Shown: positions 1-64,000, counted from the first letter of the stretch. The stretch: 64,000 bases of DNA from Hyphochytrium catenoides (GCA_900088475.1 FLMG01000350.1:186001-250000); one strand, 5' to 3'. Translations and numbers: made by a program. The notes: a model not told the origin generated them from the letters alone.

Positions 1-823
1 GCGTAGCCCCCGAAGAAGGGATACGCTTCAACCCCAGAGCAAGGGAATCCCATGTAAGTACAGCAGTCAGAGAAAGATGATGATTAGATCCACACCAAGT
101 AGGAACCAGCCAGAAGACCGTCTTAAGCTTACATGTGCCACCGAATGATATGTCTATGATTCGGGTCCGCAACACAGCCAGAACCCGGAATTCCGTCACT
201 GGGCTCCCCAGAAAGACCATTCTGTGGCAACCCGTTCACAGAGTAGCGGCGAGCATTGCGCTGCCTCCCTGAAACGTCTGTAATCGAAGCGACTCGGCGA
301 AGAGGAGAGCCCTTGCGTCTCCCTAAAAAGAGAAGGTGCTTACTGTGACCGTCCCTTGCTGCGTTGCTTATAGCTCATTGGGCATACCTGCATCCTTCAC
401 CTCCAGTCTCAAGTCAAACAATGAAGATAGGACCTCCTCAATTTGAATGTCCTTCGTGACATCTTTCGAGCTGCGATGGGAGTACAGCCGCTTCTTTTCT
501 ACAGCTGACGGGAGACCATCACTCTGATCTGCCGATGGAATAGTTGAAATGTCCTCCGATAGGGTACCGCCGTTACTTGTCTGCTGCAACTATCATTAGT
601 CTCATATTATTTATATAAGAGCTACTTTCCTTACCTTTGCTGATATATCATTCTGCAAGCTCAGACTACGACCTCTAGCATGATTCAGCATCCCTTCAGG
701 ATTATTGGAGTTCCAAGTATAGAGAGCTAAGGCATAAAGCTTCGCATGGACCGCCGCAATGACTCCAGACTCTCCATCCCTTACAGTTGGGCAGGCCTGA
801 CGATCAAGCTGGAAACTGCTCAA
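1..823 (-). CDS. Partial multi-exon hypothetical protein, running off the left edge; 5' end unresolved
   Basis: ORFs 611-823 and 368-589 join in frame across a GTAAGG..ATAG intron (590-634). A second GTATGC..TTTTAG intron (323-387) continues the frame (DAG|RRKGSPLRRVASITD...), and there is a further GTAAGC donor at 132. No recognisable domain. Confidence 0.45.
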
Positions 824-1559
824 CTGGGAGTCGCCTTTCAGAAGTGGAAAGAGCTTACTCTATTAATCTATCGTCGCTGACGGCAGCTCACCTAATGCTC
901 TTCATAGCTACTCCGCATCTGGCTTCTGGACTCGGCCAGCACATGCGTGTCATCGTCGTGTCATCTACCGCAGCTTAAGCCTGAGGGATGGTATCTGACG
1001 GCTAAGAAGCACTTTTTGCTCTGTCTCGTCTCATCTTTCATCAGCCGCAGATGGGGCGGCGCGGTGGTGTTGACGTGCAATCAGAAGTGGTCTCTTCAAG
1101 GCTCGGTTACACGACTCACATCATTCATAATACGAGCCAGTAGGGTTAAGAATCTGCAGCATTTTGGCCATCTGAGGGCTACGTCATCCAGGTTATGCAC
1201 GGCTGCCTGTGTCGCGTTTGGCCCTCGTTGTTCAACTCGACATCTCCCTCTCCTCTCCCTCAGAAAGTCAGGCGTAGAACTATCCTTTCCGTTCTCTCTC
1301 TCTTGCATTGGGTGTCAGCCTTCGCCATCATCATCCCTCATGGTCGCCACACATCATTACCCTGCTCTACCCATCATCATCATATCATCATCATCATCAA
1401 TCCTCCCATCTGTACAGCACCAACTCCTACATCTCTTCCTCTCTCTGTCTCGCTTTCCTCTGTCAATTATTACTACCTGTCGCTTCTCTGTCTCTCCCTT
1501 GCTTGATACAGTTCTTCAGAACTTAGGACCAAAGTTCCTTGCCTCGCCGAAATAATAGA

Positions 1560-2460
1560 AAGACAGACTTATTTTAGAAAGAACTACGACAGGTACGACG
1601 TTGTAAGGTACAGAGGAACAACAACTACATCTCCTGGGAGCCATCACTACCTCTCATCTAATGACCTCGTAGCCATCTTTTCAAGCAGCACACTTTTCTG
1701 GACACAATGAGCACCAACTTCCTTCCAGCCTCTAACCTCTAACTCTTCTGTCTGACCAGCACAAGAGAAGCCTTTAGATGATCTGGGTTCTGGGCCCTGG
1801 CAAGTGCAGAGTGCAGATGCGCAGTGAACGGGGGTGATGCATCACGAGTTTGCAGAAGGGCGGACTTCCCTCTGTGGCTTGCCTGTCTTTCTGTCTTCAG
1901 CCCTCTACAAATACTCTCTAACCTTTGATTAAGGCGGAAGCACCAAAGAATTAGTCCCCAAAATCTCAGAATCTGGCCTCCTAGGACCATTAACTATGGG
2001 CATTTTGCCTCCCCCTCACCCCAAATCGACGACCTATACGCCTTCGGCCTACCCATCTGAACCACCTCGAGAACTACAGATGTCATAGCTAATGCCTTGA
2101 AAATGCAGACTCTATGTGCACTGATGTACATTAGCTACGCCTGGCTGTGGGCCATAACCCATAGCTCTTAGTACCGCTGTGTGGGGCTCCAAGATCTTCA
2201 TACCAGAACTGAGGACGTGGACCTCGTCCAGTCACGCCAGAACCAGAAGGCTACCAGCAGCTATTGTAGCAGGAGTCACTGCCTCCTACAAGATGTACAA
2301 CTGTATAACTCCTGTAGCTAGTTCAGTTCCACCGCTGCTTTGATACTTGGAGTTTGCCACTCCTACTCTCCTAGGTCATTAGATGCTGCACTTTGGACAA
2401 CTTCTTTATGTAAACGGCAGAACGCCCATTGTAACGCTGTCAGGGCGATGGCCTAGAAAT
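1560..2460 (+). mobile_element. Possible decayed retroelement relic
   Basis: Stop-riddled, TpA-rich sequence with fragments reminiscent of a chromodomain (KVQ-NNNYISWEP, ~1605-1645) and of a non-LTR ORF2 tail (LRLAVGHNP...TEDVD, ~2136-2225). Resemblance judged by eye only. Confidence 0.2.
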
Positions 2461-2677
2461 CCAAAGGTACCAGGTCGATAGTTTCGTCGCTTCTCATCAT
2501 CAAGAGCATGGTTGACTATTAGCTCTTTCTCCTTCGTCGCCCAACGATTTGAAGAGGCTAGGATCAAAGGATGGCAAAGAGGAACTCCCGGTATATTTGG
2601 TTTGTTTTTTTATAAATAACAGATCAAAGCGCAAGAACGCGTTATCATTCGTTATTCGTAGATACGTCCAGCGACAA

Positions 2678-2683
2678 AGAGAG

Positions 2684-2733
<50 letters not shown>

Positions 2734-2742
2734 CGAGAGAGA
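2678..2742. repeat. (GA)n microsatellite
   Basis: Near-perfect GA run seen directly; it explains the ERERER and SLSLSL ORFs. Confidence 0.95.
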
Positions 2743-3333
2743 AAAACTGTAGTACAGGCGAGAGAGAAGAGACAAGATGCGTGTTGGCAAGCTAATAATA
2801 TTATACTTGAGGAAGAGATATACGAACGATGGCACAAACGATCAAAAGTTAGCACCCCAGGCTATTGATTGACGACCTTCTCTTGCGCTATACAGCAGCT
2901 CCGCGGTACCACAGGCGACTGACTTTGTAGACATCAGGAGCTACAATAGTCACTTTTGTAAAGTGCCTCATCATCTTATCCACCTTTCACCCCCGATGAC
3001 CGTGCAGCAACACTAGGGCTCTTAGGCTTCGTATATAGATTATTGACGTTTACTTAGTAGACATCAAGCATTAGAGAAGTTGATGCGGCTACGGAGGAAC
3101 AACAACTCTCTCCTTCTGCCGCCTCTACTAACCGTGACTCGCGGTATGGTACGTTCATGTGCTCTTTTCTGATCACAAAGAATCTATTGATTGATTATAT
3201 GGATAATGTACGGAGAGGTAATCCCCTGGTCTGAGAGACTGAAAGCTGAGAGACTGAAAGCAATACAGCCTTGCCTTCATAGAGATTGGACAAAAAGTTC
3301 TTAAGTACATGGTGCAGAAGCCGCCGGCCATTC

Positions 3334-4803
3334 CTAAAGAAGCCTAGTGGTGGTCTGCACTTCCTCAAGGGCATTATAGTAGGTGGTATTGGTATAGACA
3401 TAGTCCTGATACTCGGCAGGACAGTAAGGGAAGTTGACGCCATGGCCAGAAGAAGTAAACATCTTCACGGCGAAGTAGTAGGTGAGGTAGACTGCCAGAG
3501 AAGAACAGACGGCGACGACGAGGAGACCGAACGCTTTCTCATAAATGGGCATGGTACGCCAGAAGACCTTCAAGTAGAAGCAGATAGGAAGGATGATACA
3601 GCTGAGAGATACTCCAGAGGCACCAGCCAGATCAACGAGGTCATGGAAGTGCTCCTGCAGGAGAATGGAAAGAACCACCAGCAGTGAGATAACTACTACT
3701 CTAAAGATAGAGCACTTAAGCATGGCGCCGGGAAGGTGATATGTGTGGTACTCTTCGTGCTCATCGTTTCTATCCAGCTCTGTCATTGGAAGAAAGGATG
3801 TCTCAGATTTTCTCTTCATTACATCAGAGTGGAGGCCTTCAACCGCCAGAGGGGTGGGGGTGGCAAGGCTGTGTCCACGACCATGTGGAGGTTTGTGCAT
3901 CCCCAGAATGCCCCTTTCTCCTAGGTATAAAGCTGGATACAATATGACTGAGAAGGCAATGCTTATGTGCAGGTGCATTGAGAGGAAGGCAAGGATGATG
4001 CTACCTCTGCTTGCAGTGAAACCGAGCTTAGTGCCCTCGACAGCAAAAAGGAGATTGCCAGGAATTTGGCAGCCAACCAACACGTATCCGCTGATGGCGA
4101 TAATCATGAAGAGAATCGAGATAACAGTCATGGTCACAAACACCACACGAGGCATTCTGGAGGGGTCCTTGTGCTCTCTCTGAATAGCAGGAATGATAAT
4201 CGCGGCTCCATAGGCGAGAGAGAGGTTACCAAAGGTAGAGATGATCTGGGCGAACTTCGCATCGGGTTGAGGAGGAGTGCTTTCCATTGGAGTCAAATAG
4301 TAGATGAGAATGCCTAAGGCAATGAAATCAGCAAAGAGAGTACCTAAGCAGCCAGCAAGTGATGCCATAGCGGACTCCTTCAGGGTAGGTGTAAGAGAGA
4401 CTGGGAGCACGGTGATGGCCATGAAAATAATCCATTCGGTAGGAGAAAAGGCGCCAGGGAAGAGCGTGGTCAGAAGGGAAGATCCCAAGACCAAGAAGGC
4501 GCAAGGAATTAGTAGACAGCATGTGAGCTGCGATACGATGACAAGACCACCGCCGATTCTTCCTAGTGCCCAGAAGCCCAAATCTCCAAAGGTCTTGACA
4601 GATCTTGGTGCCGCAACCATGACCTTGCTGCAGACTACAGATGCATACACGTTGGCAGCTGCCATAAAGAGCAGAGCGATAGTTGCGTAGACAGGACCCG
4701 CGCGCGCATAGTTCCCTGGCATTCCCAGGGTTCCAATGCCATAGACGCAGCAGAAAAGGCTGAACGCCGCTTTGAAGTCTTCCCCCGTAAACCACTTCGG
4801 CAT
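3334..4803 (-). CDS. Amino acid/auxin permease (AAAP, Aa_trans family), intronless
   Basis: 489-aa multi-pass membrane ORF. The N-terminus FSLFCCVYGIGTLGMPGNYARAGP and the FGNLSLAYGAAIIIPAIQREHKDPSRMPRV segment resemble the expanded oomycete AAAP permeases. Confidence 0.92.
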   Translation of the reverse strand: MPKWFTGEDFKAAFSLFCCVYGIGTLGMPGNYARAGPVYATIALLFMAAANVYASVVCSKVMVAAPRSVKTFGDLGFWALGRIGGGLVIVSQLTCCLLIPCAFLVLGSSLLTTLFPGAFSPTEWIIFMAITVLPVSLTPTLKESAMASLAGCLGTLFADFIALGILIYYLTPMESTPPQPDAKFAQIISTFGNLSLAYGAAIIIPAIQREHKDPSRMPRVVFVTMTVISILFMIIAISGYVLVGCQIPGNLLFAVEGTKLGFTASRGSIILAFLSMHLHISIAFSVILYPALYLGERGILGMHKPPHGRGHSLATPTPLAVEGLHSDVMKRKSETSFLPMTELDRNDEHEEYHTYHLPGAMLKCSIFRVVVISLLVVLSILLQEHFHDLVDLAGASGVSLSCIILPICFYLKVFWRTMPIYEKAFGLLVVAVCSSLAVYLTYYFAVKMFTSSGHGVNFPYCPAEYQDYVYTNTTYYNALEEVQTTTRLL

Positions 4804-5009
4804 CTTGTGATGATATCAGATGTTCAGGCTATGTTCCTTATTGTTGTTGTAGGGAAACCACCTGTGCACCTTGGAGCAAATGAACGACTGATGTTGTTTG
4901 GGGATATTGGAGCTTTCTGGACTCTCCGCACTCGGTTTTCTAGTCTCTGTCCTTTCTTTCCCTCCATCAGACACCCTCACATTGCGTAGCTGCGTAATGC
5001 TTCTTGGCC

Positions 5010-8000
5010 CTTTCTAGTCGTCGTTATGCCCTTTCCTACCTCCTCGGTTTCCAAGCAAGAGGTCTGGTTCACAAGTCTGCCACCTTCTGATCTTGTGGCA
5101 TTCAGGGGGTAGTGTCCTCCACCGACCCACAGACACTTGCAGGGGGTTGCCTCGAGGGCTTAAGACGCAAGCGAACTCAGCATGCACGTAAGAACTCATG
5201 AGATCATATTGAGGGTTTCGGTTACTTCTTTTTAGGAAAGCATACCGTACAGAAAACCCATTCATAGACTGAACCGCTTACCTGCCTTAAGGCTCAGGAA
5301 ACAGTCCCTGCAGGTCCTTCTTCTTTGTCCTCCCACCAATTCCCGCTCTTTGCACACTCCGCTTTCCTTGCTCATTATCCTCTCAGCTTGCTGTCATATC
5401 CGTGCTTCCCGTAAAGTCACAGCTTATTGTGCAAGCGCTTTCCGTACATTGTGACCGTCTCCACCTTTAGGACAATCCTTTCTTTCTTCCTTTAATAGCT
5501 AGAGATAGAGTAGAACTTACACGAAGCACCCGTACACTGCCCCGGCAAGGCGTTTAGCATGAGGCACGGTCACTATTCGGTACTTGGAAAGCTTTCTATA
5601 GAACTTCTTGTCCAACCTCCCATGGATCCTGATTGACCGAGTAGGACAACAACAACTAAAAGTTCAGCAAACCTGCAACGAATTTTCTTCAGAGTATATC
5701 TTTGCTTTTCGACTGGCGCTACAATCAGTTCGGACGCCGGTCCTTCTGTTTGCTGCCGAAAGCTGTTCTATCGCGTAGGGAAAGGGCTGGTGTTGTTATT
5801 AATGTTCCGTATATCTAGTAGAAACCCTGAAATTCAGTTGTTCTATTTGCTGTCGGAGGAGCCGCCTTTCTCTCATCACGGCATCAACAATAACGTGCTG
5901 GTGGGAGGACATCGAAGGTGGTTTTTTGTGGAAATTCATCTTCTGTCTGAGCTCATCCACCCATCAGAGAGTACAGAATAGTGAATAATAGACCCCAGGC
6001 TCCATAGATATGAGACCTAGCTTGGCCAAAGGAGATACCAAGCCTTTATGGTGGACTAGGGTCTTGGTGCCATCCCATTCATCCTTCGTGTATGTTTCCG
6101 GGGCAAGTAAAAAGTTGACTATACCTAGAGGGATAAGATGGCCACAGCTCACGCTTCGCATTTTCTAATAATCATTAGTAAGCTCTAGCAAGCGGGGTTA
6201 CCCGACTAGTGCTAGGGCGACGCGCTTTTTGCATTGGCCCAAATGAGTCTTTTCCCTAATTTAACCCGACAGGCCGTGGTCCTCACCTCTAGGCGAGGCG
6301 GTACACTGTTCTTCTAAACGGACTGATAATAAGCATGACATCACTCAGAGAGCCAGCTTCCTTGGCGCACCGTAAGCACAGTCGTCTCTACTTTTCTTAT
6401 TGAGAAGGGGCAGTTCCCTTTTGGGCGCAGTAGTAGTAGAGAAATCTACATAAAGCAAATAGACACAATAAAACAGTAGTTCTACTGTAGAGCACACGAC
6501 AAAAGCAGCCAGTGCGAGAGGTTCAGTGCATGGCCTCCTCCTAGTAGTCCTACCTCCTCCTACAGCTATTACTTGTGCTCCGAGTAAGCGGTACGGAGGT
6601 AGAAAGGGATACAGTACAACCGTGATCTTTAGTGTGAAGGAGTTTACGGAGAAGAACTCCGTCTCATCATAGCAGGCAGAAGACGTGGTTGTATTAGCTA
6701 GAGTTCTAGTACTCTATGGCTATCCTTTTAGGTACCAGCGCGAGTAGTAACAGTTCAGTGGAGAGCCTCACAAGAAGGCTAACGGTTGACAATTGACAAA
6801 GCGGAAAGAAGAGAGTAGTTCTATAAAACTACGTTCTTCAGAAAACACTTCTAAGAAGTGCTGAGTACGCACAGAACGACGCTTATTATCAGAGGAACCC
6901 ATCGGCGTCGGCGGCCCTTCTTGTTAGCATTATTATAGATCGGCAGAACCACAGAACCCACACGCTGCAGAAGGATACCTAGCTCTCTTTCTCTGGATAT
7001 TTTTAGTCGGAGGAGCGAAATCCCTATGGCAAAGTAATGTTTATTTATACACAGCTCAAGCCTTGTCGTAGATAGTAGGAGACGAAGGGAGACGAAAGAG
7101 GGAGTAGTCCTGTTGTACCACTCGCTACCAGAACACCTCTTCTTTGCAATCTGCAATAATCCAACCTAATAGTCATGGCACGGACGATCGTGGAAGAAGG
7201 CTCTTCCCATTTTTTTTTATTTATAAAAAGGCTTCCTATACTACTGCCTCTCGTCCCTAAATAATAACCGATATTGGCCCAAGACGATAGAAGACACAAC
7301 ACCAGAAGAACCTTGCACCTCACTACCAAAGTTTGCGACGACGACTACCGTAGATAGTAAGGCCCGATGGACGACATTCTTCCGTCGGGACCCACCACCA
7401 ATCCGAAACGTCTTCCACAGTAGCTGACGAAATCATTCCTTTCTCACTTGTTTCTCTTCTTTCTCTATCAGGGTCATCCTAAGTCAGTTCTACCTAGCTC
7501 ACGGCGAATGAGGTCTGCTTCACACTTCATGATGTATATTTTGTCCGATTGCCTTTTGTGTTGACCGACCCAGAACGAATCACAAGGATGCATAAGGCCT
7601 CGTTGTGACCGAGGTGCTTGTGCCCTCAGGCCCCGCATGCATGACAACAATGACATAGCTCCATATACCTCGGTGACGGGCTGTCGTCAAGATGCTTGGT
7701 TGGCGGCGTACAGGGTCGAGATACGTGTTTACCAAAGAAATGATCAACCTTTCTTAAAAGTTTTTTTATGGACTCACAGTTAAAATCCCTATGTATGCAC
7801 TGCTCCTTGTACACCTACTACTATTCTTCGTAAATTAACCTTGATTGAGCCTATCCTACATGAGCCTTCCCTGCTGTTGGCTTCCTTACTGGAGAGCTTG
7901 AGAAGAGTTGAAAGGGGAAAGGATAAGACGATCTTCCCGAGATCCTAGCTCTTGTATTATGAAGTCACTGGTCACCGCATGCAGGAGGAATAATTCTTCC

Positions 8001-8600
8001 TGGTTTCTTTTACTGTACAGCTTCTTGCACTTTCAGATACTCGGAGTAGATAATAATGAGTACCTATCCATACAGAAGAGCCCTAAATCCTGGAGGTCAT
8101 CTGCAACAGATGATGTAACGGCTTCTTGTCAGATGCTTTTGCTTTCATCACCAACAGCGGGTCAGCTCTCCACCTTCCTCCTCTCTAGGGACCGACTACG
8201 AGTACTCATACCTCATACCCAATTATTAGCCCACGCGTTATGCATCGTTCAAGCTACTCTTTGTCCAAAGCTCCTTCCTTACCATCTCTCGTACCTTTTC
8301 CCTGCCTCTCCCTTGCCTAGCCACTAGAGAGTGCTAGTGCAATGTTTGCTTCATGAGCTCCTCTCGCGTTCCATCTCATCTGGGGCAACCGATCACCATC
8401 CAACCAATCCTGACCTATCTGCATATGGCTTACATAGCGGAAGAGAGTGATAAGGGAAGCTTCTGCTGGCTAAAAGAAGAAATGGAGCTCGTCGTCATCA
8501 GTAAACCCTCTATCTGGCTGCTCATTTGATTAGACAGATGCCGTTGATGTAGCTATGAGCGTGCTTTCTTAACCCCATCTCTTTTCCTTGAGCTGTCGGG
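5010..8600. mobile_element. Decayed repeat or transposon-derived region, with a possible gag zinc-knuckle relic on the - strand near 5092-5135
   Basis: No coherent spliced gene, many TAG/CTA triplets, and a frameshifted C-L-W-V-G-G-G-H-Y-P/E-C-H-K segment resembling a degenerate CCHC knuckle. Confidence 0.3.
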
Positions 8601-8974
8601 TAAGCTCTATTTTTGGCTTCATGTGGCATCAGGCGCATCGACAGCTTGGGCTCTTGACGTGCAGGCCTTGTAGTGGCGAGCTGTCACCTATCACTGGTCA
8701 CTGCCACCGTGGTTGAAGTTATTCGTGCTGCCGTATTGAATGTGCACAGGGGACGACGGGGTCCACATCAACGCACTCGCATATCCATAACGAACGGAAG
8801 AACTCCAGTAGCGGATAGCGCAGCTACTAATAAAGCATCATTACGCAACGGCTAAGCTTGTTGTCATTGACTGAACCATCCCATTCGCTGATTCTCCCCT
8901 CATCTTTCTTAGATTCTTACGTTCTGTCTGCTTACAAAAGATTGGGGCCTTGAGCACCTACTGCGTTAGAAACG

Positions 8975-10365
<1,391 letters not shown>

Positions 10366-10373
<8 letters not shown>

Positions 10374-12314
10374 TAGCTTGACGGGATATCGAAGCAGGAG
10401 TTGAGGAGGATATATCTCCGATCAAGTCTGAACGGGCCCAGTTGGACTCTATCAACTCTATGATGGCTGCGCCAAGCTTGTCTAGTCCCTGACCAGTGTG
10501 AGTCGATACAAGATGACTGCCTTGAGGAATGGCCCTGCACCATTGTCGGAGGCGTGTCAAATGAAGTCAATCTTAGAAATTCCTAAATGTCATACCAGTT
10601 GTGTCGGTCAAGGTCACCCTCTGTGATAAGGTCGACCTTCGAGACGATATCTAACCATGCTGTCTTCGCTTTCTCTGGAAATCTCGACCGAAGCTCTTCC
10701 CTAAGAGCTACCTGGCTTTCCACTGTCGCGCCTGAATGGCCGGTTAAGTCTATGACAAAGAGAACAGCCTAAAGAACGGATTGGGATGAGCGTATGGTTC
10801 AAGACTTTCGTATGTTTGCGTACCGCTTCAGTGTACTGCATAACTGCCAGAGCTAGCATTTCTATTCGGTTGCGCTCGGAGTCGGTCCGCGTCAGCAGCC
10901 CAGGAAGATCCGCCATCTGTTTTTATGTTGATACCTCAGCATCTCCTTAGCTCATCGGATTTACAATGGAGCTCACCTGGAACGTTTCATTGTCCAGTTT
11001 GACATGGCCCATAGTAATGCCTCTAGTGGTGAAGGGATAGTTTGCTACCTTCAATTCATAGAGAAATAGAATCAGTCACAGCGGTCCCAACAGAGATAGA
11101 GACAGCAGAGAAAGAGAGATATACCCCTCACTAATAAAGGGCTGTGACAAACAAGTCGATAGCAACTCTTACCTCTGGCACGCCGCTTGACATCGCTCGC
11201 ACTAGGGAAGACTTCCCTGAGAGACCGAGGGTTAGTAGGTTACTTCACATGTAAAGCGAAAGGTCTTTTCACAAGCTTACCAACATTCGGTGCGCCGGCA
11301 AGCCCCACAACAGGCCGATGTAGGTCAAAGTGAGGCAAGCCCCGAAGAGTCTAAAGAGTGAGTCAGCACGGAGATTGTATTGTCAATAACAGCCTAGTAA
11401 GTGCCGCCCGGTGTGAGGGTTACCTTAGCCATTGCTTGAACAACATCGAGTTCTTTTTTACTTTCTTCCAGGACCTTTCGCAGCTCCTGCTCTCAACGAC
11501 AGGTTAGTCGAGCTACTCAGGGGGGTTCATGGTAACAACCTGGCCATTACCACGACGAGCTCGTCCGTCAACTCTTCAACCTCCTTTTTGTTGGACACAG
11601 CCACCGCCCGGCCGGTAAAGTTCCTCTCTGTCATATGTAGGCGTTTCCGCACAATATCCAGCTGCTCAACGCATTTATAGTATTCCCCCTCCCCTCCTTG
11701 AAGGGTCAATTGTAGGACTGTCTTCAAAGAGTCATTAGAGCACATCAGGAGTCGAGAAGGAACTAAGAGGTAGGTTTCTCTCTCTCTCTCGGGTCTCGCC
11801 CTCTCCCGCGTGCTACTTTTAACTCTCCTTCTCCCTGTTGCGTGCAGGGGCCAATTTACCTTTTCAAAAGGATGGAAGCGACCGAGAGGCGGGAACCCTT
11901 TGTATGTTTCCTTGACTAGAGAGACAAACCCTCCAGCTATCAAACGGACTTGTGCTAGTGCCATCTCCCGGCTTCTCTTCACTGAGCTTTTGATGGTGGG
12001 GTTCTCCCTGGCTCTCTTCCTCCAAAGCTTCATCTGATATAGCTCCTCGATAGTATGCACATAGGGCAGGCTGGGTCAAAAGAAAGAGCAAGAGCAAGAC
12101 GAGTAGATGAGCTTCGGTTAGGCTTGGGAACGACCTGCGTGCAGTACCTTTTGAGAGTAACAGCGCCATTCTTGGCCGATAGGTGCCTGAGACCTACCAA
12201 AGAATTAACGAGGACTGTACTGGCCACTCTCTTCCTCCGACAGCGATGAAGGCAGTTTTCAAGACTGGGCAGATGATGATGAAGAGGATAGACTTGTCGA
12301 GGTAAGAAGCTCAT
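10366..12314 (-). CDS. NOG1/Obg-family GTP-binding protein with an N-terminal extension (possible organellar targeting), multi-exon
   Basis: Spliced G1 GAPNVGKSS, G2 NYPFTT, G3 DLPG and G4 SKVD, plus a NOG1-type helical N-domain (LPYVHTIEEL...). Basic, hydroxylated leader MSFLPRQ... Stop TAA at 10366-10368. Confidence 0.85.
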
Positions 12315-12926
12315 CGTCCCACAGATGAGAACAGACTTCCAGCGGTTGCGGCAAGAGCAAATACTTTACCAGGAAAGCCGTCGGACAGGATCAAAATAAA
12401 TAGACAGACTTCACCGCTTTAGTACGGGAATGAAGAAATAGGAACAGCGTCGTATGGCGGCTGTTTGACGGCCTGCCTGCGTGCGCCAGGCTGGTCCCTG
12501 ACCCCATACGTTTGTTGGCAAACTTGGCAGGAAGCAAGTAGGCAGACATCAAGCTGGTTCTTGATGTGATGAGTGATGATCAGAAGAGGCGCTCTTCCCA
12601 CCGCAGCTCTACGGCTAACGGTCAGCCCTTTCTCATTTCATCACTGGTCTCTGTACAGTCGTACAACAGTGCTTTCTGCACCCAGAGAAGAAAGAGGGGA
12701 AAGTGAATCAGGCAGAACGGAAGACAGAGTAATATAAGCTCAGAAGACAGAGGAGGGGCTCTCAGTGGAGATAAAGAGAGAAGCATCACATTTCAGGAGA
12801 GAGAACAAGGGTCACTCTGACGAGCGGTGGGCATCAGAATCCAACGAGTCGTGACGCTGTTTTCCCCTAGGAAGGGCTGCATAACGAGCAATGAGATGCA
12901 GTTAATAGGCATGTCTGGAAAGCATT

Positions 12927-14813
12927 ATGGATGTCACCGCCCACAGCACCAGAATATTTATCGGGGAAAAGGAAGACGGGGCTGCGGGAAATGGACTTGC
13001 GGGCCTAGCGCCGCTATCTCACGGAGGACAAGGCTTACAAGGCGCTCATGAGACCCGCTTAAACCAGGGCATGGCTTTGGACACAACGGAACTGATAGAT
13101 AGTCTCAAGACAGAGCTGCAGCGTCACATATCACAAGATGACGCGGCCGCTTGGCATCACTTCCTCACCTCGCGCTCTATTCCTCCAGAGATCATTCATC
13201 AGACTCTGCAGCAATTGGATGCCTGGAGCTGTCAAAACTGCACTCGGCTTAACTCCAAAGTTGACCCCTGCTTGCATTGCGGAGAAGCGCGTGATATGCA
13301 TAGGGGGTCTATCAATGGCTCTAGCGAAGTAGAGCTACCCAGGCTTGTGGCCTCAATGCCATGTCCTTCCGGCCAGATAACGCCTGGAGGTCGCACGCTG
13401 CTGGGTTATGATGACGGAATGCAGAAGCACAAGCAGACTCCAGACGTCGCTTTTGATGTGCATCCCGAACGCCCTGACCGACTTCACGCAGCCTATGAAC
13501 ACCTTGAGCGCCTAGGACTTATCATGCAGTGTGAGGTCGTCTCTGGAAGGTCGGCATCAGAGGCTGAGCTTTCTAGAGTGCATTGCTGCGATTATCTTCA
13601 GTCTCTTAACGCTGCGTGGCAACAACCACCAGGTCGACTATGCCTGTCGCATGACACTTACAGTAGCGGCCAGGGAAGCAAGGAAGCTGCGTTGCTGGCC
13701 TGCGGGATAGCGGTGGAGGTTGTGGACAGAGTTCTTCAGGGTAGAGCAAGAAACGGGTTTGCCTTGGTCCGTCCTCCGGGCCATCACGCTGAGAAAGGAA
13801 AGGCTATGGGGTTTTGCATGCTGAATAACGTGGCGGTAGCTGCAGAACACGCCCGCCGGAAGTACAACTTGAAGAGGATTCTAATCGTTGACTGGGACGT
13901 CCATCATGGAAACGGGACCCAACACATATTCAATGACGACAGCTCAGTCCTATACTGTTCTATCCATCGATTGGACCACGGAGACTTCTTTCCTGGCTCT
14001 GGCAGACCGTGCGAGATAGGGATGGGCCAAGGCATTGGCCATACAATCAACGTGGCGTGGACTACTGCTGGTGCTGGGGATGCGGAGTATCTTCTCGCTT
14101 TTGATCAACTCCTGATGCCGGTTTTCATGGAGTATTGTCCCGAGTTGGTCCTTATCTCCGCTGGTTTTGACGCTGGGTTGGGAGATCCACTCGGGGGTTG
14201 CAGTGTGACTTCGGCAGGATTTGCACATATGGCTCATAGACTCTGCTCTCTAGCATGTGGCAAGGTGGTTGCTGTCTTGGAGGGTGGCTATAACCTTAAA
14301 GTGCTGAGTAAAGGTATAGAAGCTGTTTTAAGGACGCTTCTGGGCCATCCTCCACCCAGATTGCAGCTGTGTAATAAGCCCAGTCCGGAGGGCGTACGTG
14401 CCATCGCCAGAACTCGAAAGTTCATCAGGCCTTACTGGAAAACAATCCAAGCAGACTTCCCTCCTGCCGCTGAGGAGGCAGGTGACGTTAGCAATATCGA
14501 CGGGGCGAGAGTGGTGGTGAAACGAGGCGCATCTGGAGCAAACACATATATCTTCTATGACGTAAGAGAGAATCTTCCGCACAAGGAAAGCAACAGGCAG
14601 CAAGAGCCGACCGAACAGAGGAGTGACAGCAGTCTTGAACAGAAGGAAGGGAATGCCGATCTGGACGAGGGCCTGCCACCTCCAAGTGCAGCAGGCGAGA
14701 CGGGGGATGAGGTGCATTGGACCACGTTTCCGCCTTTAGACATTCCAATCCTGAAGCCCAAGCAACCATCTCAAGAGTTCTCCTACTCTCAGTTCTTTGG
14801 GGTCGAAGGGTGA
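12927..14813 (+). CDS. Class II histone deacetylase with an N-terminal RanBP2-type zinc finger, intronless
   Basis: HPERPDR, RPPGHHA, GFCMLNN, DWDVHHGNGTQ, SAGFDA and LEGGY motifs, plus a WSCQNCTRLN...CLHC finger upstream. Confidence 0.93.
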   Translation: MDVTAHSTRIFIGEKEDGAAGNGLAGLAPLSHGGQGLQGAHETRLNQGMALDTTELIDSLKTELQRHISQDDAAAWHHFLTSRSIPPEIIHQTLQQLDAWSCQNCTRLNSKVDPCLHCGEARDMHRGSINGSSEVELPRLVASMPCPSGQITPGGRTLLGYDDGMQKHKQTPDVAFDVHPERPDRLHAAYEHLERLGLIMQCEVVSGRSASEAELSRVHCCDYLQSLNAAWQQPPGRLCLSHDTYSSGQGSKEAALLACGIAVEVVDRVLQGRARNGFALVRPPGHHAEKGKAMGFCMLNNVAVAAEHARRKYNLKRILIVDWDVHHGNGTQHIFNDDSSVLYCSIHRLDHGDFFPGSGRPCEIGMGQGIGHTINVAWTTAGAGDAEYLLAFDQLLMPVFMEYCPELVLISAGFDAGLGDPLGGCSVTSAGFAHMAHRLCSLACGKVVAVLEGGYNLKVLSKGIEAVLRTLLGHPPPRLQLCNKPSPEGVRAIARTRKFIRPYWKTIQADFPPAAEEAGDVSNIDGARVVVKRGASGANTYIFYDVRENLPHKESNRQQEPTEQRSDSSLEQKEGNADLDEGLPPPSAAGETGDEVHWTTFPPLDIPILKPKQPSQEFSYSQFFGVEG

Positions 14814-15738
14814 GACAATTTGTCACACCTATGTTAGGTCCTATTCCATTCTTATTTATTCCTTTTAGTAAAAAGACAGAGCTAGGTAGTTTGTTCACTT
14901 GTTCATTTAGTGTGTGACATTATCCGAAGGCAGCCGGGCTCTCCAGAGACATTAGGCCACCCGCCATCGAGAGTAGAGCTTTCGTGACAGACTTCATTCA
15001 TTTCACGCGGGTCGTCACAAAGATAAAAGATGTCGGCCACCACGAACATTGAGCCTGCTCCACAGACCAATAGCAATGGATGGACCAAGATCTATGGGAC
15101 CAAGAGAGGTGCCAAGTGCCTCATTACATTCATGGTCTCAAGGAGGACAAGATACTAGGATGATGGTCGCCCACAACTCCTGTCCCACGTCAAAGATAGC
15201 TATCGTGTTAAGAAGAGTCTTCTTCTCACCTCCTTCCAGCACGAGGTGTGCCAGTATCACAGGCGCCCCAGGTCTGACGGCAGGCGCTGCTGCCCCGTTC
15301 GTTCCATGGCTGAGATATTGACAGTTTGGCGAGCGCTCTGCCCGACATCCTGCACTAAGATTAGTGAATGAGGGTTTGACCTTTCAGGTGCGTCAAGGGT
15401 CATTGAGTCATTGAAGCCAGGAGAGAGTGCGAATAACCCTAGGAAGAGATAACTGCGATAGTTCAGCGGCAGTAACTCATGAACGATAATCATCAGGTGC
15501 GGTATTGCTTTCGCTCTCGCAAGATCTTGGGGTTGGTGTTCGGAAATGTTGTTTGAAGATGCCCTTTCCCTTCTTCGGATCAGAATGATGCCAGCGGATG
15601 TGCTGACACTGACCTGACTAGGAACAGCTGCCAAGAGCTCTGCCAGCTCAAGGGCTAATTGACAGAAGGCTGGTCCCTGGAAGTTTGCAGACAAGGTGAC
15701 TCGCAGTAAGGAAGGGAGCTAATTAACCCGTTAGTAAG

Positions 15739-18420
15739 ATGGCTACGATTGTGGCCCCAACGTGGAAGCTGCGCGTCCGTTTCGGTGCGAAGTCCATGGT
15801 CCTTGAGAACTGCGGGCCCGACACTTCCTTTGGCCAGTTGAAAGGTCTCTCTAACACAATCGCCAATGTCTAGAGAACGCACTGCTTCTGGAGTCGCTTT
15901 TTGTCTGATCGTTTCCAATATAAGACCATTTGCCTCACCGTCCGATTGCTACTTTGCTTGCAGGAGCCGTTCGTGATGCTCTGTCGCTGCCAGAGGGTCA
16001 AGATCTTATCATTCGTGCAGGTGAGGCAAACTTCTTCATCTTTAAGCTGCCTAGTCATAAGCTGCATCCTGAGGCTTTATATTTGTCCTAGGCTTTCCCC
16101 CTAAGGAGCTACTGCTGACTGCTGGAGAAAGACTTCATCCAAGTATCTCCAGTAACGAAACTTTGGTGATTAGTGTGAGAACAGCCATTGAAGACACACC
16201 CAAGAGCCTTGGACCTATCAAGGAACCGAATACGGCAGCTGCGTCAACGGACACAGGACGTACCCGTGAGAGAAGCCCAACAGAGTCTTCTACTGGGCGT
16301 ATTGGAAGCAGGAAGCGAAAGCGGCTGGAGTTAAAGGACAAGGAGGAGGTCGCGCTGAAACTGTTAACAGCGCTTTCTGGACCGGCGAAAGACACCGCTA
16401 GTGCCTTTCTTCGCGCGGCCACCAAGAGTGCTGTGCGGAAGCAGTACGAGCTTACCTTAGCAAACGCTCGATTTAAAGCAGCTCTGGCAGGCGACTACAC
16501 TGTGACCGAAAGTGACAATGTACGGCGGCTAGGTGCGTGCTTCAGTCCCCTTTCCTTATACAGGCTGTCGCCTGGTGGCGCCCCACCAGCACTGGGTTCT
16601 GCTTACACTCGTCCCTTGGCTTTTACCGTCTAATACCATTTCTTGGACCTGAAAGGCAGCGGTGCCACCGGGGCTTTGAAGGTTAAGTTCAAAAAGACCG
16701 ACCGGACCTATGCTGAGGAAGAAGTCCAGGTAGAGACAGGCTGGTCTCTGAGTATCAATCATCTCTCATTATGAGAATGCTTCCAGCTTTGTGTCCGGTA
16801 CTGACGTCATATTTGGAGAGTGTAGGCCCTAAGCAAGCCCGAGCTTCGGGGTGTAATCCAGGTAGTGCTGAAGGAGCTGGACGAGAGCAGTCGCGACTGG
16901 CTCAAACCGTTTAAGATGGCAGAGTGCTCGCCCAGGTTGAATGACGTGCATTTCTCCTCTTTGCCGTTCTGTCTGCTTTTCAATATCTGGCTCTTAGCTT
17001 AGTGTAATCCTCATACTCACTTGAGAAGTTCTGCTTGCTTCATCTATAGTCCACCGACATTGCTGACGCTACACTATTATTAAGGGTTTTCTGGTCTCTG
17101 GTGCACCATTACGGATCTGTGGATAAAGGATTGAAGTCTCTAGTTCCGGAGATGGACTGGAGCTTTCTAGTCGATCGGAGAAAGTAAGGACATCTCTGCC
17201 TTTTGGTATTACAAAAGAACAATGCTTATTTACCCTTTTTACCCATACCATCAACAGAACTCTCTCAGAACGAGCAGCTGAGGCCAAGGTGAGGCCTATC
17301 TCACGCCAAGCAATAGACAGGGCTAATTTTTAATAATAGGCAACCCAAGAAATGATAAAGCTTCAAAAGGAAGAGCTCAAAAGGGAAAGGGAGAGGAGAA
17401 AACTAGCGAGAGAGCAGAAAGGACTTCATAGTGCCCAAGAAACCAACAAGGAGGACTCCCTTCAGGCCACTTCTTTGGTCCCTGCTAAAGCGCAGATTGC
17501 CGAAGGGCTTACAGAAGAAGAGGTCGAGGTGTCATTACCTCCTGGAGGAGAGAACGAAGAGCGCACCACATCTGCATTTACACCAAAGCCCGGAGGAAAT
17601 CAGGGTTATCATAGTGAAGACGACGAAGCAGTTGCAGTGATATGCGACTCTTGTGGCAAGACGAGAATACTAGAAAAGGAAGATGCCAAGATGGCGAACT
17701 TGAGTAAGGATCCGTGGACTTGTAATGAGGTGAGCGCTATACGTGGACAGCCTTAACTGGACCTATTTCTTTCAAGCGTTAGATCGCCCTTGGTCGTGCT
17801 TAAGCTTATTTACCTGCCCCCATCATCCCTCTCCCTCGTAGCTCAAGGTTATTAGCCGACGTAGTGCTACCACCTGCGATAGCCCTGATGATGAGGTTGC
17901 ACAAATTGCAAAGGCAAAAGCAGTGATTTTGCAGGACCGTCTCAACGTCAAGACCTTGGAAGACCTCACTCTCCTTCCCGCTATCGCTGACGCTCCTTCT
18001 GCTTTATCGCTGGCAGAGATAAAGGACTGGGTGGCAGAGGTAATTCTTCCAGAGCCAGTGGCCTAACTTTAGACGGGCTGACCTGGTCAAGCACTAATAT
18101 ATTGACCCCCTGTAGGCTCAGCGACGAAAGCTTGAACAGCTGATGGCGGAGATTTTGGGGGATAGCGATGTTGAGGAGGTAAGAGAGACTTATGCACCAA
18201 ATGGGCAACTGAGATCTTCACTGACATCTGGTTAATGTAGGCACTAAACTCAGCAGGCATCGCTACCCCCAGAGACATTCTGATGACTCCGCCGGACCTC
18301 ATACAGAAGGAAGTCACCCATCGAAAGATCTCCATTTCCACCGTTTGCGGCTGGAGGGAGGCTTCACAAGCTGCGATTGAAAGTTATCCCTGGCTGAGAG
18401 AGTGGACTTGGAGTGGCTAG
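15739..18420 (+). CDS. Multi-domain protein: UBX/ubiquitin-like N-domain, unknown helical domain, CW-like zinc finger, HhH-like tail
   Basis: Spliced MATIVAPTWKLRVRFG...GQLK|GAVRDAL...IRA|GFPPKEL (OTU1/YOD1-type UBX-like), then MAECSPR|VFWSLVHHY, ICDSCGKTR...PWTCNE...TTC and ALNSAGIATPRDIL...W. Stop at 18418-18420. Confidence 0.75.
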
Positions 18421-18483
18421 AGATCTTCCGTCATGTGTGAGAGTTTTGTGACTTCTGCTCTTCACACTTCAGCGCGTGAACAG

Positions 18484-21400
18484 TCAATCCAAGTTCTCCA
18501 CGTCGGTTGCTAGCCCTTTCGCCTGTAGCTTCTTTCCAAGTGTGCCGCGAAGGGAGTGCTCAATGTCTTCTCTCTTTAAGGGCTTCTCATCATCGCTTTC
18601 GTCCTCTGGTGCACTTTCATCCGTCAAGGAGTTGTCCTGCCAATGAGTGTTAGACGGAACCGATCCAAATCAAGACACCTCGTAGCCCTGCGACGTAAGC
18701 TTACGACATCGGTAGCCAAAGGCGGGCGGGTAAAGCTTGAGACCAGGGAGACGACTATATGTGAGGCAATATGCAGCTACAGGATATCAACACTAAATTT
18801 CAGCGTCTAAGAGAAGAAATAGACGCAAACTTCGGAGCCCAAACCGAAAGGACAGCGGACGTCATACCATGATCGATGGTATAAAGGAGGGGACCATCCT
18901 TCTGGGGTTTGACATGGCCATTTGGGCCAACTCGTCCCAGCTCCGGGCCACCGGCGCTGTGACAACTTTGGATGGGGCTGGAATCTGCGTGCAAGACCGG
19001 CACCCGTAGAGCCGACTTAGAACAAGACTACTGCTTTACAGACGCATCTCACTGACCTTCGTTGCATGTCCCCGAATAAGATTATCAAAGTCCAGCTCCG
19101 CCCACCTCTCCCTGCACCTTTCTACAAAGGGTAGATATACGCAGTTAGTTATCGTGACCCGTGAGGACAATCTCAGGGAGAGCAAGTACTAAGGGGCTAG
19201 TCGTTGCCAGGTCCGGCCGATGACTACTAAAGTTGGCAGTGCTGTCTCCTAATCATCATGTAGCTTGTGCTCTCTAAGGGGCATAAGCCGTCAAATAATC
19301 TGTGTGCTTACTCTCGTCAATATGCTCGGAGAGCTTAGGATCCGATTTAGTATCGAGTCCTCTTGAGATAAAGCTCTTCAGTCCTTCAGTAACCTTTGAG
19401 AACTCGAATGCATGCTCTCTGGCACATTGTTGGCATTGTCAATAGCCGCAGACCCTGGAATAGGGTTTTAGAACTAAGAACTCCATTACCTGACAAGGGC
19501 TGTCAGTTCCTTGTCCATGGCTTCTGTCCAGACTACGACTGGGCCATTCTCTCTTTTGTCCGAAAGGGAGGCAAATCTGAGCCGGCAATCCTTGGCTGAC
19601 ACATGAGGTCCAGCACCATTCTTCCTCATCTCTTTGGCCACATTTTCGAAGTCGAACATACAGTTGCGCACCTGTGGAATGATTTCGTACGGCAGAGCGG
19701 AATGGCCTTTAGCTGCTGATGATGAGAATTGGCCGCTGCTTATTGGGGAGAAGATTTGTTTCCCTTACCGTCTGACCCAATAGCTTATCAAGATCTTGAG
19801 TCCATTTCACAGGCTCCGACTTATTCTGTAGGACAGCAGGGCCAGTAGCGTATCGCTGGCTGGGACTCCCAGAATAGGATTCCTCTTTCTCAGCTTTTGC
19901 CTTCCTCTCTCTATGAAGTTTGAGAGATTCTTGCACAAGCTGTTTACGGGCCTATCCATCAATAAACAGTGTAGAGGAGAATCAAAACGATCAATCACCA
20001 TATCCCTAATTCAAAAAAAACATGGGCCTTGGGCTGACCTCCTCTTCGCGCTCTTGCCGTTTGCGCTCTTCTAGTGCTCTCTGTTCTTCCTCTTCCTTCA
20101 CTCTTCGCTCCTGTTCGTCCGCCTTTCCGTTGGGGACAGCAGGCCCTTCAACCACTAACTCCCACGTAGAGGCTGTAAGGCTTCCCTCTGGGGCCTCGAG
20201 ATCTTGCAGTGCTGATACGTCCTCAGCGGTCTCCTTTCTGGTCAAGGGAGGATCCTGGTTGCATAGCCCCTGAGATCCTCCTGGAAGTTGAGCTATTGGA
20301 GGATGAGCTGATAAAAGCTTAAGGAGTCCAAGGAAGAAGGGCACGAACCATTGGTAGGCTCTGGTTTCGTCGTAGTACCAAGAGTTGGCTCTATGGAGTC
20401 GACGACAGTGTCCTCTCTCTGAAACTCCATCGCAGATTCCTGAGGTGCCCAGAAGGCCTGTCCGAGCTTCTTTATCCCTGTGGAAAACGTACTCTACGTA
20501 AGACACAGAACAGTGTAGATGGTCTTCCTGTCTATCTCCCGTCCTCAGAATCTTCTTTTCTGACGACATTTAGCCTTAGCCTCTCGCGTACGGTCAAATC
20601 TCTTTTCTTCTTCGTCCGTCAACGAGTTCCTACCATCTCCCGCGACCAATTGCTTCTCTTCTAGTGCATCCAGATGTGCTTGGGCTCGTCTTGCTCTCCA
20701 TTCTTCACTTTCCTCTTCTTGTCCTGCCTTGCCCTCTAAATAGTGTGCCATAGGTCTGTCATTTCCTGTTATGTCAGAGTTCTGGTGTGAAATGTCTCAC
20801 TCTTAAGGGATAAGAGTAGATGCGACGTCATACCATCAACATCAATCGAAAAGTAGTTCTGGGCAGGAGCATTAGGCGATGCAGCCTTCCGTGCGGCGAT
20901 CTCAGCCATCTTCTTCTCTCTTACTTCCTAATCCAGAAAGCACTAACAGGTGAGAAAGATGCACACGCTAAGGGCACACTTAGTCTTGTTTTACCTTCTG
21001 CCACTCTCTAAATTGATGCATGCTCTCCTTGTGGCGGTTCCTCTAAAAAGGAGTTGTTGGACCGGACAGCGTTAAAATATTATGAAGTAACAGGAGGTAA
21101 GAGTAGAAAGCACTAACCTCTTCCTCCTTGAACTTTTCTCGCGCTTGGAGCTCAGCCTCTCTTCCACCTTGTCCCCACGCCTAAGGTAGATGCATCATTG
21201 AGCTTAAGGGTTAAAGAGCGTGCCAAGGAGGAGGATAGATCGTGAGTGAATTTCGAGGGGAAGTGCAGTTCTCACCAAAGCTCCGACTTTCTCTAGCTCA
21301 AAAATGGGCCGGTCCAGGTAGTTTAGTTGCGGCAGCTTGTTGATGGCAGTCTTGCGAAAATGCTTGATCTTCGCAATGATAGGGTTTCCTGCGAGCATCC

Positions 21401-22579
21401 TTACGTTAAATGTCACGAAGTATGTGGACTCGCCTATGAGATTGCTCTTGACCGGGCCCCAATGGGCCGTTCCAAGCAGTTACTTTGCCCTGTTAGCAAC
21501 ATTCCTTCTTCTTTCGTTTCGGATATCTGAAGCCATGATTGCTTTACTATGCAGTTCAGGTACTCCCGTGCCACTTTCTTCTACACCGGCACTTCCTCCT
21601 CTACCATTCATCACTCTCCCCTGTAGAAGGTCGAAGAAAAATCCTTACCATCAAACTTGAGAGCTGTGAGCTTGTGCATTTTACTGAACATTTCGAAGAC
21701 GTCCCCTTCCTCTATTTTGTTATTGCTGAGGTCTACGTTCGTAAGAGCCGGACATTCGCTGAGGTGTGAGATGCTCTCAGCTGTGTAGAAGTGGTTCTTA
21801 GAGATATTCAAAGTGTTGAGCTTTGGTAGGCAACTCAAGTTCTCAACTTTGGTGAGCTGGTTCTGGCTCAAATCCAGAGTGACAAGCTCGGTTAAGTTCT
21901 GTTCGGCAAAGTCGCAAAGGAGAGTTAGCGTCGAGTGTCTGCTATGTAACAGGTTGAGCTCAGATCAGGATCAGCGCTGGCAACCTAAGAAAGACCGGAT
22001 CGGGTGCCCCTTACCTCGAGACCTTCAATCTTTTCGATAAGGTTTTGATGGAGATAGAGGCAGCGCAGTTCTTTTAACATATCGAGATTTTCTATTTTTC
22101 TCAGTCCATTGGATTCTAGCCAGAGCGCCTTCAAGCCTGTATATCGGTCTAGGCCTTCTATACGAACAAAGCCTTTGTAATGTGCATACCTAGATGCAGG
22201 ACGTCGACAGGAGACGTCAGAGTTACAAGGCGACGGTAAGAGCTCAAGAATAGTTGAGAATACCCCTAGGAGAATGAAGTGTGCACCAAGATCGTGGTTA
22301 AGACAGACAGAGAGTTGAGCTGAATGTGCAGGAGTAGGGAAAGCAGTCGAATGTTGAGCTATGCAATTATGAGCTAGCTCGTTGGAGGTACTACACATAC
22401 AGCTTATCGTTTAGCTCAGGGGTCTCATAGCCATCATTGTCAATGCAGAGCTGCTTCAACGTGCTGACAGTCATCTGTGGAAGACCCAAATCCAAAGCCT
22501 GTTGCCGACATCGTGCCTTCTCCATAGACTTAAGCTTCTCATGAGCATCGAAGCCGCACTGCTGATTCTGATCCGCCAT
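18484..22579 (-). CDS. DNAAF1: Dynein axonemal assembly factor 1 (LRRC50/ODA7) with C-terminal Myb/SANT-like repeats
   Basis: [20 protein letters not shown]|[38 protein letters not shown]22-type LRRs, an LNYLDRPIF cap and a coiled coil. Ends TDVENLD* at 18484. Confidence 0.88.
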
Positions 22580-23406
22580 TGTCGTTCAATTCTAGAGGTG
22601 TTGGAGATATCAGGACCAGGTCGCGTAGCCTCGTGGAGCAGGGGGACGGGAATGGAATCGGCGCTCTCCTCGTACAGCTACGACACAAGCTATCTTACAA
22701 TCGATGCTACCATCCGCACACTGGACGATGAAGACACAGCGATAGTCATCTCCAGCTTTCTCCGTTCCCTTCTTTTCTCTCGCCTGATGCCTTCTCCTGT
22801 CAATGAGGATGGTAATGACGCGAGGCAGCTCTCCTGCCGCTAGCGAACATCGAAACGTCGTCTCGGTGGTCACTTGCTTCACACATCATCAGAGAGAGTG
22901 CAACACCACTTGGGCCTTATGATTATCATTCCTCGATAATCGGAGGTAAGGAATAACAAGTGATCAACAGAGAGGATACAACCAGACCATCAAATGAAAC
23001 GGATGACAGGAGAAAATGGAAGTGCCAAAAAAAAAGAAAGAAGATCAGAGACGGGTGTAAGATGGGCAGGAGGAGGACAGAAGCAGCAGCACTTGTCAGG
23101 GCTCGCGCAGGGGTCACAAAGGTGCAAGTGCCTTACACACATCGCTCCTTAAAGCTCGAGATAGAGGGGCAGACTCTGCTATGCGCTGTGGTCGTCTCAG
23201 GTTGGCATTGTAACCCAGTAGAAGATCACTGATGCAGATGTGTTGAATCTGAGCAGTGCTTGGTAGAGAAGTCGCTCCAACCAGCAGTCAATCCGTTTTG
23301 CAAGCCCCGGACCAAGGTTTGAGCTTTGCGGTTCTATGATGGAGACGACTTGAGACCGTAGTACAGTGGACAATTGTTGATTATAGTGCTCTTCTCCCGC
23401 GTCGCC

Positions 23407-25304
23407 ATGGATCTGACAGCGAAGTTCATGAGGTACCGCCTGCCCTAAACATGTCCAATGTAGTACTTAACCGCGAGTAATGCCCCAGAGAACGAGCCGA
23501 GAAGGCTAGAAAGCAGAAGCTTAAGAATGTTCGATCTACGTTGCAGAAAAAGAATAAGTTGGATCCAGCTATCGACAGCATCATCAAAAGTAAGGCCTAC
23601 AAAAGGAAGACCGACCCCATTTCTTCTTTATTCTACTGATCTCTGGATCGCTTCAGAGAGCGAGCAGAAGATCAAGAAAGGCAAACCTTTAGAGCGTCCG
23701 GAGTTTGTTGTTGCGGAAGGCGATACTCCGTATGGAGATTACTTCTTTCAGGATGACTGGGACTATTCAAAGCCAGAGGGACCGCAGAAGTAGGTGCTTC
23801 CAAGTTTATACGTGGGCCACTCACAACTTAAGACGTTCGCATCATAGGGAAAGGGAGAGGAGCGTAAACTTGCCAGATATACCCAAGAAGTACCTGCGAG
23901 GTAGAACTGCAAGGCTCAGCTTGCTTGGGTCGCAAACCCTTACGTCCTTTACCATCTTCGAATATAGGAAACCAAGAGACTGAAAAGCCACCTCGCAGTG
24001 AAAGTGCGCCAGCAGCCATATCGGCTACCCCTGCGGATGAGGCGCTTATGGCAGACTCCGTGTGGCCTCGTCGAAGTATGACGCCTGACGCAGATATGAA
24101 ACCCAAAGCTTCTCCGCTAAGGTAAGTTCCTTGACTACTGGGACACAATAGGCGCTTATATTGATGTGTTACTCAGGGCAAACCTTAGGCTGAAGCGGTT
24201 GGAAGCTAATAAGGAGCCTTCGTCGAAAACGCTGCCCGCACATCCGGGTAATAAGGCAATCTCAAACAGCCGAGGACTTATTGTGAGTCAATCCAAAGGA
24301 CAAGAAGCTGAAGACGGGCGGCCGCTGGAGCTCGCAATGGCACGGGCAAAAGAACGCCTTCGGAAGCAGACAGCAGAAGATCCAGAAAGGGCTGAGATGT
24401 CTGCAGAACCAGTAAAGTCTCACCCTCGAACTAAAGCTAGCGCCGACAGCACTTCCAAAATTCCTGTCCCTTCTCTAAGGAGTAGAAGAGAGAAGGCTAT
24501 TCCACAAACAAAGCTAGCCGTACCAGTACACAGCCAGGAGAAGGAAGCTTCCAGTGTGTCAAGTGGGGACGAGGATAGAGATGGCGATGTCAAGAGGGGC
24601 TTAGCGACGAGCAAGGCTTCAACTTCTCTCAAGCACTTACGTAGGGAGCATGAGGAGGCACTTGCTTTATTAAAGGAGCTAGGAGGCGAGATTAGAGAAG
24701 AAGAACACCCAGGTGTGGCACTTTCCTTCTCTGACGGCCGTATTGCTGCACGTCAATCTACCATAGATTCAGTAGCACTTACGTTTCCTTTACCCCAGAT
24801 GTGGCATCAGTAAAACCAGTCGAGATTATTGATGACCAAGCGGACTTTAGATCGCAGATGGAGGCTTTGAGAGTTCGAGCCAAAGCCACTCCCAGGTCAC
24901 CAGGACCTAAACCCATTCCGAAGCCACTTTCGGAGACACTTAACGTAACCCCAAGAAAAGAATTGAAACAAGAAAAGGAAGACCCAATAATCGCGCAGTC
25001 AGCCATCCCAGCGACTGATGAAGAAAGAGGGACAGGTGATCCACTGTCCAGATGCGGGAGCGAAATGGGTTCCAACGAGTTGAGGAGCCCTAGTGATCAC
25101 AAACGGGAGGAAGAGGTAGAAGACCCCACTTATGAGGACGACTACGAGGTGGAAGAAGGGATAGCCTCACCCCAAAAGTCAAGAATTCTCGGCAGCGAGG
25201 AAGAGCAAAAGTTGGCTGATGAGGAGCAAGGTCTGGACCTCAGCTACAGCCTGGATGTGAGGCCACCACAGTCACCCTTCGCTCTTTCGGGTACGTCTTC
25301 CTGA
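23407..25304 (+). CDS. Hypothetical, largely disordered, charged protein (multi-exon; 3' end uncertain, may extend to ~25550)
   Basis: ATG 23407 (MDLTAKFM) and a chain of ORFs (23527, 23925, 24166, 24801) linked by GT-AG introns. No known domain recognised. Confidence 0.6.
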
Positions 25305-25637
25305 CCATCCTCATATACAAATACAGCTCTCCTCACAACTCTACAGATACATTTGCAGGAGCCGCTTCTCCAGCGGTGCATATCCCAGTCAACTCTATGC
25401 GAGCAATATGAGTAAGGCCCGGGTTAGTGTATATGATTGCGTAGGTTCCTGCCATTTGTTCCCTTTTCCATTGAGGGTGCCAACATTCCAAGCAATATCT
25501 AGCCATTGTACTTTGCGCCATGTCGGGACTGCAGCTTTGTGAACTTTGTATCCGTACGTGTCAGTGACTAATGACGGGGAAGATCATTTGGCCCACCTCC
25601 TGTGGGCGAGGCATTGATGGAAACGGGGAAGGGAACT

Positions 25638-26411
25638 TCACCCCAGGCTGGCGGAAGCACCTTCCAGGCCCACCCTTCTATAAACTCGCACATAATCCAA
25701 AAGGAGTTCTTGAGGGAAAACAGTTTGTCCATCGGGAGGTGGGACTGGGTTTCCCCCGACAGCAAGGTTTACAATGATATGAAAGCGTTGATCGAACATC
25801 CAAGGACATGGTCCTGCCAAGCAAGGGCCCAGATCACCCGGTGTCTTTGTGGCATAATGGATCCCATCCACGTACCATTTTATGGCTCGCTCCTCCCATT
25901 CAATGGCAAAAGAATGGAACTCATCTGCAAAGCTGCCCACGGGAAGGACAAATTCACCGCTCGACCACTTGTTATGCGGCCAAGGATCGCCGTAGTTGAT
26001 AGCTCCCTTGACTACCCGGCAGAAGTCATCCTGCCCCATCATTTCCATCACATCTATTTCCCCGCTGAGAGGCCAGCCACCGTAAACATTGTCTTCTGGC
26101 AGTAGCCAGAACGCTGGCCACATGCCTTTCCCTTGAACCAGCTTCGCGCGAAACTCGATCTTTCCATAGCAAAAGCTAAACTTTTTCGAGGTGTTAATTC
26201 GTGCGGACGTGTACTCCTTGCCCAGATACCATTCCCGGCGGGCCGTGATCACTAGATTACCGTCCTTCACTTTAACATTCTCCGGGTCGTCTCTGTAGTA
26301 CTGGAGCTCGTTGTTTCCACAGCCATCGCCACGAACCTCGACATTCCAGTAGGCTCGATTCAGTGCGTCCCCATTGAAGTCATCTTCCCAGATGAGCTCG
26401 TACGTTGACAT
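25638..26411 (-). CDS. Glycoside hydrolase family 16 beta-1,3-glucanase (laminarinase-like), intronless
   Basis: LIWEDDF, GNNELQYY, YTSARINT, WPAFWLLP, catalytic EIDVME, NLAVGG and DYVRVY motifs. No signal peptide after Met 26411. Confidence 0.93.
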   Translation of the reverse strand: MSTYELIWEDDFNGDALNRAYWNVEVRGDGCGNNELQYYRDDPENVKVKDGNLVITARREWYLGKEYTSARINTSKKFSFCYGKIEFRAKLVQGKGMWPAFWLLPEDNVYGGWPLSGEIDVMEMMGQDDFCRVVKGAINYGDPWPHNKWSSGEFVLPVGSFADEFHSFAIEWEERAIKWYVDGIHYATKTPGDLGPCLAGPCPWMFDQRFHIIVNLAVGGNPVPPPDGQTVFPQELLLDYVRVYRRVGLEGASASLG

Positions 26412-26841
26412 CAGAGAAACTGATTCCCTACAAATCTTCTTGCATCACACGTCGGTTTTCTTCACTAGTATTCAGCTCATCGGTCTTTCAAAGGTCAAAC
26501 TGGAGCCAACAAGCTGCTGGGCAGAGCTCAGGCAAGATGAAGCAAGCACGAACCTCGTAGATCGGTCACTGATGAGAAGTCCAATGAGAATCTTCAGAAA
26601 GATTTGGTTCTTTCTCTGTAAGGTGGGAGGGGAGAGGGGTTTCCTCCCTTTGATGCCGAAGCTATCAAAAAGGTACGAGAATATCGTTGCACCATTAGCA
26701 TTCCGTCCCTGCACTACGAGTGAGGTATTACCCGAAAGTAACGTCTTCATAGCTTTAACACCCAGAATAGAACACATCCTTGCCTCTGCCATTTAGAAAT
26801 ATGTTTTATAAAAAGCCTCTTTGGGCATTTGCACATCTGTG

Positions 26842-28725
26842 ATGGCGGATCGCTTCCATGCACCAAGAAGACGCAAGCTTGGACGCAAGCACAGTTGCAG
26901 GCAAGCGGCAAAGAGCAACAGTACAGTCGATGATATAATACGGGACCTCGCTCCGCCCGTGAACGGTTTGGAGATCATGTCATCATGGCGGCATGCTCTG
27001 GGCTTGCTCAAAAAGAAGGCGACGGGCAGGAATATCTCAGGAGTCATCCTAGACTTAGACATCCTTCGAAGCTGCCAGGTTATGGAAAGATGTTGAGACA
27101 ACATTACCCGCCAGCAGAACTCATAATTTTCTATTCCCTAGCCTATTATCCGCGCGTCAAGTGAAGGTGACAACACTGGTCGACCAAGCTACGCTACCCA
27201 GCTAAATAAGTAGGAAGTGACATCAACTAAGGCTGCTGCCTTCCTTGGTCCCTTAAAGGTGCACTGATTTCCCTCCTCACCCTGTAGGTTTGGATACAGA
27301 GTTGGGGCGCTCGGCTCGCCAGAAGAGGTAAACGACATCTAGACTCTCCACCATTTGAGGCCGCAATGCTCACCTAATGGGGTGTCAGGCCAACAGCTGG
27401 CGTCATGAGTTCAATGAAGTGATCGTCGTAGAGTCAGATAACGTTAAGGTAAGGTTCAGAGGTCATTTTTCGAGAATTATTTGTACTAATCTTTGTCGCG
27501 TGACTAGCTTGAAGCTTCGTTGTACAGGAGCCTAGCGGAACGGCTCTCAGTCCCGCTGTCCCAAGTTCTTATTATCCTAGACGAATCCCTGCAGGATGAT
27601 AGCGGTAAGGCAAACCTGATCATTCGCAAGGGATGAGAGGAACTATTAGCGTTTACAATACTTGGTCGCGCAGGAGGACGGTACCAGGATTTGATCTGCA
27701 ATCACCTGGGTGCCACTTTGGCGTGGCTTCCCGGTGTCGATCTAGATAAGCAGACTATCAGTCAAGAAGACGGTAGGCCTACGACATGTTGACTCTGCGA
27801 GTGCAAGTTGGCCTGCTTGCTGACCTTAGCTCAATCTTTACCCGGCTTCACAGGTCCAGTTCCAGATGATATTGCTGACAGTAAGGAGAGTGCTATTCAT
27901 CACGGAAAACAAGTGCCACTGTCTGCTAAACTCTCGTCTTAGCTATCATAGGGCTTGAAGGCCATAGCAACCCTATGGTCTTGCGCTTTGGGCCCCATCG
28001 TATCCGAAGCTCTGAGGTGTTCTTAGAGACCAAGTATTGCCTTGGGCTGGTCAACTTAAAACCAATAGCACCCGGTAACCCTTTTTCCCTCAGACCGCCT
28101 TACACCCTCCAAGCCGCAGTGACATGTGTTGAGTATAGGACATGTCCTGATTGTTTCCAGACGCTTGGTTCGAAGGTTTGCAGACTTACATTCTTCTGAA
28201 GTGGAGGAAATGTGGAGACTAGCACATGTAATGATGGAGATTTGTTGCTGCTACCCCACGCAAGCGTATCTGTTACGCTCTTTCTGACTTCTAGCTCTAC
28301 AATAGAAAGTGGGCGCTGTCATTGAGAAGCATTACAAGGCCCAATCTTTGACCTTCGCCATTCAGGTATGGATTCTCTCCTCTATCGGTGCTCTGTACAC
28401 TATGCTAGACTGAACTTACATGCAATGTAGGATGGCCCCGCCGCTGGCCAGACTGTCCCTCACGTCCACATTCATATTGTACCAAGAAAGATTGGCGACT
28501 TCGAAGATAACGATCAGGTCTACGAAGAGGTGGGTTAATCCCTTTAACACAGTTGACTAATAGGGCTAGACCTGATTCCTCCTAGCACAGATTGACAAGA
28601 CTGACTTTACGGAGAAACCGCCTACGAAAGGTCTGGACGCCCCGCAAGAGAGGCGAGCAAGGTCTCTCGAGGAGATGAGCGCGGAGGCAACGATTCTCCG
28701 CCAATTGTTTGCCCCACCCGCATAG
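26842..28725 (+). CDS. FHIT: HAD-like domain fused to FHIT (bis(5'-adenosyl)-triphosphatase, HIT family), about 12 exons
   Basis: The FHIT part is clear ([58 protein letters not shown]). Seven upstream exons splice in frame into it and carry HAD-like motifs. Confidence in FHIT alone is about 0.95; the score reflects the fusion. Confidence 0.75.
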
Positions 28726-29475
28726 TAATGATATAACGCGTGCTAGAGGAGAGTTCACTTGTAGCCAAGGCGGGGAAAGGCGAAAGAGAGTGTTTTTGAC
28801 TCGACCTCGAGCGTCCGCTGGAACCNNNNNNNNNNNNNNNNNNNNNNNCCTCCCCTCGAACTCATCGCATCTGGTCCGGGCTGTGTCGCTCGCTTCAGCC
28901 CTCACTTCTTAGACGTTCACAGAAAACCTTTAACAAGTCTAAACCACTGGGGTAACGCTGACTGTATTCCAGTAGTTCAGAGATGAGAAGAAAGCTACAA
29001 ACATCGGCTCAATCTTCAAGCTCTCGAGGCTGTACCTGGAGCAAGACCGTCCGCACCTTGCTAGTGAGAAGTACAGAAATAATGACACATTGTTCCTTGA
29101 AGTCCATACATAGAACTAAGGAAGAGCTGTTGCGCCTTTGCTTCTTCTGATCACATCATCATCACAATCATCAGCAAAATCCAGTCTGCTTTGTCTAGCT
29201 CCTGGGGGTCATGTGGGGCAGGGGCTTGTCCCTTGGGTTATTTATTGCTTGGGCTGTTTGGTGGTGGTATCCATAAGAAAATGTCTATGATGAGAACCAC
29301 AGGACTCCCCAGCCTCTCGATCCTCTGATGCTACTGAGTGTCACCAGGTCTGCCTTCCTCCGCGGTTTGGCGCCTCATTGCTCATCTGGATTGGTAGTTG
29401 CCAGGCCACTGCAGGAGCGTGTTAGCTGGACAAACAAGAGTGCTAGACCTACTTGGAGCCGAGAGTAGACGCGAG

Positions 29476-32400
29476 ATGGCTACTGAAGGCGCTGATGCCT
29501 TGACCCAAAGGATTATCGCCAAGGGCGATGACGTGCGACAGCTGAAGACGGCGAAAGCTGACAAAGCGGCCGTTGATGCAGCAGTTGCCGAGCTGCTCAG
29601 TCTTAAGAATGAGTATAAGCAGTTGACTGGGCAGGTACGACAGGAGCTATGGTGTCAGTTATTGTGCCAAAGAGCAAGGGCTATAATCTTGTTCTTCTTT
29701 GGCCACTAGGATTACCAAGCTCCAGGTGCCCCTAAGAAAGAGAAGAAGAAGGATGGGAAGCCGAAGGAGCCCAAGGACCCCAATGAGAAAAGCAAAAAGC
29801 AGCTGAAGAAGGAGGCAAAGAAGGCCGAGAAAGCAGACAAGAAGAAGGAAGCCCATGGAGAAGCTGGTCCATCTTCTTCCCCAGGTATTCCATTTGACGG
29901 TAGCCTACTCTCCTTGCAACCTCTGTCATATAACCCCTATGGTTGCTAGGCTCTCCCAATAAAACCCCTACGGAGAATGCAGCAAAAGCTTCTGCCAAAA
30001 AGGGAGCAGAGAAGCCCTCTGCAGCCGCAGCCAGCGCACAGGAGCCCCTTAAGGCTATTGCTTCACAGGCAAGTCTGCTTGAGATATGCTTGGCATCCTC
30101 AATCTTCTTTCAGCATGCGCTCTATCTAATTTTCTCCCCTCTTTCCATGCATTTACCCATTGGCACCTCTTCCCCAAAAGATACCGGCACCAGAGAGCTC
30201 GCCCGAAATACGCTTCACAGCAGACAATCTGCCCCTGGCCACTTTTATAGTTGGAGCGTTATCGGATCCCAACAAGGGCACATCCTGCTTCCGCCTTATC
30301 CCAGGTCATAAGGTCATTGCGGAAATGGCTTTCCCAAGCGGGTAAGTGGATTGTGCTGGCGTTAGCCTCATAGTGCTCTTGTTGCTTGTTAAGGGTTGTG
30401 ATAGAGATTCCGCTGACGGATGTGCAACACAGGGAGATTATCCGCGGTGATGCCAACATTGCCCGCTATCTGGCCATGCAGTGCAAGGACTTAGGGCTCT
30501 ATGGGCACGACGCTCTGTCTACAAGTGTCATTGAGCAATGGTTGGACTTTGGGGCCACTTACTTGAAGGGGTAAGTAGATGTCGGGAAGTGAGGCTCTAT
30601 CTCTAACCTTATCCTGGTCCTCGCACTTGTGGCACCAATTGTGCCCACACTACCATTATTTGAACATCTGGCGACTCAAAGACTCCAGTTTGCTGATGTT
30701 TGACCCTCCTTCAGCACTATTCGGGATGGTGTCGTGAGCTATCTAGACCAAGTTCTTCTTCATAAAACCTTTTTGGTGGGCTACTCAACGACTCTTGCAG
30801 ACATAGCTGTCTGGAGCTATCTCACGAGTAAGTTGGCCTATATTCCAAAAAACCCTTCTCTTTAGAGACAAGCTCCCACCACAACTCTAAGCCACGCGAC
30901 TTACCATTTACTTTGCTAACAGAGAAAGGTTTCAAGACCGACGACAAGTATCCTCATCTAGGGCGATGGTTAAGGCTGTTCAACTCCATATCTCCTTTTT
31001 CAGACGCCTCGGAGGCCTTATCTTCCTTGGTAGAGTTATTCCTTCCACCGTTAGCGTCCTTCTGACTTGCTAAGGTATTGCTCCTCTTTTGCACAGGTCC
31101 AGGCGATGCAACCTACGAAGGAGTCTTCCAGGGTAGGGGGAAGTAAGCCCACGCAAGAGGGAGCAAACGGCGGGAGCCAAAAGGGCAAAACCACAGGGAA
31201 CTGCCCGCCCCTACCAGGAGCGGTCGAAGGAAAAGTCTGCACTAGGTTTCCCCCTGAGCCAAGTGGATACCTGCACATTGGTCATATCAAGGCGGCAATG
31301 TTGAACAACTACTATGCCCGTCTGTACAAAGGGAAGCTCCGACTTAGATTTGATGATACGAACCCGAGGTCAGGACTTGATTCACATCTCAATAAGGTGT
31401 ACTGTGGTGCCTGTGAGTTGTTAAGTTGGCCGCCAACATTTTGGCTCGTACTCTTTGGAAGAATCATGGTCCTCCTGGTTGAGCCACTCAGCTCCTGCTG
31501 CCGCTTGGGTGTTCCTTATGCCGTCAGTTGGATACTTCTGCTTTCTATGAGCTGTGGACTCAGGTCGTGTCGTGTTAATGTAGCAAGGAGAAGATGGAGT
31601 TTGAACAATCCATCATTGAGGATTTGAAGAGGATGAACATTGTTCCCGACGAAGTAACCTACACCTCGGACTATTTTCCTCAAATGAAGGACTACGCTAT
31701 CAAGATGATCAAGTCTCATAAGGCTTATATGGATGACACTCCCGTGGAGAAAATGAGGTAGGAGTTAGCCTTGTTGGCCCTGAGCCACTTTGCCAGCTTA
31801 TTTAGGAGGCCCTTTTGATTCTCTTTAGGGAAGAGCGCATGGATGGCATAGAGTCTGCTCGCAGGACAACCTCGACAGAGGAGAATTTGAAGATTTTCGA
31901 AGAGCTCTGCAAGGGTAATCCAGACTACATAAAGTACTGCCTCAGAGCGAAAATTGACATGCAAGCAAAGAACAAGACGCTTAGGGACCCAGTCCTATAC
32001 CGTTTCAATGACACGCCACATCACCGCCACGGCACCAAATACAAAGCCTATCCTACCTATGATTTTGCATGCCCTATCGTGGATAGCCTCGAAGGCGTCA
32101 CACATGCACTGAGAACTACTGAGTACAATGATCGGTACGCCCTGGATGACGCCAACTTCTATCTCTTGTGGGGTTGACGGATTCTTTAGCAATCTATCTA
32201 TCTCGCGCCTGCTTGATCGACGACAGCCTCTATCTTTGTCCTGCCGTTTGCTGACTTCATCTCCCGGGTGCAGGGATGCGCAGTATCAGTGGGTCATTGA
32301 AGCTCTTGGCATTCGCCCTGTACAAATTGTGGCGTTCGCCCGTCTCAATTTCGTGCACACAGTACTATCGAAGCGCAAGTTGACCTGGTTTGTGGAAAAT

Positions 32401-33524
32401 AAGCACGTGGAGGGCTGGAACGATCCCCGTTTCCCGACCATTCAGGGCGTGCTGAGGAGAGGCGTTCAAGTTGAAGCTTTACGAGAGTTCATCTTAGGCC
32501 AAGGCTTCTCCAAGCGTATTGTTGACATGGAATGGGATAAGTTCTGGTAAGAAGTCCTACATATTGACAGCACAAGTGGAACAGTAAGATTAAGGGAGCA
32601 TTGGGGCCAGGATGCACCAGTCCTTGGTTTAGATGTATACTGACAGTTCTTTATGAAGGGCCATTAACAAGAAGTATGTCGACCCAGTGGCTCCGCGATA
32701 CGCCGCCATTGTGGTGGATACAGCTGTGGAGCTGAGGTTAACTAATGTTCCCAATGACGTCCAAGGTACAAAAATTCCTCAGCTCTTGCGTAGCGCACAC
32801 GGCTGGTGTTGGCCTATTGCTTACACTCTCTGTTCTTCTTTTCTCTAATGACGGCTCCTTCGTTTTCGCGTCGTCCTCTTCCTCTCGCTGTGACCCCAGC
32901 TATTAGCGTGCCTCTCCATCCCAAGAATCCAGACCTAGGAAGGAAAGTGCTCCGTTTGGCCAGCTCCGTTTGGCTGGAGGGTGATGACGCCAAAGATATT
33001 GTGGAAGGGGAGGAAATCACGCTAATGAAATGGGGCAACGCCATTGTGAGCAAAGTACAGAAGAATGCGGACGGCTCCATCGCCTATCTGGAAGGCACCT
33101 CCAACCCCTCAGGCGATGTTAAAGCCACCAAGAAAAAGCTAACCTGGGTTGCAAAACTGCCTGACGTTCCAAAGGTGCGGTCAAGGACTAGCTTGGGTGC
33201 CGCTTTGCTTACCCTGACATTTCGACCACTTTTTTGCAGGTGACTCTCGTAGAGTTCGACCACATCGTTACCAAGGCGAAGCTGGAAGAAGGCGACAGCG
33301 TTGAGGACTTTGTGAACAAGCACTCCAGAGCGGAGACAGTGGCTTACGCGGATCACGAGGTTCGCAACCTGAATGAGGACACTGTTATCCAGTTTGAGAG
33401 GCGCGGCTACTTCCGAGTAGATCGCCCACACATGTCAGACCAAAAGCCTGCCGTATTGTTTATGGTTCCTGATGGGAAGGCCAAAGCCATGTCAACTTTG
33501 TCCACCAAGTTGGCTCATCGCTAG
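29476..33524 (+). CDS. Cytosolic glutamyl-tRNA synthetase with N-terminal WHEP and GST-like domains
   Basis: WHEP ([37 protein letters not shown]), Lys-rich linker, GST-like segment, [37 protein letters not shown] and QFERRGYF. Confidence 0.96.
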
Positions 33525-34432
33525 CTGTCCCGGCCGTGCAGAAAGGAAGTGAAAGAGGCAACCCAGCTGCATCGCCCTGGACTGCCCATGGACACCCACA
33601 TAAGGACAGATTAATATAAAAAGACTTAGCTTCCAATCATAATACTCCGATAGAAGTGAAGCAAGTGCCTGCACTCAGCTTGCTGAACCTAGCGATCTCA
33701 CATCACAGAGGCCGCTGACGGAGTGCTTCTGCCTATTCAAGAGCACAAGGGTGCTTCGGCCCGTCTGCTCTCTGCAGCTTCAGCGGGCGCCGACTAAACG
33801 ACACGACAGCAACTCTTAGCAACACAGAGAAACCTGGTTCTTGTCCTGGGGGTGGTCTGAGATTGTTATTAGAAAATCTACCCACAGGCATGAAAGTGAA
33901 ACATCAGATGATGAGCAGATGCTCCCTCGCTCCCTCCTCTCATCGGGCCTGCAGATAGCCACGGCACACCCTGCCACTCTCCTCTCTCCGCCCCTGGAGA
34001 CCTTGATGCACACGAGCAGAGGCGCGATCACAGGTGCTACAGATGCTCCTACTTATAAGTTACTTTTCCGGTCGCCCCTTTCGTTCTCCACATCATCCGT
34101 TGCCCGTTCTCTAGTGGTCGCTGTGTATGGGATGAAAACTCGTGCAGGGCCCTTGGCGCGCCGTAGCTCTTAGATTGGGGACAGTCCCTCAATTCTCCTA
34201 GCTTCGAAGCTCTCTCCTTGTCGCCTCTGCAACTCAGTCCCGGGACCCCTTGTCCATCTGAAGTCCCTCTCCGTTACCCCAGTCATGGTCGGTAAAGGAA
34301 TGGAAGATGAGTCATAAGCAGCTGCATTCTCTATAGTGATAGCCTCATTTATTGAATTGCAAGCCCCAATGGCGGAGCTACGAGGCCCCGCTTGGTAGAC
34401 CTTCTCTGAGGCGTACCACGCCGCTGACTACC

Positions 34433-36781
34433 ATGAAGGAGACAGACGACTCTGCAAGCAAACGTCAAGAAGCGACAATGAAGCTGCTTCCAGAGGTGGA
34501 ACAGAAGTACTTTCTTCATTGGTTGTAGACAGTTGTCTGATCAACTTTATATTTGATACAGAACGATGTGGAGCTCTTTGGCTTCTACCCGCTGCAGGAA
34601 CGGCTAGTCTTGATCAAATGTATTCATTGTGGAAAACCCGTCATGGTAGGCCATCTACTTCACCGCTGGAGTTGAGGTAGATTAATGACTTCCTCTTGCA
34701 GCGCGACCACTTCCGAAGACATTTGGTCCTCTGCCTCCAGCTTATGCCGGAGAAAGAGAGACCCCAGCTGCGACTCACTATTCCAGCAGATCAGCTAGTA
34801 ATGACCCTCGCTACCAGCTAATAGCTCTATTCTCCAAAATCTCACTGCCGAGTACTCTTTCAGGATGTCTTGGATGAAGTGGACTCTACCGGGCAATTTC
34901 CTTCAAAGAAGCCTCGGTTGATGAAGGAGAATAACGATGCTCTCCAGTCCGCCGGGCAGTCTCAATCCCAGGTAAGGTATATCATACACGGAATAGCAAT
35001 TTCAGAATATGAGAGCCTTCCGATAGAAATTGCTCAGAACTCAGATCGTCATTCGTAGGAGAACGGCGGGGAACTCGAAATCGTAGAAGAAGAGGTGATA
35101 TCCCAGGGCATACTCACCAAGAGTGAACCAGATCCTCTCAAAGAAGAAGGTTCAATCTCTGTTTTGCTTTTGTCTCCTACTTTTATTTAATCTAACCCTT
35201 GCCTGCAGAGACCGAGCAAATTGTGTGCGACATGACCTTCAACAGTCTGCTTACTATGACAGACCTTAGGAAGCGATGCGTGGATACACACCTCGACCTC
35301 ACGTCGCGAAGAAGGAGGCGACGATCCTGGACGCAAGCAATTCTCTACGGGCCTCCACTCCTTCCAGCCATTACATCCAGCAGTCACTTAATAGACCGAA
35401 AAGCTAAAGGTGAGAAAGTTGGGAAGTTGTGTCGTTACGGAGGAAAGAACAGACGAAGTTTGGGTAGTTGCGGCGATGGGAATCAGGAGGAAAGAAGCAA
35501 TGAAGAAAGAGATGGCTGAGAAACAGATGAAGGGGCGCTGTACATCCGGACCCAGGGATGAGACACAAACTGTCTCTCTAGGTATTTGACTGAAGAGCCT
35601 ATAATCTAACCCAACTGACCTCCGCATAGTGGCCACAAGTACAAAGAAGGCTATCGCGGTCGACAAGAGCAAATCCAAGCACACCACTAAGGCACATTCG
35701 AGTACCGCACGACCCAGCTACTCTCTCGCTCAGTACAATAAGGCAAGCGCGCAAGCCAAAGCTAAGGCCGTGGGTTCCAAGAACAATAAGCTTGCGACTA
35801 AGGCGCAGGTTAGTAGGTCTGCTCCGTGTCCAAGCTTCCTGTCGATTTTCGGCCTAGTAAAGAGACGGAGAAAGCAAAGCGAGACCGGGGCATATATACC
35901 ATTGCTGAGTAGCAGCCTTCCGCCTGTCTAAACATTCTGTTGCTGCCTTTCCAATTCAGATGGCCAAATTTAGTGCTGGTGCTTACTCCGCCAATGCGAA
36001 GCCCACAGCTCGCTCCCCTGGGCTAAAGCAAGGTAATGCGTGAGAGTTATCGATGTGAATCTGGGACACGGATGTACCTTTTTGTTATTCCGTGTTAAAA
36101 TGCGTTCTCTTATAGGGACAAAGTCAAGTACCAGTAGCCCGAAACAAGTGCCTCTGCAACAAATCGCGGCGCAGCAGGCAGCTGCAGTGGCAGCCAAAAA
36201 GCTCACCACCGCTAAAAAGCCTGTTGCGACGAAGGGTACGCCAGCTGCCCTTTCGCCGGGTAATGGTACGTACAGAGGGAGCTACAGCACAAGCAAGCAG
36301 CAAGCGATTTATCAGCAAGCCCAACACAAGGGCGCAAAGGCTGCTGGACGAGCAGCAAGTCCGAAACAGACAGTCAGATCTACCCCCAAAGCGGGTACGC
36401 GGGCCATCCTAACTACTCAAACCGCCCACTTTGCTGCCCAAGCACGAGCAATGAACCAAAAGCTTCAAGCCAAAGCAGTGCCTCCACCCTCTAAGCCTGC
36501 CACTGGTCAACAAGGTTGAGCTGCTTTCCTGTGGGGGTTCCCAATCATGTTGTCGCTAAAGTTCTCGTCTAGAGGGTTGTGCTTTGGGGACCCCAAGGTT
36601 TGTGACTTCTAATCTGGCCCTTTATTCTCTTATAGGTTCCGCATCTGCCCAGCAGTCTCAGCCGGCAGGATGGAAGTCTCCAACCATCACCAATGTGCCC
36701 GAGGCTGCTAAAGCGAACTTCGCCGTTGTTAACTCCTCGGCAGTACCACGCGTAGGAGGGACAGGAGAATCGCGGTCCTAA
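34433..36781 (+). CDS. Ataxin-7/Sgf73-like protein (putative SAGA DUB-module subunit)
   Basis: Spliced DVELFGFYPLQERLVLIKCIHCGKPVM|RDHFRRHLVLC is the Cx2Cx11Hx3C finger preceded by the FG-x-P motif typical of ATXN7/Sgf73. Long K/A/Q/S-rich tail. Confidence 0.6.
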
Positions 36782-38106
36782 GATTTTAGGAAGCGTCTTC
36801 CCCGTTTAATGTGGAAGACTACCATATTTATTTGTCTCTAGCTGACTGTATCTATTCTAACAAAAATGCCCTCAAACTACCTGAGTATGTACTTATATCG
36901 GCCCTAAATAAGCCTTCGGACTCTGGGGTTGTCCTTCTTCGCTTCAAGCTCTTCTGAGGACGAGTAGCTGGCCACCAAGAGCTGTCGCCCTAGCTACTCC
37001 CCAACGTTCGACGCGACGGAAAGAAGAGACAGGCAAGGACCCTTAAGTCGTTAGCATTCGGAGATCAATTTATGTCCTCACACCTCCGAGAGGTCCTCGT
37101 CTTCCCGATCCACTGTATCCTCTTGAACACTTCTCTGGACAGTAGGGTTCATCTCTCCTCCTAGCATCTTATGTCCTCGACCCTTCTGCGAAAAGAGGTA
37201 GGTTAAGCGTGACATGAATAAGAGTAGATGAGTTGCCTTGGCAAGTGGCCACCCACCTCTCGCTCTCGAGATTTGCTTTTCTTTGTCTTATTGGGGCGCT
37301 GATAAGATACAGTCGGAACTTGAAAGCTCTGTTGTTGCTCTGAGGAGCTATCGGGGTCGAATGTCGCCAGTACCAAGGCAGTAGATTGACTGCCACCTGC
37401 TGGGATTTGAGAGGACAAAGCAAATAAGTGCAACGATAGCATCATTAATAAGCTTATATTCAGTGGAGACGAAGAGCGCACCTCTCCCCCTCTCTTTCTC
37501 TCTTGCTAACTGTTCCGTACGCTCCTGTCGCTGCTGCTCTTCGAAAGCCTTTCCTATTATCTCAAAGAAGACGGCCGACTCCGAACGAAACCGCAGAAAT
37601 GTCTGCAGGCACGATTAGGGGACGATATATGGACATGTTAACTAAGTGCAAAGACCTGCAGGGCAGGTGAACCTGAGCCCACTGCTATTTCCGCGATTGC
37701 TGGCACCTCAAAAACCTAGCTTTCGACAAGCAGGCAAATGTGAGAGCGCGAAAGTCTTACGCCTGCTGAAAGGAGTCAACGGAGTGGCAGGGCTGAAGAA
37801 GCGTAACGTTGTAAGGACAATGACCACTTGCCCTAGCGCTCTTACCGATTTAAAATAGTGCTGCAGGGCGACAGTTCTCTTTCTAATGAGACTAGATGAC
37901 GTGCTGTTCACGGCATGCCGGAGTTTGTCTCGCCTGTCTCTTTGATGTTAGCCTCTTTCCATCGTCTACCTGCTGCGTGGTGCTTACCTGGAATCCGGAA
38001 AGTCTATGCCTCTCATAGCATCTGGAAACTGAAAGCGTAGTTCTCTTCATTCATTAAAGGGATCATGTACGCAGAAGGGTCAGGGCTGAGGGTCTATGTA
38101 CACTTC

Positions 38107-38151
38107 TCGAGCAAATGGACATGATGTGTATCGAGCAAATGGACATGATGT
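38107..38151. repeat. 24-bp-period tandem duplication (TCGAGCAAATGGACATGATGT x2)
   Basis: Seen directly, inside a decayed region. Confidence 0.9.
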
Positions 38152-39860
38152 AAAGTCGATAGTGACATACTGGTCAAGGCGGCAGAACTCTCCGAACGTC
38201 CGAAAGATGGTCCAGCTGTGACAGAATTCCGGTTTCTCATCACTCATAGAACGTAGCTTCCCAGGAGCAGGATCCAACTTATGGCTCAGCCAAAGGGTGC
38301 ATGCTATCTCGTACTCCTAAGAAGCAAGCCATACGCCTCCATTGAGAGCTAAAAGAGATGCGGAAAGAAATGGAGAAGAGCTGTACCGGTGTCTTAGCCA
38401 GCGAATCGAGCCGATGGCCCACCACCGTCGCCACAAGAACTGGATGAGCGCTGCTACCATCAACAGTCTTCACAGCCAGTCCGCCTGATACGAAATTGAA
38501 TACTCAGCCAACGGTGCGCAGAGCCTCTCTAACAATATGTCGCCTGGTAGCCTGATATCACCTGCTGTACTAATCTCCTTGAGGTCTTGACCCTTCAACT
38601 CTATTGCCGACTTGATGACAGACACCCATTTTCTAAGGTACCGTTCACTGTCTACGTTTCACAAGCANNNNNNNNNNNNNNNNNNNNNNNNNNNGTGCAT
38701 GATGAATGGGCTGTCATGGACGGGCTCAATCATGTAAGAATGACACTTCCTCACCTCCCGATTTTGTCCATCAATGACGCGGAAGACGTAACGCCTTCTG
38801 TCTGCGGCCGTCTCTGGACCTCCGGTGAGTAAACTGCCAATCTCAACACCAGATGCAACCTCTCCACCTTTCAGAGAGATAATTTTGCGCCGATCGTAGA
38901 GGGAGTCATCCTGCTCAGGAGCATTCTTGAGCAAGCGATCCATTTGGAGAGGAGTCTGACAGACGTACCTTATAGATTTGTAGTTCATGACTGTGAGGAC
39001 GCAGGTAGACAAATTTTCGCTCCCAGTTCTTAGACTTTTCATCCTCTAGGAGGAGCCATCCGCTGAACTCCTCCATGGCTGAAACTTCTATAGACTATCA
39101 CCATCGCCATTTCAGAGCTACTTGTACCACCATTTATCCCCGTTAGACAGCTGTCATAAAGTCGCTGTCCTTCCAGAACTTGGCTCCCACGCCAAGTGAG
39201 CTGCCAAGAACGTTGACACCTGACAGCAGTTGACGGCACAGATGGCAAGCAGATGAGCTATCACCTGCAGCAAGGGAGTCTCAGTACTTCCTACGTCCTC
39301 GAGCCAGTACAAGTTCCCCCGCAGGACGGACGCTGTCCCCAGCTTTGCTATTTATTACCCGGTCTCTCGATCTCCAGCTATTCTGCTGCTGTCAAGTCGC
39401 TGTGTCTGCGGGAATGTCATCAACAGATCAGAATCTCTCTGTCTTCTGCCCTGTTCCCCCTTTCAGATCTCTTCACCCTCAACATACATGTCTCCTGGAG
39501 GACGCCTGGGGCTGTAATGGATGATAAGAGTAGATGGAAGATCGTGAGGTTGGCTCTTCGCTCCTTGGCACACTCTATAGTTCTATGGAGTATTTGAAGT
39601 CGGATGCCACACTCAAACGACTTCCCCTGGCTGTCTACTACTGGTCGGCCTCTCTCCTTAGGGACTGCATAGCATTAAGTGGGTTATCAACGAGGCATCA
39701 GAGGCTGATCATGTGGCAACGCGGACCAGCTTAGGCCTCGGTCGGCTGTAAGGCATGCGCGACTTACGGAGGTGTGACTAGATGTGAGCTACTCTCGTGT
39801 GGTTACCAGAGCATAGCACATATGCGTCAAAGTGCTATCAACAAAATCCTCACTATCCGG

Positions 39861-41021
39861 ATGCTATGGTCGCGCAGGCGCCTATTTCGATACTTTATCG
39901 TGGCGATAGGACTGCTATGTCTCTATTATGCCGTAGTCCTCGTCCTGACTCAAAGATGTGCTGTCACCCCCCTGCAGCGTCACCCTGTGGACTTTCAAGT
40001 TGATCTGCACCAACTTGAGAGTCTTTTGTCAGATACGCGCGAGGACAGGAAGAACGGTTACATAGTCAATGCTGCACAGGTTGCCATCATAGTACGGGTT
40101 AGCGGAAAGGATCTGCGAGGCAGCCAAGTACGGTCAATAGAGCTTAGCTGGGGTCGAGATGCAGTGGAGCTAGGATTGCCAGTGCTTTTTGTAAATGACC
40201 AGAGTTCAAGGTTGCTAGGAGTTTCTACGACCTCAGAACTCGCCAAAGATATCAGGGCCATTCCTTCCATCTGGCTGGCCTGGTCTAACGCACTGAGGAG
40301 GCTGCCCGAAGCAGAGTTTCTAGTGATGGTGAACGAAACGACTTACCTCCGACCGGACGTCCTCTTAGACTTCGTTAGGCGTGTACCCATCGGCACTAAT
40401 TCCTCCTTCGGAAACAAGATTTTTGGTTTCTTAGACGTGGGAGCAGGCCAGATTTTTACTTCCGCCTCTGTTAGGGCCATGCTGAGAAATCAGGAGCAGG
40501 GTCGCTGTTCGCAAACGGTGTTAGATGATCTCACTGTCTCCCGCTGCGCGGAAGCTGCTGGCACCAAGCTGGTGTCTCACCCCATGATGCACCGATATCC
40601 GCCGCATGAGTTCTGGGGCTGTGCAGTACCCGCCGTTTTTCGGCTCTACCTTGGCACCAGATGGTATGAAGTTGCTGACCTTCAGGACATGTGGATGACC
40701 TTCAATTACATCGAGGGTGGCCATATGGTGCAAATCCACAACTTTTTGAGGAAGTACGGAAACAGAGGCTCTGACTGTCTGATTGGAGGCCTGTCTGCTC
40801 TGTCAATTTGCACCGTCTATGGCTATATTGAAGATGAGACCATCTTTATCAAATGGCTGGTTCTTCGGGCCGTCGCTATTCTCAGCATACTTCTTGGGGC
40901 CGTGCGACTTTGGAGGATGAGGACTTCAAAGTCCCGTGCAGTATCTTCAATCTCCTATAGCGCTATTGGCGCAGGTCTGAACGACGAAGAAGCCCCACTA
41001 GTGCCGTTGAAGGTTGAGTAA
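39861..41021 (+). CDS. GT31 (core-1 beta-1,3-galactosyltransferase/Fringe-like) fold membrane protein, intronless
   Basis: N-terminal TM anchor, then SWG, FLVMVNETTYL (DDDTY position), GAGQIFT, C...DDLTVSRC and TFNYI...M motifs in GT31 order. Second TM near the C-terminus. Confidence 0.7.
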   Translation: MLWSRRRLFRYFIVAIGLLCLYYAVVLVLTQRCAVTPLQRHPVDFQVDLHQLESLLSDTREDRKNGYIVNAAQVAIIVRVSGKDLRGSQVRSIELSWGRDAVELGLPVLFVNDQSSRLLGVSTTSELAKDIRAIPSIWLAWSNALRRLPEAEFLVMVNETTYLRPDVLLDFVRRVPIGTNSSFGNKIFGFLDVGAGQIFTSASVRAMLRNQEQGRCSQTVLDDLTVSRCAEAAGTKLVSHPMMHRYPPHEFWGCAVPAVFRLYLGTRWYEVADLQDMWMTFNYIEGGHMVQIHNFLRKYGNRGSDCLIGGLSALSICTVYGYIEDETIFIKWLVLRAVAILSILLGAVRLWRMRTSKSRAVSSISYSAIGAGLNDEEAPLVPLKVE

Positions 41022-42226
41022 GTCCACAGTTTGCACCCAGGCCTTCGCCAAGTTTCTGACCACAGCGAACGGATACCAGCCTATGCACTGCCGCTGTCAG
41101 TCTGGTTATCACCATTTGCTTTGTCTTGTTGTCCTTTATTACGACACCATAAACAATAAAGCTGGCTGCCTTCAGTGCTCTCCGCTGATAGAGGGAGGAC
41201 GGATATCATAGCTCCTATGAAAGTCCTACCACCATTGAAGAATGGTCGCCGGCTTCAAAATAGTTCAAAGAGGGTGCTTGACAAATGGAAGCCTAAGCGC
41301 GTTCTTATTATGGAAGACGTTAAATGTGTTGCTAGTGAGCACCTGTATCGGTGAATATAGCGACGGGCTATACCGCTTAATATGTAACATACGACAGATG
41401 ACATAACGAAACATCTTTTGCCGTCACGCAGAGTGTAGAGATGAGCAGGTCTCTGAACACTTGACGGCTCGAGGAGAGAGGTCGCCGGGTCCCTCGACGT
41501 TAGGTCGTTTGTCCTCTGACATTCAGAGAACGATGACTGCAAGGGCACTATTTATCGCATCCAAACGGCCCATTACTACCTAAGCTACCGCTACCTTGTT
41601 TTCTCTTTGCCTTGCTTACCAGCAGCGAGGAGCGACTGTGCTACGGTACCACCTGCCACCTTCCCCTAGCCTTAGGTTGGGCCAACAGAAGATGCGAACT
41701 GGGCGATGGACGGTGCTTCTGATCTTCCAGTCCGTCGGACCAAAAAGCAGCAAAATAACGTTTCATAAAATGCCGCTAACGGCCGCTGCTACCGTGTCGT
41801 TGTAGAGCATACCCAGAACTCACTCACAAAATGAAAATACAAGTTAGGACTGCATTTCGGAACAACATGCACGCACCGAGCGCTGAAAGGACATCAAACA
41901 ACGAAGAAACGTAATCTCTGTTACCAATGCTGGCTGTGAATGCATACAGTGCTTCTCATGCTCCCACGGCCAGCAGCCCGGCGGCAGCCTGAGGATGCGA
42001 GAAGTCAACAGAGATGCGACATCGTCGGTGTTGTCAGCCTCATTCCTCTAGGGCGCACTTATTGAGACGTGGCCAACGCTATAGACGACCGCGAAGGGCC
42101 TAATGACTGGTGGTGGATAAGGGCAAAAGCTGCTGAACGAACGAAGGGCCTCCCTCCTCCGTCTGGTAGGGTCTAGGATCGACCCACACCAGAAGCCTAA
42201 TTAAGGCACTAAGGAAGTAAGAGCGC

Positions 42227-42898
42227 ATGCCAATGAGGAACAATTCGGTGCCCCGAGACGACCAGATGAATAATCTACTGCACCAGCCACAGTCTCTCGA
42301 CATGACTTACATGGAGCAGCACATCTCGTGGAGCGAGATTAAAATTGTGCAGAACCTTATTGAGCGGTGCCTCCAGCAGTATATGACGCAGGTGGCTACC
42401 CTTTGCTGTGTACGATGAAGCGACCGTCTTACTAACCAAGCTAATTTGTCGCTACCTGTACCGAACTTCCTCTCCTGTCCTTTACAGTCCGAGATAATAA
42501 CTGCATTGCAGGTACGGCTGGTCAATCATAGTACTTGCCTTCAGTTAGTGCTTCATGCCGTTGCTTACGGTGGACACACATTAATGTCTCTGACTTCTGC
42601 CCGTCCTTTTGTCTAGATGCAGGCTAACATTGAACCCGCCTTCACACTTCTGGTGTGGCAGAAGCTGGAGGAGCAGAACCCAAACTTTTTCTATGCATAC
42701 CACATACGTCTGCGACTTAAGGATCAGATTATTGCCTTCAATTATTTGGTAAGTGCTATCCAAGCACAACTAAGATCTCACATGAAAGGTCGTTCTGAGA
42801 TGCATCGGAGGTGCTTACACCTGGGTCTTCTTTGTTGTTCACAGGTAGACCAACACCTGCAGCTCAACCAGGGGCTCCCAGCAGGAGGAGCCAACTGA
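42227..42898 (+). CDS. TIGR01589 / A_thal_3526 family protein, 4 exons
   Basis: VQNLIERCLQQYMTQ|SEIITALQ|MQANIEPAFTLLVWQKLEEQNPNFFYAYHIRLRLKDQIIAFNYL|VDQH is the family signature. Confidence 0.9.
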
Positions 42899-44044
42899 CA
42901 TACGTACTAAAGATAAAACTTATGGAATCATACAGAAGGAATCTTCTTCTTCTATGGGATGTAAAGAGGATCGCACAGCTAACCATCGGCGGTGCGCGGC
43001 GCCCGTAGGAGCGCCTAAAAAGGACGCTCAATCATGCCTAGAGTCGCTCAGGTTAACCTTTTTCTTTGGCCTTGTGTGTCCCAAGATAAGGATCACCAGG
43101 AAAGGTTCCTTTCACCTGTGGGGAGAGCCCTTGTCGTCCATGCCTGAGCGATATGGTCCTTCCTGTTGCGTTGTCGAGCAATGGCCATCAAGGCGAATTC
43201 AAGCTAGGAAAGTGGTGCCCAGAGGATGATGAGGTGATAAACACGAGTCTCTGGGTGGCAAACCTTATGGCACGTTTAAACCCTTGCTACGTCCCTGATG
43301 ACGCCATGGCACTTTCCCGCCTAAAGTTCTAGCTATCTAGCAGTTGACTCATGCTAATTGGCTTAAAAGACAATGGCTACTGTTGGTGTCATAGAACTGG
43401 AGCTTGTGACATGCAGTCCTTGGTCTTCACCAGAGTGCCCACTCCGAAGTTGAGCGGCTGCGCGCCAGTAACGCCACACCAATGAAAGGACAACATCAAA
43501 CTAACTTTCTCCCACTTTTCCATCATACAAATAACGCTTGGCCCCTTATCGTTAGCGGCTAGGAAGGTGTGTGTGAAAGTATGAATGCGAGTTCCCGCCA
43601 CGCTTAGAAGAGCAGCTATGAACAATGTTACCGTGGACCCTTTGTCGTCCTTCCAGTCGCGTCTTGTTCTTCTCTCTCTCTCTCTCGTCAAGCCATTACA
43701 CGGAATCCATGTCATTTAACTCCTTCCGCAGCTCTCAGCAGAGGTTGCACGTTATAGTTGGTAATTGAAGGACAAGGAGCTGCGGACCATCTCCTCTCTT
43801 ATACCGCTGTATTTGTGTCTGTCGCCTCCGCCAACGAGGTTTCTACAGCGGAGGCACCAGAAGACCCACCTTGATCATTTGGACTCTCATCTAACCTGCA
43901 GCAACAAGTGAGGAAGTTGCTGGAGCGATGGTCTGGAAGCTGGCAAATCGATGCCTTGAGAAGGAGCAGGCTGATGGACGGCTCGTACACTGACTTAGAC
44001 TCCAATGGAGGAGAGCGTAGGAGAGACCAAAGATACGCACAGTT

Positions 44045-46958
44045 ATGTTTGAGACGTTTATGGCACAGCTCACCCGTCTCAAGGGGGTTCTAGAAACACG
44101 ACTTAGCTCAACAGTAACAGCTCCAGGACCCCAGCCAGGGTCGACGACAGTAGTGCCATGGTCCTGGCTCTGCGAGACGGTGAGCTCAAGCTTGGCCACT
44201 CTATTACCTAGAGAGCTGATTTTCCGGTCCCATCAGGTTATCCAGCTTCTTGAGAACTATCCTGGCGGGGTGACGGAGACCATCATCCTCACAGAGCTGG
44301 CGTCGTCATGGTTGAGCCGACAGACTCAGAATGTACAAGCAGGTAGACATCTGGCTTAACGATCTTATCGGGCTTGACAGACAAGAATAACCTTCGGCAT
44401 CGACGCAGATCGTGTGAGAATCCTGCTGGAGGAAAAGCGGATACCCTTTAAGGAGATCCTAAATGGCTCTATCTGTCTGGTGGATAAGAATATCGTGAGA
44501 GTTGGCAACATCTCGCCGGATGACACGGTGAACAGCCTAATGATCAAGAATAACGACCTTCTTTTTCAACTCATCCTAACAGGAGTTCTTACCATTTCAG
44601 GTCTATATTGAACTCCATCTCCACCAGCGCTTCACTTGTTGGTTGCAATCGCTGGAGGTTTCAGCTGAAGAATTTTTGAGAAATCGCAAGATCCGTGTTA
44701 CAGGTGAGACACATTTAGCCACAGATGAGTGGACGATCCCCTCTTCAGCTGATTGTATGGCTGTGCAGGCTGGCGAACGATCACAGTCCAACCCAAAGGG
44801 CAGAGTAATGGTCCTTCGATAGGGAAGAAGAAGAGATCGGTTCTTCGCGGCCTACCTACTGAATATATGGTCTTTGAGCTTGACATGGACAACCCTGCTG
44901 ACTTCAAGCTGATGAGCTGCGCTCGAGAGCATACACGCTTTGGGCATAACACTGAGACATCTCCTGATATCAACTTCATTGGCAAAGTACAAATATTTGA
45001 CCGCTTTGTTTGCACTAAAGCAATTAACTCCCCATTTTAGGTAAAGGCGATAGGTGAGAACATAAAGTCTCCAATCGTTAATCATGTCAAGATGAGGGTA
45101 GTGTTGCTTCGCGATGAAGCCAGGAGTCAAGAAGGTGCGTGTAAGATTCGCAAATGGTCCGCAACGTAGGAGATACTGATGCATAATCTTTCGCCCAGTT
45201 GCCTTAGTGCTGTGGGATGAACAAGCAGAGTGTCTAAACGAACTATTTAAAGAGGGTGATATCTTGGTTGTGTACAGAGGGTACTGGACTGCAAACTCCA
45301 AGCAAATCTACCTAGGCTGTGAAATACCTTCAAACTATATGGAGTACGGCTCAGCCACAGTCTTGCTCGTGGTACCCTCTCAAGCTATCGTCGAGACATT
45401 TGTTCGTCCGTCGCGACAAAGTCTGTCAGTGACACCCTTCTCTCAAGCATCGCTGCATCGCTACCCCCTGGTCCCGGCGGATGAGGGAGGGGTCCTGGAT
45501 TTCCAGAATTATCCTGATCGCTTGTTCATTGACGATCTTCGGCCCAGGAGCGTCAACGTCTGTCTTTGGGGGATGATAATTGACTTTGAGACCATTATCC
45601 TAGCATCTAAGGACATCTTGGGGGGCGAAAGGTCTGTTTGTAACTCTTTGACTCTCTTGCTGCCTCTTCAGATACCATTGAAGAGGATCTGACAACTATG
45701 TGGTCCCTGCACCTGCAGGAAACCATTGTGTCCTGTTGACAACGCTGCCGCACCTCATCCCCAATCAGGAGCTGTGACCGCTATCCGAGTAGCTGATGAG
45801 AAGAGCTCGATCAGTGTGCTGATTCTTGGTGAGGCCATAAAGGGGATGGGTTGGATCAGGCGGGGAGACTTTATCTACTGCTCTGGTCTGGTCATTTTGG
45901 AGAAGCGGGACGGAGGCCGTGGACGCCCCAGAGATCGGGAAGTCTTCGCTTGCGGTGGCAACTTGGATTATGCCGGTTTCTCCTGTAGTAAGTAATTGAG
46001 GGGGAGTTGTTTCGGTCACGATGGTCTTCTCCTACGGGCATTATCATCTTATTGATCCTTGTTCTCAATCTTAGTAGTCGATGGGTCCTCCTCCTTTGTG
46101 TCTCATCCTCTCGTCTCGTCTTGATCTTTCGTAGGCCATCACCTACAGCCTCTACACCTGAGAAACGTGGGGTCGTTAGTGGGAATTCTGCACTCCCCTC
46201 TCTTCAATAGACCTATGGCCCTTATCGACAGTCCACAGCAGAACTACAAAGGTCCGAATCTTCTATCTCATCCCCCTTTCAAAATTGCCTATCTAGCTTT
46301 TCTCCATGAAATTTTTACTTTCAAAGTAGTTCTTATGCTGGTCCTGTGTGCGTGCCATAATTCAATCACATTCTAGTGCTGACGTTCCGGTTGCGTTGCC
46401 ATGCTGCAGTGGTCAGAGCAGCGATAACTAGGCTCGTGCCTCTCCCTGACTCGCGATTGTTAAACGGAGAATCAAGAGGACACAAGAAGGTTAGAAGACC
46501 TCCCAAAATCATACCAATAGAGGATAACCTAGACAATTTCGGCACCGTTGCTTGGCCTTTTGTAGAGGAAACTTACTTCTCCTGACTGTACAAGCAATGG
46601 CTGTGACCTCCTCCTGGTACTGGACGATGGTACTTCCAGCCTTCTAGCTGCAGCTTCATATTCAACGATCGAGTCTGGGTTGGGAGCTGATGGCTCAATA
46701 GCAAATTTCTCCGCGTTATCCGTGCTCTTATCTGCTGAGTTCGAGTTCCTCCTCTCAGACGGGGTCGAACTGTCTCTTCCTCTCGTAGACTTTGGTCCCA
46801 ATGACGTCTCCACCAAGAGAGCTGCTGGATCCAAGGCCCAATACAATTTGCCTGGCCATGGCCATGTATCGACCTTCATCAAGCAGCTGGCGCCAATCAA
46901 TTGCGTGCAACACAGCGCGGACTTATTACAAGGATTTCAAAGTGCTTCACTAACTTAA
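44045..46958 (+). CDS. Cdc24 (fission-yeast type) OB-fold domain protein, multi-exon; ends approximate
   Basis: PWSWLC, LHLHQRF, LPTEYMVFEL, LWDEQ...LFKEGD, MEYGSAT and DFQNYPDRLFIDDLR...VCLWG match my recollection of the CDC24_OB family. Confidence 0.7.
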
Positions 46959-48501
46959 CTGGCAGGTTCGAGCTCGATCAGTTGCCTTTGAACAGTTTTA
47001 ACAGATTGTGCGGTTGTGGAATCAACTCATTCTCATGGGTGCGCTTTCAAACAGTTAGGAAGAGTACGAAAGCTCTTGGCGAAACCACCCTAACCCTAAG
47101 GCGAGCAGACGAATGAGGACTTCGTGCCAAGTCACCGGCTTTCTTGCCCTGCACAAGCGTCCACTACGTCAAGGTCCCATCTCTCCAAGTGAAAACACGA
47201 CGAAGGGGTTGTCTCCTGTTCACTTATCCATGGCACAACCGAATGGCATTCAGTTTCCCATACCTTCTCGTTGGTAGGAAGTATAAAGAGGCTAACTCTG
47301 TCTTTTATCGCGACCGCATGGCAGTCATTCCTCTTCTACTCCTTCCCTATATATGCCGCTGTCTTGCGCTGACTTGCATGGTGCTGCTACGAGGATTAGG
47401 TGAGCCAAGGGCTCTGGTCAGGCGCCGTGATGGCAATGCCCGCTAGGGCCCTGTATGAGTATAGGACCATTGAAGTTACGGGTAGCGTTGGCCTCCCTCC
47501 CCTCTTTGAAGAGGCTTACTAAACTTGTTACGGCTCTATTCTTTACGTTCACTTCGCTCATGCACATTTGACTTCTTTGTTCCTTTTCATTACGTCTGGT
47601 GCAGCTCCTTGACCACCGCATCCTCAACCCCTCTGCCATGTCGCGGCATGCCCTTACCAAGGCCAGCCAAAAGATAACGTCGCAACCCGGGCGGCTGCAT
47701 CATGAATATGGCGGCGGGCACGCGGGATGGGCCAACTACTTCGTTCCAGAAGAGTCCCGAGAATCAAATCAATGCTCGCACTGACAATAGAGCTGTGCCT
47801 TCAAGTTGGGTCCATCGCATTGCATCTCTTCAATGAAAAACACCCCACATTGATGTAGAAACTCCCTCATCGAACTACAAGTAGATCAGCGCCGCTGCTG
47901 CTGCCTGCATCTTCACAAATGACAAATGACGCAGATACACCGCTTGGGTCGTTGTAGTAGTAGGTGGTGTATGTGCTGGATACAGAAGGGAGCAAAGAAG
48001 AGCCGATAATAGTAGTAGTAACCCCAATAATGTATGTAAACATAACCCATATATGGGTACTGCTTTCAAGTAGTAATATCCCCTGTCGCATCCTGACAGA
48101 GGCCGCATATCTTTTGGTCCCTTCTTCGCCCATAGAAGTTCCACGGCATCTCCTTTCCTCTGCCTCATCACTCATCACACATCTAGAGACAGTAGTATCT
48201 CTGTCTCTGGCCTCCAGTGATTCTGTCTTGGTGCCTTCTGGCTTAATGTATACTTAACTACAGTGACAAAATATCTCTCTTCTGCTCCTCTTATATCTCT
48301 TGAACAATGAGACCACTCGACAACTCTGTCTTCAGAGCATTCTCTGGAATTTTTACCCTATGTTCCGTCTGTCTCTACCGCAAAATTTACGAGCTTCCGT
48401 TCATCCGTGACGAGCTGGCTCCTTATTTGTGCTTCCCAATCTTCTGGCGAGCTTCTGAAGTTAGAGTGCAGGCGCAGGCTCCAGGCCCCGTCAGAGATAA
48501 G

Positions 48502-50436
48502 ATGATTATCTTGGCCTCGGCGCTAGTCATCCTGTCATCAGAGAGCTTGCGCACGGCGATTGAGCTGCTCTTCGCAGAGCTATCGGCGATGCTAGCGGAG
48601 AACTTCACGGCGGTGCTGGGAGGAATTATCCTCTGCAGCACTCTGCTGGGAACAATCCAGGTTCTGCCGCGCCCTTATGCTATGCCTAAAAGCGCCTCTA
48701 TGCTTGGGTTGGCGAGCTCTGCGGGTGAGCTTAACGATTTACAGCCACGAGGAAGAGACAAACCACTAAAGCGATATTGCAGTTTTGCTTGCTCCTACGG
48801 TCTTGGCATTTCAGGAGATTGATGTCAACATGCTTCCAAACCTTGGAACTTTCAAGCTGAATTTGCCAGAGCACGTTACGGAGTGGCTAGACAAGGTGGA
48901 CCGGTCTACCTGGTTGCTGCCATACTGGAACCACATGCTGGTGAGGCGGAAGAACGTTTGCCAGTTTTTTTAACAGTACACTCGAACTTAGCGGTGACAC
49001 TCTCCTATGGGTCTTTGTGCTTCGCGAACCTCTTCTAATATCTTGCGGAGGACTCACGGGCTTGTCTTTCTCTCTCAGGACAACTTCACTGATTTTCAGA
49101 TTATGTCACTGGGAACTTTCATACTCCATGAGCTCATCTACTTCAGCGCTTGGGTCCCCTACATCCTTATTGATCAAATTCCTGCCTTCAAGCGCTATAA
49201 AATTCAAGAGGTAGGCCTCTTCCCTACCAGCTATTCTCCCAATCCTTGAACAGCTCTACTACACAGGCCTTTCCTTGACCTCATTCTTCCCTTCGTCTCC
49301 TAGTCTTGACATTTGAAAGGTTCAACCTGGTTCTCTTGCCTTCTTTCTTCTCGCCTTCTCTGACCAGACTCATGTATGACCTTTCATAATCGCCCGGCAG
49401 AGGCGTCCCAATACTTGGAAGCAGACGTGGAAATGCCTCAAGCAGCTTGCCATCAGCCACACGCTCATTCAGTTCCCGATGATCCTTTTCACCAAGTGGG
49501 GTCTCCAACACCTCGGCTTTACTATGGATACCCCTTTGCCGCGCCTGTAAGGCAACACCACATGCTTGACATTAGGTCAAATCAGCGTCTGATCAAGTTG
49601 CCCTATTCTTTCGTGCTTGATCGCTCATCTTTAACTATACATGGTATCTCCTTTAGATCGGAGATCCTGCCTAAAGTGCTGGGCTGCTTCATCATCGAAG
49701 ACTTTTACTTCTATTGGCTCCATCGCTTCCTGCACTGGAAGAAAATCTACAAGTACATCCACAAAGGTAACCCCTCTCTGCTTTACCCTTCTGGTATCTC
49801 TTCACCTAACTTGTCGCGCAATGGTTACGCTGTAATGCCATCCCTTGCCTTGCACAGTGCACCACGAGCATGCAGCTCCGTTTGGCATTGCTGCAGAATA
49901 TGCTCACCCGGTAGAGACTATGCTATTGGGAGTTGGCACGATTCTCGGTCCGTTATTCTTCACGCGACACTTGTTAACCTTGTGGGTGTGGCTTGCGTGC
50001 CGTCTCCTGGAGACGGTCGAGGACCACTCCGGTTATGAGCTTCCGTGGAACCCTTCCAACTTTTTTCCGTTCTGGGGAGGTAAGAGGACTGCTCGTGCAG
50101 CTTGGCCTTTGATGCCTAGGGGACTATGGACATTGACATCGATGTTTCTATAGGCTCCGTCCACCACGACTTCCACCATAAGAACTTTGAAGGGAACTAC
50201 GCTTCGGTCTTTACTATCTGGGATCGTATCTTTGGCACCGACGTGGACTTCAGGGTGGACCAGGTACCGCATATAATCAGTCTTGCTCTATCGTGTCCAT
50301 CGACATCACCGGTTAGTTGACTCGCGTTGTGATTGGACAGAGTGCCAAGAGGGCAGTGGGGAAGTCCATGTGGAAGGATGGGTTCGATAGGCTGAGCCTT
50401 GCCCCAGCTGTCGTTGTGTCAAAGAAGCAGCTATAG
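48502..50436 (+). CDS. ERG25: Sterol C4-methyl oxidase (methylsterol monooxygenase, ERG25/SMO family)
   Basis: YKIQ, the His boxes HRFLH, HKVHH and HDFHH, EYAHPVE, DHSGY and WDRIFGTD. C-terminal KKQL fits an ER-retrieval signal. Start Met uncertain (48502 or 48589). Confidence 0.9.
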
Positions 50437-50634
50437 CGCACAGAGTTCAAATTGTTCTTACTTACAAAGAGAAGTAAAGCGATCGCTATCTAGTGCACCA
50501 AGATAACGCTGGGGCCTCTCTCATTCTGACGGGAAGTGGTCGGCAAACACCATTAAGGGCAGGAGGAGGGATAGGTGACGTTAACAGAGCCGTGAGGAAG
50601 GATGGAGGAATGGTTCTAAGAAATAGCAGATCCC

Positions 50635-52920
50635 TTAGAGCTTGGAGTTGACGTTCATCCTCGCCTCGAAAGTCTCGATGCGCTCCCTCAAGCTCTCCGA
50701 ATTGTCATCTCCCGAGCTCACAGAGTCACGTTCTAGCTCATTCGCTTCAGAGCAGTACAAGTCCAAAAGGAATGAGACCGCGGCGTCGCCCAACGCGAAC
50801 GTTCTCGGTGATGGGACGCAGGCAAAGACATGATGGGTCCCTACAGAACGTGTCGCCTTAGTTTCATGTGCAATGCCACTGCAATGTAAAAGCAACCAGG
50901 CATCTTCTCTGGCGCGATTGCAAGCCAAACCCACGATCTGGCTAGGTTTCGTCCCAAAAGCCAACCTTGAGTTGAAGCATTGTCCCTTTAAACACTCTCT
51001 GTGTATCTCTGAGCTTGCCCATTGCCATATCGGGTTATTTTCCACCTCTTGAGTCCTTATCCTTTGCCCGTGGTTGTTGGCTGCACGGTTACCTCTGCTG
51101 CTATCTACGCGGGAATGCGCTTACCGGGTATCTCGATGTATACGTCCTTGACATGTATTTGTCCTGCCTCTTGCCGGGCTACCTTCAGTTGATAATGAAA
51201 CTCTCGAGAATCCTCCACGGGGACCAATGTGTCAAGAGCGCCGTGAACTGTCATAATAGGAGGAATTTTCTTTCGCTTGACCTCGGAGATTAAGGCAATT
51301 GGAGAGGCTGCATCAAACTCTTCCTTAGCACTGGAGAGTCGTTGTTGGATCACAAAGCGCTGGATAAACCTGAATGACCGACAGGAGGTAACAGGATTAG
51401 CGAGTAGCGAAAAGCAGGCTTCGTACAGATAAACAAAAGGTAGCGCTTGTGTTGGAAGCCTCAAGGTTGTTATCTGCCTCTTACTTGACGAAACCGTCAT
51501 TTAAACGCGAGGAATGGAAGCCATTCCTGTCTGCTAGATCGTGGACTCCGAATAGATCAATGCAGCCCTTGATCGTGGTGTCCACGTCCTCAAAGCCAGG
51601 CTAGGCAGATAGGAGAGGCGGTTGATAGATTAGAACGTGAGGAAATGACACAAAGATGGCAGTGGCAGACTGAAAGGTCTCGGAAACGCTGCACTAAGTA
51701 GACGGCGCCCAACCTGATATATAGGGTTGTTAGCGCTGAAGGCCATCATGAGCGCCAAGTGGCCACCTGCTGACTCTCCTCCAGTCACGATAAAGTTAGG
51801 GTTCGCTGCAGATGAAGCAGGAGGGTCAGAATCATATTTGACACACTGAAGGGTCAGGAATGAAGGTATGCACTTTCATCTGAGGGAATTGGCTAGGCCA
51901 TTACCTTGAAGCAGGGATTTGCCGTGTTGCCTAATGAAGGCGACAGCTCTCTTGCAATCAATCAACTGCGCGGGGTAACTAGAACGCGGTGCCAGACGAT
52001 AGTCAATGGCGCACACTACCCAGCCCGCCCTTGCCACTTCGTAGAGGAAAGGGATCATGGCAAAACTGCGAGTGCCCACGACCCATCCTCCTCCTATAAG
52101 TAATGGAGTAAGCATCAGCTTCAATGTAGGCATAACTAGCATTATCCCTGACAGAAGCACTAGCAACGCCCGCTATGCGAGGGGATAGAGTAACCCGGAA
52201 CAGACAGATGAAGTTGTCCTTCGAGGCTCAGAAGAGGTATTAGATGACAAGACACAAGGGATGTAGGTACCGAAGAAGAGAACGTATCCGCACCGTGAAT
52301 ATAGAGCAAGACTGGGGCGTTCCGAGGGCAGTGTTTGGATTTGTACACATCCATCTTCAGTTGCACCTTTCCTACTGTGGCAAAGACCACACCTCGTCTA
52401 ACAGTAACATCCTTCGACATTAGAGGATATAGCGGAACGAGACAGAGGAAGAGGCGGTAAAGGGAGAGAGAGCCAAGGTTGGCCAATGGCTGGATTCCCG
52501 TCTGTGCCAGAGTGTCGCGGAAATACATCCTTGCTTGGAAGCTGTGGGTGAGGATATTCCAATATCTCGATGTAGATCTCACGGACAGCAAGAGCGCTAA
52601 GAGCCCAGGGATGCTGCCAATCGTGCTGGGATACTTTCGCAAGTAATGACCCAAAGCCAGTATATTGGCCAGGAGAAAGTAGTGGGACATCTCCGAGGGG
52701 ATAAGCGATAACCACATGTCTACGAAGGTCTAAAAATAGGCAAGATAACGACGGTAGGGTGAGAATGGGCACAGGCGAGCGGGCATGGCCGGCACACCTG
52801 TTTATGGGGGAGCCTGTGGCGAGCCAGCCAAGAAAGCTTCGTCATGGCGATCGTAAGAGCCAGAAAAATCCATGCCGGAGCCTTCTGGCCTAGCCTTCGA
52901 GTTATCATTGTTACCGGCAT
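50635..52920 (-). CDS. HSL-family esterase/lipase with N-terminal hydrophobic segments and a PTS1 signal
   Basis: Spliced HG|GGW oxyanion motif, DYRLAP, GESAGGHL nucleophile, HGALDTLVP and GTHHVF. The protein ends in SKL*. Confidence 0.88.
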
Positions 52921-53231
52921 CTTGAAGTTTCCCCCAAAAGCAGCAGCACTAGCAACTAATATTTGGAGGCCGGGAGGCTTGCTGATCAAATTCAGGAGGT
53001 TCCTACGGCGCCTCAGAGGCCTCCAGAGGTTAGTGAAGGCGAAGATTTTGCAGCGCCGCGCCGTCAGTGCTAAAGTTGAAGAGATCCGCAAGAAGATATT
53101 CGAAGAGAAGAACGCCGGGTTCTACAGAGGAGAAAGGGTAATTGTAAGAGGTGGTGATGATTCTTCCACTGTCATCTTAGGTGGCTGAGAATGAGGAAGG
53201 ATTACTCGGAAACAGGACAATCCTCTCTTGC

Positions 53232-53290
53232 TCTCTCTCTCTCTCTCTCTCNNNNNNNNNNNNNNNNNNNNNNNNNNNNNNNNNNNNNNN
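53232..53290. repeat. (CT)n microsatellite running into an assembly gap
   Basis: CT run followed by Ns. Confidence 0.9.
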
Positions 53291-54321
53291 CCTCACTCCC
53301 GCACCTTCAATCAGAGCAGAAGAGTGACCTCTGCAGCTCAGAAGGGACTAGACTCCGAAACGAGGTCCCTACCCTGAGGCCGCCCCCTTAGAATCCTAAA
53401 GCTACTCCATTTACCTACACTCATAACGGGGGTAGAGTCCCCCACCCAACCCACCTTCATAACCTGCGAACACGCCCAATTCTTCTTCAACTTGGGGTTG
53501 GAAGCACCAATATTACGAATTAGCATGCGTTATGTGGCTTCTGTAAGGAATACGTTATGCTTGGCTGTCCTTATCCTTCATCTGAAGACTTTTGCTGTTG
53601 GGGCTACACCGTACCAGCGGCTCTGTCTGTGAAGAGCTTGTGTCCCTCTATGGTCCGTGATGTCCAAACACCCTTGCATTGACCCTCGAGAGAGGTTGGT
53701 GGGGACAGGTGCTGGTTCCGCAGTCCAATGGACATTGCAGATTGTTTCTACAACTGCAACTGAAGAGGTTTCAAGAGCTGACCTGGCTTCTGTTTGGTCG
53801 TTCTTCTGGCCGGGATGGTGGTGCGGGTGAGTAGTTCTAGTAGTTCCAATGGCAAGCAGATCTCTTCTTCACTTGAAGATGGATGGAGTTGATCCCACTG
53901 CTGCTTTGGTGGTTGTTGGCTGGGATGCTGGATGTCCAGCAGAAATAGTCAAATAGTGCATGACATTCGTCCGTCCCTTAGATTAAGATGGTTAGCGAGG
54001 AATGGCTGGAACAGATTGGCCTCAGGATCTTATTTGTGGCAAAATTAATGCTTTTACTACGTGTTGACTCACCTAGACCAAAGGAGTCGAATACTGCTGG
54101 AGCAGATAACTCTAAGTAACTCCACTTCACCTGTGTTCAACTATTTATCAGAGAGCTAAGGTAGGGGTCATGGAAGAGGGATGGGACAATGATTTGTTAT
54201 AGTGTGGATTGCCCACAGCTGGTATGTTACGAAAAATATGGATGAACTGAGCTAAGTTATGACTGAGAATGTGATGGTGGTTATCACAACCTAACAGCAG
54301 TGATGATGGCCACTTCAAAGT

Positions 54322-55527
54322 CTAAGAGTGCTTTGCCATATCCTCCTCATTGAGGGTCTTACGTAGCGACTCCACCTGAGCAACGTGCGCATCGACTAGG
54401 GGGTCCATAATTGCGAACCAGAGTGGAGGCACAAGCGCCAGAAGAGACATTCCTGCATAGCCAGTGGGAAGATTGGGAGACTCATCAAAAGACCGCAGAA
54501 TTTGGTATCGCCGGTAAGGATACGCATGATGATCGGAGTGCCGCTGGAGTTTAAAGAGGAAGTAGTTCGTGATGCGCATATTGGCGTTCCAGGAATGGAT
54601 GGGACGGACCCGCTCCCATTGTCCGTTGGCAAGCTTGATCCTCTCAAGCCCATAGTGCTCCACGTAGTTAATAACCTCTAGAAGTGAAAAGCCGATGAAG
54701 CTCTGGGCAAAGAAGAAGAGTCCAGCGGCTGGACCAAACGCTACGACGAGAGCAAGAGCAATGACAATAGGACCCACAGTGTACCCAATCATGGCATTAT
54801 GATAGGGATGATAAGCAGACTTTCCGAGCTTCGCAAGACGCTTGAACTCGATGTTCCAGGCACTCATGTAGGAGCCAACCACCGATTGCTTCCAGAAGTT
54901 GTAGAAAGACTGGCCCTTTCGTGCAGTAGCTGGGTCATTGGGAGTCGCCACGTTCCAATGATGACCATGCACATGCTCAATTTGGAAGTGTGCGTATGAG
55001 GTGAACAGTAGCGTCAGCTTTGCTAAGAAAGGCTCCAAAGTGGTGCGCTTGTGCCCAAGTTCATGGGCGACATTGATGGCCAGACCAGAGCAGATCCCGA
55101 CACCTAGAAAAAGCCCAATTACCTCGGAAATAGTCATGGGAACTGTAGCCGCGTAGTAGCATCCGCCAAGGACGCAGGTGATATATGCAAGGGGCCATAG
55201 GCACGTTGCCACCTGATACCGCACCTGCTTCTCCAGCACCTTTGCCTGGTTGGGAGTCGGATTGAGCTCGAGGTGAGGGACGATAAAATCCAGGAGCGGA
55301 ATGACCCCAAACGTCACGACGAGGGTTGAATAGTGCCATACTCCGCCTTCTACCATGCCCAGTGCAACAAAGCACGGAATAGTGTACACAAGGAGATAGG
55401 GGAGAAGGCTGAAATCATCCACACTTTTGGCATAGTTAGAGACAGTTGAAAACGGGGCCACGTAGGCTTTCTTCACAGCATCCTGCTGGGTCGTGGATGT
55501 TGCTATCGCCGTCGCCATCAGAACCAT
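54322..55527 (-). CDS. alkB: Alkane 1-monooxygenase (membrane di-iron AlkB family), intronless
   Basis: All four family motifs are intact: HELGHK, EHVHGHH, NYVEHYG and LQRHSDHHA. Also VATPNDPATARKG, SWNA and PNLPTGY, with about 6 TM segments. Confidence 0.93.
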   Translation of the reverse strand: MVLMATAIATSTTQQDAVKKAYVAPFSTVSNYAKSVDDFSLLPYLLVYTIPCFVALGMVEGGVWHYSTLVVTFGVIPLLDFIVPHLELNPTPNQAKVLEKQVRYQVATCLWPLAYITCVLGGCYYAATVPMTISEVIGLFLGVGICSGLAINVAHELGHKRTTLEPFLAKLTLLFTSYAHFQIEHVHGHHWNVATPNDPATARKGQSFYNFWKQSVVGSYMSAWNIEFKRLAKLGKSAYHPYHNAMIGYTVGPIVIALALVVAFGPAAGLFFFAQSFIGFSLLEVINYVEHYGLERIKLANGQWERVRPIHSWNANMRITNYFLFKLQRHSDHHAYPYRRYQILRSFDESPNLPTGYAGMSLLALVPPLWFAIMDPLVDAHVAQVESLRKTLNEEDMAKHS

Positions 55528-56897
55528 ACGCTCACCAGGCTTCAGGGCCTGTGGATGGATGTCTTATCGTGAGCGTGGTAAGTCTCGTTCTGCGGGGAAA
55601 GCGTAGTTGTAGCAACACCCTTAGGAGCTGTCAAATTGCCGTGCGGCATAGTAGAACTTTGGGGTGATTTTCCATGCTAACGAACCTCTTCCCAGCCTCT
55701 GTTTCTCACTCTCTTCTCTGTCTCCTTCTTCTACTCTCGAGCGTGAACTTGGCACTGGTAGTGCCGCCTCATCAGTAGAAAGAATAACAACTCCTCTTTG
55801 TATCTACTCCTTTGTTACGAGGACCTGCTGGGGCGGACCTCGACTTTTTCTCTCAATGCGCAGAATCCCCTTACCATGGACTCTCCCTTGCAATGTTAGC
55901 GCTTCAGATAAAGAGACGGACCAAGTAGAACATCCTTCCTGACATCACCAATCCGCGACTCTCAAACAGGCAAGTAGTCCCCCATCGCGATGGGCTACAT
56001 GCTCTAGAACTCTCGATGGCTAAAGTCTTACGACCACTGTCGCAATACGGCCAAGAGAATACCTTGTCATGGGCCAAACAAGCCATGTTATTTGGGATGC
56101 ATTGGGCAGGGATAGAGTCCTGTAGTCAATAATAAAAAGATCCTTCTTATCTTTCTAGAAATAAGGTCTCTGGCCTGTGATTGGCTGGTGAGGGCAAGTT
56201 GCCTGTGACTAGTGTCAAGCTTGCCGCTTCCTGATTGGCCAAAGGACAAACAACAAATAATACGCCGAGACGAGCGCCGCTAAACTATCTACTGTGCAGT
56301 TCAGAGGGCACAGTAATAACACAACCTGTGACTGCCAGTGCTCCACAACCTCCTAGTGGTTCTCCCAATCACTAAGCTTGCCTATAGCCTTGCCTATAGT
56401 CGCAGCTTCATCATGATGATCCGCTGCGGGCCATTGAGAGTTGAACAACCGCTCAAAGAGCTCCAGGTGGCGCAATCGACTCTGTCTTCCCCTTTCTTCT
56501 CCTCCTACTTGTAAGTAGAAGTTCCTCTCTCACGAATACCGGCCTGGAACGTTAAACCAGCAGCCTACTTGCCCACCTTCATCTAGCCTTTGTAGTTCTA
56601 GCACATGACCAAAATCGGATGGCATAAAGTCTGATGTCGATCGAACAAAACTTTCATGTTCCAAGAAGCACACTGCTGAAACTCAGCGATGTCAGAGGTG
56701 CTTTCAGGTTCCATAATCTGAAACAAATTGCCCTGCGGTCCGCGCATTCAACCATGGGTCTAGTAAAGATCATGCCCAAGCTCGACGGGCAGTAGAGCTC
56801 CCCACAAGTGTAACAAAGCAAGACCTTTACACTGATTCATTGATTCATTGAAGAGACAGTCACCGTTCACACGTATCAGTCTTAGACTAGAAAAATG

Positions 56898-58973
56898 CTA
56901 GTTTTGCCAGTTTAGGCTTCGCTCAACAGCGTCGTTCCATCTTTGATAGAGATGATCTCTTTCGGTAGAACTCATGAGTGGCTTGAATTCTCTGTCCTTT
57001 CTCCAGTTTTCCCGGAGCTGTACTCCATCTTTCCAGAAACCTACAGCCAGACCCGCTGCGTAGGCTGCTCCGAGCGCTGTAGTCTCCGCCACTTTCGGTC
57101 TGACGACGTTGACTCCAAGAATGTCCGCCTGAAATTGCATACACAAGGAGTTCGCTGTCATGCCACCGTCTACTTTCAGTGTGGTAAGTGCGACACCACT
57201 GTCTTCCTTCATCGCGTCTACTACCTCCCTCGCCTGATAGCACACAGCTTCAAGAGCTGCTCGACAAATATGGTTCTTGTTGGTGTAGGCTGTCATCCCC
57301 ACTAAGCATCCACGAGCATCCTGGCGCCAACGAGGAGCGAAGAGCCCAGCGAATGCGGGCACAAAGTACACTCCCCCATTATCTTTCACCGTCCTAGCAA
57401 ACGCTTCCACCTGCGCGGCATTTGAGATGAGACCGAGGTTGTCGCGGAGCCACTGAATGAGAGAACCCGCCACAGCAATTGAGCCTTCAAGTGCGTATAC
57501 ACAAGGCAGATTTCCAATCTTGTACCCCACTATAGAGAAAAACAAGCCAAAGCAGTCATTTGTTAGGAGGTGAGGACTTAGCATGGCTGTCAAGCCAACA
57601 GGATTAATTTGTCACTCACCGGTGGTCAAGAGCCCATGCTTGCTGGGGACTATCGATGTCCCTGTGTTCAATATAAAGAAGCATCCAGTCCCGTAAGTAT
57701 TCTTTCCCTCACCAGGAGTTAGGCACGTCTGCCCAAATAATGCCGCTTGCTGGTCACCAAGTATGCCAGAGATCTTGACCCCCAGCAGCCCAGAGTCTGG
57801 GCTGCCAAGGCCATAGATCTCGGATGAAGACAGAATCTTTGGTAGCATTTGTCGTGGGACCTTAAAGTTCTCCAGAAGCTCCGTGCACCAATCTAGAGTC
57901 TTCAAGTCCATTAATAAGGTACGGGAAGCGTTAGAGACATCTGTGGCATGGACACCGCCGTTTGGCCCGCCGGTGAGGTTCCATAAGAGCCACGAGTCGA
58001 TTGTCCCAAAAAGGGCATGACCAGCCTCAGCAAGCTCCCGCAAGCCTTCAACGTTCTCCAGCAGCCATTTTAGCTTAAGTCCAGAGAAATAGACCGAAAG
58101 TGGCAAGCCAGTGACTGCATAAATATCGCGTTGAGTCAGACAACTGCTCTACATATGGGCTGACGAGAACAACCAAGAAGCTAACTTACTTGACCGGAAT
58201 CTGCCAGCATCGTTACCAGGAAAGTGTGGACCCTCCCCCTCGCAGAACCTCTTGACGAGATCAGATGTACGGGTATCATGCCACACAATGGCATTGTGAA
58301 GCGGCTGGCCGGTACGCTTATCCCAGACGACGGTTGTTTCTCTCTGATTGGTGATCCCACAAGCGGCCAGTCTATTGATAAAGGCAGCGAGGAAAGTATA
58401 TTATGTCATGGACACGAGTTGGCAACGCCTAGCGCAGCCAGCTAGAACCTACCTATCGGCTGAAATGCCTATGTGAGCCAGCGCCTCCACGATACAGGTT
58501 CTGGTATTGGCAAGGATCTCAAGGGGATCATGCTCACACCAGCCTGCCTGAGGGTAGATCTGGCCATGCTCCAACTGATGAGAGGAGCAGATCTCGCCTG
58601 CGTGATTGAAGACAATGAACCTTGTACTTGTGGTGCCTTGGTCTATAGCTCCCACATAGAATTGATCGTGCGCTTCAGTAGAAACCTTGCCGTTTTCTGT
58701 GGAATGCCTCGGTGCCGTCGTTTGAAGGATAAAGTCGGTCATGATGTTCCGTTTCCCAGAGAAAACTTGATATTGAAGTCGCGAGACTGGAGCACTATTG
58801 CGCAAAGAGCCTGTCTTTGATGAGAGTTTTCTTTCGCAGGCCCCGGGGAGTTTAGAACTGAGATGTATCCTCCTCTGTGGCAACGCGCCAACAACAGCCA
58901 CTCGCTGAAATCTTATTGTGGCTCCACTATTGACTGTCCTGCTACAAGTCCAAGTCCGAACAAGGTAATGCAT
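56898..58973 (-). CDS. glpK: Glycerol kinase, 4 exons, with an N-terminal extension
   Basis: [67 protein letters not shown] and ETTALGAA motifs. Confidence 0.96.
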
Positions 58974-60899
58974 CAGCTAAGGCCGAAGACTCCTAATAAT
59001 GCCGTTATGGGCTAATGGTAAGGTGGTTGACAACTAACCTGTCCGCATATGAATAGCACTTCAAACACAGTCAGCGATTGCCTTCAGACACAGGCTAACG
59101 ATCATCCAACTTCCCTCCTCCTTGTCATCAGAATCTCTCTGTCATCCACGCAGTCTTCATCCCTGCTGCTGTTGGTATTTGCCGATGAAGATGGCGGAGT
59201 TGAAGCTTGGGATCTTCTACAGACAAGTCAACGCTTCAAGCTTTCCCCGCTCGTACACGTACAACGTTCAGGGGCTTGGCTGCGATAGTGAGTGTGGTAC
59301 CGATGTGTGTTTGTTCAGAGCTGGCTTAACCGCCGCTAATTTATTCATCAAACACAGTATGATGGGCTTATGAAGTGGTGCGTTAGCAGACAAGACAGTT
59401 CGTGAGCGTACGGTCACTCTGGACGCAGATTAGGCAATAGCCGGTAACGGTTATATATGGGCAATTCCCAGTCCTAGTGGTTCTGGCTGTACGCCGTGTA
59501 CTGGGAGTTCCTGATAGGGAGACAATCATCTCGTCCAAAAGCAGGCAAAAGACTGACAAACGCTTGTCAACAGAAGAGGCAAGCCTTTCCACATTCTTCT
59601 ACTCCTAGGGGCCTTGTTATCGTACTGCTCATGGACGGGAAAGTAGTAGTAAAAACGTGTGAGTCCTTCGTACCTTTCCTAAGGCTTGTACAGTACTCGG
59701 AGCTGTGTATAATAATCTCATGCCCAAAATACTCAACACCATCGAGCAGCGTCTAATCCTTGACCAAATCTACCTCGAGTTCTTGGAGGAGAAAGGACCA
59801 CCCACCTCTTCTCTCCAGCAACAATGAAGTGGACGTGTACACTGAGAGATAGCAGCACTGGCATAGGAGCATTTGACCTCCTCCCGAACTGCTGCTGTCT
59901 CCCAGCGAGGAAGCACAGCACTTGTATGTCCTGTTGTTCTTCCCAAACCCTCCTCCTTCTCTTTCCATTCCTGGCCCAATACGTACAGGTAGAAGACAGG
60001 GTCATCTCAGGGTTGTGGTGGGCAAAACAAAGCCCATGGTCTCATCAAGACTTCTGCTTCTGAAAGAGGGGGAGCTGCCTGGTTGGTGGGAGGAGAAATA
60101 ACGGCCAAAGATCATCCCCTTCTTCCTTCTCCTGTCTCGTTCTTTGCTTCTTACGAGTACCAAAGAATCTCATCACCACCAGCACCCCATCTCCGTCCGT
60201 TACTTGTACAGCCATCATCAGCCCTTCCCCTGTACTGTAGACTTCCTAGCGTGCTGGGTACCCTTGCTGTGTACGAGTAGCTATAATAGCACAGGAAGTC
60301 TTCTTCCTTCGTTGTCACCAGTCTCACAATCATCGATGCTGGTTCCTTTCCTGTCTCTTCCACTGTGGGTTTAGTGATTTCCAACATCGTAACGCGTGCG
60401 CACGTCAGCCCCCCTTAGCAGCACAGAAATGAGAAGGTACCATTGTAGCATCATGTCGCTAGCCGCTCGACAGCGGCAGTGCGAGTCTTGCTGCTTGCAG
60501 TCTATCTCTCGGGTGGCAAGAGACAGAAGAACCAAAGTGATAGGCAGAAAGCCACCAGCATGGTCAGCGGTTACTTGTTTTACCTCGTCTTACGTTCATA
60601 GGAGCATTTCTAGACATCAATGCGCAACCGTTCACCGGCTTCCACTCAGCGAGGCATCCACTCGGCGAACAAATTACTGCCAGATTATTTCCCTTGAGTC
60701 TCTTCATCTGACTGAGCAAGAGGTGCAAGAGTAAGGAGCAGGGAGACAAGGACGACTGAAGTCGAGGACGAGAATCTAGCCATCATCTTCTGTGGGCCTA
60801 CCCAATGGCACAAGAGACCAACAGGCTCACTCTTATAAAGGTTACGTGCTGAACAGACTTATAAAAAGTTGTGGCCAAACGCTACGTGGTGGCTGCACA

Positions 60900-63887
60900 A
60901 TGATAGGAGATCTGCAGGACCGCGCCGGGGCCGCCCCTTGTAGATGTAGCTTGGTGGCGGGAACTATTCAGAAGGCTGGGAAGATCCTAATGATTGGAGT
61001 TATTCTCAGCGCTAGCATTGCATCAGTCATCTACGGAGTATGTCATCTGGAGCTCTCTCTCACATATTATACCTTCAGAGATTTGACCAAAGGATGTCAA
61101 TCCCTTTCAGCTATCATTCAAGCTTCCAACCTCGATGCGTTTCTTTGTTTTACAAATACTCTTTCTTATCCAATACACCTTTCTTATATCTGATGTTCCA
61201 CATCCTTCGTTATGGGTTTACTACTCTGGTCCTACGACTTCGTCACTCCTGTCCCTCAGTATGGTTCTGATTGCGGTTTCTTCATTCACCCCCGCCGCCT
61301 GCGCTACTTGTAGGTCTACAGCAATGTTCCGGGCCCGGTCTACATTACCAACACACTTCTTCCTCTCTGGTTCACCACCTTTTTGATCTACTTCGCCAGT
61401 CTCTTCTTCTACCTTCAAGGAAAGCCTAGTGAAGACGTGCGACAGTATTTCGCCCTTCAAGCCTTTTTCTACGGGGCATCGTGGGTCCTTTCATTCTTCT
61501 GCTTCCTCTGCTTCTGCATTGGCGGCAGAGGAGACCCTGTCCCCTGGACTTTGTTACTGGTGATAGTCAACAGCTTCAACCTCTGCACACTATACCTCAG
61601 AAGAGAGCAGACGGGAGCAACCTTGGATGACGCAGGAAAAGGAGATCCAGAAGCAGCAAAGCAGAAGCACCAGTTGGTGGATGCCGATGATGCCGGACAA
61701 CCCAAGACAGCATTGACCCCTTTCACAAAGCTGAAACAGGAAAGGCCAGGACTCTACAGAGCCTTGACAGGATTCAATGTTCTGGTTCAAGGAGGTGTCC
61801 TCGTCTTCTTGGTCCTCCTAGCCTGGGGAGCTTATTACTTCGCGTACCAAGTTGTGCAGTTCCAGCCTAGGTAAGCTCACTGTTATTACCTCCTCTAGAA
61901 CCTCCATCCTCTGCGACTGAAGCGCTGTTGCAACTCTCCATCTGACGTGACGGAAAATGGTTACTTGCTGACTTGCCGCCTTTTCTGCATGTATGTTCTT
62001 CTTCGAATGCTATCAACAGGGGTGAGTTCTTGACCATCACGTTAGCCAATGGCAAAGATCAGAGGATCTACTACAGCTGCACTGGGCCCAAGAGCGAAAA
62101 CGTTCCTACGTATTGGTAAGAGAAGACAGTAGATCTGACTGCGTCTTGTTTCGACCAGTGTTCCTTTGCCTGTGGTTACCTTCTTCGTGCTTACCCTATT
62201 CTGCTTCATGGATTTAATGCTGTAGCTGCTTTCCTATGTCTGCCACTAGTCGCTCGAGCTACGTCCTCCTCCTCCGTGTGCCCTCTCTTCTCTCGCCTCG
62301 ACATATCCACGCGTGGTGTTATAAACAGCGGCAGACTGTACGTCCGTTAACAATTGTATTATGCTCTAAGATCTTCGATTTTGCTGCTGGAAGAAGCCTC
62401 TACCTCGCTCTCTGTCGCCACGATGATTGTCTAACACTTATTCTACATAATGCACTTCGCCCTTGGCTATAGGATGAATGCGGATGGTACTCATGGTAAG
62501 CAAGTAGGACGTCTTTGAGACTTATGGCCGTTCCAGGCCTTGAAGCTATGCAGAGTCGTAAAATTCGTTGCTAAGATGACTCTTTCTTCCTTGCGCATAA
62601 TCGCGTTGTCAACAATAGGTGCTGGAGACTTCCTTGGTCTTCAAGCCGCATTTGAAAGCCGTGGCAAAAGATCCTGCGTCTTCGACAAGCCGAGCCAAGG
62701 TTGGAGCGATTATTACTATGCTGACCAGGCTGAGACTCTGTTCCAGCCGCGCGATTTCCACGAGGTACTTTCACTGTCGGGAGAAGTTGGTCCAAGCCAT
62801 AAGGCGGTTTTAGTAGGTGAGTTCCTCCTTTATCAATCATGAGATATCCGCGTGGTCTTTGTATCTTCGTAGTGCAAAGACTCTGTTGATCCTTCCACTC
62901 ACCATAATCTATCTGTCCTCGCTCTTATATCTAGCACCTAGTTCGTAGCTTTGGTCCTTTGATGGGGTGATGCTGCTATCCACAAAATTCTGACACGACG
63001 AGCATTTGCTTCTCGACCTAATATCTTGTTCAAATGCAAAGGCTGGGGTGGTGGCGGTGAAGAGTGGCTGTCCTACACGAGAGAGCATTCGGAGATGGTG
63101 GAGGCTTTAGTTTTCATGGCCTATGCACCTCCGGGCATTGAGTTCAGCACAATGCAATACCTTAAGAACTGGTCATATGAGGAGGCTAATAAGTATCGAC
63201 GCGACAGCCTAGCCCTTCGACTGGGAATGGCCAATATTATGACGGGTGTGGCTTGCCCTCTGGGACTGATGTCGGTTTTCTATGCCCCTGACCGGAGCAC
63301 GTACAAGCCATCACACTTCTTTGATGAGTACAAGTCATTTTATCTTACTGATAAGATGGTAAGCATCGTTCTAAAGTTACTCCTCTTGAGGTTATTTGAC
63401 ACTACTTATAGAGCTCGTAGTAGGTCGCTAGTCTACTGCCGCCTGTCGTAGGAAATCTCTGTTGCTGTTGATTGCTGTTTTTACCTATAAAGTTGATTGT
63501 CTTATCTTACTCTCGCCGCAACCACAGTGGCCAATTCAGTACTATTCTATCAAGAATATGATGCAGACCGCCACACTCGAAGAGGAAGAGCAGAAGATTA
63601 GCAACACCTCTGGCATCCCCCAATCTCTGCCCATTCTTCAGATTGTTAATGACGGTATTCTATCGTTGGAGAACTGTGACACTAGTCGGTATGCGCGTTC
63701 CTCTCAGGAGTGCATCGACCTGATGATGAGCAATAGGTTTCTCTACGACAGCTATGCGAAGGTCACGAGGCTCAGCCAGAAAGGCAAAATTTTGAGCCTG
63801 GACTATCCAAAAGCAGGGATGTCATTCCACATGCAATACCCTGAGGAGACGGTGGACCTTATCTTAACGTCTCACGCTGGTAGGTGA
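60900..63887 (+). CDS. Multi-pass membrane protein with a C-terminal alpha/beta-hydrolase fold (possibly non-catalytic)
   Basis: Several N-terminal TM segments, then QRIYYSCTG, SCVFDKPSQGWSD, VLV|GWGGGG at the nucleophile elbow, VEALVFM, and FHMQYPEETVDLI near the end. Confidence 0.7.
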
Positions 63888-64000
63888 ACGCACGACTTGA
63901 GCAAAAGGCAACATCCTCCGGTGGTGGGTTCCTTCTGTTTACTCGTTAGGAGAAGTAAGAGATAATAAACAATGCTTTATGAGTTCGAGTGTTCGAGACT

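Follow-up and report, generated by a model that had tools for sequence, protein, structure and literature searches.

FHIT is a conserved, tumor-suppressor-linked hydrolase of Ap3A and cap-like dinucleotides whose cellular role is still debated. To our knowledge, NitFhit is the only natural FHIT fusion, and much of the research on FHIT partners has taken its lead from it. Two further groups of proteins serve here for comparison, the capless (C0) HAD phosphatases (e.g. GmhB, the PNKP phosphatase domain and MDP-1) and the cytosolic 5'-nucleotidase IIIB (NT5C3B), an m7GMP phosphatase whose cap domain is large and whose HAD motifs are clear. NitFhit, which is found in C. elegans and D. melanogaster (PDB 1ems), is the textbook example of a 'Rosetta stone' fusion (PMC9913352, PMC4860965). 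The FHIT locus described here is located in a 64,000-nt stretch of the Hyphochytrium catenoides genome (the window) and resembles NitFhit in that a complete FHIT domain would be placed C-terminally, behind an unrelated N-terminal alpha/beta domain. It differs in the partner, which is a nitrilase in NitFhit and here a 164-aa orphan domain without a detectable family, and in that the fusion is deduced from the genome alone. A text search of the literature retrieved no paper that links FHIT with a HAD fusion. The original prediction for this locus was a fusion gene of a HAD phosphatase and FHIT. Its coding exons and their in-frame connection to FHIT were recovered and probably belong to one gene, while the HAD identity did not gain statistical support. 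The locus is viewed as a plausible lead and not as a result: it offers a well-founded gene model and an orphan N-terminal domain, together with a putative fusion and a putative family assignment.

The proposed gene is encoded on the plus strand and would comprise approximately 12 coding exons, whose translation from an ATG at position 26977 would yield about 332 aa. The predicted chain starts with the 164-aa N-terminal domain (N-domain), continues with a linker rich in Pro, Asp and Gly and ends with a complete canonical FHIT domain. All 11 introns of the combined model of upstream and FHIT exons have a length of 59-81 nt. The FHIT part is distributed over five exons, the first of which (exon A, 27952-28074) contains the linker codons followed by the beginning of FHIT. 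In a PDB search, query residues 13-44 of this exon aligned with residues 2-33 of human FHIT (E=4.5e-4). This places Met 27975 at residue 1 of the human protein, i.e. at the canonical FHIT start, and the 11 codons ahead of this Met show no FHIT similarity. Exon B (28139-28227) has AG and GT flanks and a continuous frame, exon C (28306-28365) was placed in the re-derived gene model, exon D (28431-28529) encodes the histidine triad HVHIHIV and exon E (28591-28725) terminates with a TAG stop codon at 28723-28725. The 33 aa of exon D alone matched the Pfam HIT family (E=2.8e-6), and in the PDB its best match was human FHIT (E=5.3e-12), along with other Ap3A hydrolases and, at E=1.4e-9, the structure 1ems of NitFhit. 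Hint-type HIT proteins matched it at just 1e-4 or weaker, which puts the domain nearer to the FHIT branch than to Hint or GalT. Read from the ATG at 27975, the five exons encode 160 aa without stops. The domain is canonical and complete from its N- to its C-terminus, with an intact histidine triad. In this respect, and in its length of about 160 aa and the position of its Met, it is comparable to stand-alone FHIT/Aph1/Hnt2 proteins (bis(5'-adenosyl)-triphosphatases); unlike in these proteins, the frame is open upstream of the Met, and a consensus intron would join seven more coding exons to it in frame. An assembly gap of 23 Ns (28826-28848) is found 100 nt past the FHIT stop, and the 3' UTR/poly(A) region is not fully readable; further gaps of the assembly are located at 38668-38694 and 53252-53290.

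The seven exons predicted upstream of FHIT, linked by GT-AG introns in matching phases, were reproduced in our analysis: each is preceded by AG and followed by GT, the phases are compatible and 209 codons can be read without a stop. Exon 1 had been predicted to start at 26842. Its first 45 codons (26842-26976) are probably 5' UTR and not coding, and the remainder from the likely start codon (26977-27078) encodes at its 3' end a hydrophobic strand followed by Asp-x-Asp (VILDLD). The donor of exon 1 is the weak GTTATG. Exon 2 (27142-27209), which covers a Gly/Pro-rich loop leading into the helix YATQLNK, and exon 3 (27288-27327), which encodes 13 residues, both have fitting flanks and phases and scored highest for codon usage when read in the proposed frame. 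The intron ahead of exon 3 combines a GTAGG donor with a CTGAT branch motif. Phase and codon score are also suitable for exon 4 (27389-27448, including a stretch of 11 residues), which is followed by a GTAAGG donor. Exon 5 (27508-27604) encodes a helix and the strand VLIILDES, exon 6 (27674-27772) a helix, the strand ATLAWL and the start of the linker. Exon 7 (27854-27880) contributes the Pro/Asp-rich part of the linker within 27 nt; as this length is a multiple of three, skipping of the exon would also preserve the frame.

The original prediction had relied on the absence of stops. A dynamic-programming search was used to determine the longest stop-free GT..AG path (introns of 55-85 nt, up to seven introns, 1039 nt of sequence). 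The path found in the real sequence had a length of 655 nt, compared to 572±108 nt (maximum 737 nt) in dinucleotide shuffles. By the prediction's own criterion, the real path does not exceed what chance can produce. This outcome would suit the view that the upstream exons are spliced but untranslated, either as 5'-UTR exons of FHIT or as parts of a non-coding transcript; the open frame would then be a by-product of the choice of GT..AG pairs. The splice signals provide independent evidence, as the stop-free criterion does not select for them. GTAAG donors are present in three of the seven upstream introns, compared to 2% of the GT..AG pairs across the window (P=2.5e-4), GTRNG donors in five of them (P=3e-4), and a CTRAY branch motif is located at -40 to -8 from the acceptor in four, against a background of 8.8% (P=1.7e-3). 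Coding potential was assessed with a codon model that disregards stop codons and had nine long ORFs from the window as its training set. The exons from ATG 26977 onward reached a log-odds score of +9.4, a value obtained for only 1 in 5000 samples of non-coding frames (-15.0±6.6; z=3.7). Coding frames scored +14.8±6.2 and FHIT itself +15.0. In addition, every one of the seven upstream exons scored highest in the proposed frame. Such coding-type codon usage would not be expected of untranslated exons.

Allele differences supplied a further line of evidence. DNA run X1 revealed two haplotypes over positions 26700-28800, which are present at near-equal depth (approximately 185 each), diverge by about 2% and differ in small indels. 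What was sequenced, the organism or its culture, is either a heterozygous diploid or contains two genomes, and the window represents one haplotype. The exons from 26977 on contain ten allele differences, six of which are synonymous (25-31% expected, P=0.02-0.05). These include all four differences in exons 5 and 6, at 27546, 27577 and 27588 in exon 5 and at 27762 in exon 6; the difference at 27863 in exon 7 is non-synonymous. Exon 6 also contains a +1/-1 indel pair at 27747/27753 that preserves the frame and changes KQ to KA. For comparison, exon E of FHIT has three synonymous and three non-synonymous differences. The share of synonymous changes and the compensated indel argue against untranslated exons. 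The SNP density fits untranslated exons better, as it is about equal in the N-domain exons (2.0%) and the introns (2.3%), and indicates that constraint on the N-domain is modest; likewise, pieces of the N-domain yielded no homolog and no family match. Taken together, splice signals, codon usage and allele differences show that the upstream exons are real coding exons. A multi-exon coding region is therefore present directly upstream of FHIT, and untranslated exons are considered quite improbable.

The haplotypes were also informative for the translation start. Just 5' of ATG 26977, a hypervariable patch (26892-26959) displays about three times the diversity of introns within 70 nt; it holds ten substitutions as well as a net +1 indel, located within 26941-26959. 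In the rebuilt second allele, the ORF from ATG 26842 is out of frame after codon 34, and two stops immediately 5' of 26977 close the frame that encodes the domain. Because of these stops, ATG 26977 is the first usable ATG in the second allele. The segment 26842-26976 has a codon log-odds score of -4.4, which is typical of non-coding sequence, whereas ATG 26977 is in frame, is shared by both haplotypes and has an A at position -3. The start is thus more likely at ATG 26977 than at ATG 26842, where it had been placed, probably wrongly, and the basic, NLS-like N-terminus of the earlier gene model is probably untranslated.

The connection of this coding region to FHIT depends on intron 7 (27881-27951), which begins with a GTAAGG donor, contains a branch-like CTAAA at 27926-27930 and has acceptors after 27942 and 27951. 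The predicted in-frame splice via either acceptor holds for the reading frame: the FHIT frame continues if the end of exon 7 (27880) is joined to 27943 or to 27952. By itself, such a join is approximately a 1-in-5 coincidence (a one-third chance for the phase, multiplied by the chance of roughly 10 stop-free codons), and in the upstream direction the FHIT frame is not open beyond 27930. If intron 7 were not spliced, the upstream frame would run on for 20 more codons to a TAG at 27940-27942, which lies 32 nt before the FHIT ATG. Two tightly packed or overlapping genes might then be present, a gene for an orphan protein of about 185 aa (from ATG 26977 to this TAG) and a stand-alone FHIT gene translated from ATG 27975. 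The transcription start of FHIT would fall within the 3' end of the orphan gene, and the GTAAGG..AG element could be an intron in the 5' UTR of FHIT. Besides the available in-frame stop and the modest coincidence of the in-frame link, two genes would account for the start of FHIT: Met 27975 is the exact canonical start, as expected of a stand-alone protein, and this is counted against a fusion, as is the lack of FHIT similarity in the codons that precede it. No fused homolog was detected either, in a search of exon 1 against 1.84 billion representatives and in two metagenome scans. Of the sequencing runs retrieved, namely three DNA runs of the organism, a soil metagenome and three very small runs of the same species, the last three contained no reads from this locus.

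Other features of the junction speak for splicing. Intron 7 has the best donor type of the locus, and with a length of 62 or 71 nt it is within the range of the other ten introns (59-81 nt). Its 3' end is pyrimidine-rich and offers two YAG acceptors; against splicing, a strict CTRAY branch motif is missing. NitFhit also sets a precedent for a FHIT domain at the C-terminus of a fused chain. A strong donor located exactly 27 nt into what would be the last exon of a separate gene, followed by two suitable acceptors, argues against two genes. The same applies to the allele differences at 27890 and 27896 in the read-through tail, which are both radical (Ser to Ile and Ile to Ser), a pattern that an intron would explain. 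The spacing of genes is also relevant. On the 5' side, the ATG of the neighboring gene at 26411 is about 430-565 nt away from the studied gene, and on the 3' side, about 750 nt separate the FHIT stop at 28725 from the next ORF at 29476. The 32 nt between stop and ATG are far tighter (more than 10-fold) and leave no room for a 3' UTR or a promoter, so that one transcription unit is likely. If the two genes were nevertheless separate, the locus would merely represent an unusually tight gene pair in which FHIT lies beside an orphan gene. We consider this arrangement rather unlikely. That the upstream exons and FHIT are spliced in frame as one gene with a fused product is given an even to slightly better than even chance on the indirect evidence of splice signals and codon usage, of differences between the alleles and of the 32-nt spacing to the FHIT ATG. 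With intron 7 removed, both domains would reside in one polypeptide chain.

The 164-aa N-domain appears to be lineage-restricted. By eye, its predicted hydrophobic strands alternate with amphipathic helices in a Rossmann-like alpha/beta pattern, and candidates for all four HAD motifs can be assigned. The motif I candidate VILDLDIL contains both Asp residues and has a Leu at the site of the expected Thr/Val; in one haplotype, the preceding Ile is also replaced by Leu. Motifs II to IV may be represented by a Ser (…GALGS), a Lys (…DNVK) and Asp/Glu (…IILDES..DD). The candidate elements follow the order of the capless HAD phosphatases, namely a hydrophobic strand with Asp-x-Asp, then a short loop, a further strand with Ser at its end, the Lys and, 25 residues further on, a strand with Asp. 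The spacing from Lys to Asp is identical to that of E. coli Gph and GmhB. In contrast to the capless enzymes, the N-domain lacks a Thr/Val behind its Asp-x-Asp and contains neither Lys-Pro nor Gly-Asp. The motifs had been described as divergent, with neither DxDxT nor KP, and the Leu at the Thr/Val site and the missing Lys-Pro agree with this description. As the only positive sign, HMMER aligned the stretch of motifs III and IV in register with E. coli Gph, Asp on Asp, at a non-significant -0.4 bits. In a control, 91 of 2000 shuffles aligned as well, and the Smith-Waterman z-score was 0.6.

Searches for a family were negative throughout. Each exon and the junction pieces of 52, 57 and 66 aa were compared to Pfam (pieces of 20-66 aa, E≤10) and matched no HAD or receiver family, a 64-aa piece matched no HAD model of NCBIfam/TIGRFAM (E≤10), and a PDB sequence search with exon and junction pieces gave no HAD match. 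For the whole 164-aa domain, no match was reported by an HMM of the GmhB family (--max), which was built from near-identical enterobacterial sequences and is too narrow for a superfamily profile, and none of the comparisons with E. coli Gph, GmhB, CheY and the CheB receiver was significant in 1000-2000 shuffles. Among the 1.84 billion representatives, exon 1 retrieved four multi-repeat noise matches and no relative, and metagenome contigs scanned with exon 1 and with the ORF of FHIT exon A did not contain a relative. The missing homologs carry little weight, as the protein database holds no close relative of the organism and the domain is fast-evolving. Several candidates were discarded. SspB, BRF2-like, DUF2279 and thermosome were weak noise matches of Pfam, NCBIfam and PDB pieces, and an assignment of exon 5 as a helix-turn-helix element came from ESM Atlas clusters with a score of 0.44, which is noise. 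A resemblance to MDP-1 was dropped since no PDB chain of that kind matched.

The predicted HAD phosphatase identity of the upstream region thus found no statistical backing in the Pfam, NCBIfam and PDB pieces or in the local HMM tests. Acidic residues at strand ends with similar spacing are common to HAD and receiver domains, and the N-domain might instead be another Rossmann-like domain, e.g. a degenerate CheY-type, receiver-like regulatory domain. A stretch of GY-x-V…SPEEA together with a strand ending in acidic residues provides a likeness to receivers, seen only by eye, but the 57-aa piece that bears this stretch had no match to Pfam Response_reg, and CheY and the CheB receiver domain scored below the shuffle mean. 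Directly after the first (Asp-x-Asp) strand, the N-domain has an insert of 16 residues rich in Gly and Pro. By eye, this insert suits the flap of HAD proteins, or a capless HAD, better than helix 1 of a receiver. A receiver-like domain is deemed improbable. A HAD-like fold is conceivable but somewhat doubtful, and an active phosphatase appears unlikely.

In the proposed mechanism, the N-domain would bind or dephosphorylate a nucleotide that is a product or substrate of FHIT, which is the weakest step; equally, the domain may have a regulatory role or be a pseudo-enzyme. The reading as a whole, i.e. one gene encoding N-domain, linker and FHIT, with the N-domain acting on the FHIT nucleotide, is regarded as evenly balanced. 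If the N-domain dephosphorylated the NMP or m7GMP released by FHIT, NT5C3B would be its functional analog; similarity between the two was not detected. The more specific proposal of a capless HAD-type phosphatase fused to FHIT, in which cleavage of Ap3A or cap-like dinucleotides would be followed by dephosphorylation of the mononucleotide in one chain, has a low probability in our estimate. If true, it would represent a second FHIT 'Rosetta stone' after NitFhit and suggest a nucleotidase as functional partner of FHIT in other eukaryotes. A second, different fusion partner would hint at the pathway of FHIT, and a phosphatase partner would point to the disposal of nucleotides or cap fragments. 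A confirmed fusion would add a new partner within a known kind of fusion.

The window contains additional genes in the neighborhood of this locus. Divergent to the studied gene, an intron-free ORF of 257 aa on the minus strand (25638-26411) encodes a glycoside hydrolase family 16/SKN1-KRE6 beta-glucan domain (Pfam E=4.8e-20). No signal peptide is found at its ATG, and an upstream exon may therefore be missing. Approximately 750 nt past the FHIT stop, a WHEP-TRS domain is encoded on the plus strand (29476-29706, Pfam E=9.5e-18), which is probably exon 1 of an aminoacyl-tRNA synthetase. A single-exon ORF of 628 aa (12927-14813, plus strand) encodes a histone deacetylase domain of class II (Pfam E=3.7e-97). 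Animal HDAC6 proteins are its top database hits, with just 42-48% identity, and this search was uninformative as to the taxon. A fungal origin, first suspected from the CTRAY-type introns, was rejected in view of an intron-free ORF on the minus strand (3334-4803), which encodes an amino acid/auxin permease (Aa_trans). The permease has its nearest matches in oomycetes (48-56% identity). As the original prediction had presumed, the genome thus belongs to the stramenopiles, near but outside the oomycetes.
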